From assembly GCA_951406725.2 (NCBI GenBank), contig OX597827.1, forward strand, positions 42,656,001 through 42,720,000: a stretch of 64,000 bases of DNA. Direction: 5' to 3'. Of the stretch, positions 1 through 64,000 are shown piece after piece (positions within the stretch are counted from its first letter, which is position 1; each line of letters starts with the position of its first letter). The position numbers were made by a program, and so were the translations under genes. The notes beneath the pieces were generated by a model. It did no database searches and was not told the origin of the DNA. It worked only from the letters and a program-made list of their open reading frames with translations. The DNA is from Octopus vulgaris. Taxonomy: Eukaryota.

Positions 1-73
1 CCTCTAGGGATAATTGAGGAACCCAGTTGTCTGAGATTTCTCTGAAACCACAAGAGCAAGTGCCCTCACCGAC

Positions 74-300
74 TCACAGGTCTACACTTAGAGAAGTACC
101 TTCCACTCTTGCCCTTTTCGCAACTTTCACCCACCTTTCAGTAAACTCACTCGAGGACAGCACTTCCTTCTCCACTCTCAATTTCCTCTTTCAAGTGAAA
201 GCTGAAGAGGTCGATGAGAGCTCTACCAAAGAGGAATGTATCTGTCCTCATGCCTTTCAGCCTTTTTCCACCAAACAACATCTTTCACCACAGCCAAGTC
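74..300 (-). pseudogene. Tx1/L1-like non-LTR retrotransposon ORF2 C-terminal fragment (frameshifted)
   Basis: Minus-strand translation LAVVKDVVWW/LKGMRTDTFLFGRALIDLFSFHLK/RKLRVEKEVLSSSEFTERWVKVAKRARVEGTSLSVDL* with two frameshifts and stop at 74-76; the same motif (LVAVKKEVVW) recurs near 44670. Confidence 0.6.
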
Positions 301-311
301 TTTCTTACTAT

Positions 312-466
312 AGGCACAAAGCTTGAAATCTGTGTATGTGTGTGGGGGTGAGGGGACTAGTCGTTTACATCGCCTCCAGTGTTCATCTAGTACATCATAT
401 TTTATCGATCCCGAAAGGATGAATGTCAAAGTCGACCTCGGCAGACTTCGAACCTAAAGCGTAAAG
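312..466 (-). mobile_element. SINE family A fragment
   Basis: Reverse complement of the family A core (gaggtcgactttg..tttcatcctttcggg.tcgataaa). Confidence 0.75.
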
Positions 467-469
467 TGT

Positions 470-838
470 TGTTTAAGGATGTTAAATAAAACACCCATGT
501 TTCCAAAGTTGAATTATCCAAACCCCATCATGACACATGGCTATGATGCTCCTCCATTATTTCTGCTCATGATCGGAGATGCATATATCGTCAGCCACAT
601 GGAACTTTTGAGTGGGATGGGCTACTCAACCGGAAGAAAATTCTAACTGGGTCCCACGTGCAAGGTCATGTGCTGTTTATGTTGATATGAGATCATCATA
701 TCGCACACATATGGTTGTGATTCATGTGCCTGGTGTACCCTTATCAGACGGGTAGTCATGATGAGTATACTTGGTTTCGTATATTTTACCCCAGTGTCAC
801 TCTGATGGCATGTGCTGCTCTCTCATTCAATAATAATA
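470..838 (+). mobile_element. Dispersed retroposon-like repeat ending in (AAT)n
   Basis: Ends ctctcattcaataataat; a diverged inverted copy lies at about 22805-23082 (shared gactacccgtctga, aaaatatacgaa, gagtagc). Confidence 0.55.
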
Positions 839-1004
839 GCAACAACAACAGCAATAATAATAATACCAAGAAGAACTCTTTCTGCTAAAGGCTCAATGCC
901 TGAAATTTTGGGGGAAGGGATTAGTCGATGACACCGACCCAATTGTTTGATTGGTACTTAATTTATCGACCCCAAAAGGGGTTCTGCCAACTTGTCGCTT
1001 TAAT

Positions 1005-1552
1005 GATAATGATTTCAAATACTAGCACAAGACCTGAAATTTTGGAAGAGAGGATAAGTCGATTAGATCGACCCCAGTGCATAACTGGTACTTATTTCAT
1101 CGACTCCGAAAGGATGAAAGGCAAAGTCGACTTCGGCGGAATTTGAACTCAGAACGCAGCAACAGGCGAAATACCTATTTCTTCACTACCCACAAGGGGC
1201 TAAACACAGAGAGGACAAACAAGGACAGACAAACGGATTAAGTCGAATATATCGACCCCAGTGCGTAACTGGTACTTATTTAATCAACCCCGAAAGGATG
1301 AAAGGCAAAGTCGATCTCGGTGGAATTTGAACTCAGAACGTAGAAACAGACGAAATACCTATTTCTTTACTACCCACAAGGGGCTAAACACAGAGAGGAC
1401 AAACAAGGACAGACAAACGGATTAAGTTGATTATAGCGACCCCAGTGCGTAACTGGTACATATTTAAGGATGAAAGGCAAAGTCGGCCTTAGGCGAAATA
1501 CCGCTAAGCATTTCGTCCAGCGTGCTAACGATTCTGCCAGCACGCCGCCTTA
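1005..1552 (-). mobile_element. SINE family A, copy with three internal tandem core repeats
   Basis: tRNA-like head (ggcggcgtgctggcagaatcgttagcacg) on the minus strand at about 1520-1550; the core gaccccagtgc.taactggtac...ggatgaaaggcaaagtcg occurs at about 1070, 1254 and 1438. Confidence 0.85.
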
Positions 1553-1719
1553 AGTTGTTTTTATAATAATACTAAGAAGAAGAAGAATGTTATTTATTTA
1601 TTTAATTTTTTTTTATTTAGGCATAAAGCCAGCAATTTTGAGGCTATAGGGGTTAATACGACAACCTCGCCCTCGATTCTTGACTGGTAATTAGCTATAA
1701 CACATATGTGTATGTGTAC

Positions 1720-1785
<66 letters not shown>

Positions 1786-2199
1786 TTTGTGTGCGTGCGT
1801 TTATATGTATATATAAATGCATGTATACTGGAAAATGATGAAAAACTACAGTATCTCGTATGTTATTAATAGAAGATTTAGTATATCTCAGTCAATTTAA
1901 CGGATCATAAGTTTTAAAACAACAGCATATATTTTGGGTTATAATTGTCTAAAGTGGTGTGGGTAGTGTTCGCTACATATTAGATTTCAAATTAAAAAAA
2001 ACTGTTTTCAGATGGAAGGGTTTTTATCTTGTTTATTATATTTTATTTCATTTATTTATTTATATTATTTATTTACTATTTTTGAGAAATAGTGATGGAA
2101 ATTTCTATAGAGAAGGTACTCTATATATATCAGGATTTTCATATTGGCTGTTTAATGTTTATTTCTCTCTCTCTCTCTCTCTACAAATTATATAGATAA

Positions 2200-2258
<59 letters not shown>

Positions 2259-2267
2259 CGTACATAC

Positions 2268-3180
<913 letters not shown>

Positions 3181-3407
3181 GCATATACATATATATGTTA
3201 GTATGACAAAGAGTTCAATTGTTCGGAGAGCTTCGTTTCAAATTGATAGAGATATATATTACTCGTGATTAGCAAGATGAACAAATTAATAGGATATAGT
3301 GTACCTTTTTTACATCCACGCTTGAAGATGATTGACTTGCATTGATACAGATGATTATACACAAATTATACATAAATTACAGATAATCAAATAGACAGAT
3401 TCAGATA

Positions 3408-3648
3408 TTTATTTCTCTATTGCCCACAGGGGGCAAAACGTAGAGAGGAAAAACAAGGACACACAAAGGGATAATATCGATTACATTAAACCCAGTGCGT
3501 AACTGGTACTTATTTAATCGACTCTGAAAGGATAAAAGACAAAGTCGACCTCGACGGAATTTGAACTCAGAACGTAAGGGCAGACGATATAATAATACCG
3601 CAAAACATTTCGCAAGGCGTGCGAACGATTCTGCCAGCTCGCCGCCCT
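3408..3648 (-). mobile_element. SINE family A
   Basis: Head ggcggcgagctggcagaatcgttcgcacg and B-box-like gagttcaaattcc on the minus strand. Confidence 0.85.
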
Positions 3649-3701
3649 AAACAGACAGAGATATTGAAATAGAAATGTGTTTCTGCCTTTTTTGGTGCGT
3701 G

Positions 3702-3763
<62 letters not shown>

Positions 3764-3773
3764 TGTACATATA

Positions 3774-3920
3774 CCGATGGTCAGGTCATCTCACACGTAT
3801 GAGTGATATCAGAATTCCGAAGCAACTTCTCTTTTAGCCAATCCTCAACAGGAAGATCAGTTGGAGGGCGACTCTTGCGCTTTAAGGACAAACTAAGAAA
3901 CAATCTGAAGCGATGCAACA
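3774..3920 (+). pseudogene. RTE (BovB-like) LINE ORF C-terminal fragment
   Basis: RWSGHLTRMSDIRIPKQLLFSQSSTGRSVGGRLLRFKDKLRNNLKRCN matches the RTE RWxGHxxRM..RxPKQLL..GxR..RFKD motif; flanked by microsatellites on both sides. Confidence 0.8.
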
Positions 3921-3972
3921 GGTATGTATGTATGTATGTATGTATGTATGTATGTATGTATGTATGTATGTA

Positions 3973-4003
<31 letters not shown>

Positions 4004-4332
4004 ATGTATGCATGTATGTATGCATGTATATATACATGCATGTATGTATGTATGTACGTATGTATGTATGTACGTATGTATGTATGTATGTATGCATGTA
4101 TGTATACATGCATGTATGTATGAATGTATGCATGTATATATATACATACATGGTCAGTGCAAAAGCGCACTGAATAAACCAGCTGGAGGAGATATCTTCC
4201 TGGGGTTGAAACAACAGTATCATCTCAAGTGATGATAGAAATTGCCTTAAAGTGACGATAGACGTGACCGCGTGTGTACCGTTGGCGATTTTGTTTCCTC
4301 TGTCTTCCCTTCTCTGGATCTTTCTTTTTCCT

Positions 4333-4367
4333 GTTTCCGACGAAGAGCTCCACTCGAAACGTTAAAC
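4333..4367 (+). ncRNA. Type I hammerhead-ribozyme-like motif (minimal; U4C; extra A after A9)
   Basis: GTTT-CCGACGA-A-GAG ctcca CTC-GAAA-CGT-T-AAAC: stem I GTTT/AAAC, stem II GAG/CTC, palindromic stem III ACGT. Host element about 4250-4457 ends in (TA)n. Confidence 0.65.
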
Positions 4368-4453
4368 CCTCCTTCTTTCCTGAGCGTCCAATAATACTAT
4401 ATTTGTTCCACGTCCTCGCGTTGTTATGTTTTTTTGTGCTTTCTTGTTTGGAT

Positions 4454-4577
<124 letters not shown>

Positions 4578-4587
4578 TGTATGTATG

Positions 4588-4631
<44 letters not shown>

Positions 4632-4726
4632 GAGAGAGAGGGGGAGAGAGAGAATTTACAAAGACAAAGACGGGTGTGTAAACAACAAACAGATGTATTA
4701 GTTTAACGTTTGGGAAGTGAGAAAGT

Positions 4727-4762
4727 CTTTTACGTTTCGAGCCTATGCTCGTCGACAGAAAG
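4727..4762 (-). ncRNA. Hammerhead-like motif (A6U variant)
   Basis: Minus strand CTTT-CTGTCGA-C-GAGC atag GCTC-GAAA-CGT-A-AAAG; element about 4650-4826, homologous to 9470-9560 and 46948-47147. Confidence 0.55.
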
Positions 4763-5043
4763 GAACACAGAAATAAATAGGCTGAGAAAAGAGAAAATGT
4801 TTAGTGGCTAGCGATCAATCATGGCGATCTATCATGAATATCAAAGTTAAAGGCGTGAAATTGTAATGATTTCTGGACGATAACTGACGAAGAAAGAGCA
4901 TGTCCATGCTTTCTGTGTGAATTTTCAGTTCGTTCGACTTGAAATTGAAAATGTAATTAGGAAAAACACAAGGTGTCGACTTTCAGATTCTCGGTCTTAA
5001 ATGTATACTTATAAACATACACTTGTGAGCACACAGGTGCAAA

Positions 5044-5480
5044 GGATCTTTTCAGTTTGAACGGTAGTTTTTAAAAATAATTTCCACGTAACTAAACACT
5101 TTTAAACTACGTATACTGGTAGAATGTCTTTATAAAACATCTTTTTCTCTTGGCTTTATTGAGAAAATCCTGTAGTTTGTAAGATATTTGTTGTCTTTTT
5201 CTTCAATTTCTGCAATTTCAACCAATTAATGACGTCTATTGAGGTGAAAACATTCTGTGCCGTATGAATATGTCCCTCGTTTAAGAAACGGATTGGGTTT
5301 ATTTAGATTTCTGAAGAAAAAAGATACCCTTCTCCCCACCCCTAACCCTAACCCTAACCCTAACTAACCCTGACCCTAAAACAGATTGAAATGCAATAGA
5401 TCGATACTAGGGTCATAATTATGGGTGACAATTTCATATGACACCGCTAGAAAAAACTGCCGTTCAAACCGAAAAGATTC
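5044..5480. mobile_element. MITE with about 28-bp TIRs and 8-bp TSD, internal (CCCTAA)n; Merlin-like
   Basis: TIRs ggatcttttcagtttgaacggtagtttt / gaatcttttcggtttgaacggcagtttt (reverse complement of right end; 25/28); TSD ggtgcaaa at 5036-5043 and 5481-5488; telomere-like repeats at 5341-5378. Confidence 0.8.
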
Positions 5481-5556
5481 GGTGCAAATAAGTCGAAGAC
5501 AATAATACTCGAATATCGAAGCTAAAGTAAAATAATGTTTTATAGAAGCTGAAAAA

Positions 5557-5594
5557 CTCTTACACCTAGTTTCACGAAATCGATCATCAGACAA
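5557..5594 (-). ncRNA. Degenerate hammerhead-like motif
   Basis: Minus strand CTGATGA-TCGATTTCGT-GAAA-CTAGGTGT-A-AGAG; stem I is imperfect; flank resembles the tail of the 53806-53950 element. Confidence 0.45.
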
Positions 5595-5929
5595 CCGGGA
5601 ATTTTTTTTTTCTGAGCAATATTATGATTTATCAATGTTTATTAATTGTACAGAGGTAATTGTTTAGTGAATAATCAAATAAATATTTGAAGTATTGGAC
5701 AGTGGGATATTAAGTTACAAAATAACAGCAATCTTTTGGATAAAATCGTTTGACTGCTGACGAAAAAATATAAACATTTAAAAACGATTTGAAATTGAAT
5801 TAGAGACAAAATAACGTGAATCACCTGTATATGTGGAGGTAAGGATAATAATTAAAGCAAAGGAATAAAAGCTCTTTCAGAGATTAAGAGCTTAAGAAAG
5901 GATAAACATAAGAATTTAAAAAGGGTTAT

Positions 5930-6102
5930 GGTCTTCCACACAGTTTCCGTTTATCAAGTTTATTCATAAACCATTCATCAGAGTCCGGGGCTGAAATTGA
6001 AAAGACTTCCCTCCCCCGCTCAAGGTACCGCGTAGTAGAACCGAACCCGAAACCGTCTGCTTGCCAAGCAAACTTTTTAACCATACAGCAATGCCTGCAC
6101 CT
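5930..6102 (-). mobile_element. SINE family B, degenerate 5' half
   Basis: cagtttccgttta...aagacttcc...caaggtaccgcg...gaacccgaaacc...aagcaaact matches the reverse complement of family B. Confidence 0.6.
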
Positions 6103-6244
6103 AAAGTGTTTATGTATGTATATATATATATGTGTGTGTGTATGTACATATATATATATATATATGCGTGTGTGTGTGTGTATAATAAATCTATCTATAT
6201 ATGTATGAACGTGTTTGTTTATATACAATATATATATATAATAT

Positions 6245-6548
6245 CACCGTGATCATCGTGACCGACCAGGCTATCAGATGTTGCTACACATTACTGGTCA
6301 CAATGCGCTTCGCATTGTTTTAGCCTTCAAATGATGCCACCCTGCTGGCTAAGCGAGCAGGCCAACAAAAAAAAGAGTGAGAGAAAGTTGTGGCGAGAAA
6401 GTACAGCAGGGATCGCTACCACCCCCTGCCAGAGCATCGTGGAGCTTTAGGTGTTTTTGCTCAATAATCACTCACAACGCCCGGTCTGGGAATCGAAACC
6501 GCGGTCCTACGACCGCGAGTCCGCTGCTCTAACTACTGGGCCATTGCC
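6245..6548 (-). mobile_element. SINE family C (tRNA-Arg-like head, tail type 1)
   Basis: Head gcaatggcccagtagttagagcagcggactcgcggtcgtaggaccgcggtttcgattcccagaccggg on the minus strand. Confidence 0.8.
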
Positions 6549-7411
6549 CAGAAGAAGGTTAACAACTGCAGTTGCACGTAGAATGTATCGTACGTCACAT
6601 GAGTCAAAATGCCAAAAATATCCCTACCGTATCACAATCATATGAAGAAAAATGCAATTAGTGTTGAAAGCTAGACACATCAATAATAAAGCCTATCTCA
6701 CGTTGACGTCACGACAAATAGCAGGCTGATCAGCTACATACTATGTCTCTATGGGGTTGTTTAGTCTGCTAGAAGTAGCAGCTAAATCTCCCACAAACCA
6801 TACCCAACTCGTTAAAAGCAAAGGAAAGGCAATATAGTGCATGATCTCTAAAAAGGTTAGGTGGTTTTTGGTCACAGATTATACATCTGCTCAATCGATA
6901 CTGCCATGGGACTAAATCAGCAAAGCTTCAAGGGGCCATTTGCTCAAAATGTTTTCAGTCCGTTTCCGCAGTGGAAAAAAACCCCAAAAAAAACACCCAC
7001 AGCACTCACCAAGTACATTTGGGGATGAAAAGGTGAAAGTACAAACAGGAGTATTACGTTTGCAATCCCGGAAAAAGAACCAGCGTTTCAAAGCTGCGTC
7101 AAATTGCTCGACCTCGACCATGCAGAAAAAGCTCCACATCAATCGCTATCACTCTCTAATCTTAAAGGTAATTAATTTGAATCTGTTGATGATTTCATCA
7201 TCAATCAAAGAGCGGACCTTTCTGATTGATGGTGAAAAGCACTTGACATGGCCCACGTGACCTACTTTTTGACATCAAGTGTCGTTTTAATCTTTTAGCC
7301 GTTAACTGCAATTAATTGGCGATCTGTTGCTGATTACAGTTGAGTATCGCATTGAATGTAAGGGTGATTGCGTGAAACCTTAAGGTAATGTGTTCGTAAT
7401 TTTGGATAACT

Positions 7412-7452
<41 letters not shown>

Positions 7453-7721
7453 CACACACACACATAGACACACAAATAAACAAACACACAAACATGCAAT
7501 TACGCAAATATGCAAGTATGTACGAATGTGTGCGTGTATGTATATATGTGTGTGTATGTGCATGCATATAAATATATGTTGATATATATATGTGTGTGTG
7601 TGTGTGTATACATGTATGTATGAATGTATATACATGTATATGTAATTTCATATATACGTAAGTATATATATATGTATATATATATACACACTATATATGT
7701 ATGTGTGTGTGTGTGTGTGTA

Positions 7722-7757
<36 letters not shown>

Positions 7758-7836
7758 CATATATATATATATATAAATATACACACACATATATACATAT
7801 GATATATGTATGTATGTATATATGTATGTATGCTTG

Positions 7837-7867
<31 letters not shown>

Positions 7868-8292
7868 GTATGTATGTATGTATGTATGCTTGTATGTATG
7901 TATGTATGTATGTATGTATGTATGTATGTATGTATGTGTACTCTCGCACGCACTTGCTCACACACATATATTCATGGATGGAAGAACGGAAGTACATTTA
8001 CACATACGCTCATGCGATAATGGTATTGCGCAGGGAAACGAAATGCCGACCTCCCCCTCCCTCCTCCCCCCACTCCCTTTCTCCTGCCTCTCCACGTATT
8101 ATACACTAAATTAAAAAGAAAGACGTACTGATGTGTTTAATCGACTGCCAAACATGATGGATGGATTCTAAACGATATTCGCACTAAAATGGTGAATGGA
8201 TGGTGGAATAGCTAGGCTGGGTTTTTGTACGTGTGAGATCTGGATAGGGATAACGCATTTACAATGGAAGAAAGACAAAAGGGGGAACACAT

Positions 8293-8357
<65 letters not shown>

Positions 8358-8878
8358 AGGAGAGTGGGAGGAGAGACAGACCGATAGAGACACAGTGAAA
8401 GAGTGAAAAATAGAAGCAGAGAATTGCAGAGAAAGACGGACAATTATTCAAAGAACAATAAACACATTCAGTAAACGAGCTTCAAAATGGTTGTCTGATC
8501 TGCTAGAAACAGCAGCAAAATCTATCTTCCCCATATTGCACTGAACCTAACCAGAAAAGAAGGGACTGGTTTGATACTTAGTCTGAGACATGCTATGCTT
8601 AACCCCCCCCCCCCCAAAAAAATATATATAGTGTAAATAAAGACGTGGTGGTCACGGGTGGGATGCTTTTAAGCATTCTGCTCGATGAAGGCAGAGTCTA
8701 GGATAGATAAACAAGTACATCAACAACAACAATAATAACAAGAAACAAATAAATCCAAACATCAAATATAAACCAAAACCTCAATAATTTATAAAGGATT
8801 AAAATTTGGCAGAAAGTTAAGCGATTTTGGTGAAAGGGGTGAAGTGGAAAGGTAATGATTCGCAATATATTATTGGAG

Positions 8879-8949
<71 letters not shown>

Positions 8950-9014
8950 ATGTATGTATACATATAATATAAATAATATATATATGCATATATACATATA
9001 TGTACATACTTACA

Positions 9015-9062
<48 letters not shown>

Positions 9063-9245
9063 TATGTGGGTACAGGACGTCACGAAACGTGTACAACAAA
9101 AATACGAAGTACGAGTACATGGAATATGAACTATTTTTTCGAACAACAAAAGACACAAATGGAAAACAAGACAATCAACATAAGGAACAAGCCTTCATCA
9201 GATGTTGACTGTTTTTCTACTCACATACAGACAGACAGACAGACA

Positions 9246-9305
<60 letters not shown>

Positions 9306-9475
9306 ATGAAGTCTATTACATAATTTCTTCTTTCCGTGTCACGTATTTAATTTCATGTTGCGGTCTGTATTCGACTAACACTGTATTCTGAAGCATATGT
9401 ATACTGAGCGCTAACAAAATGTTTAGCGAAATGTTAACACACACACACACATACACATATTTCCTCCCCTCATTT

Positions 9476-9511
9476 CTTTCTGTAGAAGAGCGTAGGCTCG
9501 AAACACCAAAG
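9476..9511 (+). ncRNA. Hammerhead-like motif (A6U; stem III mutated)
   Basis: CTTT-CTGTAGA-A-GAGC gtag GCTC-GAAA-CACC-AAAG. Confidence 0.45.
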
Positions 9512-9618
9512 TCTTCTTCCATTTTTCCCGAGCGTCAAATTAATTCACCCTGTTTGTCCTATCTATATATTCATAGAGCTTCTTTCAGTTTCCATATATA
9601 TATCGTCGCGTCGTCACG

Positions 9619-9943
9619 ACCCCCATCGGTCATGAATGACCATGGGATTGCACCTACAAAGTTACCCTCCGAGGAACAAGTCCGGGCAAAGTTGTTTATG
9701 GAAGACCAGCAGTCGCCCATGCATACCAGCCTCCCTTCACACCTCTGATGTTATCCAAGGGAAAGGCAAAGGCCGATGCAGCTTGGCACCAGTGACGTCA
9801 CAACTCATTTCTACTGCTGAGTAAACTGAAGCAATGTGAAATAAAGTGTCTTGCTCAAGAACACAACACGCAGCCCGATCAGGGATTCGAACTCACAACC
9901 TTATGATCGTCAGCTCGATACTCTAACCACGGAGCCATGCGCC
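9619..9943 (-). mobile_element. SINE family D
   Basis: Head ggcgcatggctccgtggttagag...gagttcgaatccc followed by gtgttcttgagcaagacacttt; homologous to 15646-15953 and 32650-32909. Confidence 0.8.
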
Positions 9944-9993
9944 TTAACCATATATATAAACATATATATATATATACACACACACACACATAT

Positions 9994-10370
<377 letters not shown>

Positions 10371-10395
10371 GTGTATATATATATATATATATGCA

Positions 10396-10455
<60 letters not shown>

Positions 10456-11250
10456 TCTCTCTCTCTCTCTCACTTTTACTTGATCTGTCCCCTTCTCTCT
10501 CTTTTCTCTCTACTCATCCTCTTTTTCTCTTCTCTTTCCTTTGATTCTTTGGTCTACTCTTCCCCTACCCTTCCATTTCTTTGTCTCGCTTTGCACTCAC
10601 AGGTCAATCTTCGACACCCATCCCTTCTCGTCTCTGATTCCTTCTTTCTCTCTCTTCTCTCCCCTTGTTGCGTTTGTCCCTCCTCTCTCTCTCTCTTCTC
10701 TCTCTCTCTTCCTTCCTTTGCTTCTCTTTCTTTTCTTTTCTCTCTTCTCTGTCACGTGACCGCTGGCCGAAATCTGTCTCTCAGCTTCCGACTAGCGACG
10801 TGTTAACATCGTTGTTTTTCGTCGGCCGCCAAGGCATCGCCGATAAGGCTCCTTTCCAAAATGCGCCAGAGAAAATTTGTTTGCTTGTTATCAGTCGTAA
10901 GACACTTGTTGTTTTCACCGTTAATGCTTCTGTATTTCATGTTTCTCTATTCCATTATTGTTTTTTGCCTTTTATATTCGTCCTTTTTGCTGTCCCGGTG
11001 TTCGTATGCATTCGATCCTTCTTCCAGGAAATCTACGCTCCCAGCTTAGTTTTTCTAATGCTCGTTGCTTGGTTTCTCTTGGAGGGCTGGCCGGATCTAG
11101 TAATCAGCCGAAATTACTACGATGATCCGGTTCTTGACTGAAGACTGAGGGTTTCGAATGTCCTGTCCGTGTTTATTGTGTCGTCTTCTAAGAGTTATAC
11201 GTTCTTGTCCATGTTGTATTTTTCTACATACCTTAATATATATATATATG

Positions 11251-11306
<56 letters not shown>

Positions 11307-11320
11307 CATTTTAATATTTC

Positions 11321-11372
<52 letters not shown>

Positions 11373-11670
11373 CAACAATTGAGGGTAAAATTAATTAATT
11401 AATCAATTTCACCAAGTATTCAGTATACAAAGGGACCATTTAAGGCGAATTCAAATTATTACATTATATAAAAGGGCTTAGTAAAATAAATTACTTTGCC
11501 GCATACTGAACTCATTAGAAATAGCAGCTAGAAAGGGGAGAGCAGAAATTCTTCGTTTGCATATTTGAATTTGCTAACACTGTTAGTTTTGAACAGATCT
11601 TCAGAAGCGATAACAGGCCGAAAGGGTATGTTCCCGCTTTCAGTGTTTTCAAATCCAAACCAGGGAGTTC

Positions 11671-11722
11671 TGAGCTGATGATAGAAGTGTCGACTTGACT
11701 AATCTTGAAACGTACGTTCTCA
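11671..11722 (+). ncRNA. Type I hammerhead ribozyme, copy 1
   Basis: TGAG-CTGATGA-[stem II 11682-11706]-GAAA-CGTACGT-T-CTCA: canonical CUGAUGA/GAAA core, palindromic stem III ACGTACGT, stem I TGAG/CTCA; predicted cleavage after 11718. Confidence 0.7.
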
Positions 11723-12227
11723 AATAACCTTTGCATTTGATTTTTTAATGTCTCTACCCTCATACTTTCGTGAGTTGAATTGAGCAAACACTATACGAGA
11801 GAGATTTTCTTTAAGTATTGGAGATAGTTTTAAAAAAGTTGTTTTAGCTGCTATTTCTAATGAGTTCAGTATGCGGCAAAGTAATTTATTTTACTAAGCC
11901 CTTTTATATAATGTAATAATTTGAATTCGCCTTAAATGTCCCTTTGTATACTGAATACTTGGTGAAATTGATTAATTAATTAATTTTACCCTCAATTGTT
12001 GAAATTATAATTCATCTCTCTCTATATAATGCCTCGGATTTTACCGAAAAAAAGCATAATGTTTGCTGATTTTAACCCACGCTGGTGGAAAGGGGAGAGC
12101 AGAAATTCTTCGTTTGCATATTTGAATTTGCTAACACTGTTAGTTTTGAACAGATCTTCAGAAGCGATAACAGGCCGAAAGGGTATGTTCCCGCTTTCAG
12201 TGTTTTCAAATCCAAACCAGGGAGTTC

Positions 12228-12279
12228 TGAGCTGATGATAGAAGTGTCGACTTGACTAATCTTGAAACGTACGTTCTCA
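12228..12279 (+). ncRNA. Type I hammerhead ribozyme, copy 2
   Basis: Identical to 11671-11722, offset by 557 bp. Confidence 0.7.
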
Positions 12280-12461
12280 AATAACCTTTGCATTTGATTT
12301 TTTAATGTCTCTACCCTCATACTTTCGTGAGTTGAATTGAGCAAACACTATACGAGAGAGATTTTCTTTAAGTATTGGAGATAGTTTTAAAAAAGTTTTT
12401 TTAGCTGTTATTTCTAATGAGTTCAGTATGCGGCAAAGTAATTTATTTTACTAAGCCCTTT

Positions 12462-12522
<61 letters not shown>

Positions 12523-12569
12523 ATCCCCCAAATCTTTTACCTCATACCTAATTTCGAAACTATGAGATA

Positions 12570-12975
12570 GTGGAGAATTGGCAGAATCGTTTATGACTCG
12601 AAATGAGTAGCTTGTAGGCATTTGTTCTGGTTCTTTGAGTTCTGAGTTGAAACCCCACTGACTTCAACTTGAAGTTTTCCTTCTGGGATCGAGAATATGT
12701 ACCTGTTAAAAAGTGTGGTAGATTTCATCGAATTATTCTTTCTCTTGAAATTTATGGCCTTGTGCCTATATTAGAAACGAGCGAGTTGGCTGAGTCGTCA
12801 GAATGCCGGGCAAAATGCTTAGCACGTTCTGAGTTCAAACTTCGCCGTGGCCGACTTTGCCTTTCATCCTTTCGGAATCGATAAATTAAGTACCAGTTGA
12901 ATTCTGGGGTCGCTGTAATCGCCTTACCCCTTCCCTCAAAATTATTCGCCTTGTGCCGATAGTAGAAAGGATTAC
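12570..12975 (+). mobile_element. Two adjacent SINE family A copies (first degenerate)
   Basis: Heads at about 12570 and 12780; ctgagttcaaa and gcctttcatcctttcgg core. Confidence 0.7.
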
Positions 12976-13429
12976 TATATTAACATTTTTAATTACTTAT
13001 CTTTTTTTTTTTTTAATTACCGTTATCATAAATCGCTATGAAATATAAATAAAAAGCTGGGAGGTGTGTTGATAAGCTAAGGCACATAAACCCCTTTTTT
13101 GTTATTGTGTGATTGCCCCTAATTCCTTCAGCTAAGAAGATGTAAGGGGGCAAGAGTAAGCAGGTGTAAGGCTTGTGAAGGATGACAATGACTAGATCTG
13201 CTTAATTTAGTCAACATATATAAGCATGTATAGGCTGGCGTGTGCTGTCTTAAACGGAGGTCAAACTGTTGGTGATGGCGTGCGAGGTACTCGGTGGCCA
13301 CTATGCTGGTGATGATGGTGATGATGGTAATGTGATGGTAGGAATGGTGGTGGCGATGCTAGTGATATGGTGGTGGATGTGCTGGATGGTTGCAGTGGTG
13401 TTGATTAATTGTGGTTTGTGGCATTGTTC

Positions 13430-13810
13430 CTCTTTTTACTTGTTTCAGTCATTTGACTGTGGCCATGCTGGATCACCGCCTTTAGTCGAGCAGATCGACC
13501 CCAGGACTTATTCTTTGTAAGCCTAATACTTATTCTAACGGTCTCTTTTGACGAACCGCTAAGTTATGGGGACGTAAACACACCAGCATCAGTTGTCAAG
13601 CGATGTTGGGGGGACAAGCACAGACACACAAACACATATACACACACATGCGTATACTTATACATATATGCGACGGGCTTCTTTCAGTTTCCGTCTACCA
13701 AATCCACTCACAAGGCGTTGGTCGGCCCGAGGCTATAATAGAAGACACTTCTCCAAGGTGCCACGCAATGGGACTGAACCCGGAACCATGTGGCTCGTAA
13801 GCAAGCTACT
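13430..13810 (-). mobile_element. SINE family B with internal (CA)/(TA) microsatellite
   Basis: ttttacttgtttcagtcatttgactg...cgacgggcttctttcagtttccgtctaccaaatccactcacaagg...gaacccggaaccatgtgg. Confidence 0.85.
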
Positions 13811-14149
13811 CTGTTGTCTGTTAGCTGTATTTGTGTGAACCTTTGCCAAAAGGCACCCCAGTCATGACCACCCTGCCTTTTCCCTGTTACGACTGAATAG
13901 ATAACAGATCGGGGAAGACGTTTTGCCATAGTCCTTCCGGTTCTTTATGTTCTGAGTTCAAATCTCGTTGAAGTCCACTTTGCTTTTTATTCCTTCGGTG
14001 TCGATAAAATAAAGCACCAAATATTGAGGGTTGATGTTATCAATTTACACCCTTCCCATCAAAATTTCTGGCTTGTGTCTAAATCAGAAAACAATTTTCC
14101 AGTTTCTTTGTATTTGAGGAATTTTATGTGGCTGGAAGACTAAATTTCG

Positions 14150-14365
14150 ATGATTATGGTTTAAATCTGCCATCGAGGCGACAGATTTTTAAATAGATTT
14201 CAATCGGTTTGCAATTTTTGTTCAACAGTGTCTGGGGAATGGTAGAAGTCTGTCAGAGTAATGTCATCTGCGTTAGATGGCTTTTATTTTGCGGAGGTGT
14301 TGGACGTTCTTTGTGGATATAAGTTGAAAGGCGTGCGTGAGAGAACGGATCCCTGTGGGACTACT
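14150..14365 (-). pseudogene. Jockey/I-like reverse transcriptase fragment, highly degenerate
   Basis: Minus strand VPQGSVLSRTPFNLY ... ADDITL motifs. Confidence 0.6.
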
Positions 14366-14668
14366 TCACAAAATTAAAAATAATAATTGTGTGTTCTAGA
14401 AGTGGAAAGAGAGGAGAATAATAATAATAATAATAATAAGAAGAAGAAGAAGAAGAGAGAGGGAGGAGAAGAGGGAGAGGAAGAGAGAGAATCTAAACCG
14501 AAAGCTTATTGATTATACAATGATTCGTGGTATGAATGGGTTTTTTAAAATTCTTTTTGTCTCTTTATGTATTAGTGGTTGGGTTGTTGAGTGTTGTGGT
14601 TTGAAGCCGCATTGAAATGTAATGAGGGAGTATGTAATTTTGTGATGTCAATGATGAGTCATTACTAA

Positions 14669-15412
14669 GGTGGCGTGCTGGCAGAGTCGTTAGCACACCC
14701 GGCAAAATGCTCAGCGGCATTTCATCTGTCTGTAAATTCTGAGTTCAAAGTCCGCTGAATTCAAATTTAACCTTTCGACCTTTTGTGGTCGATAAAATAA
14801 GAACCAGTTGAACACCTGGGTTGATATATTGGATTTGCCCTTTCTCCCAAAACTGCTGGCCCTGTGCCAAAATTTAAAACCAGCTGAGCAGCAGGGTCAA
14901 TGTATTCCCTTTGCCCTTTTCCCCGAAACTGCTGGCCTTGTTCCAAGATTTAAAACAAGTTGAGCAACAGGGTCAACGTATCTGATTTTCCCTTTCTCCC
15001 GAAACTGCTGGCTCTGTGCCAAAATTTAAAACCAGTTGAGCAACAGGGTCAACGAATTCGCTTTGCCCTTTCTTCCGTAACTGCTGGCCCTGTGCCAAAA
15101 TTTATATCCAGCTGAGCAACAGGGTCAACGTATTCACCTTGCCCTTTATCCCGAAACTGCTGGCCTTGTGCCAAACTTTAAATCCAGCTGAGCAACAGGG
15201 TCAACGTATTCACATTGCCCTTTCTCCCAAAACTGCTGGCTTTGTGCCAAAATGTAAAACCAGTTGAGCAGCAGGGTCAACGTATCCGATTTGACCTTTC
15301 TCCCGAAACTGCTGGCCCTGTGCCAAAACTTAAAACCAGTTGAGTAACAGGGTCAACGTATTCGATTTGCAATTTCTCCCGAAACTGCTAGCCCTGCGTC
15401 AAATTTTGAAAG
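14669..15412 (+). repeat. SINE family A whose 3' 76 bp is amplified into an 8-copy minisatellite
   Basis: ctgctg/agc anchors at 14853, 14929, 15005, 15081, 15157, 15233, 15309 and 15385 (exact 76-bp period). Confidence 0.9.
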
Positions 15413-15645
15413 CAATTATCATTCATACTTGTTAAGGATTTCTATACTTGTATGATTGACCTGTATGATATTACATCATTCGGATTTGGTTCAATTGTAG
15501 ACTTGTTATAAATTGGCCCAGCTTCCAGATTTTACGAATTTCAGTGCCAGTAGAAGCAGTAATTACTCCTACTGGCAACTACAGAAATGTCTACAGGCCT
15601 CAACTATTTCAGGTTTAGCTTTTGATACGTAAATACGATAAAGGC

Positions 15646-15953
15646 TCCCTTCGGTCATGAATGACTGTGAGATTGCGCCTAGAAAGTTCCCCCCTGGGAC
15701 ACAAATCAGTCCGGGAAGGGTTGTTTATGGAAGACCAGCAGTTGCTCGTGCATACCAGACTCCGCTTTCCACGCCACCGATGTTATCCCAAGTAAAGACA
15801 AAGGCTTGGCACCAGTGACGTCACAATTCATTTCTACAGCTGAGTGAACTGGAGCAACGTGACACACAGAACTCGACACACAGCCCAGTCTTGGAATCGA
15901 ACTCACTACCTCATGATTGCTAGCCCGACGCTCTAACCACTGAGCCATGCGCC
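15646..15953 (-). mobile_element. SINE family D
   Basis: Head ggcgcatggctcagtggttagagcgtcggg on the minus strand; tail ccttcggtcatgaatgac. Confidence 0.8.
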
Positions 15954-16106
15954 TTCACAATTTAACAGGTATAAAAGGTGAGAATGATACTGTAGATGGA
16001 AATTTTCGTGTTTTTCATTTTGTGTATGTTTTCTTTGCATGATTGCTATTGGATAGTTTTCAAAAAATGTCTTATAGGAAGGTGGGGGTGCATGGAGTTG
16101 TAGAAG

Positions 16107-16410
16107 AGGCACGTAGCTTTATGGTTAGGGTATTCGGCTCAAGGTCGTGAGGTCGTGAGTTCGATATCTGGAGGCGCGTTGTGTCCTTGAGGAAGACACT
16201 TTATTACGCGTTTCTACAGTCCATCCAGCTAGCAAAAATGAGTTGTACCTGTGTTTCAAAGAACCGGTCATATCCCATTATGTTTCATACCGAATCTTCC
16301 TCAGAACTACGAAAAAGGTACGCGTGTTTATAGAGTTCGCTGCCACTTGTTAATTTTACGAGCAGGCTCAGATTAACTGGAACACTCGCCGTCGTAACCG
16401 ACGGAGTGCC
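16107..16410 (+). mobile_element. tRNA-headed SINE (D-like head, tail shared with 23960-24133)
   Basis: ggcacgtagcttta tggttagg...gtgtccttgaggaagacacttt; tail gagcaggct...gtcgtaaccgacggagtgc. Confidence 0.7.
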
Positions 16411-16440
16411 AGTAAAATGTATTATTTGAGATGTTGTTAA

Positions 16441-16775
16441 AGCGGCGAGCTGGCCGAATCGTTAGCACGCCGGGCGAAATGCTCAGCTGTATGCCATCTG
16501 CCGCTGCGTTCTGAGTTCAAATTCTGCCGAGGTCGACTTTGCCTTTCATCCTTTCAGTACCAGTTGAGAACTGGGGTCGATATGATTGACTGTCCCCCTC
16601 CCCACAAAATCCAGGCCTTGTGCTTATAGTACGTTCTGAGTTCAAATTCCGACGAGGTCGACTTTGCCTTTCATCCTCTCGGTCTCGATAAATTAAGTAC
16701 CAGTCGATCTAATTGACCGCCAGCCCACCCTTCTCCAAAAATTTCGGGCCTTGTGCCTAGAGTAGAAAAGACTAT
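16441..16775 (+). mobile_element. SINE family A with internal duplication
   Basis: Core gttctgagttcaaatt...gaggtcgactttgcctttcatcc at about 16508 and 16633. Confidence 0.85.
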
Positions 16776-17608
16776 TGCTTTATCGTCCCTTCATCTTTTA
16801 TGCAAACCACCACAAAAATTTCAAACTGTCCTTGCAATGTCCCCTCATCTTGCTTCTGTGAACCTCTCACCTGTGACTATCCCATTATTTTTGTTTAACC
16901 ACAACTATATTATCTAATGTCACCTGCTTATGAATTTTCAAGACGAGAAGAGGTGATATAAGGCAAATTTCAGCTGCTATATCTAGCAGTTGGGACGAAC
17001 GCATAGCGGTTTCCTTCGTTGACCCGCGAGATAATCACATCGATAGCAATAACATTGTTGCTCAGTGACTTCCGGTCGTGTAGACATATGATCAAAGGCA
17101 TTCCAACTGAGACCATCCCGTCTATTTTCGATTTTTTTTTTGTACAGCGTATTTCAGAACACATTATCTGAAGTGCCCTTCCTTTAAAAGAAAAAATATA
17201 TATACTGCAGGGTATAACATGAAAGAGACCTGGCTGTTATTTTTAGAAGGTCGTACGACCGTTCATTAGATCGTAGTAGTGGTGTTAGGGATGATGGAGG
17301 TGATGATGGTGGTGATGTGATGGCGGTGGAGGTGGTGGTTGTGTGGTGGCAGTTGTGGTGGTGGGTGTGGTGGTGGCGGTGATGGTAATGATGGTGGTGA
17401 TGGTTCACGAGGGTGGTCATGGAGGTGACGGTGGTGGGGGTGATGATGATGGCGATGATGGTGATGGTAGTGGTAGTAGAGGTCAATAAGAACACAGCTG
17501 CGCAGCTGCATCCGATTATTTAATTAATCTCACTAATTGCCGCAAGTATGTAGAAGTATTAATAGTATTTCTTACTGTCCAGTTCATATTTTTCTACTCT
17601 CTTTATAC

Positions 17609-17669
<61 letters not shown>

Positions 17670-18013
17670 TATGTGTGTGTGTGTGTGTGAGTGTGTATAT
17701 GTGTGCGTGTGTGTGTGTGAGCGTGTACGCACATTATGCATCTATATCTATATCTATATTTATCTATATACATATATATATATATATATGCACGCACACA
17801 CACTCACAGGTACATGTATATGTATGAATAAATATACATATATATGTACATATATATACACGTACATATACGTGTATATATATATGCGTGTGCGTGTGGG
17901 ATGCTTGTGTGTGGATACGCGTATATATATATATATATACATATATATACACACATACATATACATGCATATACGAGTACATATGTGTATGAATGTATTT
18001 CCCTCTCATTCAT

Positions 18014-18067
<54 letters not shown>

Positions 18068-18199
18068 ATAAGAAAGCCATTTTGCTCGCCTTTGATTATT
18101 CTTCTGTATTGCACTTCTTTGCCTTCTCTGTGGGAAGCAATCGGGTGCAGCTGGCTATTAACTCTCATCACATCGATAATACTCCATTGCTGATTCAGT

Positions 18200-18860
18200 G
18201 CACAAATGCCCCCAAAGGATATTCAAGACCTGATTATACTCCCAGGTATACTTAGCCAAGGATGACTTACCATGCTGCCAAAACATTTCCCGGCAATGCG
18301 TAACCTCCACACCAACGACAGCTGTTGGTGTCATTCCAGCCTCACCGTTTAAATCTGACCGAAGATGATAGAGGCACAGATTATACCATTCTGAGGAGAA
18401 ACTGGAACTTGGATGGCTCTATTATAGACATCATAGTCCTCAACAGATTCCTTTGCGGAGATTTCTCTCATGCTGAGCAAGCTTTATGTCTTTGTTGAAC
18501 CTCTTGCTTTTGTCAAACGCATCACTTTCGGTTCAATCCGTTGAGCCTTTCTCGTCGCGATATTTCACCTGTCTCCGTTATACTGGTTGGTATTTTTCGA
18601 CGGTATTCCAAAGACAGTATCGTAACCACCTCTGCTGTGCCTGGGATGTTTTCAGAAGCAAGCGCCTCGCCCTGAGTACAAACACCACTTCTCCAATCAT
18701 GCATATGTCACGAAAGAAAGAGAGGTCAATACGTTTGCAGAACCTATGGAGCCGTAGGGATGCCAAATTTTGGTTAATTATAATGTTCCTATTTCCTTTT
18801 GGGTCTCTCCATTGGATTTTCTCTTGGGGTTTACTGCCTTGAACTTTTTAAACCCTCAAT
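18200..18860 (-). pseudogene. HERO/NeSL-like RLE non-LTR retrotransposon fragment
   Basis: Minus strand shows a CRWC zinc-knuckle remnant followed by KYTWEYNQVLNIL, resembling the YTWRHNQVL motif; many frameshifts. Confidence 0.5.
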
Positions 18861-19254
18861 AAATTACCCCACAAGGCAGCAGGCTTTTATTATTGTTGTA
18901 GGCATGGTTTGCGCAGAGCCAGTCTCACTCTCTTTCATCCTTCAAACCAGTATACGTTTGGCTCGATAAGTGTTACGGGTCTATTAGTAATCAGTTTGTG
19001 GGATATGTATGAAGTTACCTTCTTTTAGATGTGCAGTTAAAATGCTGAAGGACTTCATCTGTTCCGGGCCCGTTGGTGTGACTTTCTTCTGGGACCCTAA
19101 CAGGTGCTGTTACTCCAGGTCACAGCTGAATAATAGTCATTAATAGATAGTTATACACTCCTCAAAAGCCTGAATCTCCAGAATCAGAGCCCCATTATTG
19201 GATACGGTTTAAAGCCATACCCAGGACTATGTCCCCGTAATACAGACGAGGACA

Positions 19255-19462
19255 TAGGTTTCAGATTTTGGCACAAGGCCAGCAATTCTAAGGTGGGGAT
19301 AAATTGATTACATCGACCCCAGTGGTCAATTGGTACTTATTTTATGGACACCGAAAGGATGAAAGTCAAAGGCGACCTCGGCGGAATTTGAACTCAGAAT
19401 GTAAAGACGTACGAAACACTGCCAAGCATTTTATTGGGCGTACTAACTATCCTGCCAGCTTG
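19255..19462 (-). mobile_element. SINE family A
   Basis: Reverse complement of the family A core. Confidence 0.8.
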
Positions 19463-20172
19463 TTAATTCTACAATAGCCCTGCAGCCCAGCCCTTATATT
19501 TTGCATCACTCCAAACACCTATTTATTTTTTCAGGTTTGTTGTGTAGTCTCTTCACTTCCTTTTTGGGAACCCAATTGGCTGTGTTACCCGGACAACGAG
19601 GCCCACAAAATTCCGTACCATCATCATATGCCAGCAAGCTATTGCTAGGTTAAACCAGTAACGTTCAAGATACACGAAGTTTTGCCGTAGCAACCGCAGC
19701 ATCTCCGATGGGAAACAAAGCCACTTTATATAAGAATTTGGTAGCCTGTTTTACCATTTTCCATTCTCTCCAAGTCTTATGCTAAATCTTATGCTAAGTC
19801 TTTAATGCTAAATCTGGTGAGAGATGTAGCTGAAGACGATGGTTTTGCATATTTCCCACTTTATAAGGAATAAAATATTAGAGACATAGTACTTTCTTCT
19901 AGGTTAGAATGATTTCAGGTTTAAATGAAAACATATCAATCGGATTTGTTTTGTTGTTGTGGACTTGAGAAATAACGCCATAGTAAGGCACTACGAGGAT
20001 CTTAAAAGTAAATTTGAAAACTTCCTCAAGAGAAATACCAGAACCTATGCCCCAATATGCTGGCTGGATGAATTATCATTGGTGGAAACTGATCACAGCA
20101 TTACGAACTACATCCTATAACGAACCATATATTATAACGAACCACATCGTATAAAGAAACACATCGTATACC

Positions 20173-20406
20173 TATTTCTTTATTACCCACAAGGGGCTAA
20201 ACATAGAGGAGACAAACATGGACAGACATAGGTATTAAGTCGATTATATCGGCCCCAGTGCGTAACTGGTACTTAATTTATCGACCCCGAAAGGATGAAA
20301 GGCAAAGTCGACCCCAGCGGAATTTGAACTCACAACGTTACGGCAGCCGAAATACCGCTAAGCATTTCGCCCGACGTACTAACGATTCTGCCAGCTCGCC
20401 GCCTTT
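20173..20406 (-). mobile_element. SINE family A with 21-bp TSD, inserted in a 19-bp minisatellite
   Basis: TSD taaagaaacacatcgtatacc at 20152-20172 and 20407-20427; flanking units ataacgaaccacatc at 20100-20486. Confidence 0.85.
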
Positions 20407-20559
20407 TAAAGAAACACATCGTATACCGAACCACATCATATAACGAACCACATCTTATAACGAACCACATCCTCTAACAACCCACGTGCTTTCTCCATGG
20501 CGATAATGTAGTGATCATTTTTTTTTAAGCGACTGGATTTTTCCAGATAGCACCAATAA

Positions 20560-21250
20560 AAGTTGCTGCTTTTGTCGCAAAATTTTTAGCTTTTCAAATA
20601 AGACATTTTTAGAAAAAGCCTGGAATTAATAGCTGGAATGAATCATGCTCATGAATATTTGTAATCACTTAAAAATTCAGTCGATCATCTGAAATTCTTA
20701 AGAAATGGTTTGAGACATTACTGCAATGGCAGACTTTGTAAGACTGTTGATAAAGAGATGCAGTCACGTGTTGGAAGAGAGATGGAGAGCATTGGTGTAA
20801 TATCTACGAATGCTTAATAATCGTCGCTCTGTATTTAGATGAAAGCAATTTGGCTTTCAGAAAATGTTTAGGCATATCACTTACGCCGAATACTGTTTTT
20901 CTTATTTCAAAAACAATTTTTAAAAAAGTTTCTTGAGGTACGTGGAAAATTTGAATCCGTAAATGACTGAACACGAAATCGAGCAGTGTTTAAACAATTT
21001 CACGTTCATGATTGTACAAAAAAAGATTAGAATGAAGTTGCTAGTGTGTTATGAAATGCTGTCCAGTAAAATATATAAAGCTGAGCTGAAAAAAAGGAAA
21101 AGAAATAAAAGCTTTATATTTCTACCTTACCTCAGAATGTAAGCTAGATTTAAGATACATGGAACAACTTTCACTTACATTAAGATCTTTCAAAATATTT
21201 CAATGCAGGAGAATTTTGTTGGTTATAAAGCAATTATAGATACTACAAGT
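20560..21250 (+). pseudogene. hAT (ZMYM1/Tip100-like) transposase fragment, degenerate
   Basis: VDKEMQ...EHWCNIYECLIIVALYLDESNLAFR resembles the DUF4371 W..L.RII....FLA..NLAFRG motif; later MEQLSLTLR. Confidence 0.5.
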
Positions 21251-21631
21251 AGATGATTATCAGAAAATATACTTTGATTTTCAGAGAGGGAGAGAAAGGG
21301 GAGAGAGAGATGGAGAGAAAGGGGAGAGAGAGAGAGATGGAGAGAAAAGGAGAGAGAGAGAGAGAGCAAAACTTACATTACTGCAGAGGTCAGAGATAGG
21401 ACAATGGTTCAAATTTGAAAGGAGAGAATAAAAAGATTCGGGAATGCATTACAGGTGTTCTATTTGGCTGGGGAGAAAGTCCAGTCGGATTTTAAATATA
21501 ATCACCCTGAGACTACTTTTTTTTAATACTCATGGTAAAATAAGCATTAACTTTTACGGTCTTTTTTTTCTCCTTTGCAGATTATTGTAAAACCAAAATG
21601 GTTAAATTCGTATGACTTTTACCGTATTACA

Positions 21632-22060
21632 ATGAGTTTCGATCAGACCCATATTAGACAACGTATTCTGTATGAATTGAAAAGGTACTCTTCAGCAGTG
21701 GAAGTAGCAAGAAATATGTGTTCTATCTACGAAAATAGAGTTTTAAGTTACTGGATATACCTACGATAGTTTTGGCCAGTTTTCTCGAGAAATTTTTATC
21801 TCGCAGTCTTACCTGGATTTAGAAGATTAAGTTCTGTCAATGATGAGCTTATGAAAACCGTGGTTGAGGAAATTCAAAGCAAACTGCCATAAGAATTAGC
21901 AAAATAGTTTAATTCAAGTCACACTCCAGTCACAAAATACTTTGTGAACAAGGAATACTGTCTAAACTTGGTCAGCAAGTCCTTCATCATCAGACTGCTT
22001 CTTAGCGTAATCAAAGAGTTGACCTCCAGAAATTTATTCAAACTGCACCTATTGTGTTCT
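21632..22060 (+). pseudogene. Mariner transposase N-terminal (HTH) fragment
   Basis: HIRQRILYELKRYSSAVEVARNMCSIYENRVLS...SSVNDELMKTVVEE...ELAK*FNSSHT resembles the mariner HTH region; contains stops. Confidence 0.7.
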
Positions 22061-22136
22061 CAGTTTTGTAACTTAAACGAAAACTACCGGAGAAAATTGT
22101 CTGCTATGAAGACACAGCCCCACCTCTCTCTCTTTC

Positions 22137-22177
<41 letters not shown>

Positions 22178-22222
22178 GTCCCTGTCTCTTTCTCTCTCTT
22201 TCTCTGTCTCTTCACATATGTA

Positions 22223-22258
<36 letters not shown>

Positions 22259-22342
22259 TGTATGTATGTATGTATGTATGTATGTATGTATGTATGTATG
22301 CATGTATGTATGTATGTATGTATGTATGTACTATCTACCTAT

Positions 22343-22559
22343 TTACTCTTTTACTTGTTTCAGTCATCTGACTGCGGCCATGCTGGAGCACCGCCTTTTA
22401 GGAGCAAATCGACCCCAGGACTTATTCTTTGTAAGCCCATTACTTATTCTATCGGTTTCTTTTGCCGAACCGCTAGCTTACGGGTACGTACACACACCAG
22501 CATCGGTTGTCAAGCGATGTTGGGGGGGGGGAGGAACAAACACAAACACACAAACTCAT

Positions 22560-22590
<31 letters not shown>

Positions 22591-22760
22591 TATATATATG
22601 CGACGGGCTTCTTTCAGTTTCCGTCTACCAAATCCACTCACAAGCCTTTGGGCGGCCCGAGGCTTTAATAGAAGACACTTGCCCAAGGTGCCACGCAGTG
22701 GGACTGAACACGGAACCATGTGGTTGGTAAACAAGCTACTTACTACACAGTCACTCCTGG
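22343..22760 (-). mobile_element. SINE family B
   Basis: Full-length reverse-complement copy with internal (CA)n. Confidence 0.85.
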
Positions 22761-23082
22761 ACTTATTTGTCTGTCTTTCTATCTATTTGTATGCATGCAT
22801 GCTCGAGTGAAAGAGCAATGCTAGTCACCAAAATATACGAAGCTCAATGTACTCATCATGACTACCCGTCTGAAAAGCGTGCAGCTGATAGCACAGCAGC
22901 TGACCTGACTGTAAGAGATCTAGAACATATCTGCGCAACATGGTTACCTTATACCAAGATTAACAGTGCATGATCTTGCAGATGAGGCCCAGTTTGAAAT
23001 TTCTTCGGGTCGAGTAGCACATCTCACTCAAAAGGTCTCTGAATAAGACTTGTTTAAAAAAAAAAAAGGATGAATAAAACCT

Positions 23083-23248
23083 AGGTGTAGGAGTGGCTGT
23101 GTGGTAAATAGCATGCTTAACAACCACATGGTTCCGGGTTCAGTCCCACTGTGTGGGACCTCGGGCAAGTGTCTTCTAATATAGCCTCGGGCTGACCAAA
23201 GCCTTGTGAGTGGATTTGGTAGACGGAAACTGAAAGAAGTCCGTTGTA

Positions 23249-23319
<71 letters not shown>

Positions 23320-23523
23320 GTGTGTGTGTTTGTCCCCCCAACATCGTTTGACAACTGATGGTGGTGTGTTTACGTCCCCGTAACTTAGCGGTTCGGCAAA
23401 CGTGACCGATAGAATAAGTACTAGCCTTACAAAGAATAAGGCCTGGGGTCGATTTGCTCGACTAAAGGTCGGTGCTCCAGCATAGCCACAGTCAAATGAC
23501 TGAAACAAGTAACAGAGTAAAAG
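23083..23523 (+). mobile_element. SINE family B
   Basis: ggtgtaggagtggctgtgtggta...ggttccgggttcagtccc...(TA)n...tgactgaaacaagtaa. Confidence 0.85.
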
Positions 23524-23754
23524 ACAACACCGATGTTTTGAAGAGGGGAATTATGCAAGCCGACAAATACTCCTACTCGCGACCAAAAATACACACGTTC
23601 TCAGCAATAAAGTTACATGCTCAACTATTTAAAAGTGACTGACAAACAAATCTGTGGTATCGAGTAGAATATTTGCTGCAGCCCGTGTATATATAATAAC
23701 TTTTAAACTGTGTTGGAACGGCTTTCTTTTGTCTGTAATTTTATTGCATTAACG

Positions 23755-24133
23755 TGGAGGCGCAATGGCCCAGTGGTTAGGGCAGCGGACTCGCGGTCGC
23801 AGGATCGCGGTTTCGATTACCATACCGGGCGTTGTGAGTGTTTATTGAGTGAAAACATCTAAAAAGCTCCACGATGCTCCGGCAGGGATGGTGGTGATCC
23901 CTGCTGTACTCTTTCACCACAACTTTCTCTCACTCTTACTTCCTGTTTCTGGTGTATCTGTATTTCAAAGGGTCGGCCTTGTCACCCTCTGTGTCACGCT
24001 GAATATCCCCGAGAACTACGTTAAGGGTACACGTGTCTGTGGAGTGCTCAGCCACTTACAAGATAATTTCACGAGCAGGCTGTTCCGTTGATCGGATCAA
24101 CCGGAACCCTCGTCGTCGTAACCGACGGAGTGC
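23755..24133 (+). mobile_element. SINE family C (tail type 2)
   Basis: ggaggcgcaatggcccagtggttagggcagcggactcgcgg head. Confidence 0.85.
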
Positions 24134-24760
24134 TTCCATCTATTGCATTAACATAAAATTGCAGATTTTCGATTTGAAATCCTCAAAGACATTTCTTAAC
24201 GTTACATATATAACAGCTGCAAAGTTCATCTTAGCCACGGCATCAGCGACCATAGGCCACTTCCTGTTAGTGGTTGCCACATTGGGCTTAATATTTTCAA
24301 AGGAATGTGTGTAGGTGTGCATGGATTAGACTTTAAAATATTTTGCAGTCAGGTCAGTTGCTGCGCTATCATCTGCACATTGTTCAGAAAGAAAAAAAAG
24401 AAAGATTTCTGCTCGTAGATTTCTCCGCATCCGTATAATGCTTCTTCGTTTGTTTGTTTGTTTGTTTGTTTGTTTGTTTGTTTGTATGTATGTATGTATG
24501 TATGTATGCATGTATGTATGTATGTATGTGCATATATATGCGTATATATTTCTATATAAACATATATATAGGTGAGTATTATGTAATTATGCATGTATGC
24601 AGATATATGTAGTATGTATACATTTATATGTATGTGTATGTATATAGATATATTCATATATGTACAATATATATATATATGTATACATATTTATGTATAT
24701 ATATATGTGTGTGTATGTATGTATATGTGCGTGCGTATGTTTATACATATATAGGTATCG

Positions 24761-24793
<33 letters not shown>

Positions 24794-24847
24794 GACATAT
24801 ATACTTATATACATATAAATATACATTTGTACATATATGCATATACG

Positions 24848-24886
<39 letters not shown>

Positions 24887-25086
24887 TTATGTATGTATGT
24901 ATGTATGTATGTATGTATGTATGTATGTATGTATGTATGTATGTATGTATGTATATACACACAACACACACACATATATACATATATACATATCCTTACA
25001 TAAATATATACATACAGACACATATGGACATGCATATACGTGTGTGTATGTGTGTATGTACATGTGTGTGTGTTCAATGTGAATTC

Positions 25087-25130
<44 letters not shown>

Positions 25131-25625
25131 TATGCGTAGGTAGGGAAAAAATTGTCAGGCTTAAGTAAATTAGAGAAAGAAACGTTTACAACTCCATCAA
25201 CATCACTAAATCCAAACCACCACCACCACAACTACCACCACCACCACCACCACCACAACTACCACCACCACCACCACCACCACAACTACCACCACCACCA
25301 CCACCACCACCGCTACGAGCAGTAACTGTACAACAGGAACAACAATAACTGCAGCAGTGGTAGCAATGGGAGCAGCAGCAGCAGCAGCAGCAAATGTAAA
25401 ATAACACCACCCGTTATACAAGCGAGAACTATATTGCTCATCCACCCGTAAGAATAACGTAAGCTGATTGTCTAAAATTAGACGAGAAAACAAGAACAAA
25501 ACTATTCACCGCGTCTACCCACAACTACCCGTAATCGACTCAACAAGGTTACCTAAGTACATGTACACTCAAATGCAGATACATAAATAAATACGGCTGT
25601 ATGCCTTCATACATATCTAAGTGTC

Positions 25626-25675
<50 letters not shown>

Positions 25676-25691
25676 CATATATACATATGTG

Positions 25692-25804
<113 letters not shown>

Positions 25805-25868
25805 ACGCATATGTATATATGTATATATATATTTATATATATAAAGACACTTAGATATGTATCAAGGC

Positions 25869-26016
<148 letters not shown>

Positions 26017-26521
26017 CATACGTACATATATATGTACGTGTATAAATATGTGTATATACATACATGCATGTATGTATTTATGCATGTATGTATGTATATA
26101 CGTATTTATGTATGTGTGTATGCGTTTGCGTATGTATGTGCATGCGTGTGTGTGCGCGCCCGCTCTGTGCATATGAATAAGTACAGATGTATTTTAATGG
26201 AATTTAAGTCAAAGAGCCGGGACTTAAATTCCATTAGAGTATGTCTCCTTTTGCTGTCGACCTTTCCTTCTTTCCGTTCGCTATTATCCATAGCGAAGTA
26301 ATATATATGTGTGTGTGCGTGTGTGTGTGTGTGTGTACGCATGCATACATATATTCATGTATAAAAGCGTATAGTATTTATACACAATGAGGCGACCTTT
26401 ACAGGATGGCTTACACGCTAGAGAGAACAACCAAACCCAAACCAGAAATAAAAGTAATTCCAAAGAGGATGAAAACGATAATTATTTACAGTTAATCCCA
26501 AACTCGATTTGCTTTAGTAAT

Positions 26522-26944
26522 AGGCGTAGAAGTAGCTGCGAGGTAAGTAGGTTGCTTACGAACCGCATGGTTCCGTGTTCAGTTCCACTGCGTGGCACCT
26601 TGGCCAAGTGTCTTCTATTATAGATTCGGTCCAACCAAATCCTTGTGAGTGTATTTGGTAGACGGAAACTGAAAGAAGCCCGTCGTATGTATGTGTATAT
26701 ATATATATATATGTGTGTGTGTTTGTGTGTGTGTTTGTGTGTCTGTGTTTGTCTCCAACAACATCGCTTGACAACCGATGTAGGTGTGCTTACGTCCCCG
26801 TAACTTAACGGTTCGGCAAAAGAGACCGATAGAATAAGTACTGGGCTTACAAAGAATAAGTCCTGGGGTCAATGTGCTCGACTAAAGGCGGTGCTCCGGC
26901 ATGGCCACAGTCAACTGACTGAAACAAGTAAAAGGGTAAAAGAG
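26522..26944 (+). mobile_element. SINE family B
   Basis: Full-length copy inside the left arm of the fold-back. Confidence 0.85.
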
Positions 26945-27121
26945 AACAAATAAATTAATTTGTCATCTGTACTTCATCAGTGGGATCGTCTAAGAGAAAT
27001 GCATAATTATGAGGCAAATACGCACCGCTTGCGCGGTTGATTTGAATGCATAAACGTATAAGCATGCAGCACACGTGGAATTTTTGTACGTATTAGCTAC
27101 ATAACTATGCATTGTCTTAGG

Positions 27122-27729
27122 GTGGCGAGCTAGCAGAAACGTTAGCACGCCGGGCGAAATGCGTAGCGGTATTTCGTCTGCCGTTACGTTGTGAGTTCAA
27201 ATTCCGCCGAGGTCGACTTTGCCTTTCATCCTTTCGGGGTCGATAAATTAAGTACCAGTTACGCACTGGAGTCGATGTAATCGACTTAATACCTATGTCT
27301 GTCCTTGTTTGTCCCCTCTATGTTTAACCCCTTGTGGGTAATAAAGAAATAGGTATTTCGTCTGTCGCTACGTTCAAATTCCGCCGAGGTCGACTTTGCC
27401 TTTCATCCTTTCGGGGTCGATTAAATAAGTACCAGTTACGCTCTGGGGTCGATATAATCGACTTAATCCGTTTGTCTGACCTTGTTTGTCCCCTCTATGC
27501 TTAGCCTCTTGAGGGCAATAAAGAAATAAGAATCATTAGCACGCCGGGCGAAATACTTAGCGGCATTTCGTCTGTCTTTACGTTCTGAGTTCAAATTCCA
27601 TCGAGGTCGATATTGTCTTTCATCCTTTCGGGGTCAATAAATTAAGTACCAGTTGCGTACTTGGCTCGATCTCAATCGACTGGCCATTTCCCCAAAATTT
27701 CGGGCCTTGTGCCCAGGGTAGAAAAGAAT
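27122..27729 (+). mobile_element. SINE family A (three core repeats) with 16-bp TSD
   Basis: TSD tatgcattgtcttagg at 27106-27121 and 27730-27745. Confidence 0.9.
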
Positions 27730-27922
27730 TATGCATTGTCTTAGGCGATGCCACTGATGAAGTACAGATGACAAAATAATTTATTTGTTCATTAATAAAG
27801 ACACTCGAGTTTGGGATTAACTGTAAAAAATTGTTTCATTCTCTTTGGAATTACTGTTTTCCTGGTTTGGGTTTAAGAATAATAATATAAATAATAGATT
27901 TTAAATAACATAAAACGTAACT

Positions 27923-28968
27923 CTTATGTATCCCAAAATATTCGAATTGAGAGTCTAAAGAAGTAGCCTACTAGATTGGTTGTTTGTGATAATACACAGA
28001 TAGAATATATATATATATGTATATATATATTCTATCTGTGTATTATCGCAAACAACCAATCTAGTAGGCTTTTGGTTGTTTGCGATAATACACAGATAGA
28101 ATATATATATACATATATCTCTCTCTATATAAACGGCAGTTTGTCTGTGCGTGTTTCTGTGTGTCTGTTTTCTCGTACCCTCACTCTGACCACGGCTTTC
28201 AACCGATTCTGATGAAACTTGACACACACATAGCCCAATGTCATAATTCAAAACTAACGCAGCGAAAATTTTGAAAAGTTCCCCCAGTTCTGAAAAAAAA
28301 TCGATAAATTCGACATGGGGTCGAGAATGAGAAACCCAAACCACAGACCGTCTAGGGGACGCAACTCCACCTGTTTTAACTCTCAAAAAAATTTACCATC
28401 ATTTTTTTCCCATTTTTTTGCTATTTTTTGGCTATAACTCTCTAAAAATGCTTTATAGTTATTTCCCTTACAAACCTGAGCAACGCCGGGCGATACTGCT
28501 ATCTCTCTCTATATAAACGGCAGTTTGTCTGTGCGTGTTTCTGTGTGTCTGTTTTCTCGTACCCTCACTCTGACCACGGCTTTCAACCGATTCTGATGAA
28601 ACTTGACACACACATAGCCCAATGTCATAATTCAAAACTAACGCAGCGAAAATTTTGAAAAGTTCCCCCAGTTCTGAAAAAAATCGATAAATTCGACATG
28701 GGGTCGAGAATGAGAAACCCAAACCACAGACCGTCTAGGGGACGCAACTCCACCTGTTTTAACTCTCAAAAAAAATTTACCATCATTTTTTTTCTATTTT
28801 TTGGCTATAACTCTCTAAAAATGCTTTATAGTTATTTCCCTTACAAACCTGAGCAACGCCGGGCGATACTGCTAGTATATATATATTCTATCTGTGTATT
28901 ATCGCAAACAACCAATCTAGTAGGCTACTTCTTCAGACTCTCAATTCGAATATTTTGGGACACATAAG
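27923..28968. repeat. Nested inverted-repeat element around (TA)n, hosting a Helitron dimer
   Basis: 27923-28010 is the reverse complement of 28880-28968; partial inverted and direct copies at 28027-28070 and 28071-28110. Confidence 0.8.
28118..28875 (+). mobile_element. Head-to-tail dimer of a non-autonomous Helitron
   Basis: 5' TC start after A (28118 and 28502); 3' GC-rich hairpin cctgagcaacgccggg followed by CTAG at 28872-28875, then T; no TSD; period 384. Confidence 0.8.
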
Positions 28969-28979
28969 TTTATATATGT

Positions 28980-29044
<65 letters not shown>

Positions 29045-29050
<6 letters not shown>

Positions 29051-29180
29051 CTTCTACTATAGCCCCGCGCTGACCATTTCGCCCGGCTAACGATTCTGCC
29101 AATTCGCTGCAGTTTGTCTTCTATAATACTTGAGGCCTACCAAAGCTTTCTGAGTAGATTTGGTAGTGTGTGTGTGTGTA

Positions 29181-29211
<31 letters not shown>

Positions 29212-29602
29212 TTGACTAAAACCTCCCAAGGCGATGCTCCAGCATGGCCGCAGCGAAATGAATGAAACAAGTAAAAGTATATACGACAAGCTTCTTTCAG
29301 TTTCCGTCTACCATTTTAACTCACAAGGCTTTGGTCGGCCTGGGGCTATAGTAGCGGGAATGAACCCGGAGCCATGTGGTTCGTAAGCAAGTTACTCTGT
29401 TGTCTGTTAGCTGTAATTGCGCAAACCTTTGCAAAAAAAACACCCCAGCCATGACCATCCTGGCTTTTTCCTGTCACGACAGAATAGATAACAGATCGGG
29501 GCTATAGTAGAAGACACTTGCCCAAGATGCTACGCAGTGGGACAGAACCCTGAACCATGTGGTCGGGAAGCAAGCTTCTTACCACACAGCCATGTCTGCA
29601 CC
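29045..29602. mobile_element. Rearranged SINE family B pieces (both orientations) with internal templated insert
   Basis: Plus-strand pieces at 29050-29275; minus-strand 5' half at 29283-29602 interrupted at 29356-29501. Confidence 0.7.
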
Positions 29603-30471
29603 TATGTATTAAGATAATGTGTTGTACTTTAATACCGGAAACAGTAACAACACAAAAGCAGTTGGAGTGGTGATAGCCATGAGGAAGTAGGAGGAGGCCG
29701 ATGGGGAGGAGCAGTGAGAGATGCTGGAAGAGAGGAAGACTTCTTGAAATCTAGAATCTGGGAGATTCCTTTGAACAAGCTTTCGTGAATGTTAACATAT
29801 GTTTAAGATGGCATTAATGCACACTCATATATATACGAGCACACACGCACGCACGCACACACACACTTCACGTACATGAACACACCCGTTCATTTCCATA
29901 CACACCGGTTATACACGTTCATGTAACATAGCAACAAGGAAAGAAATATGTTATGATCAAATACACACGCAAACACACATACATACACACACATGCGAAA
30001 TATTTTGGATATATATATATATATATATATATATACATGTGAATGTATATGTATAATGTATATATATATATATGTGTGTGTGTGTATGTGTTTATATATA
30101 TATGTGTGTGTATGTGTATGTATGTGTGTATTCTTTTACTTGTTTCAGTCATTTGACTGCGGTTAAATATGAATGCTTGTATGTATGTATACACACACAC
30201 TCACACACACACACACACACACACACACATTCACACAGACACATATATATATATGCATATATATCTATATATATATAATTGTATATGTATATATATGAAT
30301 GCGTATATATATATGTGTGTGTGTGTATATATATATGTATATATATATACATGTACATATATATATATATAGATATATATGCATATATATATATATATAT
30401 GCATGACTACTCACAGTAACCTATGTGTTACCTACATCCGTACTAATGTCTATTTAAACGTAATTGCGTGA

Positions 30472-30526
<55 letters not shown>

Positions 30527-31332
30527 GCGTGTGTGTGTGTGTGTGCATGTGTTTTTATAAGTCTATACGTACAAATGTTAATCATCAAGATAGCAGCGTC
30601 ACTAACAGACGTTCAGAAGTGGGAGGCCCCTGAACATGTGTTTTTAAGCGTTTTCTACCAATTATTCCGACCTAACACCGAATATTTTTTTTATTTCATT
30701 TATGTGTTCTTAAGCGCTAAAGAAACACCTCTTTGTCAACATCTTAACGCTATTCAAACCGAACTATCGTATATTCCCGCATATAAGACGTACCCTCGCA
30801 TAATACGCACCTCTATTTTACTAGTATATTTTGTGGCAATGAAAATCAAAAAAAATTGAGTATGATTCCGTACGTACACTTTGAAAGATATTTTATAGCG
30901 CTGTTATATGAGATAGTGTGTGATTCTGTGTGTATTAATACAATGTTGTGGTATTATACTGGAATAATGTATAAAATTCTAACTTTATATACAAACTACA
31001 TTATACGAGAACCGTATTTCAATTTTGTCTTCTTTAAGATCAGCTGCATAGTTATTGATAGTTTTGTCAAGAGAATTGCCATACAGGAAGTAAAATGCAT
31101 TATTGTGGCTATAGTGTTTTGTGTTACCGCGATCGGCCATCAGAGAGGCTCACCATTGCTATGATTTTGTTGTCATCCACTCATAGCAAATAGCTGACGG
31201 GCAGATGGAAGTTTAATATTTCTAGAAGAATTTTCATTTTGATAATTTATTAAAAGTATTTCCTAGAGATAATAGTCATCAAATAATGAAATCCATGTTA
31301 GATGTTACAAGGAGGGATAATGAGATTATGAA

Positions 31333-31438
31333 GGCGCATGACTTAGTGCCTAGAGCGTTAAGCTAACAACCATGAGCTGATGGGTTCGATTTCTGGACAG
31401 GAATGTTGTGTTCTCATATATATATATGTGTGCGTGTG

Positions 31439-31500
<62 letters not shown>

Positions 31501-31695
31501 TGTGTGTGTGTTTGTGCCTCCAACATCACTTGACAACCGATGCTGGTGTGTTTACGTTCCCGTCACTTAGCTGTTCAGCAAGAGAGACCGATAGAATAAG
31601 TACTAGGCTTACAAAGAATAAGTCCTGGGGTCGATTTGCTCGACTAAATGCGGTGCTCCAGCATGGCCGCCGTGAAATAACTGAAACAAATAAAA
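31333..31695 (+). mobile_element. Chimeric SINE: D-type head, microsatellite, B-type tail
   Basis: ggcgcatgacttagtg...gggttcgatt...tgttgtgttct, then (TG)n, then the family B tail. Confidence 0.65.
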
Positions 31696-32649
31696 AAAAC
31701 TCAGTTAAAAATGGATGTTTTTTTTCTTTTCTCTAAGCTATCATTAAACAACCTAATATTTTCTAGACAATGATATCGATATTCGCCAGCGACATCAATT
31801 ACAATATGGCTGGAGAGTATATGAAAATATATGATAACACATATACAACGGCTGTCACGCTGAAAAACAAATAAGCGCGTGTGGTAACGAAATAATTACA
31901 ACATAAAATACCCGTATGGATAATATAGCTGGACGGAAAATGCTAATAGGTTACACTGCTGAATCAGTTATTTACATGCTATTGTAAGATGTTAGCCACT
32001 TGTTGAGGTTATTTCTACAGATTTTCTTAATAAAAATTATAGCTAGCGCTGATTTTGTTACGACGTTTCGTACCCGAGACGAGATCCAAGATAAAAAAAA
32101 AATGGGTAATGGGTGTGTACGCCATATTTCAGTAGTTTTCCCTCTTTCATATATACTCTATAGTATATTTTGGTTGCATAACCAATTATTATTACAATTA
32201 TTTTAAAAGAACTTGAGGTGGTAAACTGGCAGAATGGTTAGCACGCCAGGTGCAATCTCTAGCGACATTTCGGCTGTCTTTATGTTCTGAGTTCAAATTT
32301 CACTGACGTCGACTTTGCAATTTATCTTTTAGGGGTGGATGAAGCGGCTGACCTCCCCTGTTCGAAGGTTTATAATGGACGCAGGTTGTGTGTCAAATAG
32401 CTAGCTTGAGGTGGTGGTCTCTTGGAGCTAATCAGCGACAGCTTTAGTCTTATATTTATAAGACTGCCATATAAGTATGGCGATAACTATTAATTTCCAG
32501 TAACGCCATATAACTATTAATTTCTAGTAACGCCATTTTAGTTATGTACTGGCGTCGATATAATCGACTCATCTCCTTTCCTAAAATTGCTGCCCTTGTG
32601 GCAAAATTGGGAACCATTATTTTAATACCATTTAATAATAGTATATACG

Positions 32650-32909
32650 ATTTCGAATCCCGGGCCGAGCAAGACACTTTATTTCACGTTGCTCGAGTTC
32701 GCTCAGCTGTTGAAATGAGTTGCGACGTCACTGGTGCCAAGCTGTATCGGCCTTTGCCTTTCCCTTGGATAACGCTATTGGCGTGGAGAGGGGAGGCCGG
32801 TATGCATGGGCGACTGCTGGTCTTCCATAAACAACCTTGCCCGGACTGGTGCCTAGGAGGGTAACTTTCTAGGTGCAATCTCACGGTCAGTCATGACCGA
32901 AGGGGGTCT
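32650..32909 (+). mobile_element. SINE family D, 5'-truncated
   Basis: gagcaagacactttatttcacg...catgaccgaagggggtc. Confidence 0.8.
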
Positions 32910-33512
32910 CAAGGTTGCATAACAAAATACGATGTCCATACACGTCATTCATAAGATGTGCGGCGATAAATTAGTTCACAACAACACCAACGATATCTTT
33001 CGAAAAAAAAAAAAGATTTTTAATGTATGGAGATTGCAAACTCTTGAGAGGAAATTTATAAATACGAAACATGAACGCGAATGGTTCAGTAACAAAATTT
33101 CACTATTAAAAAAAAGAAAAAAAAGAACCCTCTTCAACGAACAAGCATTAATCACCAGTTTGTTTCTAATCCACACGCTATATATCAGAGGATTAAGGAA
33201 AATAATATATCTGTAAAAAGAACTTCTCTGAAAGATCATAAATTATTTTGGTTTAAAATCCATACTAAAAAACAAAAAACAAAACAAAAAAAAAAAAGGA
33301 TTTCAATGGGAATGTATCATGGCTACGTATGATTTATAAGAAAGGAATATTTTTACAAGCATCATCAGAAATCTTAAGCAATCAAGTTGGAAACTTTCGC
33401 CACAGCAGGAGAGAAATGTTAAGCAATAGAATAGGGAAAGGCCGAAGAAGCGATTTAATAGCAGGGTAGTATTAGCAGGGTAGTATTACATGGAAGATGT
33501 AGTTCTACAATA

Positions 33513-33763
33513 CTCTTTTACTCTTTACTCTTTTACTTGTTTCAGTCATTTTGAATAATGTGTCCATGCTGGAGCATCGCCCCCCCCCTCCGGACTTATT
33601 CTTTGTAAGCCTAGTACTTATTCTATCGGTCTCTTTTACCGAACCGCTAAGTTACGGGAACGTAGACACACCGGCATCGGTTGTCAAGCGATGTTGGTGG
33701 GTACAAACACAGACACACAAACATACATACATACATATATACATACATTCATACATACATATA

Positions 33764-33807
<44 letters not shown>

Positions 33808-33968
33808 TACGACGGGCTTCTTTCAGTTTCCGTCTACCAAATCCACTCACAAGGCTTTGGTCGGCTCTAGGCTATAGTAGAAGACACATGCCTAAGGTGC
33901 CACGCAGTGGGACTGAACCCGGAACCATGTGGTTGGTAAGCAAGCTACTTACTACACACCCACTCCTG
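33513..33968 (-). mobile_element. SINE family B
   Basis: Reverse-complement copy with internal (TA)n. Confidence 0.85.
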
Positions 33969-34336
33969 TTTTTTTTGTTTTTTTTGTCTCACCATTCTGG
34001 TGCCTTGACACATCAAGTTACATTACTGACATTTTTCAGCAAATCTTCAAAAATGTGTCTGCTCCAGTAACCATATCCATCATAAAGAATTAATTGGACG
34101 AACTCTTCAAGAATTTGAAAATTTAGGTCACTCCCCGCAAAAACACTGCAAGTTAAGTAATGCTTCTCACGACTTTGATCAAAAACAGTTGAAAAAAAAT
34201 ACTGCAATTCGTCGCAAGCATCCTTTAAACAAACTTTAAACAACTTTAAAATTTACTGGGATTTCCTTACTTCGTCACGCCAGCATTCTTGCAGACAAAC
34301 TGATAAATAGATGCAAATAGAAACTTCTCTTTCGAA

Positions 34337-34771
34337 CAATGGTTCTCAACCGAGGTTCCCTTGACCCTTGGGTAGTGTGGGGGTATATAAGATTTTGTTG
34401 TTAAAATTTATGTACATAAAGAGACGGGTAGAATAAATACTAGGCTTCCAAAGAGTAAGTCCTGGGGTCGATTTGGTCGACTGAAGGCGGTGCTCCAGCA
34501 TGGCCACAGTCAAATGACTGAAACAAGTAAAAGAGTAAAAGAAGGAAATTACATGGTTAAAATGTTTGTTGAAGAGGTAGAGAGAAAGAGAGATTGGTTA
34601 CACTTCTACGATGCACAAAATATTTTAACAATTAATTTTATACAATTCCTAATAATATTAAATTATAAAAAAATAATGGAATTGTTTTAAACATGGAATG
34701 GCTATGGGGGTCCAGTAGAATAGAATGGAAATCAGAAAAGTCCATAGGTAAACTATGGCTGAGAAACATTG
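34337..34771. mobile_element. hAT (Charlie-like) MITE carrying a templated insert
   Basis: TIRs caatggttctcaacc / caatgtttctcagcc (reverse complement); 8-bp TSD ctttcgaa / ctttagaa. Confidence 0.7.
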
Positions 34772-34871
34772 CTTTAGAAAGGCAATATACAGTTCTATAT
34801 TTAAGAGATGAAGAATTATGTACATTATTTACGTTATTTACATTCGACGGATATTTGTCCTCATCAAACAG

Positions 34872-35100
34872 CTCAAACAGTGATAGACATAAATAACAAA
34901 TAATATAAATATAATTAATATAATATATAATAATATATAATAATAATAATATATATATAATATAAAATTTAAATTTTATATTTTATAGTTTCGTATTATA
35001 TATATATATAGATTATATATTATTATTTATTATATATTATATCAATTATATTTATATTATTTGTTATTTATGTATTGGTTTATGTCTATCACTGTTTGAG
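34872..35100. repeat. AT-rich fold-back
   Basis: ctcaaacagtgatagacataaa (34872) / tttatgtctatcactgtttgag (ending 35100) flank a palindromic AT-rich core. Confidence 0.6.
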
Positions 35101-35394
35101 TTGCCTAATAGTGGGTTTATCTCTAATTCATATATTATATATTTATACTGTGAAATTTGATTTAATCCTAAATCTAATTTTTCCCTGTAAGTTTGGAGCC
35201 ATACTCTCTAATATTATATATATATATATATATATATAAATTTATATATGACGAATGCCACTAAGTATTTTGCATGTCATGCTAACGGGGCTGCCTGCTC
35301 TCTGCCTTAAGAACGACGATGACGACGATGACGACGACGATGATAATAAAAATAATACTAACAACAATCGCTAATTCATGTTTCTTTAGATAAA

Positions 35395-36480
35395 TGGGAA
35401 AGTGTTTGCTGGACGGATATGTATAAGAATCTCAATATTTGCTTGCGAGCTTGTCAAAAATTCTCTCATTGCCTCTGGTCTATTATTTGTCAAAACATTA
35501 CGTATAAACTTTATACAAATTGTCTCGGCAAATTCCTTCAGGACAAGGCCAAGGAGAATTCAGCAAGGCACGGATTGGCGAGTAGACAAAGTGAAGCACG
35601 GAAGTGACGGGGTTATTGTACGGAACATAAATAAAAGTTGTGTCGCCTGAAGTAAGAAAACATCGCTGAAACATTGCGAATTATATGGTTTAATTACAGT
35701 AACACCTTTGATTCTATTCCCCATTCGTGGTTGCTGGAAACATTGCTTATGCCAAAATACCTGCTAATTCTAGTTGCGCCCATTGAAAGACTCACAAACA
35801 TCTGGTCCCTAATCCTCGTGCTTGTAACTATAAGCAGAGCGATTGTCTCTGATGTTATAAATATTTTTTAAGGGAATATTCCAAGGAGACAATCTGTCTG
35901 TGCTTCTGTTTATTTTGGCATTAAATCCGCTGTCGTTTATATCACAAAAATCCAACAGATATGTGCTAACGGCAAAAGGCTCTAATGTAACCCATAATTT
36001 CTTTGTGGGCGATCTAAATGCTTATACTGGAAATATTTACAATACTGAGAAACAGCTGGATTTAATAACAACATTTTCCGTTGATATAGGAATGGAATTT
36101 GGCGAAAAGAAATGCTCGTATTTGATAGATGAATACAACCACCCCCATCCCCCCCACACACACACACCAAAGAAACTGTTTCTCTAACTAAAAACATTCA
36201 CAACACAATGAGATCATTGATATAAATGTTTTGGGTAAGCTTTGCGACAAATACCCGGTATTGACGAAAATATTTCAAAGTGCGGTGAAAAGATATAAGC
36301 CACCGAAGTAATATTTTAACAGACATCGAAAAATATGACAGTTGGAGCTTCTTTTCGTATTGGACAATATCCCGCAATGTATTGGATTACCTATAATGGT
36401 TCTGACGATTGGGAGTCTTCACTGTGCTATAGCGAAATTCGATATTGATAATCGTTAGATCCTGTCACCAACTGGAAGAT
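35395..36480 (+). pseudogene. R4/Dong-like reverse transcriptase fragment
   Basis: CQNITYKLYT, FDSIPHSWL, GIFQGDNLSVLLFILALNPLS, THNFFVGDL, FSVDIGMEFGEKKC and KYPGIDENIS motifs with frameshifts. Confidence 0.8.
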
Positions 36481-36699
36481 TCCATTTTTTAAAACCGATA
36501 AATTATCGCAGAAGGGAAATACTGGAAGCCCTATAGCAATTTGTATTAACCATATCCAGCTTAACTATTCTGCCTGTTTTATGTTCAAGCCATCCAGTTG
36601 CAGACTCTCACACCAACCATAAAATGTCATTCTAAAAACAATTACATCATTGAAATTTTAAAGCCACAAGATAATGTATGATTAACTCAAAACAGTGAA

Positions 36700-37046
36700 C
36701 AAGAACATTCAGAGAGCGCAAACCTCGCCAACGCAACACCAACGTCCTCTCGACGATTAACCGGAGATGATTTTTAAAATGAGAATATCTGGAATAAAAT
36801 CCTTCAATGAATATCATGAGACCTTTTGGCTTTCCCTTCTCTTAAATTCCGGTCTTCCTTTAGTAATCCTGTTGTTTTAGATCGATGTATAGAATAATGT
36901 ATATATGCAAGTATACTGTAAAGTGTTACATCCCTGGAAGTTTCATACGAATCCCTCCATTGATTCTTGAGATATCTTGTCCATGGACAAACAAACTAAC
37001 AAACACGACTGAAACAATACCTCCGCCTTCGCTAAGGCGGGGGTAA
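36700..37046 (-). mobile_element. Helentron-type non-autonomous element (HINE/DINE-like)
   Basis: 5' palindrome tacctccgccttcgctaaggcgggggta, (TTTG)n-like tract, 3' subTIR plus stem-loop; homologous to 57113-57973. Confidence 0.7.
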
Positions 37047-37104
37047 TAAATACTAGATTAGCAAGAATAATCTGAACGCTAAAAGGTTAATATCAGACCT
37101 TATT

Positions 37105-37394
37105 TTTTTCTTTCCTTCTCGCGCCACGCCTGGCTCATAAGGACCGGTTTCCCGGTTTCCTTGGCGTATAGGTTCCCCACCTGGACGGGACGCCGGTCCG
37201 TCGCAGGTAAGCTGCAAGATGCAGGAGGAAAGAGTGAGAGAAAGTTGTGGCGAAAGAGTCAGCAGAATTTCGCCATTACCTTCTGCCGGAACAGCGTGGA
37301 GCTTAGGTGTTTCGCTCATAAACACACACATCGCCCGGTCTGAGATTCGAACCCGCGAGACCGATGTTCTAACCACTAGGCCATGTACCTCCAC
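37105..37394 (-). mobile_element. SINE family C (tail type 3)
   Basis: Shares gaaagagtgagagaaagttgtggcg and gagcttaggtgttt with 6245-6548 but has a different tail. Confidence 0.75.
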
Positions 37395-37665
37395 AATGTC
37401 AGACCTTACAAGTCTTTTTTAGCGTTCTATGATGTCACTCAGTCAACATCTTTTAAAATATTAGATACCGAAGCAGATACTTTGACCAAATGCTAAAAAG
37501 TGAAAAGACAGCTGCAGCTTAGGGGTCAAGAGTGTAGCGGCAGTTTAGGGGTCAAGTAGTGAGTCCCTGATCACATTCTATATGACCTCAGGAATTGGTG
37601 GATTATTTCTATTTTTTTTTTTAATATTTTTTTTTACTCGTTTCACTCATTGGACTGTGGCCATG

Positions 37666-37941
37666 CTGGTGGTGGTGATGGTAGTGGTGGTGGTGATGAT
37701 GATGATGGTGGTAATGGTGGTGGTGGTGATGATGGTGATGATGATGGTGATGATTATGATGGTGGTGGTGGTGGTGGTGGTGATGGGGATGATGGTGATG
37801 TTGACGACGACGACGACTATGATGATGATGGTGATGATAATGTTGGTGATGACGATGACGACGACGACGACGATGATGGTGTTGATGATACTGATGATGG
37901 TGGTGATGATGATGGGGATGATGATGCTGCTGCTGATGATG

Positions 37942-37991
<50 letters not shown>

Positions 37992-38033
37992 GGATGGTGA
38001 TGATGATGATGACGACGACGACGATGATGATGA
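37666..38033. repeat. (GAT/GGT/GAC)n trinucleotide tract
   Basis: Direct reading; source of the poly-M/V and poly-D/G ORFs. Confidence 0.9.
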
Positions 38034-38404
38034 TACTCAGAGGACATGTCAGCTTTCTTGAACTTGTGATCGTTACGTTTTACGTAACATCATGACGATT
38101 ATGATTTTGTAGTCCTTCAGCTGAAGGTCGCTACAAAATAATTTACTCAAAACAACAACAAAAAACACGATGAAGTTGCTTAAACTTTCCATTATGCGAC
38201 ACAAAATTCTTCCATTATGTGACACAACTGGGACCCGTGGAAATTCCACAGAACGAAAAAGATTAAGAGAAGCCATTTAAGAAAGAAAGAACGATTTGTA
38301 TTTTCATTTTTATTTTGCTAAGTTCTTTCACTTCCAGTCACAATAATATATTATAAGATTTGAAAACTTCCCTCTGCTAAGCACCTTATCTCCCTCTCTC
38401 TCTC

Positions 38405-38443
<39 letters not shown>

Positions 38444-38705
38444 TCTCTACCTCTTCAACAAACATTTTAACCATGTAATTTCCTTCTTTTACTCTTTTAC
38501 TTATTTCAGTCATTTAACTGTGGCCATGCTGGAGCACCGCCTTTAGTCGACCAAATCGACCCCAGGACTTAGTCTTTGGAAGCCTAGTATTTATCCTACC
38601 CGTCTCTTTTGCCGAACAGCTAAGTTACGGGGACGTAGAGACCATCATCGGTTGTCAAGTGATGTTGGGTGGGGGCACAAACACAGACACACAAACATAT
38701 ATATA

Positions 38706-40415
38706 CACTTGCGTCGGAAATTAATTAGCACTTCTCAAATTTCTACATTTTCTTACATTTTCTTAATTTAATTAACTTATTATCAGAAACAAACTCGTTT
38801 TTAATCAAAAATTTATTAAAACATATCCCAGCACATCACATAATTGTTATTAATCGTGAAATTTAGTCAATATCTTGTTGCTCCTCTTTTGGCAGCAATG
38901 ACAGCTGCTACGCGGGTCGGCATGCTGTCTATGAGTGCCTGCAGGTACTGTGCAGGGATGGCCCCCCATGCAGCAAGAAGTGCCCCAAACAACTTGTGTC
39001 GGTTCCTGTATTGTTGCACACTCAAATCCCTACCCAATCGACTCCAGAGGTTCTCAATAGGGTTCAGGTCAGGTGACTGGCCAGGCCAGTCCATGACCGT
39101 CACCCCATGGTCCTTGAAGAAACCGGTTGTGAGCTTGGCTGTGTGGGAAGGCGCGTTGTCCTGCTGGAGCAGTACTCCTCGCCCCCAAAGAGGTATCCCG
39201 TACTATCTCAACGTACTTTGCTGCGTTGATGTTGCCTTCGACGGCATAGAACCGCCAAACACCACTGTAGCTGAACGCCCCTCACACCATCAGACCACCC
39301 CCACCTTGCTTCATGGTGGGAGCAATGCAGTCTTTGTTGAAGCGCTCATCCCTGCGGCGTCGCACATGGACAGGCTTGTCACTGACGAGACTGAATCGCG
39401 ACTCGTCAGTGAACATCACTGTCCGCCACTGCTGCACGGTCCATGTCTTGTGGGCACGGGCCCAGAGCAGCCGCCTCTTCCGGTTTTGGGCTGTAAGGAG
39501 CAGCTTACGGGTGGCCCTACAGGATTTTAGACCAGCTTCCAGTAATCTGGTCTTGACGGTGGTTGTAGACAACTGCTTCCCTGTCATCTTTTGCATCTCC
39601 TCCGCCAGTTGCCGGCTCGTTACCCTTCGGTTGTACAGTGACTTTCGGATCAGCATCCGGTCCTCCCGCTGGGTCGTCAGCCTCTTTCGTCCCCTACCCT
39701 TTTTGTCAGCTGCTGATCCGGTTTCCTCGTATTTCTGAAATAAGCACTGAATTGTGCGCCTGGCTACACCAAGTTTTCTGGCTATTGCAACCTCCGACAG
39801 CTTCCCACGCCACGAGAGAGCCTTGTACCGTCTCTCCAAGGTCATGCGAGGTCTTGGGCCCATCTAGGAATGAACGATAAAAACCAGTTATTTTCATTAA
39901 AACTATTCATTTGAATAATGTTATGCTATAACAAAACTGCTATGAGTTATTATTCATTAAACAAAGAAGAAAGAAAGCAGAATTTCTCACCTTATTTGAT
40001 GTATAACAGAAAGTTTTGTGAACTGGAAGTGACGTCACCAAGCAGAGTGTAGGAGAATTTGTGAGGGAAAAAAATCTTGCAAATACACAAATCAATTAAC
40101 CTACGAGCTGTTCAAAACGTCTTACGCGATGAGAAAACTTAGTACGGTGTGATTTCGGTCCTTGCGAGGTGCTACCTATATCTATTAAACAAAGGAAGAT
40201 TTGTCTGCATCCACACTCCAAGTTGTTGTTGCACTGCTATGTCAACATCATTAGGCTGTAGACTCTCAAACCGCTCTGCAAACAAAGTTACGTCATCGTT
40301 CTGCGCAACAGTGAACTCGCAACAAAGCAATAGTTCGAGATATGGCCACTAGGTGGCAGCAAATACCTTGAGTGAAGAGCAAATCAAGGGTGCTAATTAA
40401 TTTCTGACGGTAGTG
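38706..40415 (-). mobile_element. Tc1-family DNA transposon, 1710 bp
   Basis: 26-bp TIRs cacttgcgtcggaaattaattagcac / cactaccgtcagaaattaattagcac (reverse complement; 23/26); TA TSDs at 38704-38705 and 40416-40417. Confidence 0.95.
38867..39863 (-). pseudogene. Tc1 DD34E transposase, inactivated
   Basis: HTH, GRGRKR linker, FTDESRF (D1), QQDNAPSH (D2) and SPDLNPIENLW (E, with 34 residues between D2 and E); premature TGA at 39282-39284 (LMV*G, expected W) and a frameshifting deletion near 39190. Confidence 0.92.
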
Positions 40416-40869
40416 TACATATATATATACATATATACGACGGGCTTCTTTCAGTTTCCATCTACCAAATCCACTCACAAGGCTTTGATCGGCCTGAGGC
40501 TATAGTAGAAGACACTTGCCCAATAGCCACGCAGTAGGAATGAACCCGGAACCCTGTGGTTGGTAAGCAAGCTACTTTATTTCAAAAATTTTGCCATAAA
40601 GGCATGATACAGAGTAGCTTGCGCGCTTGACAAAGACATTGATGAGGTGAATGATGATAAGGATGATATAAATGGGAGAAGGCAAAAAACGCCCGCCAAT
40701 TTTCTGCTTCTCTAAAACATTATACTCTTCTCTTTTTCCACAGAAAAAGACAAAACGAGGTAATGAACCTCTTACTTCAGTTTTACAAATTTTGGGACTT
40801 ATAATCCATTTAAGAATTAGGGCGTTAAGCCTCTTAAACACAATAACATGCAATAAACATTAAACATTA

Positions 40870-41510
40870 TAACACTGAGGCTTTTCCACCTCTTGTCGTT
40901 ATTCCGCCTCAACATCGCTTGTGCCCGTATACTCCACCATCCTCCACGCCACATTGAAGACCAAGGCGGGATCCGAGCCGGCATCGCCTGGCCACAAGCG
41001 ATATTCCTCATTGAGTCCCTGCAGCCTAAATCCCACAGACACCGATTTGACCTCCACAGCTATCTGCGGAGGCCATTCGGGATCCTGTGTGAAGATTAAA
41101 GGTACTCCCTTATGGTGCTTTTCCACCACCTCTTCTACCTTTCCGCCTCTGTAAAAGAAGACCAATAGATCCTCTTCCTCCGGGTTCGAGGTAGTCAATT
41201 CTACCGTTGGCGGCACAGTTCCCCCCAACGGTGTCTCTCCCCCTGCCGGTGGCACAACCCCTACCAGCAAGGTTCCGGGACATTCCGGTGCTATGTCACC
41301 GACTGCCGGCAATGTCCCGTTTCTCTTCCTCTTCCTCTTTTTCCCCTTTCAGCTGAGGGAAGGTGCGTCTCCTCCATGACCGGGATATTCACCTCCCCTC
41401 CCTCATCCTCAGGATCCTTCGGTGAGCACCCATTGTTGCTCACCTTCTTCCTCTTGCGACCCTTCCCTGAGGAGTTCTCCGTCTCCTCAGCCACCTTCGT
41501 TCCCTCTTTT
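40870..41510 (-). pseudogene. GC-rich LINE ORF1-like remnant (possibly Tx1)
   Basis: Overlapping non-microsatellite ORFs 40899-41312 and 41291-41539 with P/E/K-rich composition; no diagnostic motif recognised. Confidence 0.35.
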
Positions 41511-41705
41511 ACTGCCCACGAGGGGCTAAACATAGACACACAAGGACAGACAATGAGATTAAGTCCATTACATCGACCCCAGTGTGTAACTGGTACTTAT
41601 TTAATCGACCCCGAATGGATGAAAGGCAAAATCGACCTCGGCGAAATTTGAACTCAGAACGCAGCGACTGACGAAATACCACCCGGCGTGCTAACGTTTC
41701 TGCCA
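41510..41705 (-). mobile_element. SINE family A
   Basis: Reverse complement of the family A core. Confidence 0.8.
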
Positions 41706-42094
41706 CAAAATATCAAGGAACTTCATTCCAATGTGGCATAACCATGTTACTAGGTTAATATACAATGTACTTCCGGGTGATCCTCTAACGCTGCGGATGC
41801 CCGGTTTCGAATGGACTCATCCAAATTTGTGAACGAAAATGACACCGTGTTTGAACCTGAAATACACCCGGAAAAGACTTCCTGAAGAAGAAAATATTAT
41901 TCGATTCGGAAAGGAATATATCTTGGCAATTTTTACCTGATAAAAATGGAATGTGTAGAAGAGGTGGCAGATATTGAGAACATAGGTTTTAATACAAGAA
42001 ATATTTTTCGGAACATTTCCATCAAAATTATCGCCAAGTGAAATAAGTAAAAATTCCTCACTGCCGTTTGAGATAGAAGAGAAAAATTATGTAC

Positions 42095-42417
42095 GAGAAG
42101 AAGAAGAAGAAGAAGAAGAAGAAGAAGAAGAAGAAGAAGAAGAAGAAGAAGAAGAAGAAGAACAAGAAGAACAAGAAGAACAAGAACAAGAACAAGAACA
42201 AGAAGAACGAGGAGGAGGAGGAAGGGTGAAGAAGAAAGAAGAAAGAAGAAGCAGGAGGAGGAGGGAGGAAAGAAGAAGAACGAAGAGGAGGAAGGGGGAA
42301 GAAGGAGGAAGTGGAGGAGAGAAGAAGAAGAAGAAGAAGAAGAAGAAGAAGAAGAAGAAGAAAGAAGAAAAATAATAATAATAAGAAGAAGAAGAAGAAG
42401 AGGAGGAGAAAGAAGAA

Positions 42418-42452
<35 letters not shown>

Positions 42453-42668
42453 AGAAGAAGAAGAAGAAGAACGAGGAGGAGGAGGAAGGGTGAAGAAGGA
42501 AGAGAGAAGGAGGAGGGGGTTGAAGAAGAAAGAAGAGAAGAAGAAACAGGAGGAGGAGGGAGGAAAGAAGAAGAGCGAAGAGGAGGAGGAAGGGGGAAGA
42601 AGGAGGAAGTGGAGGAGAGAAGAAGAAGAAGAAGAAGAAGAAGAAGAAGAAGAAGAAGAAGAAGAAGA
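42095..42668. repeat. Compound (GAA)n polypurine tract with internal duplication
   Basis: Cryptic unit aacgaggaggaggaggaagggtgaagaag...ggaagtggaggagag occurs at about 42206 and 42469. Confidence 0.85.
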
Positions 42669-42669
42669 G

Positions 42670-43260
42670 ATAATAGATGTATACTTGAAGAATGGGAAAA
42701 AAAAATCTCACACAGCTGTCAACGTAAAATAACCTGTGATAGAGTCCCACACATTTGGATAGTGAAAAGCCATGAAATCTATAAAAATCTGTTCTATTGT
42801 AACAAATTCCATAAAAGAGAGCGCACGATATTGGAAAACAGTACTAAATCTAAATCCCAATGGAAGGCCACTAACTTCATGATCCATCAACAGCAAAAGT
42901 GGAATCTTTCATGGAGACTCGCACTCTCCTCCGCCATTTTACTCTATACTTGCAACGGCTCCACCGAGCGCTTTACGCAACAATAACAGCAACAACAACA
43001 GCAGGAACAACAGTAGCTATGCGTATGAAACAGAATAAAAAAAAAAAAAGCAAGAAGATAGCAAATAGAGCCATCTGTTTTATATGGATGATCTGCAAAC
43101 CTCTGCCAGTAATAATAACCCGAAGCTGACCTGCGAAACATTATAAAGAACAGAGAGCTGCAACGATGATATTGAAATGGAGTTCGGATTAGATAAATAC
43201 ATTCAAATCACGTTTAATAGGCGTAAGCTCACCGTAACATCAAATATATACCTCAACAAT
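42670..43260 (+). pseudogene. R4/Dong-like reverse transcriptase fragment
   Basis: DRVPHIWIVKSHEIYK, SGIFHGDSHSP, SHLFYMDDLQ and DDIEMEFGLDK motifs. Confidence 0.75.
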
Positions 43261-43441
43261 TCCACCGAAATGAAGCGGTTTGACTGTGTATGTATGTAGC
43301 TATGTATGTATGTATGTTTGTATGTATGTATGTATGTATGTATGTATGTATGTATGTATGTATGTATGTATTATGTATGTATGTTCGAATGTATGTATGT
43401 ATGTATGCGTATATGAATATGTGTGTGTGTGTGGGTGTGTG

Positions 43442-43701
<260 letters not shown>

Positions 43702-43704
<3 letters not shown>

Positions 43705-43868
43705 TACAGGAGTGTCTGTGTGGTAAGGAGCTTGCTTCTCAACTACATGGTTCCGGGTTCAGTCCCGCTGCGTGCGTGGCATCTTGGGCAAGTGTCTTCT
43801 AGTATATCATCAGGCCGACCAAAGCCTTGTGAGTGGATTTGGTTGACGGAAACTGAAAGAAGCCCGAC
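43702..43868 (+). mobile_element. SINE family B 5' half
   Basis: Family B head through gaaagaagcccg. Confidence 0.8.
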
Positions 43869-44389
43869 GTTTCTCCGTCTTTTTATCGTCTATCTGTCCA
43901 AATGTTTCAATGTCCTCTATTGCGTTTTTGTTTCATTTTTATACTTATATATACATATAGCGGCGTACGTACACCCTTGTGCTCACCTTATAGTAGGTAT
44001 GTATCTAAATTTTGTGCAACTTTTACTCTATCTTTTATTCCCCTCTCATTTTTCTTCCTTTTTCTCGCTCCCTCTCTCTCTCTCTCTCGCTTTTCTTGAC
44101 CCTCTCTTTCTTTAACTCCCACCATTTCCCACTCGTGTATCTCCCCAGTACCTTTCTCTTTGTCTCTGTTTTTTTTTTCTAATCCTTCAACCCCGTAGCC
44201 CCTTACCCATCCTCCTCCTTCCACGTGACGGGTGTCCGGCCAGCCAAGATCTTTCTTTCTTGGCCTGACTGCCGACCACCAACACCTCTTGTGTCCATCT
44301 CCCATGTTCATGCCTTTAGGTTTTCACTCCATACACGCCAGCTCAAATTGATTCGTTCTCAGTCGAAATGCTGCTGATGCTGTTGTTAC

Positions 44390-44422
44390 CACTACTACCA
44401 CTACTGCTTCTGCAGCTGCTGA

Positions 44423-44509
<87 letters not shown>

Positions 44510-44533
44510 AACTACTACTGCTGCTCCTGCTGT

Positions 44534-44616
<83 letters not shown>
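44390..44616. repeat. (CTA/CTG)n tract
   Basis: Direct reading; source of the poly-L ORF. Confidence 0.9.
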
Positions 44617-44629
44617 TACAGGAAAGTAC

Positions 44630-45470
44630 TTGTCTTTAAACCTTTGGCGGGTCAACCCCATCCACACAACCTCTTTCTTCACTGCCACCAAGTAGAGTAA
44701 GTTCTGTCTTCTTTCTTTGCGAAAAGAAGGTACCGCTTTGATCTTCGCTATACAATCGGGGGACAGCTAAATTCGTCTAACGCAGTCGTTCCCAAACATT
44801 TTCGTGCTGCCGCCCCTTGGCACCCAGGCCACATTCCTAGCGCCTCCACCCCAACTAACTATCACAAACATAGACCTATTTTTGAAGCAAATTCAAAGCA
44901 ACTGTATTTCACAGATAAAACTTAACCTAATGAACCCATTATTTTTATTGTTTTTACATTAAATTCCACCCCATTATAGCTCCACTTTTCTTCAACGCCC
45001 CCTTGGAACTTTCGACTGCCCCCCCTCCTGGGGAGGAGGTGCAATACCGCCCACTTTGGGAACCACTGGTCTAACACAAGACAAGACAACAGCTGATCGA
45101 CAAAGCTTATTAGTTGCCGATACATGGACACAGAGCAATGGAGTGCAGGGCAGTTTCGTTGCCCTGCATGCATATCAGACCGGTTCAGCGAGTAGTGCAC
45201 CCATGCCTGTAAAACTTGTCTTGAACAGGTATTACTCCACTCTTACCCACCTGAGGCCCTATCACGCTGAAGACTTTTAGAAACTGTCCAGAGTCTCCGA
45301 CTTGAAAATCCTCCAGAAGAAACCCCTCAAACTGTTCTAGCCGATGCCCAGAGTCAGTCCCCAGATCATCGTCGCTCCTACCCTCAATTAACCTCCTAAA
45401 ACAATCTTGAGTTATTTTCCCGCTAACGCCTTCGTTCAGCTGGTACAAAGCTGTAAGCACCAGGCAACAC
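44630..45470 (-). pseudogene. Tx1/L1-like ORF2 zinc-binding/C-terminal fragment interrupted by a MITE
   Basis: GVIPVQDKFYRHG...C..NETALH..LCP and LYLVAVKKEVVW motifs. Confidence 0.65.
44783..45068. mobile_element. hAT (Charlie-like) MITE, 286 bp
   Basis: TIRs cagtcgttcccaaa / tttgggaaccactg; TSD gtctaacg / gtctaaca. Confidence 0.85.
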
Positions 45471-45509
45471 TTAAGATGTTAAACGCCCAATAAATAGAGC
45501 AACGAGTGG

Positions 45510-45559
45510 AATAATAATAATAACAACAACAACAACAACAACCACAACAAAAACAACAA

Positions 45560-45636
<77 letters not shown>

Positions 45637-45974
45637 GTGATAATAATAATTTCTTTCACATTTTTTCTTTTATTAGAATTTGGGAGACAATCACAAACAA
45701 GCACAAAATGCGTGTGGGACAGGGTTACATAAAAAAAAAAAGGAATGAAGGAGGGAAATGCAAGAAAAATAAAAGCTAATGGTATGTAGAATAAATGTTG
45801 ATGATTATGATGATGATGATGACGATGACGACGACGACAATGATGAAGAGAATAATGACCACCTGACAAAGGAAGACCTCTGTCTGGAGCCAGCCGAGGA
45901 ACCGCGCCAATCCAAAGATCAGCTTGGACGCCAAGTGCAAGTGCCCTCTCCAGCTGTCGTCCTAATGACAATGA

Positions 45975-46025
<51 letters not shown>

Positions 46026-46142
46026 GACGACGACGACGACGACGACGACAAGAACAAAAGCAACAGCAACAACAACAACTACAACAACAATAATAATGAT
46101 AATAATAATAATAATAATAACAACAACAACAACAACAACAAC

Positions 46143-46189
<47 letters not shown>

Positions 46190-46380
46190 TAATAATAATG
46201 ATAATAATAATATTGATAATAACAATGACAAAATAATTATAACAATATTTTGCTTCTTTTTACGTTATTGAATAATTTGTATTTTTAATATTATTATTAT
46301 TGTTATCGTCATCATCATCATCATCGTCATCATCATCATCATCATCCTGAATATTATCATTGTTATTATTATTAACTACT
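45510..46380. repeat. Compound (AAT/AAC/CTA/GAT)n microsatellite field
   Basis: Direct reading. Confidence 0.85.
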
Positions 46381-46708
46381 ATTAAATATTAATAACAGTG
46401 ACAACGAGGTACAAAAGAAAAAAACAACTACAGTAACAAAAGAGGATGATGATAATGAAGAATAGATTTATGGTTATAACGAGAACTCTATGTGGACATT
46501 CCATTTCACATGTGATTGGTGTTGAAATATTTGTAGCACCAAGTCATCTAAGTGCGTTGACATACATAAATACATTACTCTAACAGAATAGATAAATATT
46601 TGTGTCGCTTTTTGAGAGAGATTGGCATAAACAAACCGTTTGAATTTTCGATGATCTGAATTAATAATCGTCATTAGTGGATCAGCCAATCAGAAATTAT
46701 AGAGGTGT

Positions 46709-46757
<49 letters not shown>

Positions 46758-46845
46758 TCTGTGTGTGTATGTGTGTGTGTCTGTTTGTGTGTGTGAGTGT
46801 ACATACATTACTACATATACACACACTCACACGATATATATATAT

Positions 46846-46880
<35 letters not shown>

Positions 46881-47039
46881 CATACATACATACATACATA
46901 CATACATACATACATACATACATACATACATACATACATACATACATAGGGAGAATTCAGAAAAAAAACCAAAAGACAAAGACAGGTGGCGTAGACAACA
47001 AACAGATGTATTAGTATAACGCTCGGGAAGTGAAAAAGT

Positions 47040-47075
47040 CTTTAATGTTTCGAGCCTACGCTCTTCCACAGAAAG
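47040..47075 (-). ncRNA. Hammerhead-like motif (A6U)
   Basis: Minus strand CTTT-CTGTGGA-A-GAGC gtag GCTC-GAAA-CAT-T-AAAG; element about 46948-47147. Confidence 0.5.
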
Positions 47076-47206
47076 GAACACAGAAAGAAACAAGGAGAGA
47101 AAATAAGGAATGTGTAGTGGCTAGCGATCTATCATGGCGAAGGCCGGATATATACTTTCCTGAGTGTGTGTGTATACACACACACATATATACATACATA
47201 CATATG

Positions 47207-47336
<130 letters not shown>

Positions 47337-47366
47337 CCTATCTATCTATCCATCCATCTATCTATA

Positions 47367-48388
47367 TGGTACCGTTCAAAAGTTTTCGGCCACTCTGTTG
47401 GAAAGTCCTCCTAACACCCAACGTTTAAGGTTGTTTCGCATTGCGTTTTCTACAGATGAAACATTGGCCCTGTTGGAGCCATTTATATTTTGTAGAAGGG
47501 GTCCTGAATGAGAGGGGGAGAGATACGAGACGACCACCATAAATGGCCGCGCATATGTTTTTGTCCACCTCACATAAACCAATCTAGTTACACTGTGTTA
47601 ATAAAAGAAAAATGTCTAGAACGAAAATTTATTACGTATAGTTCATTTCAAGAAGTTACTGTACATTGTTAATATGTGAGTGGCGAAGGCGGCGAGCAGG
47701 CAACAACGTTAGCACGCCGGGCGAAATGCTTAGCAGTATTTCGTCTGCCGTTACGTTCTGAGTTCAAATTCCGCCGAGGTCGACTTTACCTTTCATCCAT
47801 TCGGGGTCGATAAATTAAGTACCAGTTACGCACTGGGATCGATGTCCTTGTTTGTCCTCTCTGTGTTTAGACCCTTGTGAATAGTAAAGAAATAGGTATT
47901 TCGTCTGCCGTTACGTTCTGAATTCGACTTTGCTTTTCATCCATTCGAGGTCGATAAATAAGTACCAGTTATGCACTGGGGTCGATGTAATCGACTTAGT
48001 CCTTTTGTCTGTCCTTGTTTGTCCCCTCTGAATGTAGCCCCTTGTGGGCAATAAAGAAATAAGAAACGTTAGCACGTCGGGCGAAATCGACTTTGCCTTT
48101 CATCCTTTCGGAGTCGATAAATTAGGGTCCAGTCGCGTACAGGAGTCGATCTAATCGACTGGCCCACTTCCCAAAAATGTCGGGCCTTGTGCTTAGAGTA
48201 GAAAAGAATATTTCGTGTGGTTTCTCTTGGCTTGAATAATTGCTTCAATGCTCCTGGGAAGAGATGCGTACAAATCCTTCACGATCTTCATAGGTACGAG
48301 ATGTCATTCTCAGTGGTTGAGCAACCACAACTCTTCAAGATTGAGTGAATTCTTCTGACGAACTCTTCTCTTTAGTTCTGTCCACCGG
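47367..48388 (-). mobile_element. 3' end of a second, older Tc1-like element interrupted by a SINE
   Basis: 48208-48388 minus strand: WTELKRRVRQK...LEEL...VKDLYASLPRSIEAIIQAKRNHTKY; TIR-like TA|tggtaccgttcaaaagttttcggcc at 47367. Confidence 0.7.
47688..48207 (+). mobile_element. SINE family A (three core repeats)
   Basis: Head ggcggcgagcaggca..acgttagcacgccggg followed by repeated cores. Confidence 0.85.
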
Positions 48389-48707
48389 TGATGGTTGCGA
48401 TGGTGGTGGTGGCTGCGGCGGCGGCGTCGGCAATGCTGGTTTTAGGTGCTGGCAAAAGCACAAAGACGGGCACACATAAGTACACGTATATATAATGGGA
48501 TTCCACAGTTTTCATTTTCCGAATCTACTCACAAAGAATTGTTCAAGCTGGAGACTATAGTGAAAGACCTTGACTCAAGATGCAGCGGAGTAGGATTGAA
48601 CCTCTTAGCTACGGCTATTCCTACGCAAACGTCTTAACCACACAGCAACGCCTGCACAATTCATCTATCAATCTGTCTATCTATTTGTCTGTCAGCCTAT
48701 TTGTTTG

Positions 48708-48748
<41 letters not shown>

Positions 48749-48922
48749 TTATCTATACATCTATATGAATGTATGTGTGTATGGGTGTGTGTACACATGT
48801 ATTTAAATATCTATCTATCTACTTATCTACCTTTATATGTATGTATGTATGTATGCGTGTGTATGTGTTTATGCAAAAATATATATACATACTATATATA
48901 TATATATATATATATGCATACT

Positions 48923-48965
<43 letters not shown>

Positions 48966-48978
48966 GTATTTGAATATA

Positions 48979-49026
<48 letters not shown>

Positions 49027-49339
49027 TACTTACATACATATATATATATATATATTGAAAAAAGACATCAGCCACCCACACGTTCAAGTATCCTTCTACA
49101 AATAAACAATAAAAAAAAGGCGTAAGAAAAAATCACCCGACAAATACAGAACTGAAAACACATAAGAAAATCACACACTAGGCAAAAAAAAAAAAAAACG
49201 GTAACAATAACTACAAATATATACGTATATATATATATATAAAAAAGATTACAACATAACAATAATTAAAGTTAAAAGTAAAATATACATATATATAAAG
49301 TAACATTGTAAATACTATATCAGAGAAAAAAAAAACTGC

Positions 49340-49515
49340 AGCAAGTTGTTGGTTTAAATAGAGACGAGTGAACAGGCTGATAAAGTATTCGTAGGACGAG
49401 ATCTGAACAGAAGTTAAGTGCAGTGAGGTCATTGGGTACATTAGCAATATGACAGTAGAAAGGATTGTAGTGGGCGGGGTAACACTTGGTAAATAAAAAT
49501 GAACATTGATATGGT
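49340..49515 (-). pseudogene. Possible degenerate Penelope GIY-YIG endonuclease C-terminus
   Basis: Minus strand NPFY... and SYEYFISLF..LN resemble the PFY / R..E..FI..F.P.LN end of Penelope ORFs; frameshifted. Confidence 0.35.
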
Positions 49516-49555
49516 GTATGTGTGTGTGTGTATAGCATTGATATGTGGTGTATAC

Positions 49556-49587
<32 letters not shown>

Positions 49588-49650
49588 GTGTGTGAGCGTG
49601 AGTGGGCATATATGTGTGCATGCATGTATGTGTATATGTAGGTGTGTGTG

Positions 49651-49703
<53 letters not shown>

Positions 49704-49717
49704 GTATATGCATCGTA

Positions 49718-49779
<62 letters not shown>

Positions 49780-49792
49780 CGATGCATATACA

Positions 49793-49873
<81 letters not shown>

Positions 49874-50054
49874 ATATATGTGTATATGTATATATATGTA
49901 TATATGTATACGCGCACGTACTCACATATACAGATATCCTTAAAAATAGATATTTCTGCCCACACACATACTTAAAAGTTTATATAAACACATAGATATA
50001 TCAATTTCCTTTTCCTTAAATATGTGTGAGTTTGAGTGTATACATATATATAAT

Positions 50055-50089
<35 letters not shown>

Positions 50090-50133
50090 GAGAGAGAGAG
50101 AGAAAGAGAGAGAGATAAGGAGAGAGAGAGATA

Positions 50134-50167
<34 letters not shown>

Positions 50168-50312
50168 CTAAGAAATATATATTTCACACACCTACCTACG
50201 TATATATATATATGTATATATGCATACATACATACATACATATATACAAGGCTTTGTTCGGCCCGAGGCTATAGTAGAAGACACTTGCCCAAGGTGCCAT
50301 ATATGTATATAT

Positions 50313-50712
50313 AGGCGCAGGAGTGGCTGTGCGGTAAGTAGCTTGTTTACCAGCCACATGGTTCCGGGTTCAGTCCCACTGCGTGGCACCTTGGGCAAGT
50401 GTCTTCTACTATAGCCTAGGGCCGACCAAAGCCTTGTGAGTGGATTTGGTAGACGGAAACTGAAAGAAGCCCGTCGTATATATGTATATATATGCGTGTG
50501 TGTGTTTGTGTGTGTGTGTTTGTCCCCCTAGCATTGCTTGACAACCGATGCTGGTGTGTTTATGTCCCCGTTACTTAGCGGTTCGGCAAAAGAGACCGAT
50601 AGAATAAGTACTGGGCTTACAAAAGAGTAAGTCCCGGGGTCGAGTTGCTCGATTAAAGGTGGTGCTCCAGCATGACCGCAGTCAAATGACTGAAACAAGT
50701 AAAAGATAAAAG
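50313..50712 (+). mobile_element. SINE family B, near consensus
   Basis: Full-length; preceded by an inverted internal fragment at 50245-50299. Confidence 0.9.
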
Positions 50713-50761
<49 letters not shown>

Positions 50762-50865
50762 TATACAATAAATACATCCCTGCATATCACACGTCTGTTT
50801 TCATTCTTCCATTTCACTCTCATTTCTTATCTAGAATAACTACTACTTAACCATTTTCTCACACC

Positions 50866-50913
50866 GTCTCCGTTGAAGGGATATATAAAATATCCCAGAA
50901 ACAGCTGTAAAAC
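50866..50913 (+). ncRNA. Hammerhead-like motif (U4C, A6U)
   Basis: GTCT-CCGTTGA-A-GGGATAT ataaa ATATCCC-A-GAAA-CAGCTGT-A-AAAC: 7-bp stem II, palindromic stem III ACAGCTGT; element 50763-50977 lies between (TA)n tracts. Confidence 0.6.
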
Positions 50914-50998
50914 CTTCTCTTTATAAATGTTCTGAAATCTTTCACACCCTTGGGTTTTTATCTCATTCTATTAATTTATATATATATATCTATATGTA

Positions 50999-51120
<122 letters not shown>

Positions 51121-52711
51121 TATCATATATACATATATATACATATATTCTGTTATTTTCTTTCCTAAAGACAAGACGTGATTTTACCTATCTCCTCTCG
51201 TAGCTCGTCCTCTTAGCGTTCATAATAATTTTTCCATCCTTTTGGCTCAACAACCCTCATCGTTTGTTTTTACTGTCTTGTTCTCACTGTCCTGTTCTTG
51301 TTACTACTTTCACCCTCCTCAAAAAATCCCAAATTTTATTTAATTTGCTTTGCGGGAAGGACTGTTTCAACGAAGTCGCGTATTTTCCTTACATTCGTAA
51401 CGCGTATTTTTCGTACCTTCGTAACGCGAAGTAGATAAAAAACAGGGACAACTGATGAAAGGGAATAATGTCTCGTTTCTCTGTTTTTTTTTCGTTGTTC
51501 GAAAAAAGTTCGTTTTCTATGTTTTCTTTTCTCAATGTATTTAACGTTTTTTTTTTGATGTCCTGTACCCATATATGCATGTATATATACATATATATGT
51601 AAGTATGTACATATGTGTATTTATGCATATATTTATTTATTATTTATATACATATATGTATAAGGCGTAGACGTGGCTGTGCGGTAAGAAGCTTGCTTAC
51701 CAAGCACATGGATCCGGGCTCAGTCACACTGTGTGGCACATTGGGCAAGTGTCTTCTACTACAGTCATGTGAGGGGATTGGGTAGATGGAAACTGTAAGA
51801 AGTCCGGTGTATGTGTGTATGTATATATATATATGTGTATGTGCATGTGTGTGTGTGTGTGTGTGTATGTGTGTGTGTGTGTGTGTGTGTCCGAAGCACC
51901 CTATCAATCTTTCTAGTGAATAACTTCCAGATTACCAGATTTAAAAGAAGCGTGGTGGCCGATTTGATGAACAAAATTCTTGAAGAACGATTCCTTAGAA
52001 TGACTGCACCTGAATAACCTTCATCAAACTATATATGGATAGATGTGTATGTACGTGTGAGTTTGTGTGTGTGTGTGTGTGTATGTGTGTGTGCGCGAGC
52101 GTATGTAGATAAATACATATATATATATGTATATATATATATACGACGGGCTTCTTTCAGTTTCCGTCTACCAAATCCACTCACAACGCTTGAACCAGTG
52201 TTTTCTACGCTAGCCCTGGTCAAACCAATGCCTTGTGTTTGAATCTGGTTGACAGAAACTGTGTGGAAACCTGTCATACCTACGTGCATGTATCTTTGCA
52301 TGTGTCTGTCCCCCAACAGCCTTTTCACAACCGCTGTTGTTTTGTTTACACCCCCGTCCCGTAATTTAGCGGTTCGGCTCTAGGAACCGGTAGAAGTACG
52401 GCTAGACTTCACAAAAGAGTGTTGGAACTCTTTGTGGTAGTGCTCCAGCATGGCCACAGTGCAATGATTGAAACAAGTAAAAAATTAAAATATATATATA
52501 TATTTACGCGTGTATGTATTCCATGGTATATGTGTGTTTGTGTGTGTGTGCGTGAGTGTGTGTATATATATGTATGTGTATGTGTGTATAAGTGTGCGTG
52601 CGTATGTATGCATTATAAAGTATGTGTGTTATATATGCATGTAGGCATGCGTTTCTGAATGTGTATTCATATATTTGTGCATGACTGTATGTGTGTGTGA
52701 ATGTATATGAT

Positions 52712-52742
<31 letters not shown>

Positions 52743-53630
52743 GTGCGTGCGTGTTAAGCGTAATATACCTGGCAACAGAGCAGTCAAAGTACAAAGCAAA
52801 AATTCTATATAAATGTACTGATTGTACTCGAATAACTAGCACCGGTAACCTGTTTGAACCACTATCAGTAAGGCGATCGTTATGCGCTATATGCATGAGT
52901 ATATACATACACACACACTCACACACATACACACACACAAGCACACACTCACACACACACACACACACACACTCACACACACGCACACACAATCATACAC
53001 AAGCACACACAGTAGATTTATATAACGATATATATATATATACATATATACATATATATACACACCCAAATATTTATGCCTATACACATATAGGTATATA
53101 GATGATACAGATACATATAGATTGGCAAATAGATAGATAGAGAGAGGGGGAGAGAGATAGACAGGCAGACAGACAGACAGATAGACAGATAGATAGATAG
53201 ATACATACATACATACACACATACATACATACATACATACATACATACATACATACATACATACATAGACATATATTGTATGCACTTGAATATGCGTATA
53301 TGTGTATGTATTTAGGTATGTATAGATGTATGTATGTATGTATGTATGTATGGATGGATGGATGGATAGATGGATGTGTGTGTGTGTGTATGTATTTATA
53401 CATGTATGTATGCATGTATGTCAGCATGGTATATGCGATCTTGTTCTCGTCCACGCTATCATGTCTTTCATTCCTTCATTAAAGAGAGGTCGTTATCGAG
53501 GGGAAGGAGTCTCAGTCTTGTCACACTGTTGTGCGTCGTCATTAATATTGGTGGGCGGCTTTAATTTTAGCGCAAAAAGGCCGCCATACTTGATAGCATG
53601 TCGTAAACTACTGCACAAGCTTGAGATTAC

Positions 53631-53687
<57 letters not shown>

Positions 53688-53715
53688 CATAAATAAATAC
53701 ATACATATATATACA

Positions 53716-53808
<93 letters not shown>

Positions 53809-53910
53809 GAGTAAACACATAAATGTGAAACAAGGTGGAAAAAAAGAGTACTCAAATACCAGAGGTAGAGTAATATGCTTTATTTAAAAGCAGCAGAAAT
53901 TTAACAAAAG

Positions 53911-53948
53911 CTGTTACTCGGAGTTTCATGTTCCCGTTCGTCGGACAG
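53911..53948 (-). ncRNA. Hammerhead motif, inverted copy
   Basis: Reverse complement of 54085-54122 with two substitutions in stem-loop II (one a stem mismatch). Confidence 0.6.
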
Positions 53949-54084
53949 TTTTCCCTTCAATGTATAGGGTATCAATGTACAAGGTTTCATTTATGCGCTT
54001 TGTTTTAATTTCAGTTAGTGATCGGTGACCATGCTGGAGCACTGTCGTTTATTAGATCAATCTCAGTATTTTTTTTTAACAAAA

Positions 54085-54122
54085 CTGTCCGACGAACGGG
54101 TACGTGAAACTCCGAGTAACAG
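54085..54122 (+). ncRNA. Type I hammerhead ribozyme (U4C)
   Basis: CTGT-CCGACGA-ACG ggta CGT-GAAA-CTCCGAGT-A-ACAG; all three stems pair; cleavage triplet GUA ending at 54118. Confidence 0.75.
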
Positions 54123-54154
54123 CTTTTGTTAAGTTTCTGCTGCTTTTAAATAAA

Positions 54155-54205
<51 letters not shown>

Positions 54206-54288
54206 GGTCCCGGGTTGATTCGGGGTTAACCACAGTAAATAAGGTACTCAATACATAGCAGAGTAAAATTAATTTATTATATAGAAGG

Positions 54289-54339
54289 AGCTTCTACAGG
54301 ACTAGAACTGTTTCATTCAAGAGAAATCTTCAGGAAGCT
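54289..54339 (-). ncRNA. Type I hammerhead ribozyme, inverted copy
   Basis: Exact reverse complement of 54597-54647. Confidence 0.7.
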
Positions 54340-54596
54340 AGTTAACAAGAATTGTATTGGCATTTATACATTTAGGCAGGTTTAAAGGGGTGTTGGTGGG
54401 GGACTTTTTTGGGGTAGGCATAGCGCAAAATATCATACTTGGGGTAGTGGTCAAGCTTCTATCTAATTTAACACTGACTCCTTGACCACTCCCCCAAGTA
54501 TGATATTTTGCGCTATGCCTACCCCCAAAAAGTCCCCCACCAACACCCCTTTAAACCTGCCTAAATGTATAAATGCCAATACAATTCTTGTTAACT

Positions 54597-54647
54597 AGCT
54601 TCCTGAAGATTTCTCTTGAATGAAACAGTTCTAGTCCTGTAGAAGCT
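54597..54647 (+). ncRNA. Type I hammerhead ribozyme
   Basis: AGCTTC-CTGAAGA-T TTC tctt GAA T-GAAA-CAG ttctagtc CTGT-A-GAAGCT: 6-bp stem I, canonical core, GUA site ending at 54641. Confidence 0.75.
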
Positions 54648-54656
54648 CCTTCTATA

Positions 54657-54693
<37 letters not shown>

Positions 54694-54697
<4 letters not shown>

Positions 54698-54931
54698 CAC
54701 AAATAAGGGCAAACGAAAACATTTCCAATGCCAAATATGCCGAAAAATTGGACATATTGTCCATTAACCATATAATTTCTTTCACAATACGCACGCTACC
54801 CGAAAAAAGGTGGACCTTTTTTCGGGTAGCGTGCGTATTGTGAAAGAAATGATATGGTTAATGGACAATATGTCCAATTTTTCGGGATATTTGGCATTGG
54901 AAATTTTTTCGTTTGCCCTTATTTGTGAATT
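54694..54931. repeat. Near-perfect 238-bp palindrome
   Basis: 118-bp arms (3 mismatches) around a 2-nt centre at 54812-54813. Confidence 0.9.
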
Positions 54932-55047
54932 GTTTATAATTTTGACCTTTAGAGGTGTTTTTTAGTATGCTGGCCATTGATAAAATTGTTTTTTTGGAAA
55001 AGAATTTTTTTCGAAAAAAAATTTATCTTACATTTATATATATATAT

Positions 55048-55274
55048 TCTTTTACTTGTTTCAGTCATTTGACTGCGCCAATGCTGGAGCACCATCTTTA
55101 GTCGAACGAATCGACCCCCAAATCGGGCTTCTTTCAATTTCCGTCTACTAAATCAACTCACAAAGCTTTGGTCGGCCCGAGGCTATAGCAGAAGCCACTT
55201 GCCCATGATGTCACGCAGTAGGACTGAATCATGTGGTTGGGAAGCAAGCTTCTTACCACACAGCCACCCCTGCG

Positions 55275-55277
<3 letters not shown>
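55048..55277 (-). mobile_element. SINE family B, internally deleted
   Basis: Reverse-complement head and tail joined without the middle part. Confidence 0.75.
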
Positions 55278-55334
<57 letters not shown>

Positions 55335-55440
55335 TACATATACATCCGTACATACAAAAATGCACATATATATGTATGAGTGTGTGAATGTATATATACA
55401 TATATTCACACTCTCATGTATGTATGTATAAATATGTGTT

Positions 55441-55480
<40 letters not shown>

Positions 55481-56459
55481 TGTTTGTATGTATATATGTG
55501 TGCATGTATTGAGAATACTTTGTGTCAATCAGTACATCACCGTTTATCTTGGTCTTCTTGTCCTTCTGCGTTATCCCTTTTACATAGAGGCGTGGTCTGT
55601 TTATCAGAGAAGGAATGTGTGTATGTGTGTGTGTGTGTGAGAGAGGGAGAGAGAGGGAGAGAAAGATAGATAAGAGAAGGAGAGCGAGAGAAAGAAAGAG
55701 AGAGAGAATATGTTTATGCGTATGAAAACGGTGTATGCATGCAAGCGTGTGTTTTGTGTTGTGAATATAAAAATGTGTTTAGAGATAAAGGTAACGCTGG
55801 TGTGAGTGCAGTGTACTCCAAAGAATGTGTCACCTCAATAGTCACCCGACGAGAGCCCCATATATGGGCAAGGGTCTCGGCTTCAGTCTTCCTTGCCTGC
55901 CATTCATTGTATGTTGACTCAGATAGGTTTTGGGTACAGTACTTGATTGGCATTTTAATATATCAACGTCAGGGGAATAAAATGCAAATTAGGCCACGTT
56001 GGGATTCGAACTCAGAGCGTAAAGTGCGAGAGCAAATGCTTCAGTGGTTTTTGTCTCGACGACCTGACCTGATTTTAGAAGTCTATGTCATTGTCCTACT
56101 TGAGTTATTTCCCTTCAATGTATAGGGTTTCAATGTACAAGGTTTCCTTTATGCTCTTTGTTTTAATTTTAGTTTCAGTAAGTGATCGGTGACCATTCTG
56201 GAGCACTGTCGTTTATTCGATTAGATCAATCTCAGTATTTACATCGCAATTGTTATTTATCTTCATATCATCCATGATCCAATAGATTTAAGGTCAATTG
56301 GTTTAAAACCCTAATCATCATTTCCTTCCCTTATTCATTGCGCAACCAATGGTGCGTACTTTCTGTTTTGGAGATGGAGCGTGCAATTTAAAACAGATTT
56401 GGCTGGTAACTCTAGCAATCCCAACAACCATGCAAAGGCTCTCACATGGTCAAATCCAA

Positions 56460-56493
56460 TTTTTTGACGAAGAGCTCCGTTCGAAACGTTAAA
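56460..56493 (+). ncRNA. Hammerhead-like motif (C3U), same family as 4333
   Basis: TTTT-TTGACGA-A-GAGC tcc GTTC-GAAA-CGT-T-AAA; downstream tail to 56597 matches 4368-4457. Confidence 0.5.
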
Positions 56494-56699
56494 TCCTCCT
56501 TTCTTTCTTTTCCTGAGCGTCCAATAACACTATACTTGTTCCACGTCCTCACGTTGTTGTGTTTTTTCTTTGTTCTTGTTCATGTTTGGATTAACTATGT
56601 ATGTATGTATGTATGTATGTATATTTACTATATATATATATATGTATGTTTGTAGGTATGTATGTACGTATGTATGTATATTTACTATATATATACATA

Positions 56700-56910
56700 T
56701 GTTTGTATCTGTGTTTGTCCCTTCACCATTGCTTCACAACCGATGTTGGTGTGCTTAATCCCCGTAACTTAGCGCTCTGGTAAAAGTGACTGATAATATA
56801 AGTAAGTACTAGGCTTACAAAGAATAAGTCCCGGAGTCGATTTGTTCGACGAAAGGTGATGCTCCAGCATGGCCGCACGCAGTCTAATGTACTCAAGTAA
56901 AAGATAAAAG
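56700..56910 (+). mobile_element. SINE family B 3' half
   Basis: Family B tail sequence. Confidence 0.75.
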
Positions 56911-57112
56911 ATTGGCAGATCCAAAATACTATCAGCAGTGATTATAGCAAACGCATAGACATAAAAAAAGAGAGAAGCGAAAGGACATGATGCTCAGACT
57001 AACACTGATGATAAAACGAAGTCATTGTATTAAAAATATAATAGTAATTTCGCCATAAATATATCTTATATTATATTACAAATGTCAGTAAGTGTATTTC
57101 TAGTATTATTTT

Positions 57113-57973
57113 TACCTCCACCTTCGCTAAGGGGGAGATATTGTTTTCAGTTGTGCTTGTTTGTTTTTTTGGTTTGAACGTGAACAAGATATCTCAAAAA
57201 ACACTAGATGGATTCGGATGAAACTTCCAAGGATGTCTGGCCTCGTGACTGGCACGAACTGATTAGATTTTGGGATTGATCCGGTACCGGACAAGGATTC
57301 TGGATTATTTTTACTGCTTTCTTACATAATATTTGAGAGCGATCGGGTTCATTTTTAGTATTCTCGTTTGTGAGAGCAGTCGAGTTTATTTCAGATATTC
57401 TCGTTTTAAAAAACCATCTCCGACTAATCGTTGAGAGGACGCTGGTGTTGCCTTGGCAGAGGTTTGCACTCTCTGGGGGTGCTGTTGTTTTATTCTTTAT
57501 TTCATTGTTTAGTCTGTTTAGAATTGTCTTCTTTATTATCTGATCATTAAGAGAGAATAGTAATTTATAGAGGGAAAGTAATTTCTTTCCCTTTGACTAT
57601 TCTTGCCTCCGCCTTACCGAAGGCAGAGGTATTGTTTACAGTCGTATTTGTTTGTTTGATTTGACCGAAGACAAGATATCTCAAGAACCACTGGATGGAT
57701 TCGGATGAAACTTTCAGGGATGTTTGGCCTCGTGACTGACACAAACCAATTAGATTATGGGATCGATCCGGTACCGAACAAGGATTCTGGATTACTTTTA
57801 CTGCTTTCTTATTTAATTTTTGAGAGCGATCGGGTTCATTTTTAGTATTCTCGTTTGTGAGAGCAGTCGAGTTTATTTCAGACATTTTCATTTTAAAAAT
57901 CGTCCCTGGCTAAACGTTGACAGGACGTTAGTGTTGCCTTGGCGGAGGTTTGCACTCTCTGGGGGTGCTCTTG
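57113..57973 (+). mobile_element. Two tandem Helentron-type HINE copies (57113-57488, 57603-57973)
   Basis: SubTIRs acctccgcc / ggcggaggt, 3' stem-loop gcactctctgggggtgc, T-rich flanks, no TSD. Confidence 0.75.
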
Positions 57974-58029
57974 TTTTTATGTGTTTGTGCGTGCGTTTGT
58001 GTGCACATCCTGTATATAGGAGTAATTTT

Positions 58030-58237
58030 TTTTACTTGTCTCAGTCGCTGAAGTGCGGCCATTTTGGGACACCATCTTGAAAGGTTCTTGTCGAACAACC
58101 CGATCGCCTGTACTTATTTTTTTTTAAATCCTAACCGCTGAGTTATGGTAACGTAAATAAATTAACATCGGTTGTCAAGCGGTGTTGGAGGACAAATGCA
58201 CACACGCACACATACGCATATGAATATATATATATAT

Positions 58238-58295
<58 letters not shown>

Positions 58296-58517
58296 ATGTG
58301 TGTGTGTGTAAAAATATATATAGATATATATATATAAATATATATACATAAGTACCAGGTTTTAGAAAATATTAAAAAAATTACTGAGGTCGAATCATTC
58401 GACAAAAGTTCATCACTATATCTATACTTCTCTCTCAATCTCACATCTCGCTCTCTCTTTCTGTGTGTATATATATATATATATAGATCAATAAATGGTG
58501 GGGTTGTGTTGACCTTG

Positions 58518-58566
<49 letters not shown>

Positions 58567-58602
58567 GACATACATACATGCATATAGATATATACATACA
58601 TA

Positions 58603-58645
<43 letters not shown>

Positions 58646-59268
58646 GGGCTTTTTAGAAAAAAATTTCCGTCTGCCAAATATGCACAAGACTTTGTCAGAG
58701 TAGAAAATACTTGCCCAAGGTGCCAGGCAATGGGACTGAATTAGGAAATACGTGTTTAGGAAGCAAGCTTTAAACCACACACCCACGCCTGTACATATTA
58801 TGCAAATCTTGTGTACATTCATATGTACATATGTGTGTGTGTGAATGCGCGCGCGCGCGCGCGCGTGCGCGTGCGTGTTGACAATATTGGCTCTGTGGCT
58901 TCAGGTTTTGCAAGACGAGATGAATAAGCTGTTACAGGCCTAACTTGAATTACCACTCAGTAATTTCTTTGCTCTACTAAATGTATAGAGTTACACCATC
59001 AGTAAATGTTGTGTCTTTTTTCTACAAGTTAATTAACAATACCAAATACAGACCGCCCCCCACACACATATATACACACATACCCACTCACATTGTATGC
59101 TTATTCTATTCTTTTATTTTTTTTAGTCATTTGACTGCAGCCATGCTGGGGCACCACAGGGATGAAATTTAATCGAATGATTCGACCTCAGTAATTTTTT
59201 TAATATTTTCTAAAACCTGGTACTTATGCTGTCAGTAGTGGGGGACAAACACAGTCACCTCCCCGCCC

Positions 59269-59316
<48 letters not shown>

Positions 59317-59485
59317 GAGGGACTTCTTTCTGTTTCCGTCTACCAGATATACTCACAAGGCTTTGGTCGGCCAGTGGCTATAATAGAAGACACTTGCTCA
59401 AGTTCCCACGCAGTAGGACTGAACCCAGTGGTTGGGAAGCAAGTTAATTTTATTTGTACTTTTATTATTATTATTATTATTATTA

Positions 59486-59543
<58 letters not shown>

Positions 59544-60046
59544 CATTAAAATTTAACATCAAAATAGCATTCTCCCAACTTACTCAGTCAGCACTGACAT
59601 GAGAGTCAATATGCATGATATACTCCCTGTGTGGAAAATCCTAAATTCTTTTTTTCTTTTATTTGTTTCAGTTATTTGACTCTGGCCATGCTGGAGCACT
59701 GCCTTTAGTCGAGCAAATCGACTCCAGGACTTATTCATTGTAAGCCTAGTACTTATTCTATCGGTCTCTTTTGCCGAGTCGCTAAGTGACGGGGGACGTA
59801 AACACACCCGCATCGGTTGTCAAGCGATATTGGGAGGAACAGACACAGACACACAAACATATACATATACATACATATATATACGACGGGCTTCTTTCAG
59901 TTTCCGTCTACCAAATCCATTCAAGGCTTTGGTCGGCCCGAGGCTATAGTAGAAGACACTTGCCCAACGTGCCACGCATGAGGAAATAGACCCTGAACCA
60001 TGTGGCTGGTAATCAAGCTACTTAACACACAACCACTCCTGCGCCT
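58030..60046 (-). mobile_element. Three SINE family B copies (58030-58790, 59110-59445, 59650-60046)
   Basis: Reverse-complement family B heads and tails with expanded internal microsatellites. Confidence 0.75.
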
Positions 60047-60066
60047 AAATTTTATTTTAAAATTAA

Positions 60067-60165
60067 TTCACCTGAAGCAAACCGTTTTTTGGGGGTTTTA
60101 TTTTTATATGAAGTCATTGATTTGTTCATCAATAAAAAAACCCCGTCTGAAACAGCTGTAGTGAA
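60067..60165 (+). ncRNA. Type I hammerhead-like motif with long stem II (A9C)
   Basis: TTCAC-CTGAAGC-[70 nt including ggggtttt/aaaacccc]-GAAA-CAGCTGT-A-GTGAA: 5-bp stem I, palindromic stem III. Confidence 0.6.
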
Positions 60166-60182
60166 CCTCAGCTCATTTCTGT

Positions 60183-60415
60183 TGTTATTATTTAAGACGT
60201 CGCACAATATCCAATATCGTGATGTTGTTGATTGAATATATTGTGTCTACCGGGGTTTTGTACTGTCTGTCAAGTCACAACAAAGACACTAGACATCCAC
60301 TTTATGCAATAAGCTTTATGCAATAAGCGTGCAGTTCCCAGTAATACCGATTTTTGCGATACACCTAGATTGTAGGGTATTCCTAAAGTTTCTAGATGTT
60401 TCTCTAATTTCGGTT
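60183..60415 (-). pseudogene. R4/Dong-like LINE 3' end
   Basis: PKLEKHLETLGIPYNLGVSQKSVLLGTARLLHKAL resembles the LQKxALLGTARILR terminus; 3' UTR ends in (AAT)n. Confidence 0.75.
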
Positions 60416-60439
60416 ATCATCATCCTCATCATCATCATT

Positions 60440-60647
60440 CGAGCTGGCAGAATCTTTAGAGTGCTGGACGAAATGCTTAGCGGTATTTCGCCTGTGGCTA
60501 CGTTCTGAGTTCGAATTCCGCTGAGGTCGACTTTGCCATCCATCCTTTCGACGTTGATAGATTAAGTACCAGTGAAACACTGGGGTCAATGTAATCGACT
60601 AGTCCCCCTCCCCCAAAGTTTCAGGCCTTGCGCCTATAATAGAAAGG

Positions 60648-60650
<3 letters not shown>
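60440..60650 (+). mobile_element. SINE family A
   Basis: Head and core present; tail runs into (TTA)n. Confidence 0.85.
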
Positions 60651-60698
<48 letters not shown>

Positions 60699-60775
60699 GT
60701 TATTATTACAATTATTATTGTTGTTGTTGTAGTCGTCTGTCTTTACGTTCTGAGTTCAAACTCCGCAAACACACA

Positions 60776-60814
<39 letters not shown>

Positions 60815-60978
60815 ACGAGATATGATGTACAAATAATTTAAAATATGGCCTTCACCACCGGGATAAAGCCACAAAAACCATTTATTTTATCACTTATGTT
60901 TGTTTGAAATATATTTATTATGTATGGTTTGAAACAATGTAACATGATTCCATATCTATATGTATAAATAAATAAAGC

Positions 60979-61069
<91 letters not shown>

Positions 61070-61384
61070 GGATAGATAGATGAATAAATAAATAGGGAAA
61101 AACGGCAGGAAGGAGCATAGCATCTGCCACTACTCTTGGGGAAAACACTAATTTCTTTGAAGAAAAACCGAGACCTTTTTTTTTCTCTCTCTCTCTCTCT
61201 TTTTTACTTTTCGGAATAAATGAAAACAAGACGATCGGGTCTTGGCAACAAGCCATCAAAATCTAACATCAATGGCGGCAGGAAAAAAAAAAAGCGTTAA
61301 ATATATCAAACAAACATTGAAGTAGAGAAATAATCAAACGGTGAGTAAACAGTACAAGATGAAGAGGAATACAGGTAGATCGTC

Positions 61385-61840
61385 GTCTTCTTCTTCTTCT
61401 TCTTCTTCTTCTTCTTCTTCTTCTTCTTCTTCTTCTTCTTCTTCTTCATCTTCTTCTTCTTCTTCTTCTTCTTCATCTTCTTCTTCTTCTTCTTCTTCTT
61501 CTTCTCCTCCTCCTTCTTCTTCTTCTTCTTCTCCTCCTCTTCCTTCTTCTTCTTCTTCTCCTCCTCCTTCTTCTTCTTCTTCTTCTTCTTCTTCTTCTTC
61601 TTCTTCTTCTTCTTCTTCTCCTTCTTCTTCTTCTTCTTCTTCTTCTTCTTCTTCTTCTTCTTCTTCTTCTTCTTCTTCTTCTTCTTCTTCTTCTTCTTCT
61701 TCTTCTTCTTCTTCTTCTCCTCCTCCTCCTTCTTCTTCTTCTTCTTCTTCTTCTTCTTCTTCTTCTTCTCCTTCTTCTTCTTCTTCTTCTTCTTCTTCTT
61801 CTTCTTCTTCTTCTTCTTCTTCTTCTTCTTCTCCTTCTTC
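61385..61840. repeat. (TTC)n polypyrimidine tract, about 455 bp
   Basis: Direct reading; source of the poly-S and poly-R ORFs. Confidence 0.95.
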
Positions 61841-62205
61841 CGTTGTGGTGCTCGTCGTCGCCGTTGGAAAACATTATATATGACTAAATACTCGTATACC
61901 TAGTGCACACGTGTGTTTGCAAACACATGGCCACGCAGACGCAACTCACACCGCGCACACAGGCAGACAAACTCAAACACATATACACACACACACAAAC
62001 ACATACGCAAAGTACAAATTCACACGTAAACACAGTCATACATACATACATACATACATACATACATACATACATACATACATACATACATACATACATA
62101 CATACATACATGCATACATACAGACAGACAGACAAACACACAAGCGAACAGACAGACAGACAGACAGTCAGATAGACAGACAGATAGACAGACAGACAGA
62201 CAGAC

Positions 62206-62361
<156 letters not shown>

Positions 62362-63346
62362 TCATATATATACTTGAATATATGTGTGAGTGTATGTGTG
62401 TGTGAGTGTACGTGTGTGTGAGTGTATGTGTGTGTGTGTGTTGTGTAGAAAGATAAATAAATACACAAATACATTCACATAGATTTATTCAAAGAATTTT
62501 TTCAAAAGTATACATACGGGTACACACACACACCTATACCTACACATACACACACATATATATACACATATATTCATATAACATAATATCACACACACAT
62601 ATATATACGTACGTATTGTGTGTTTAATATATGTATGTATGTATATCCGTATGCATGTATTGTATGTATGTATGTATGTATTCTATGTATGTATGTATGT
62701 ATGTATGTATGTATGTATGTATGTATGTATTGTATGTATGTATGTATGTATGTATGTATGTATGTATGTATGTATGTACTCTATGTATGTATATATGTAT
62801 GTATGTATGTTGTATGTATGTATGTATGTATTGTATGTATGTATGTATTGTATGTATGTATACCTAAATTCAGGGAAATTTTTTCCAAACTATAAAACCC
62901 AATACATAACTCTAAAACTTATTTCTTTGACACAACTTCACAAATAGTTTTGAAGATAATTCTCCGAGTTGTGCGAAATACGATAACGCGATCATGTGAG
63001 TCTAGAAACGATAAGAAAATGAGCAACACGACAACTCTCCATACCTTCAACTATTAAATCCTACAGTCTATGATCTCTATCGATGGTTAATACAAACATT
63101 GGGAAATAAATTGTCCTGTTTATTAGCGACGCATCGTACAAGGCGGTGAGCTGGCAAAGTTGTTATCGTATCGGGCAAAAATTGTTAGCAGCCATTTTTT
63201 TTTTCTGGTCTTTTACGTTCGGAGCTAAAAGCCCGCCGAAGTCAACACTTCTTTTTTTTTTTGACAAGAAGGTAATATTTCGTACGCAGTACAGCCGTGA
63301 AGGCAGCAGAAAGATTGGGTATTATTACCCTTATAGAGTAATAATA

Positions 63347-63760
63347 GGCGTATGAGTGGCTGCGTAGTAATTAGCTTGCTTACGAACCACATGGTTCCGG
63401 GTTCAGACCCACTGTGTGGCACCTTGGGCAAGTGTCTTCTACTATTGCCTCGGGCCGACCAAAGCTTTGTGAGTGGATTTGATAGAAGGAAACTGAAAGA
63501 AGCCTGTCGTATATATGTATGTATATATATGTGTGTGTATGTTGGTGTGCATATGTTTGTGTGACTGTGTCTGTCCCCTCAACATCGCTTGACAACCGAT
63601 GCTTGTGTGTATACGTCCTCGTAACTTAGCTGTTCAGCAAAGAGACTGATAGAATAAGTACTAGGCTTACAAAGAATAAATCCTGGGGCCGATTTGCTCG
63701 ACTAAAGGCGCTGCTCCCGCATGGCCACAGTCAAATGACTGAAACAAGTAAAAGAATAAA
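63347..63760 (+). mobile_element. SINE family B
   Basis: Full-length copy. Confidence 0.85.
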
Positions 63761-63891
63761 GGAGTTATAAAACGGAAAAACGTTGTCAGCAGAGAGCCAC
63801 GGGGCCACGGGGCCCATCCAATCTTTCTGCTGTTTTTACAGCTATACTACGTTCGAAATATTACGTTCTTGTCTGTATAATACAATATACG

Positions 63892-64000
63892 TGGAGGCGC
63901 AATGGCCCAGTGGTTAGGGCAGCGGACTCGCGGTCATAGGATCGCGGTTTCGATTCCCAGACCGGGCGTTGTGAGTGTTTATTGAGCGAAAACACCTAAA
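63892..64000 (+). mobile_element. SINE family C head (cut by window end)
   Basis: Near-identical to 23755-23861. Confidence 0.85.

Follow-up and report, generated by a model that had tools for sequence, protein, structure and literature searches.

What kind of element is the hammerhead-bearing insertion at 11236-12519 of the 64-kb window (the whole stretch of DNA analysed), and from what kind of RNA template was it copied? A preliminary description had offered two readings, i.e., a longer-than-unit cDNA of a circular 557-nt RNA (a retrozyme) or a pair of Penelope pseudo-LTRs. Leaving the question of the template aside, we consider the locus to be, probably, an insertion of a high-copy, non-coding 557-bp non-LTR retrozyme that was mobilised in trans by a Penelope-like element (PLE). 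The earlier family call therefore held, but its two alternatives did not survive as alternatives: retrozymes have been treated as non-autonomous PLE derivatives (bioRxiv 10.64898/2026.07.22.740005), so that both amount to one and the same thing. Judged from its sequence, the locus likely represents a family that is new among the animal 'retrozymes' already known, and for which a circular RNA stage is possible.

Anatomy of the insertion and its hammerheads

The order and coordinates given in the preliminary description were confirmed by inspection of the sequence, a repeat finder and alignments: the insert runs from (TA)n through a 160-bp inverted arm and 1.69 head-to-tail units of 557 bp back into (TA)n (Table 1). 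What had been called a 557-bp tandem is indeed a repeat, but not one of two whole units, the sense part (11531-12469) measuring 939 nt i.e., 1.69 units. As had been claimed, the 382-bp direct repeats (11531-11912 and 12088-12469) are almost the same, with 380 of 382 positions identical and differences at 11841/12398 and 11851/12408; alignment of the insert's copies revealed three differences in all. The insertion is young. Positions 12004-12087 are found nowhere else in the insert, and local duplication of a shorter insert therefore cannot have yielded it; for the same reason the template was effectively longer than one unit. The inner junction (11530/11531) is blunt and without microhomology, and at each outer end only an AT is common to insert and microsatellite. 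The inverted arm extends ~92 nt beyond the point at which the right end stops, which corresponds to a PLE-type 'tail'. No further copy of the unit was present elsewhere in the 64-kb window.

Table 1. Features of the insertion and of related elements in the window
Feature	Position	Strand	Remarks
Left half of (TA)n target, imperfect	11236-11370	.	last AT common with template (2-nt microhomology)
Inverted arm, 160 nt	11371-11530	-	reverse complement of 11845-12003 plus one extra base
Full 557-bp unit	11531-12087	+	34% GC, non-coding
Type I hammerhead 1	11671-11722	+	predicted cut after 11718
Predicted monomer between the two cut sites, 557 nt	11719-12275	+
Segment C, 175 bp	11913-12087	+	once in sense orientation
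Partial second unit, 382 bp	12088-12469	+	pseudo-LTR in PLE terms
Type I hammerhead 2	12228-12279	+	identical to hammerhead 1; predicted cut after 12275
CCTTYTATATAAT at right end of insert	12457-12469	+	also 11900-11912 (+) and 11463-11475 (-)
Right half of (TA)n target	12470-12519	.	target-site duplication indistinguishable within microsatellite
Third head-to-head pair, beside (TA)n	53878-53952 / 54081-54155		Hydra-like hammerhead, changed core
Second hammerhead element, head-to-head fold-back	54270-54666 (wider region 54203-54694)		unlike main unit; arms ~186 bp, 2 mismatches
CCTTYTATATAAT in second hammerhead element	54276-54288, 54648-54660		near (TA)n-facing ends

The earlier statement that the monomer holds no recognisable ORF was upheld. 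The longest stop-free frames of the circularised unit are 74 aa (+) and 91 aa (-), and Pfam returned zero matches for the five unit frames tested. By frames, Pfam and phmmer, the RT plus GIY-YIG ORF of an autonomous PLE is absent from the unit. A phmmer search with the longest sense frame retrieved a single match, P0001, which was rejected as a protein remnant: it is a 60-aa tandem-repeat ORF, and its E-value is inflated by the repeats.

Two consecutive units each carry a complete type I hammerhead, in which CUGANGA, GAAA and UH are present, stems I-III follow the type I order and stem I closes over the cut site. The cores CUGAUGA and GAAA lie at 11675 and 11707 in the first copy and at 12232 and 12264 in the second, with the GUU triplet ending at 11718 and 12275, respectively. 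In hammerhead 1, stem I pairs 11671-4 with 11719-22 and is extended by 11661-9/11726-33; the core comprises CUGAUGA (11675-81), U·U (11682/11706) and GAAA (11707-10); stem II is formed by AGA/UCU and GUC/GAC, and stem III is palindromic. Stem I thus measures 4 bp before a bulge, and stem III 2-3 bp in the monomer. When the unit was dinucleotide-shuffled 20,000 times, the type I descriptor never matched, and 60 block-shuffled windows yielded one site. Of the 'canonical hammerheads' described previously, the CUGAUGA/GAAA core and the palindromic stem III stand; the word canonical does not, since U10.1·U11.1 opens stem II in place of the canonical G10.1-C11.1 pair and Rfam reported no hammerhead, whether at the gathering score or with E relaxed to 10. 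Weak Rfam matches were discounted as hairpin or AT artefacts. When contigs were scanned with the hammerhead pattern, metagenomes gave 10 matches, all of which lacked stem I pairing and resembled the unit in nothing but the pattern itself, and the viral and genome contigs gave zero matches each.

Folding of the motif alone gave probabilities of 0.66-0.83 for stems I and II and 0.05 for stem III, and in longer contexts the probability of stem I was 0.04-0.21. The stem III palindrome is 10 nt long, AACGUACGUU, with an imperfect extension to 19 nt that is predicted to allow an inactive duplex as well. In dimer folding the palindromes paired at 0.99; the pairing, however, is that of an extended duplex, which is inactive and buries GAAA. 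A double hammerhead lay 8-9 kcal/mol above this duplex and two single hammerheads 17-18 above, in a folding model that leaves out core and tertiary contacts. As the double hammerhead is nearer to the extended duplex than two single ones, the model favours the dimer route over the monomer route and makes slow cleavage likely. Cleavage as a dimer, which the preliminary description had proposed, is thus plausible and partly borne out by predicted folding. For axolotl HHR_Amex2, which also has the U·U and a small helix III, 22% of the monomer was cut in an hour and the dimer was cut much better (PMC7229834); eight of nine Xenopus dimers showed no cleavage in vitro (bioRxiv 10.64898/2026.07.22.740005). 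The predicted 557-nt monomer folds better than its shuffles, with z of -5.7 when linear and about -5.0 when circular.

The unit as a repeat family

Part of the unit is contained in 20 of the 24 sequencing runs listed, and contigs were compared with the unit in four of those 20, i.e., X1, X2, X3 and X8, of which X1 could be the source sample itself. Matching contigs numbered 3765 in X1 and 2524 in X8, both DNA-type runs and carrying two organism labels. All 30 bins of the unit were covered in each of the four runs, and the junction 12087->11531 was recovered from every one of them (8, 1, 1 and 5 contigs). Its presence in all four runs implies that family-wide the units are arranged head to tail or in a circle, and its occurrence in independent runs that the tandem unit was not created by assembly. 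Of the doubts that the preliminary description had raised against itself, that of a single-copy sequence fails on these copy numbers and on the recurrent junction, and the tandem unit stands against that of an artefact of assembly, an outcome that applies to the family and not to the locus's own junctions. Summed contig depth drops after 12024, although contig depth cannot rank parts of the unit. Two other opposite-strand fold-back joints were seen in X8, in one contig each, and one X3 contig passes from the unit into (TA)n at 11992, near the end of the arm.

Sequence variation within the family (40 of 72 variant rows) bears on the origin of the insert. Among the variants listed, the common core change falls on the free position N7 (T11679A), and G11663A and C11691T preserve base pairs; the core-weakening A11710G was found in one X3 contig, close to the locus variant, and in one X8 contig. 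The insert's copies have several family-rare letters in common, e.g., T11947 in the arm and the unit, and those at 11631, 11636, 11694 and 11823 in both direct repeats. As arm, unit and repeats share them, the whole insert goes back to a single template variant. At 11841 the family has T, at 11938 the extra G, and both differences are therefore private to the middle copy.

The runs X2 and X3 stem from two studies, and their RNA nature is a guess; their contigs, 97-99% like the unit, cover all of it, the cut site included. A second variant of the unit makes up 36-57% of the depth in X2 and X3 and <1% in X1 and X8 (e.g., T11649C, G11782A); in this variant 71 other letters replace 11531-11618, and N7 is changed. 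These proportions hint at selective transcription, at the level of the family rather than of the locus and with the RNA nature of X2 and X3 being a guess. X3 also shows 24 T>C places as against 7-8 in the other runs, a pattern that could stem from editing of an antisense copy.

Retrozymes and their link to PLEs are already published, so that the family is new but the kind is not. No paper on octopus or cephalopod retrozymes was found in the published work searched, which excluded the supplements of PMC7229834 and of the preprint. The words 'ribozyme' and 'retrozyme' are absent from the 2026 O. vulgaris repeat paper, and the 5 kb of text from the supplement of PMC13282606 contained no match.

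Mobilisation and the RNA template

Like animal non-LTR retrozymes (PMC7229834; bioRxiv 10.64898/2026.07.22.740005), the unit is a non-coding tandem with a GC content below 45% (here 34%) and a single type I hammerhead in each unit, two or more successive motifs being intact. With axolotl Rtz_353 / HHR_Amex2 it further shares a helix II that opens with U·U, a tetraloop-capped helix III of 2 bp and a strongly folded monomer. However, at 557 bp it is longer than the 170-400 nt given for invertebrates, while lying within the 51-972 bp of the 2026 sample, and the locus, known here from sequence, is a dispersed 1.69-unit insert with an inverted arm rather than an array. The likeness to Hydra-clade PLEs extends to the two direct repeats with an adjacent head-to-head inverted copy and a one-sided tail (PMC8557442; PMC3846280), the (TA)n target without visible duplication, and the hammerhead grammar CUGANGA-U ... 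U-GAAA with its U·U at stem II, short stem I and tiny stem III, which is that of 14 of 25 families (File S2 of PMC8557442, 26 rows with one family twice). Unlike these elements, the insert has no RT or GIY-YIG frame and only 175 bp between its repeats, and its hammerheads lie 194-287 nt from the 3' ends; PLE tails in print measure 30-40 nt, compared with ~92 nt here. No sequence match between Hydra-1_Obim and the unit was seen by eye. Chlamys PLEs such as MRC1 (PMC8557442) are likewise non-coding, with pseudo-LTRs and head-to-tail multi-copy insertions into microsatellites, but they are mostly without canonical hammerheads, target (CA)n or (C)n, and have partners known by common 3' ends; for the unit no partner was found. 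In its sequence characters, the locus fits both a non-LTR retrozyme and a PLE-mobilised element, and neither an autonomous PLE nor a Helitron.

The insert has the standard layout of PLE insertions, i.e., a partial tandem, an adjacent inverted truncated copy and a one-sided tail (PMC8557442, PMC3846280). Both of its flanks are (TA)n, as is the further end recovered from X3; Hydra-clade PLEs carry hammerheads and nearly all of them target (TA)n (PMC8557442). Pseudo-LTRs have been reported to act in trans (PMC3846280). With AT-rich DNA as substrate, a purified PLE protein nicks both strands and extends them; it initiates at two sites within the RNA and accepts unprocessed RNA, hammerhead cleavage not being required (PMC11167929).

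In the mechanism that we propose, a tandem source locus would be transcribed into multimeric RNA, and a PLE protein, probably from a clade that bears hammerheads and targets (TA)n, such as Hydra, would cut both (TA)n strands. Hydra is our guess as to the clade of the partner, based on motif grammar and target. The right DNA end would prime inside the RNA 194 nt past the hammerhead, and 939 nt would be copied through two uncut hammerhead sites; the left DNA end would prime ~92 nt further along the unit, 160 nt would be copied, and a head-to-head join lacking microhomology would then link the two cDNAs. Cleavage by the hammerhead itself would likely be slow and occur mainly in the dimer, and the 557-nt monomers set free could be closed into circles by a host ligase. 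If the template was a linear RNA of ~2.1 units, the two cDNAs stay apart, with ~83 nt between them, gap and template length being good to about 3 nt (arm limits of 11842-12004 were used as against 11845-12003). A gap as small as 83 nt is expected by chance ~15% of the time, and the support that it lends is weak. Such a gap between two cDNAs resembles L1 twin priming. The autonomous partner was not found in our comparisons: by eye, the hammerhead and 3' end of Hydra-1_Obim are unlike the unit, phmmer gave only P0001, and four short motifs had no match in the supplement of Craig et al. 2021 (PMC8557442), where line breaks can hide matches.

As for the template, an uncleaved tandem transcript explains the insert at least as well as a circular RNA and is favoured, with somewhat better than even chances; a circle is the lesser yet serious contender, and jumping between cut monomers is quite unlikely. 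That the same element and machinery used a circular 557-nt monomer, around which the reverse transcriptase rolled for 1.69 turns, is a tentative alternative. Two passes over one circle would give near-identical direct repeats with common family-rare letters, and the polarisable differences (11841, 11938) are private changes by the family-majority letters. Animal retrozymes accumulate as circles, and the route has been proposed in print (PMC7229834, PMC4209133). Contigs of the two runs guessed to be RNA cover the cut site along with the rest of the unit, and the monomer is predicted to fold strongly. However, a young dimeric or multimeric source locus would give equal identity, and the contigs fit circle and tandem transcript alike. 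On one circle the arm (unit positions ~315-473) overlaps the site of the other primer (382), so that two circles or heavy strand displacement would be required. Moreover, the PLE protein prefers unprocessed RNA in vitro, and PAc yielded no reads with an end at the cut site (PMC11167929). The formation of partial tandems with inverted arms in PLEs, and circles as intermediates, are posed as open questions (PMC8557442, PMC11167929, PMC7229834). The locus offers a clean test case, i.e., a young single insertion in which all junctions are readable, with family variation from thousands of contigs, and young copies of the family could decide by computation both the question of the circle and that of how PLE tandems and inverted arms form.

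An autonomous PLE that underwent a one-off internal deletion, with 175 bp of its body left as a stump between two pseudo-LTRs, would explain why the layout is that of a full PLE minus its body. A short stretch of the sense frame just upstream of the hammerhead was also seen by eye to resemble the end of Hydra endonuclease domains. We consider this origin improbable, however: the junction that leads out of segment C into the next copy (C-to-B) occurs in all four runs under two organism labels, with all 30 bins covered, and neither Pfam nor phmmer gave a PLE match. The family's common letters at 11590 and 11593 abolish the protein likeness, and a Hydra C-terminal remnant was therefore rejected. 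The unit is likely to have descended from a PLE end, yet with an amplification history of its own.

Mobilisation of a retrozyme by a PLE is also to be set against rolling-circle spread at the DNA level, the repeat being of satellite or Helitron type and the hammerhead a dead passenger. Inactive folds predominate in the predictions, and 16 low-complexity nt (12014-12029) are common to the unit and to the start of the tandem at 28117 (BLAST E 0.058). Nevertheless, the unit has no CTAG 3' end or hairpin before the 16-nt stretch, unlike the element at 28 kb, and the TC start at the 5' end and the hairpin with CTRR end at the 3' end of Helitrons/Helentrons were not found. The hammerhead core is conserved except at N7, and the insert ends in internal AT microhomologies within (TA)n, accompanied by an inverted arm. 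Helitrons are not known to leave such ends, and we regard a repeat of this type as very improbable. Finally, that the assembly is at fault, or that a single insert was duplicated locally at the DNA level and its hammerhead arose by chance, is scarcely credible: microsatellite flanks and inverted repeats do trouble assemblers (PMC8557442), but the copies differ at three places, 12004-12087 is present once, the unit junction recurs in independent runs and 0 of 20,000 shuffles gave a hammerhead.

Other elements in the window and a candidate priming signal

Two further hammerhead-bearing fold-backs lie at (TA)n in the window and lend support to mobilisation by a PLE (Table 1). In the second hammerhead element, type I motifs are found on both strands, at 54603 (+) and 54333 (-); their stem I measures 6 bp, their stem II has U·U, and a cut is predicted after 54641. 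Rfam returned no hammerhead match for this element either. Its left arm carries a 67-nt tail, and both of its ends lie in (TA)n. The third pair was seen by eye to agree with Hydra-2_aJap over 18 nt around stem III, and CCGACGA replaces CUGACGA in both arms, so that its hammerhead may be inactive or a core variant.

The motif CCTTYTATATAAT has five matches in the window, all of them within the main insert and the second hammerhead element, close to the 3' ends of both. Its score was reached by none of ~20,000 random 25-mers and by no other of 82 (TA)n flanks, and a second AT-rich 20-mer is also common to both hammerhead families (9 of 1000 shuffles). We regard CCTTYTATATAAT as a candidate priming signal, found after the fact; since the pattern was drawn from the same elements (n=2) and is partly target-like, it is only a lead. 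A bolder reading, which at present we think unlikely, is that the family is a still-active cephalopod retrozyme of very high copy number with an abundant 557-nt circle, in which both ends of a (TA)n break prime at or near CCTTYTATATAAT and the enzyme rolls round the circle, so that young insertions would be a direct record of the PLE reaction. Under this same reading, expression would come from a few source variants and CCTTYTATATAAT would be common to unrelated hammerhead families. If true, the locus would provide the first genomic evidence deciding between circular and linear templates for PLE-type tandem/inverted insertions, and a cis signal of PLE priming (CCTTYTATATAAT) would be named.

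Several other repeats were observed in the window. The tandem at 28117-28876, which we take to resemble a non-autonomous Helitron, consists of two near-identical units of 385 and 375 bp that differ by indels only, without substitutions; the units start with TC and end with CTAG, and lie inside an inverted repeat (27923-28015 / 28876-28968). Its CTGATGA...GAAA fails the hammerhead descriptor. Adjoining the second hammerhead element is a 252-bp near-perfect palindrome (54687-54938; 95%), possibly a MITE or a fold-back. A broken LINE-like reverse transcriptase fragment in two frames was recognised by eye at ~9990-10230 (+), and the one frame of it that was scanned had no Pfam match at E 0.01. The minus strand at 39282-39863 encodes 193 aa from the N-terminal portion of a Tc1-type transposase (PF01498, E 5e-18). 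Tandem arrays at 14802-15411, 1055-1467 and 27195-27528 (76-bp x8; ~180-bp x2) derive from an abundant SINE-like repeat, of which the window holds many copies.
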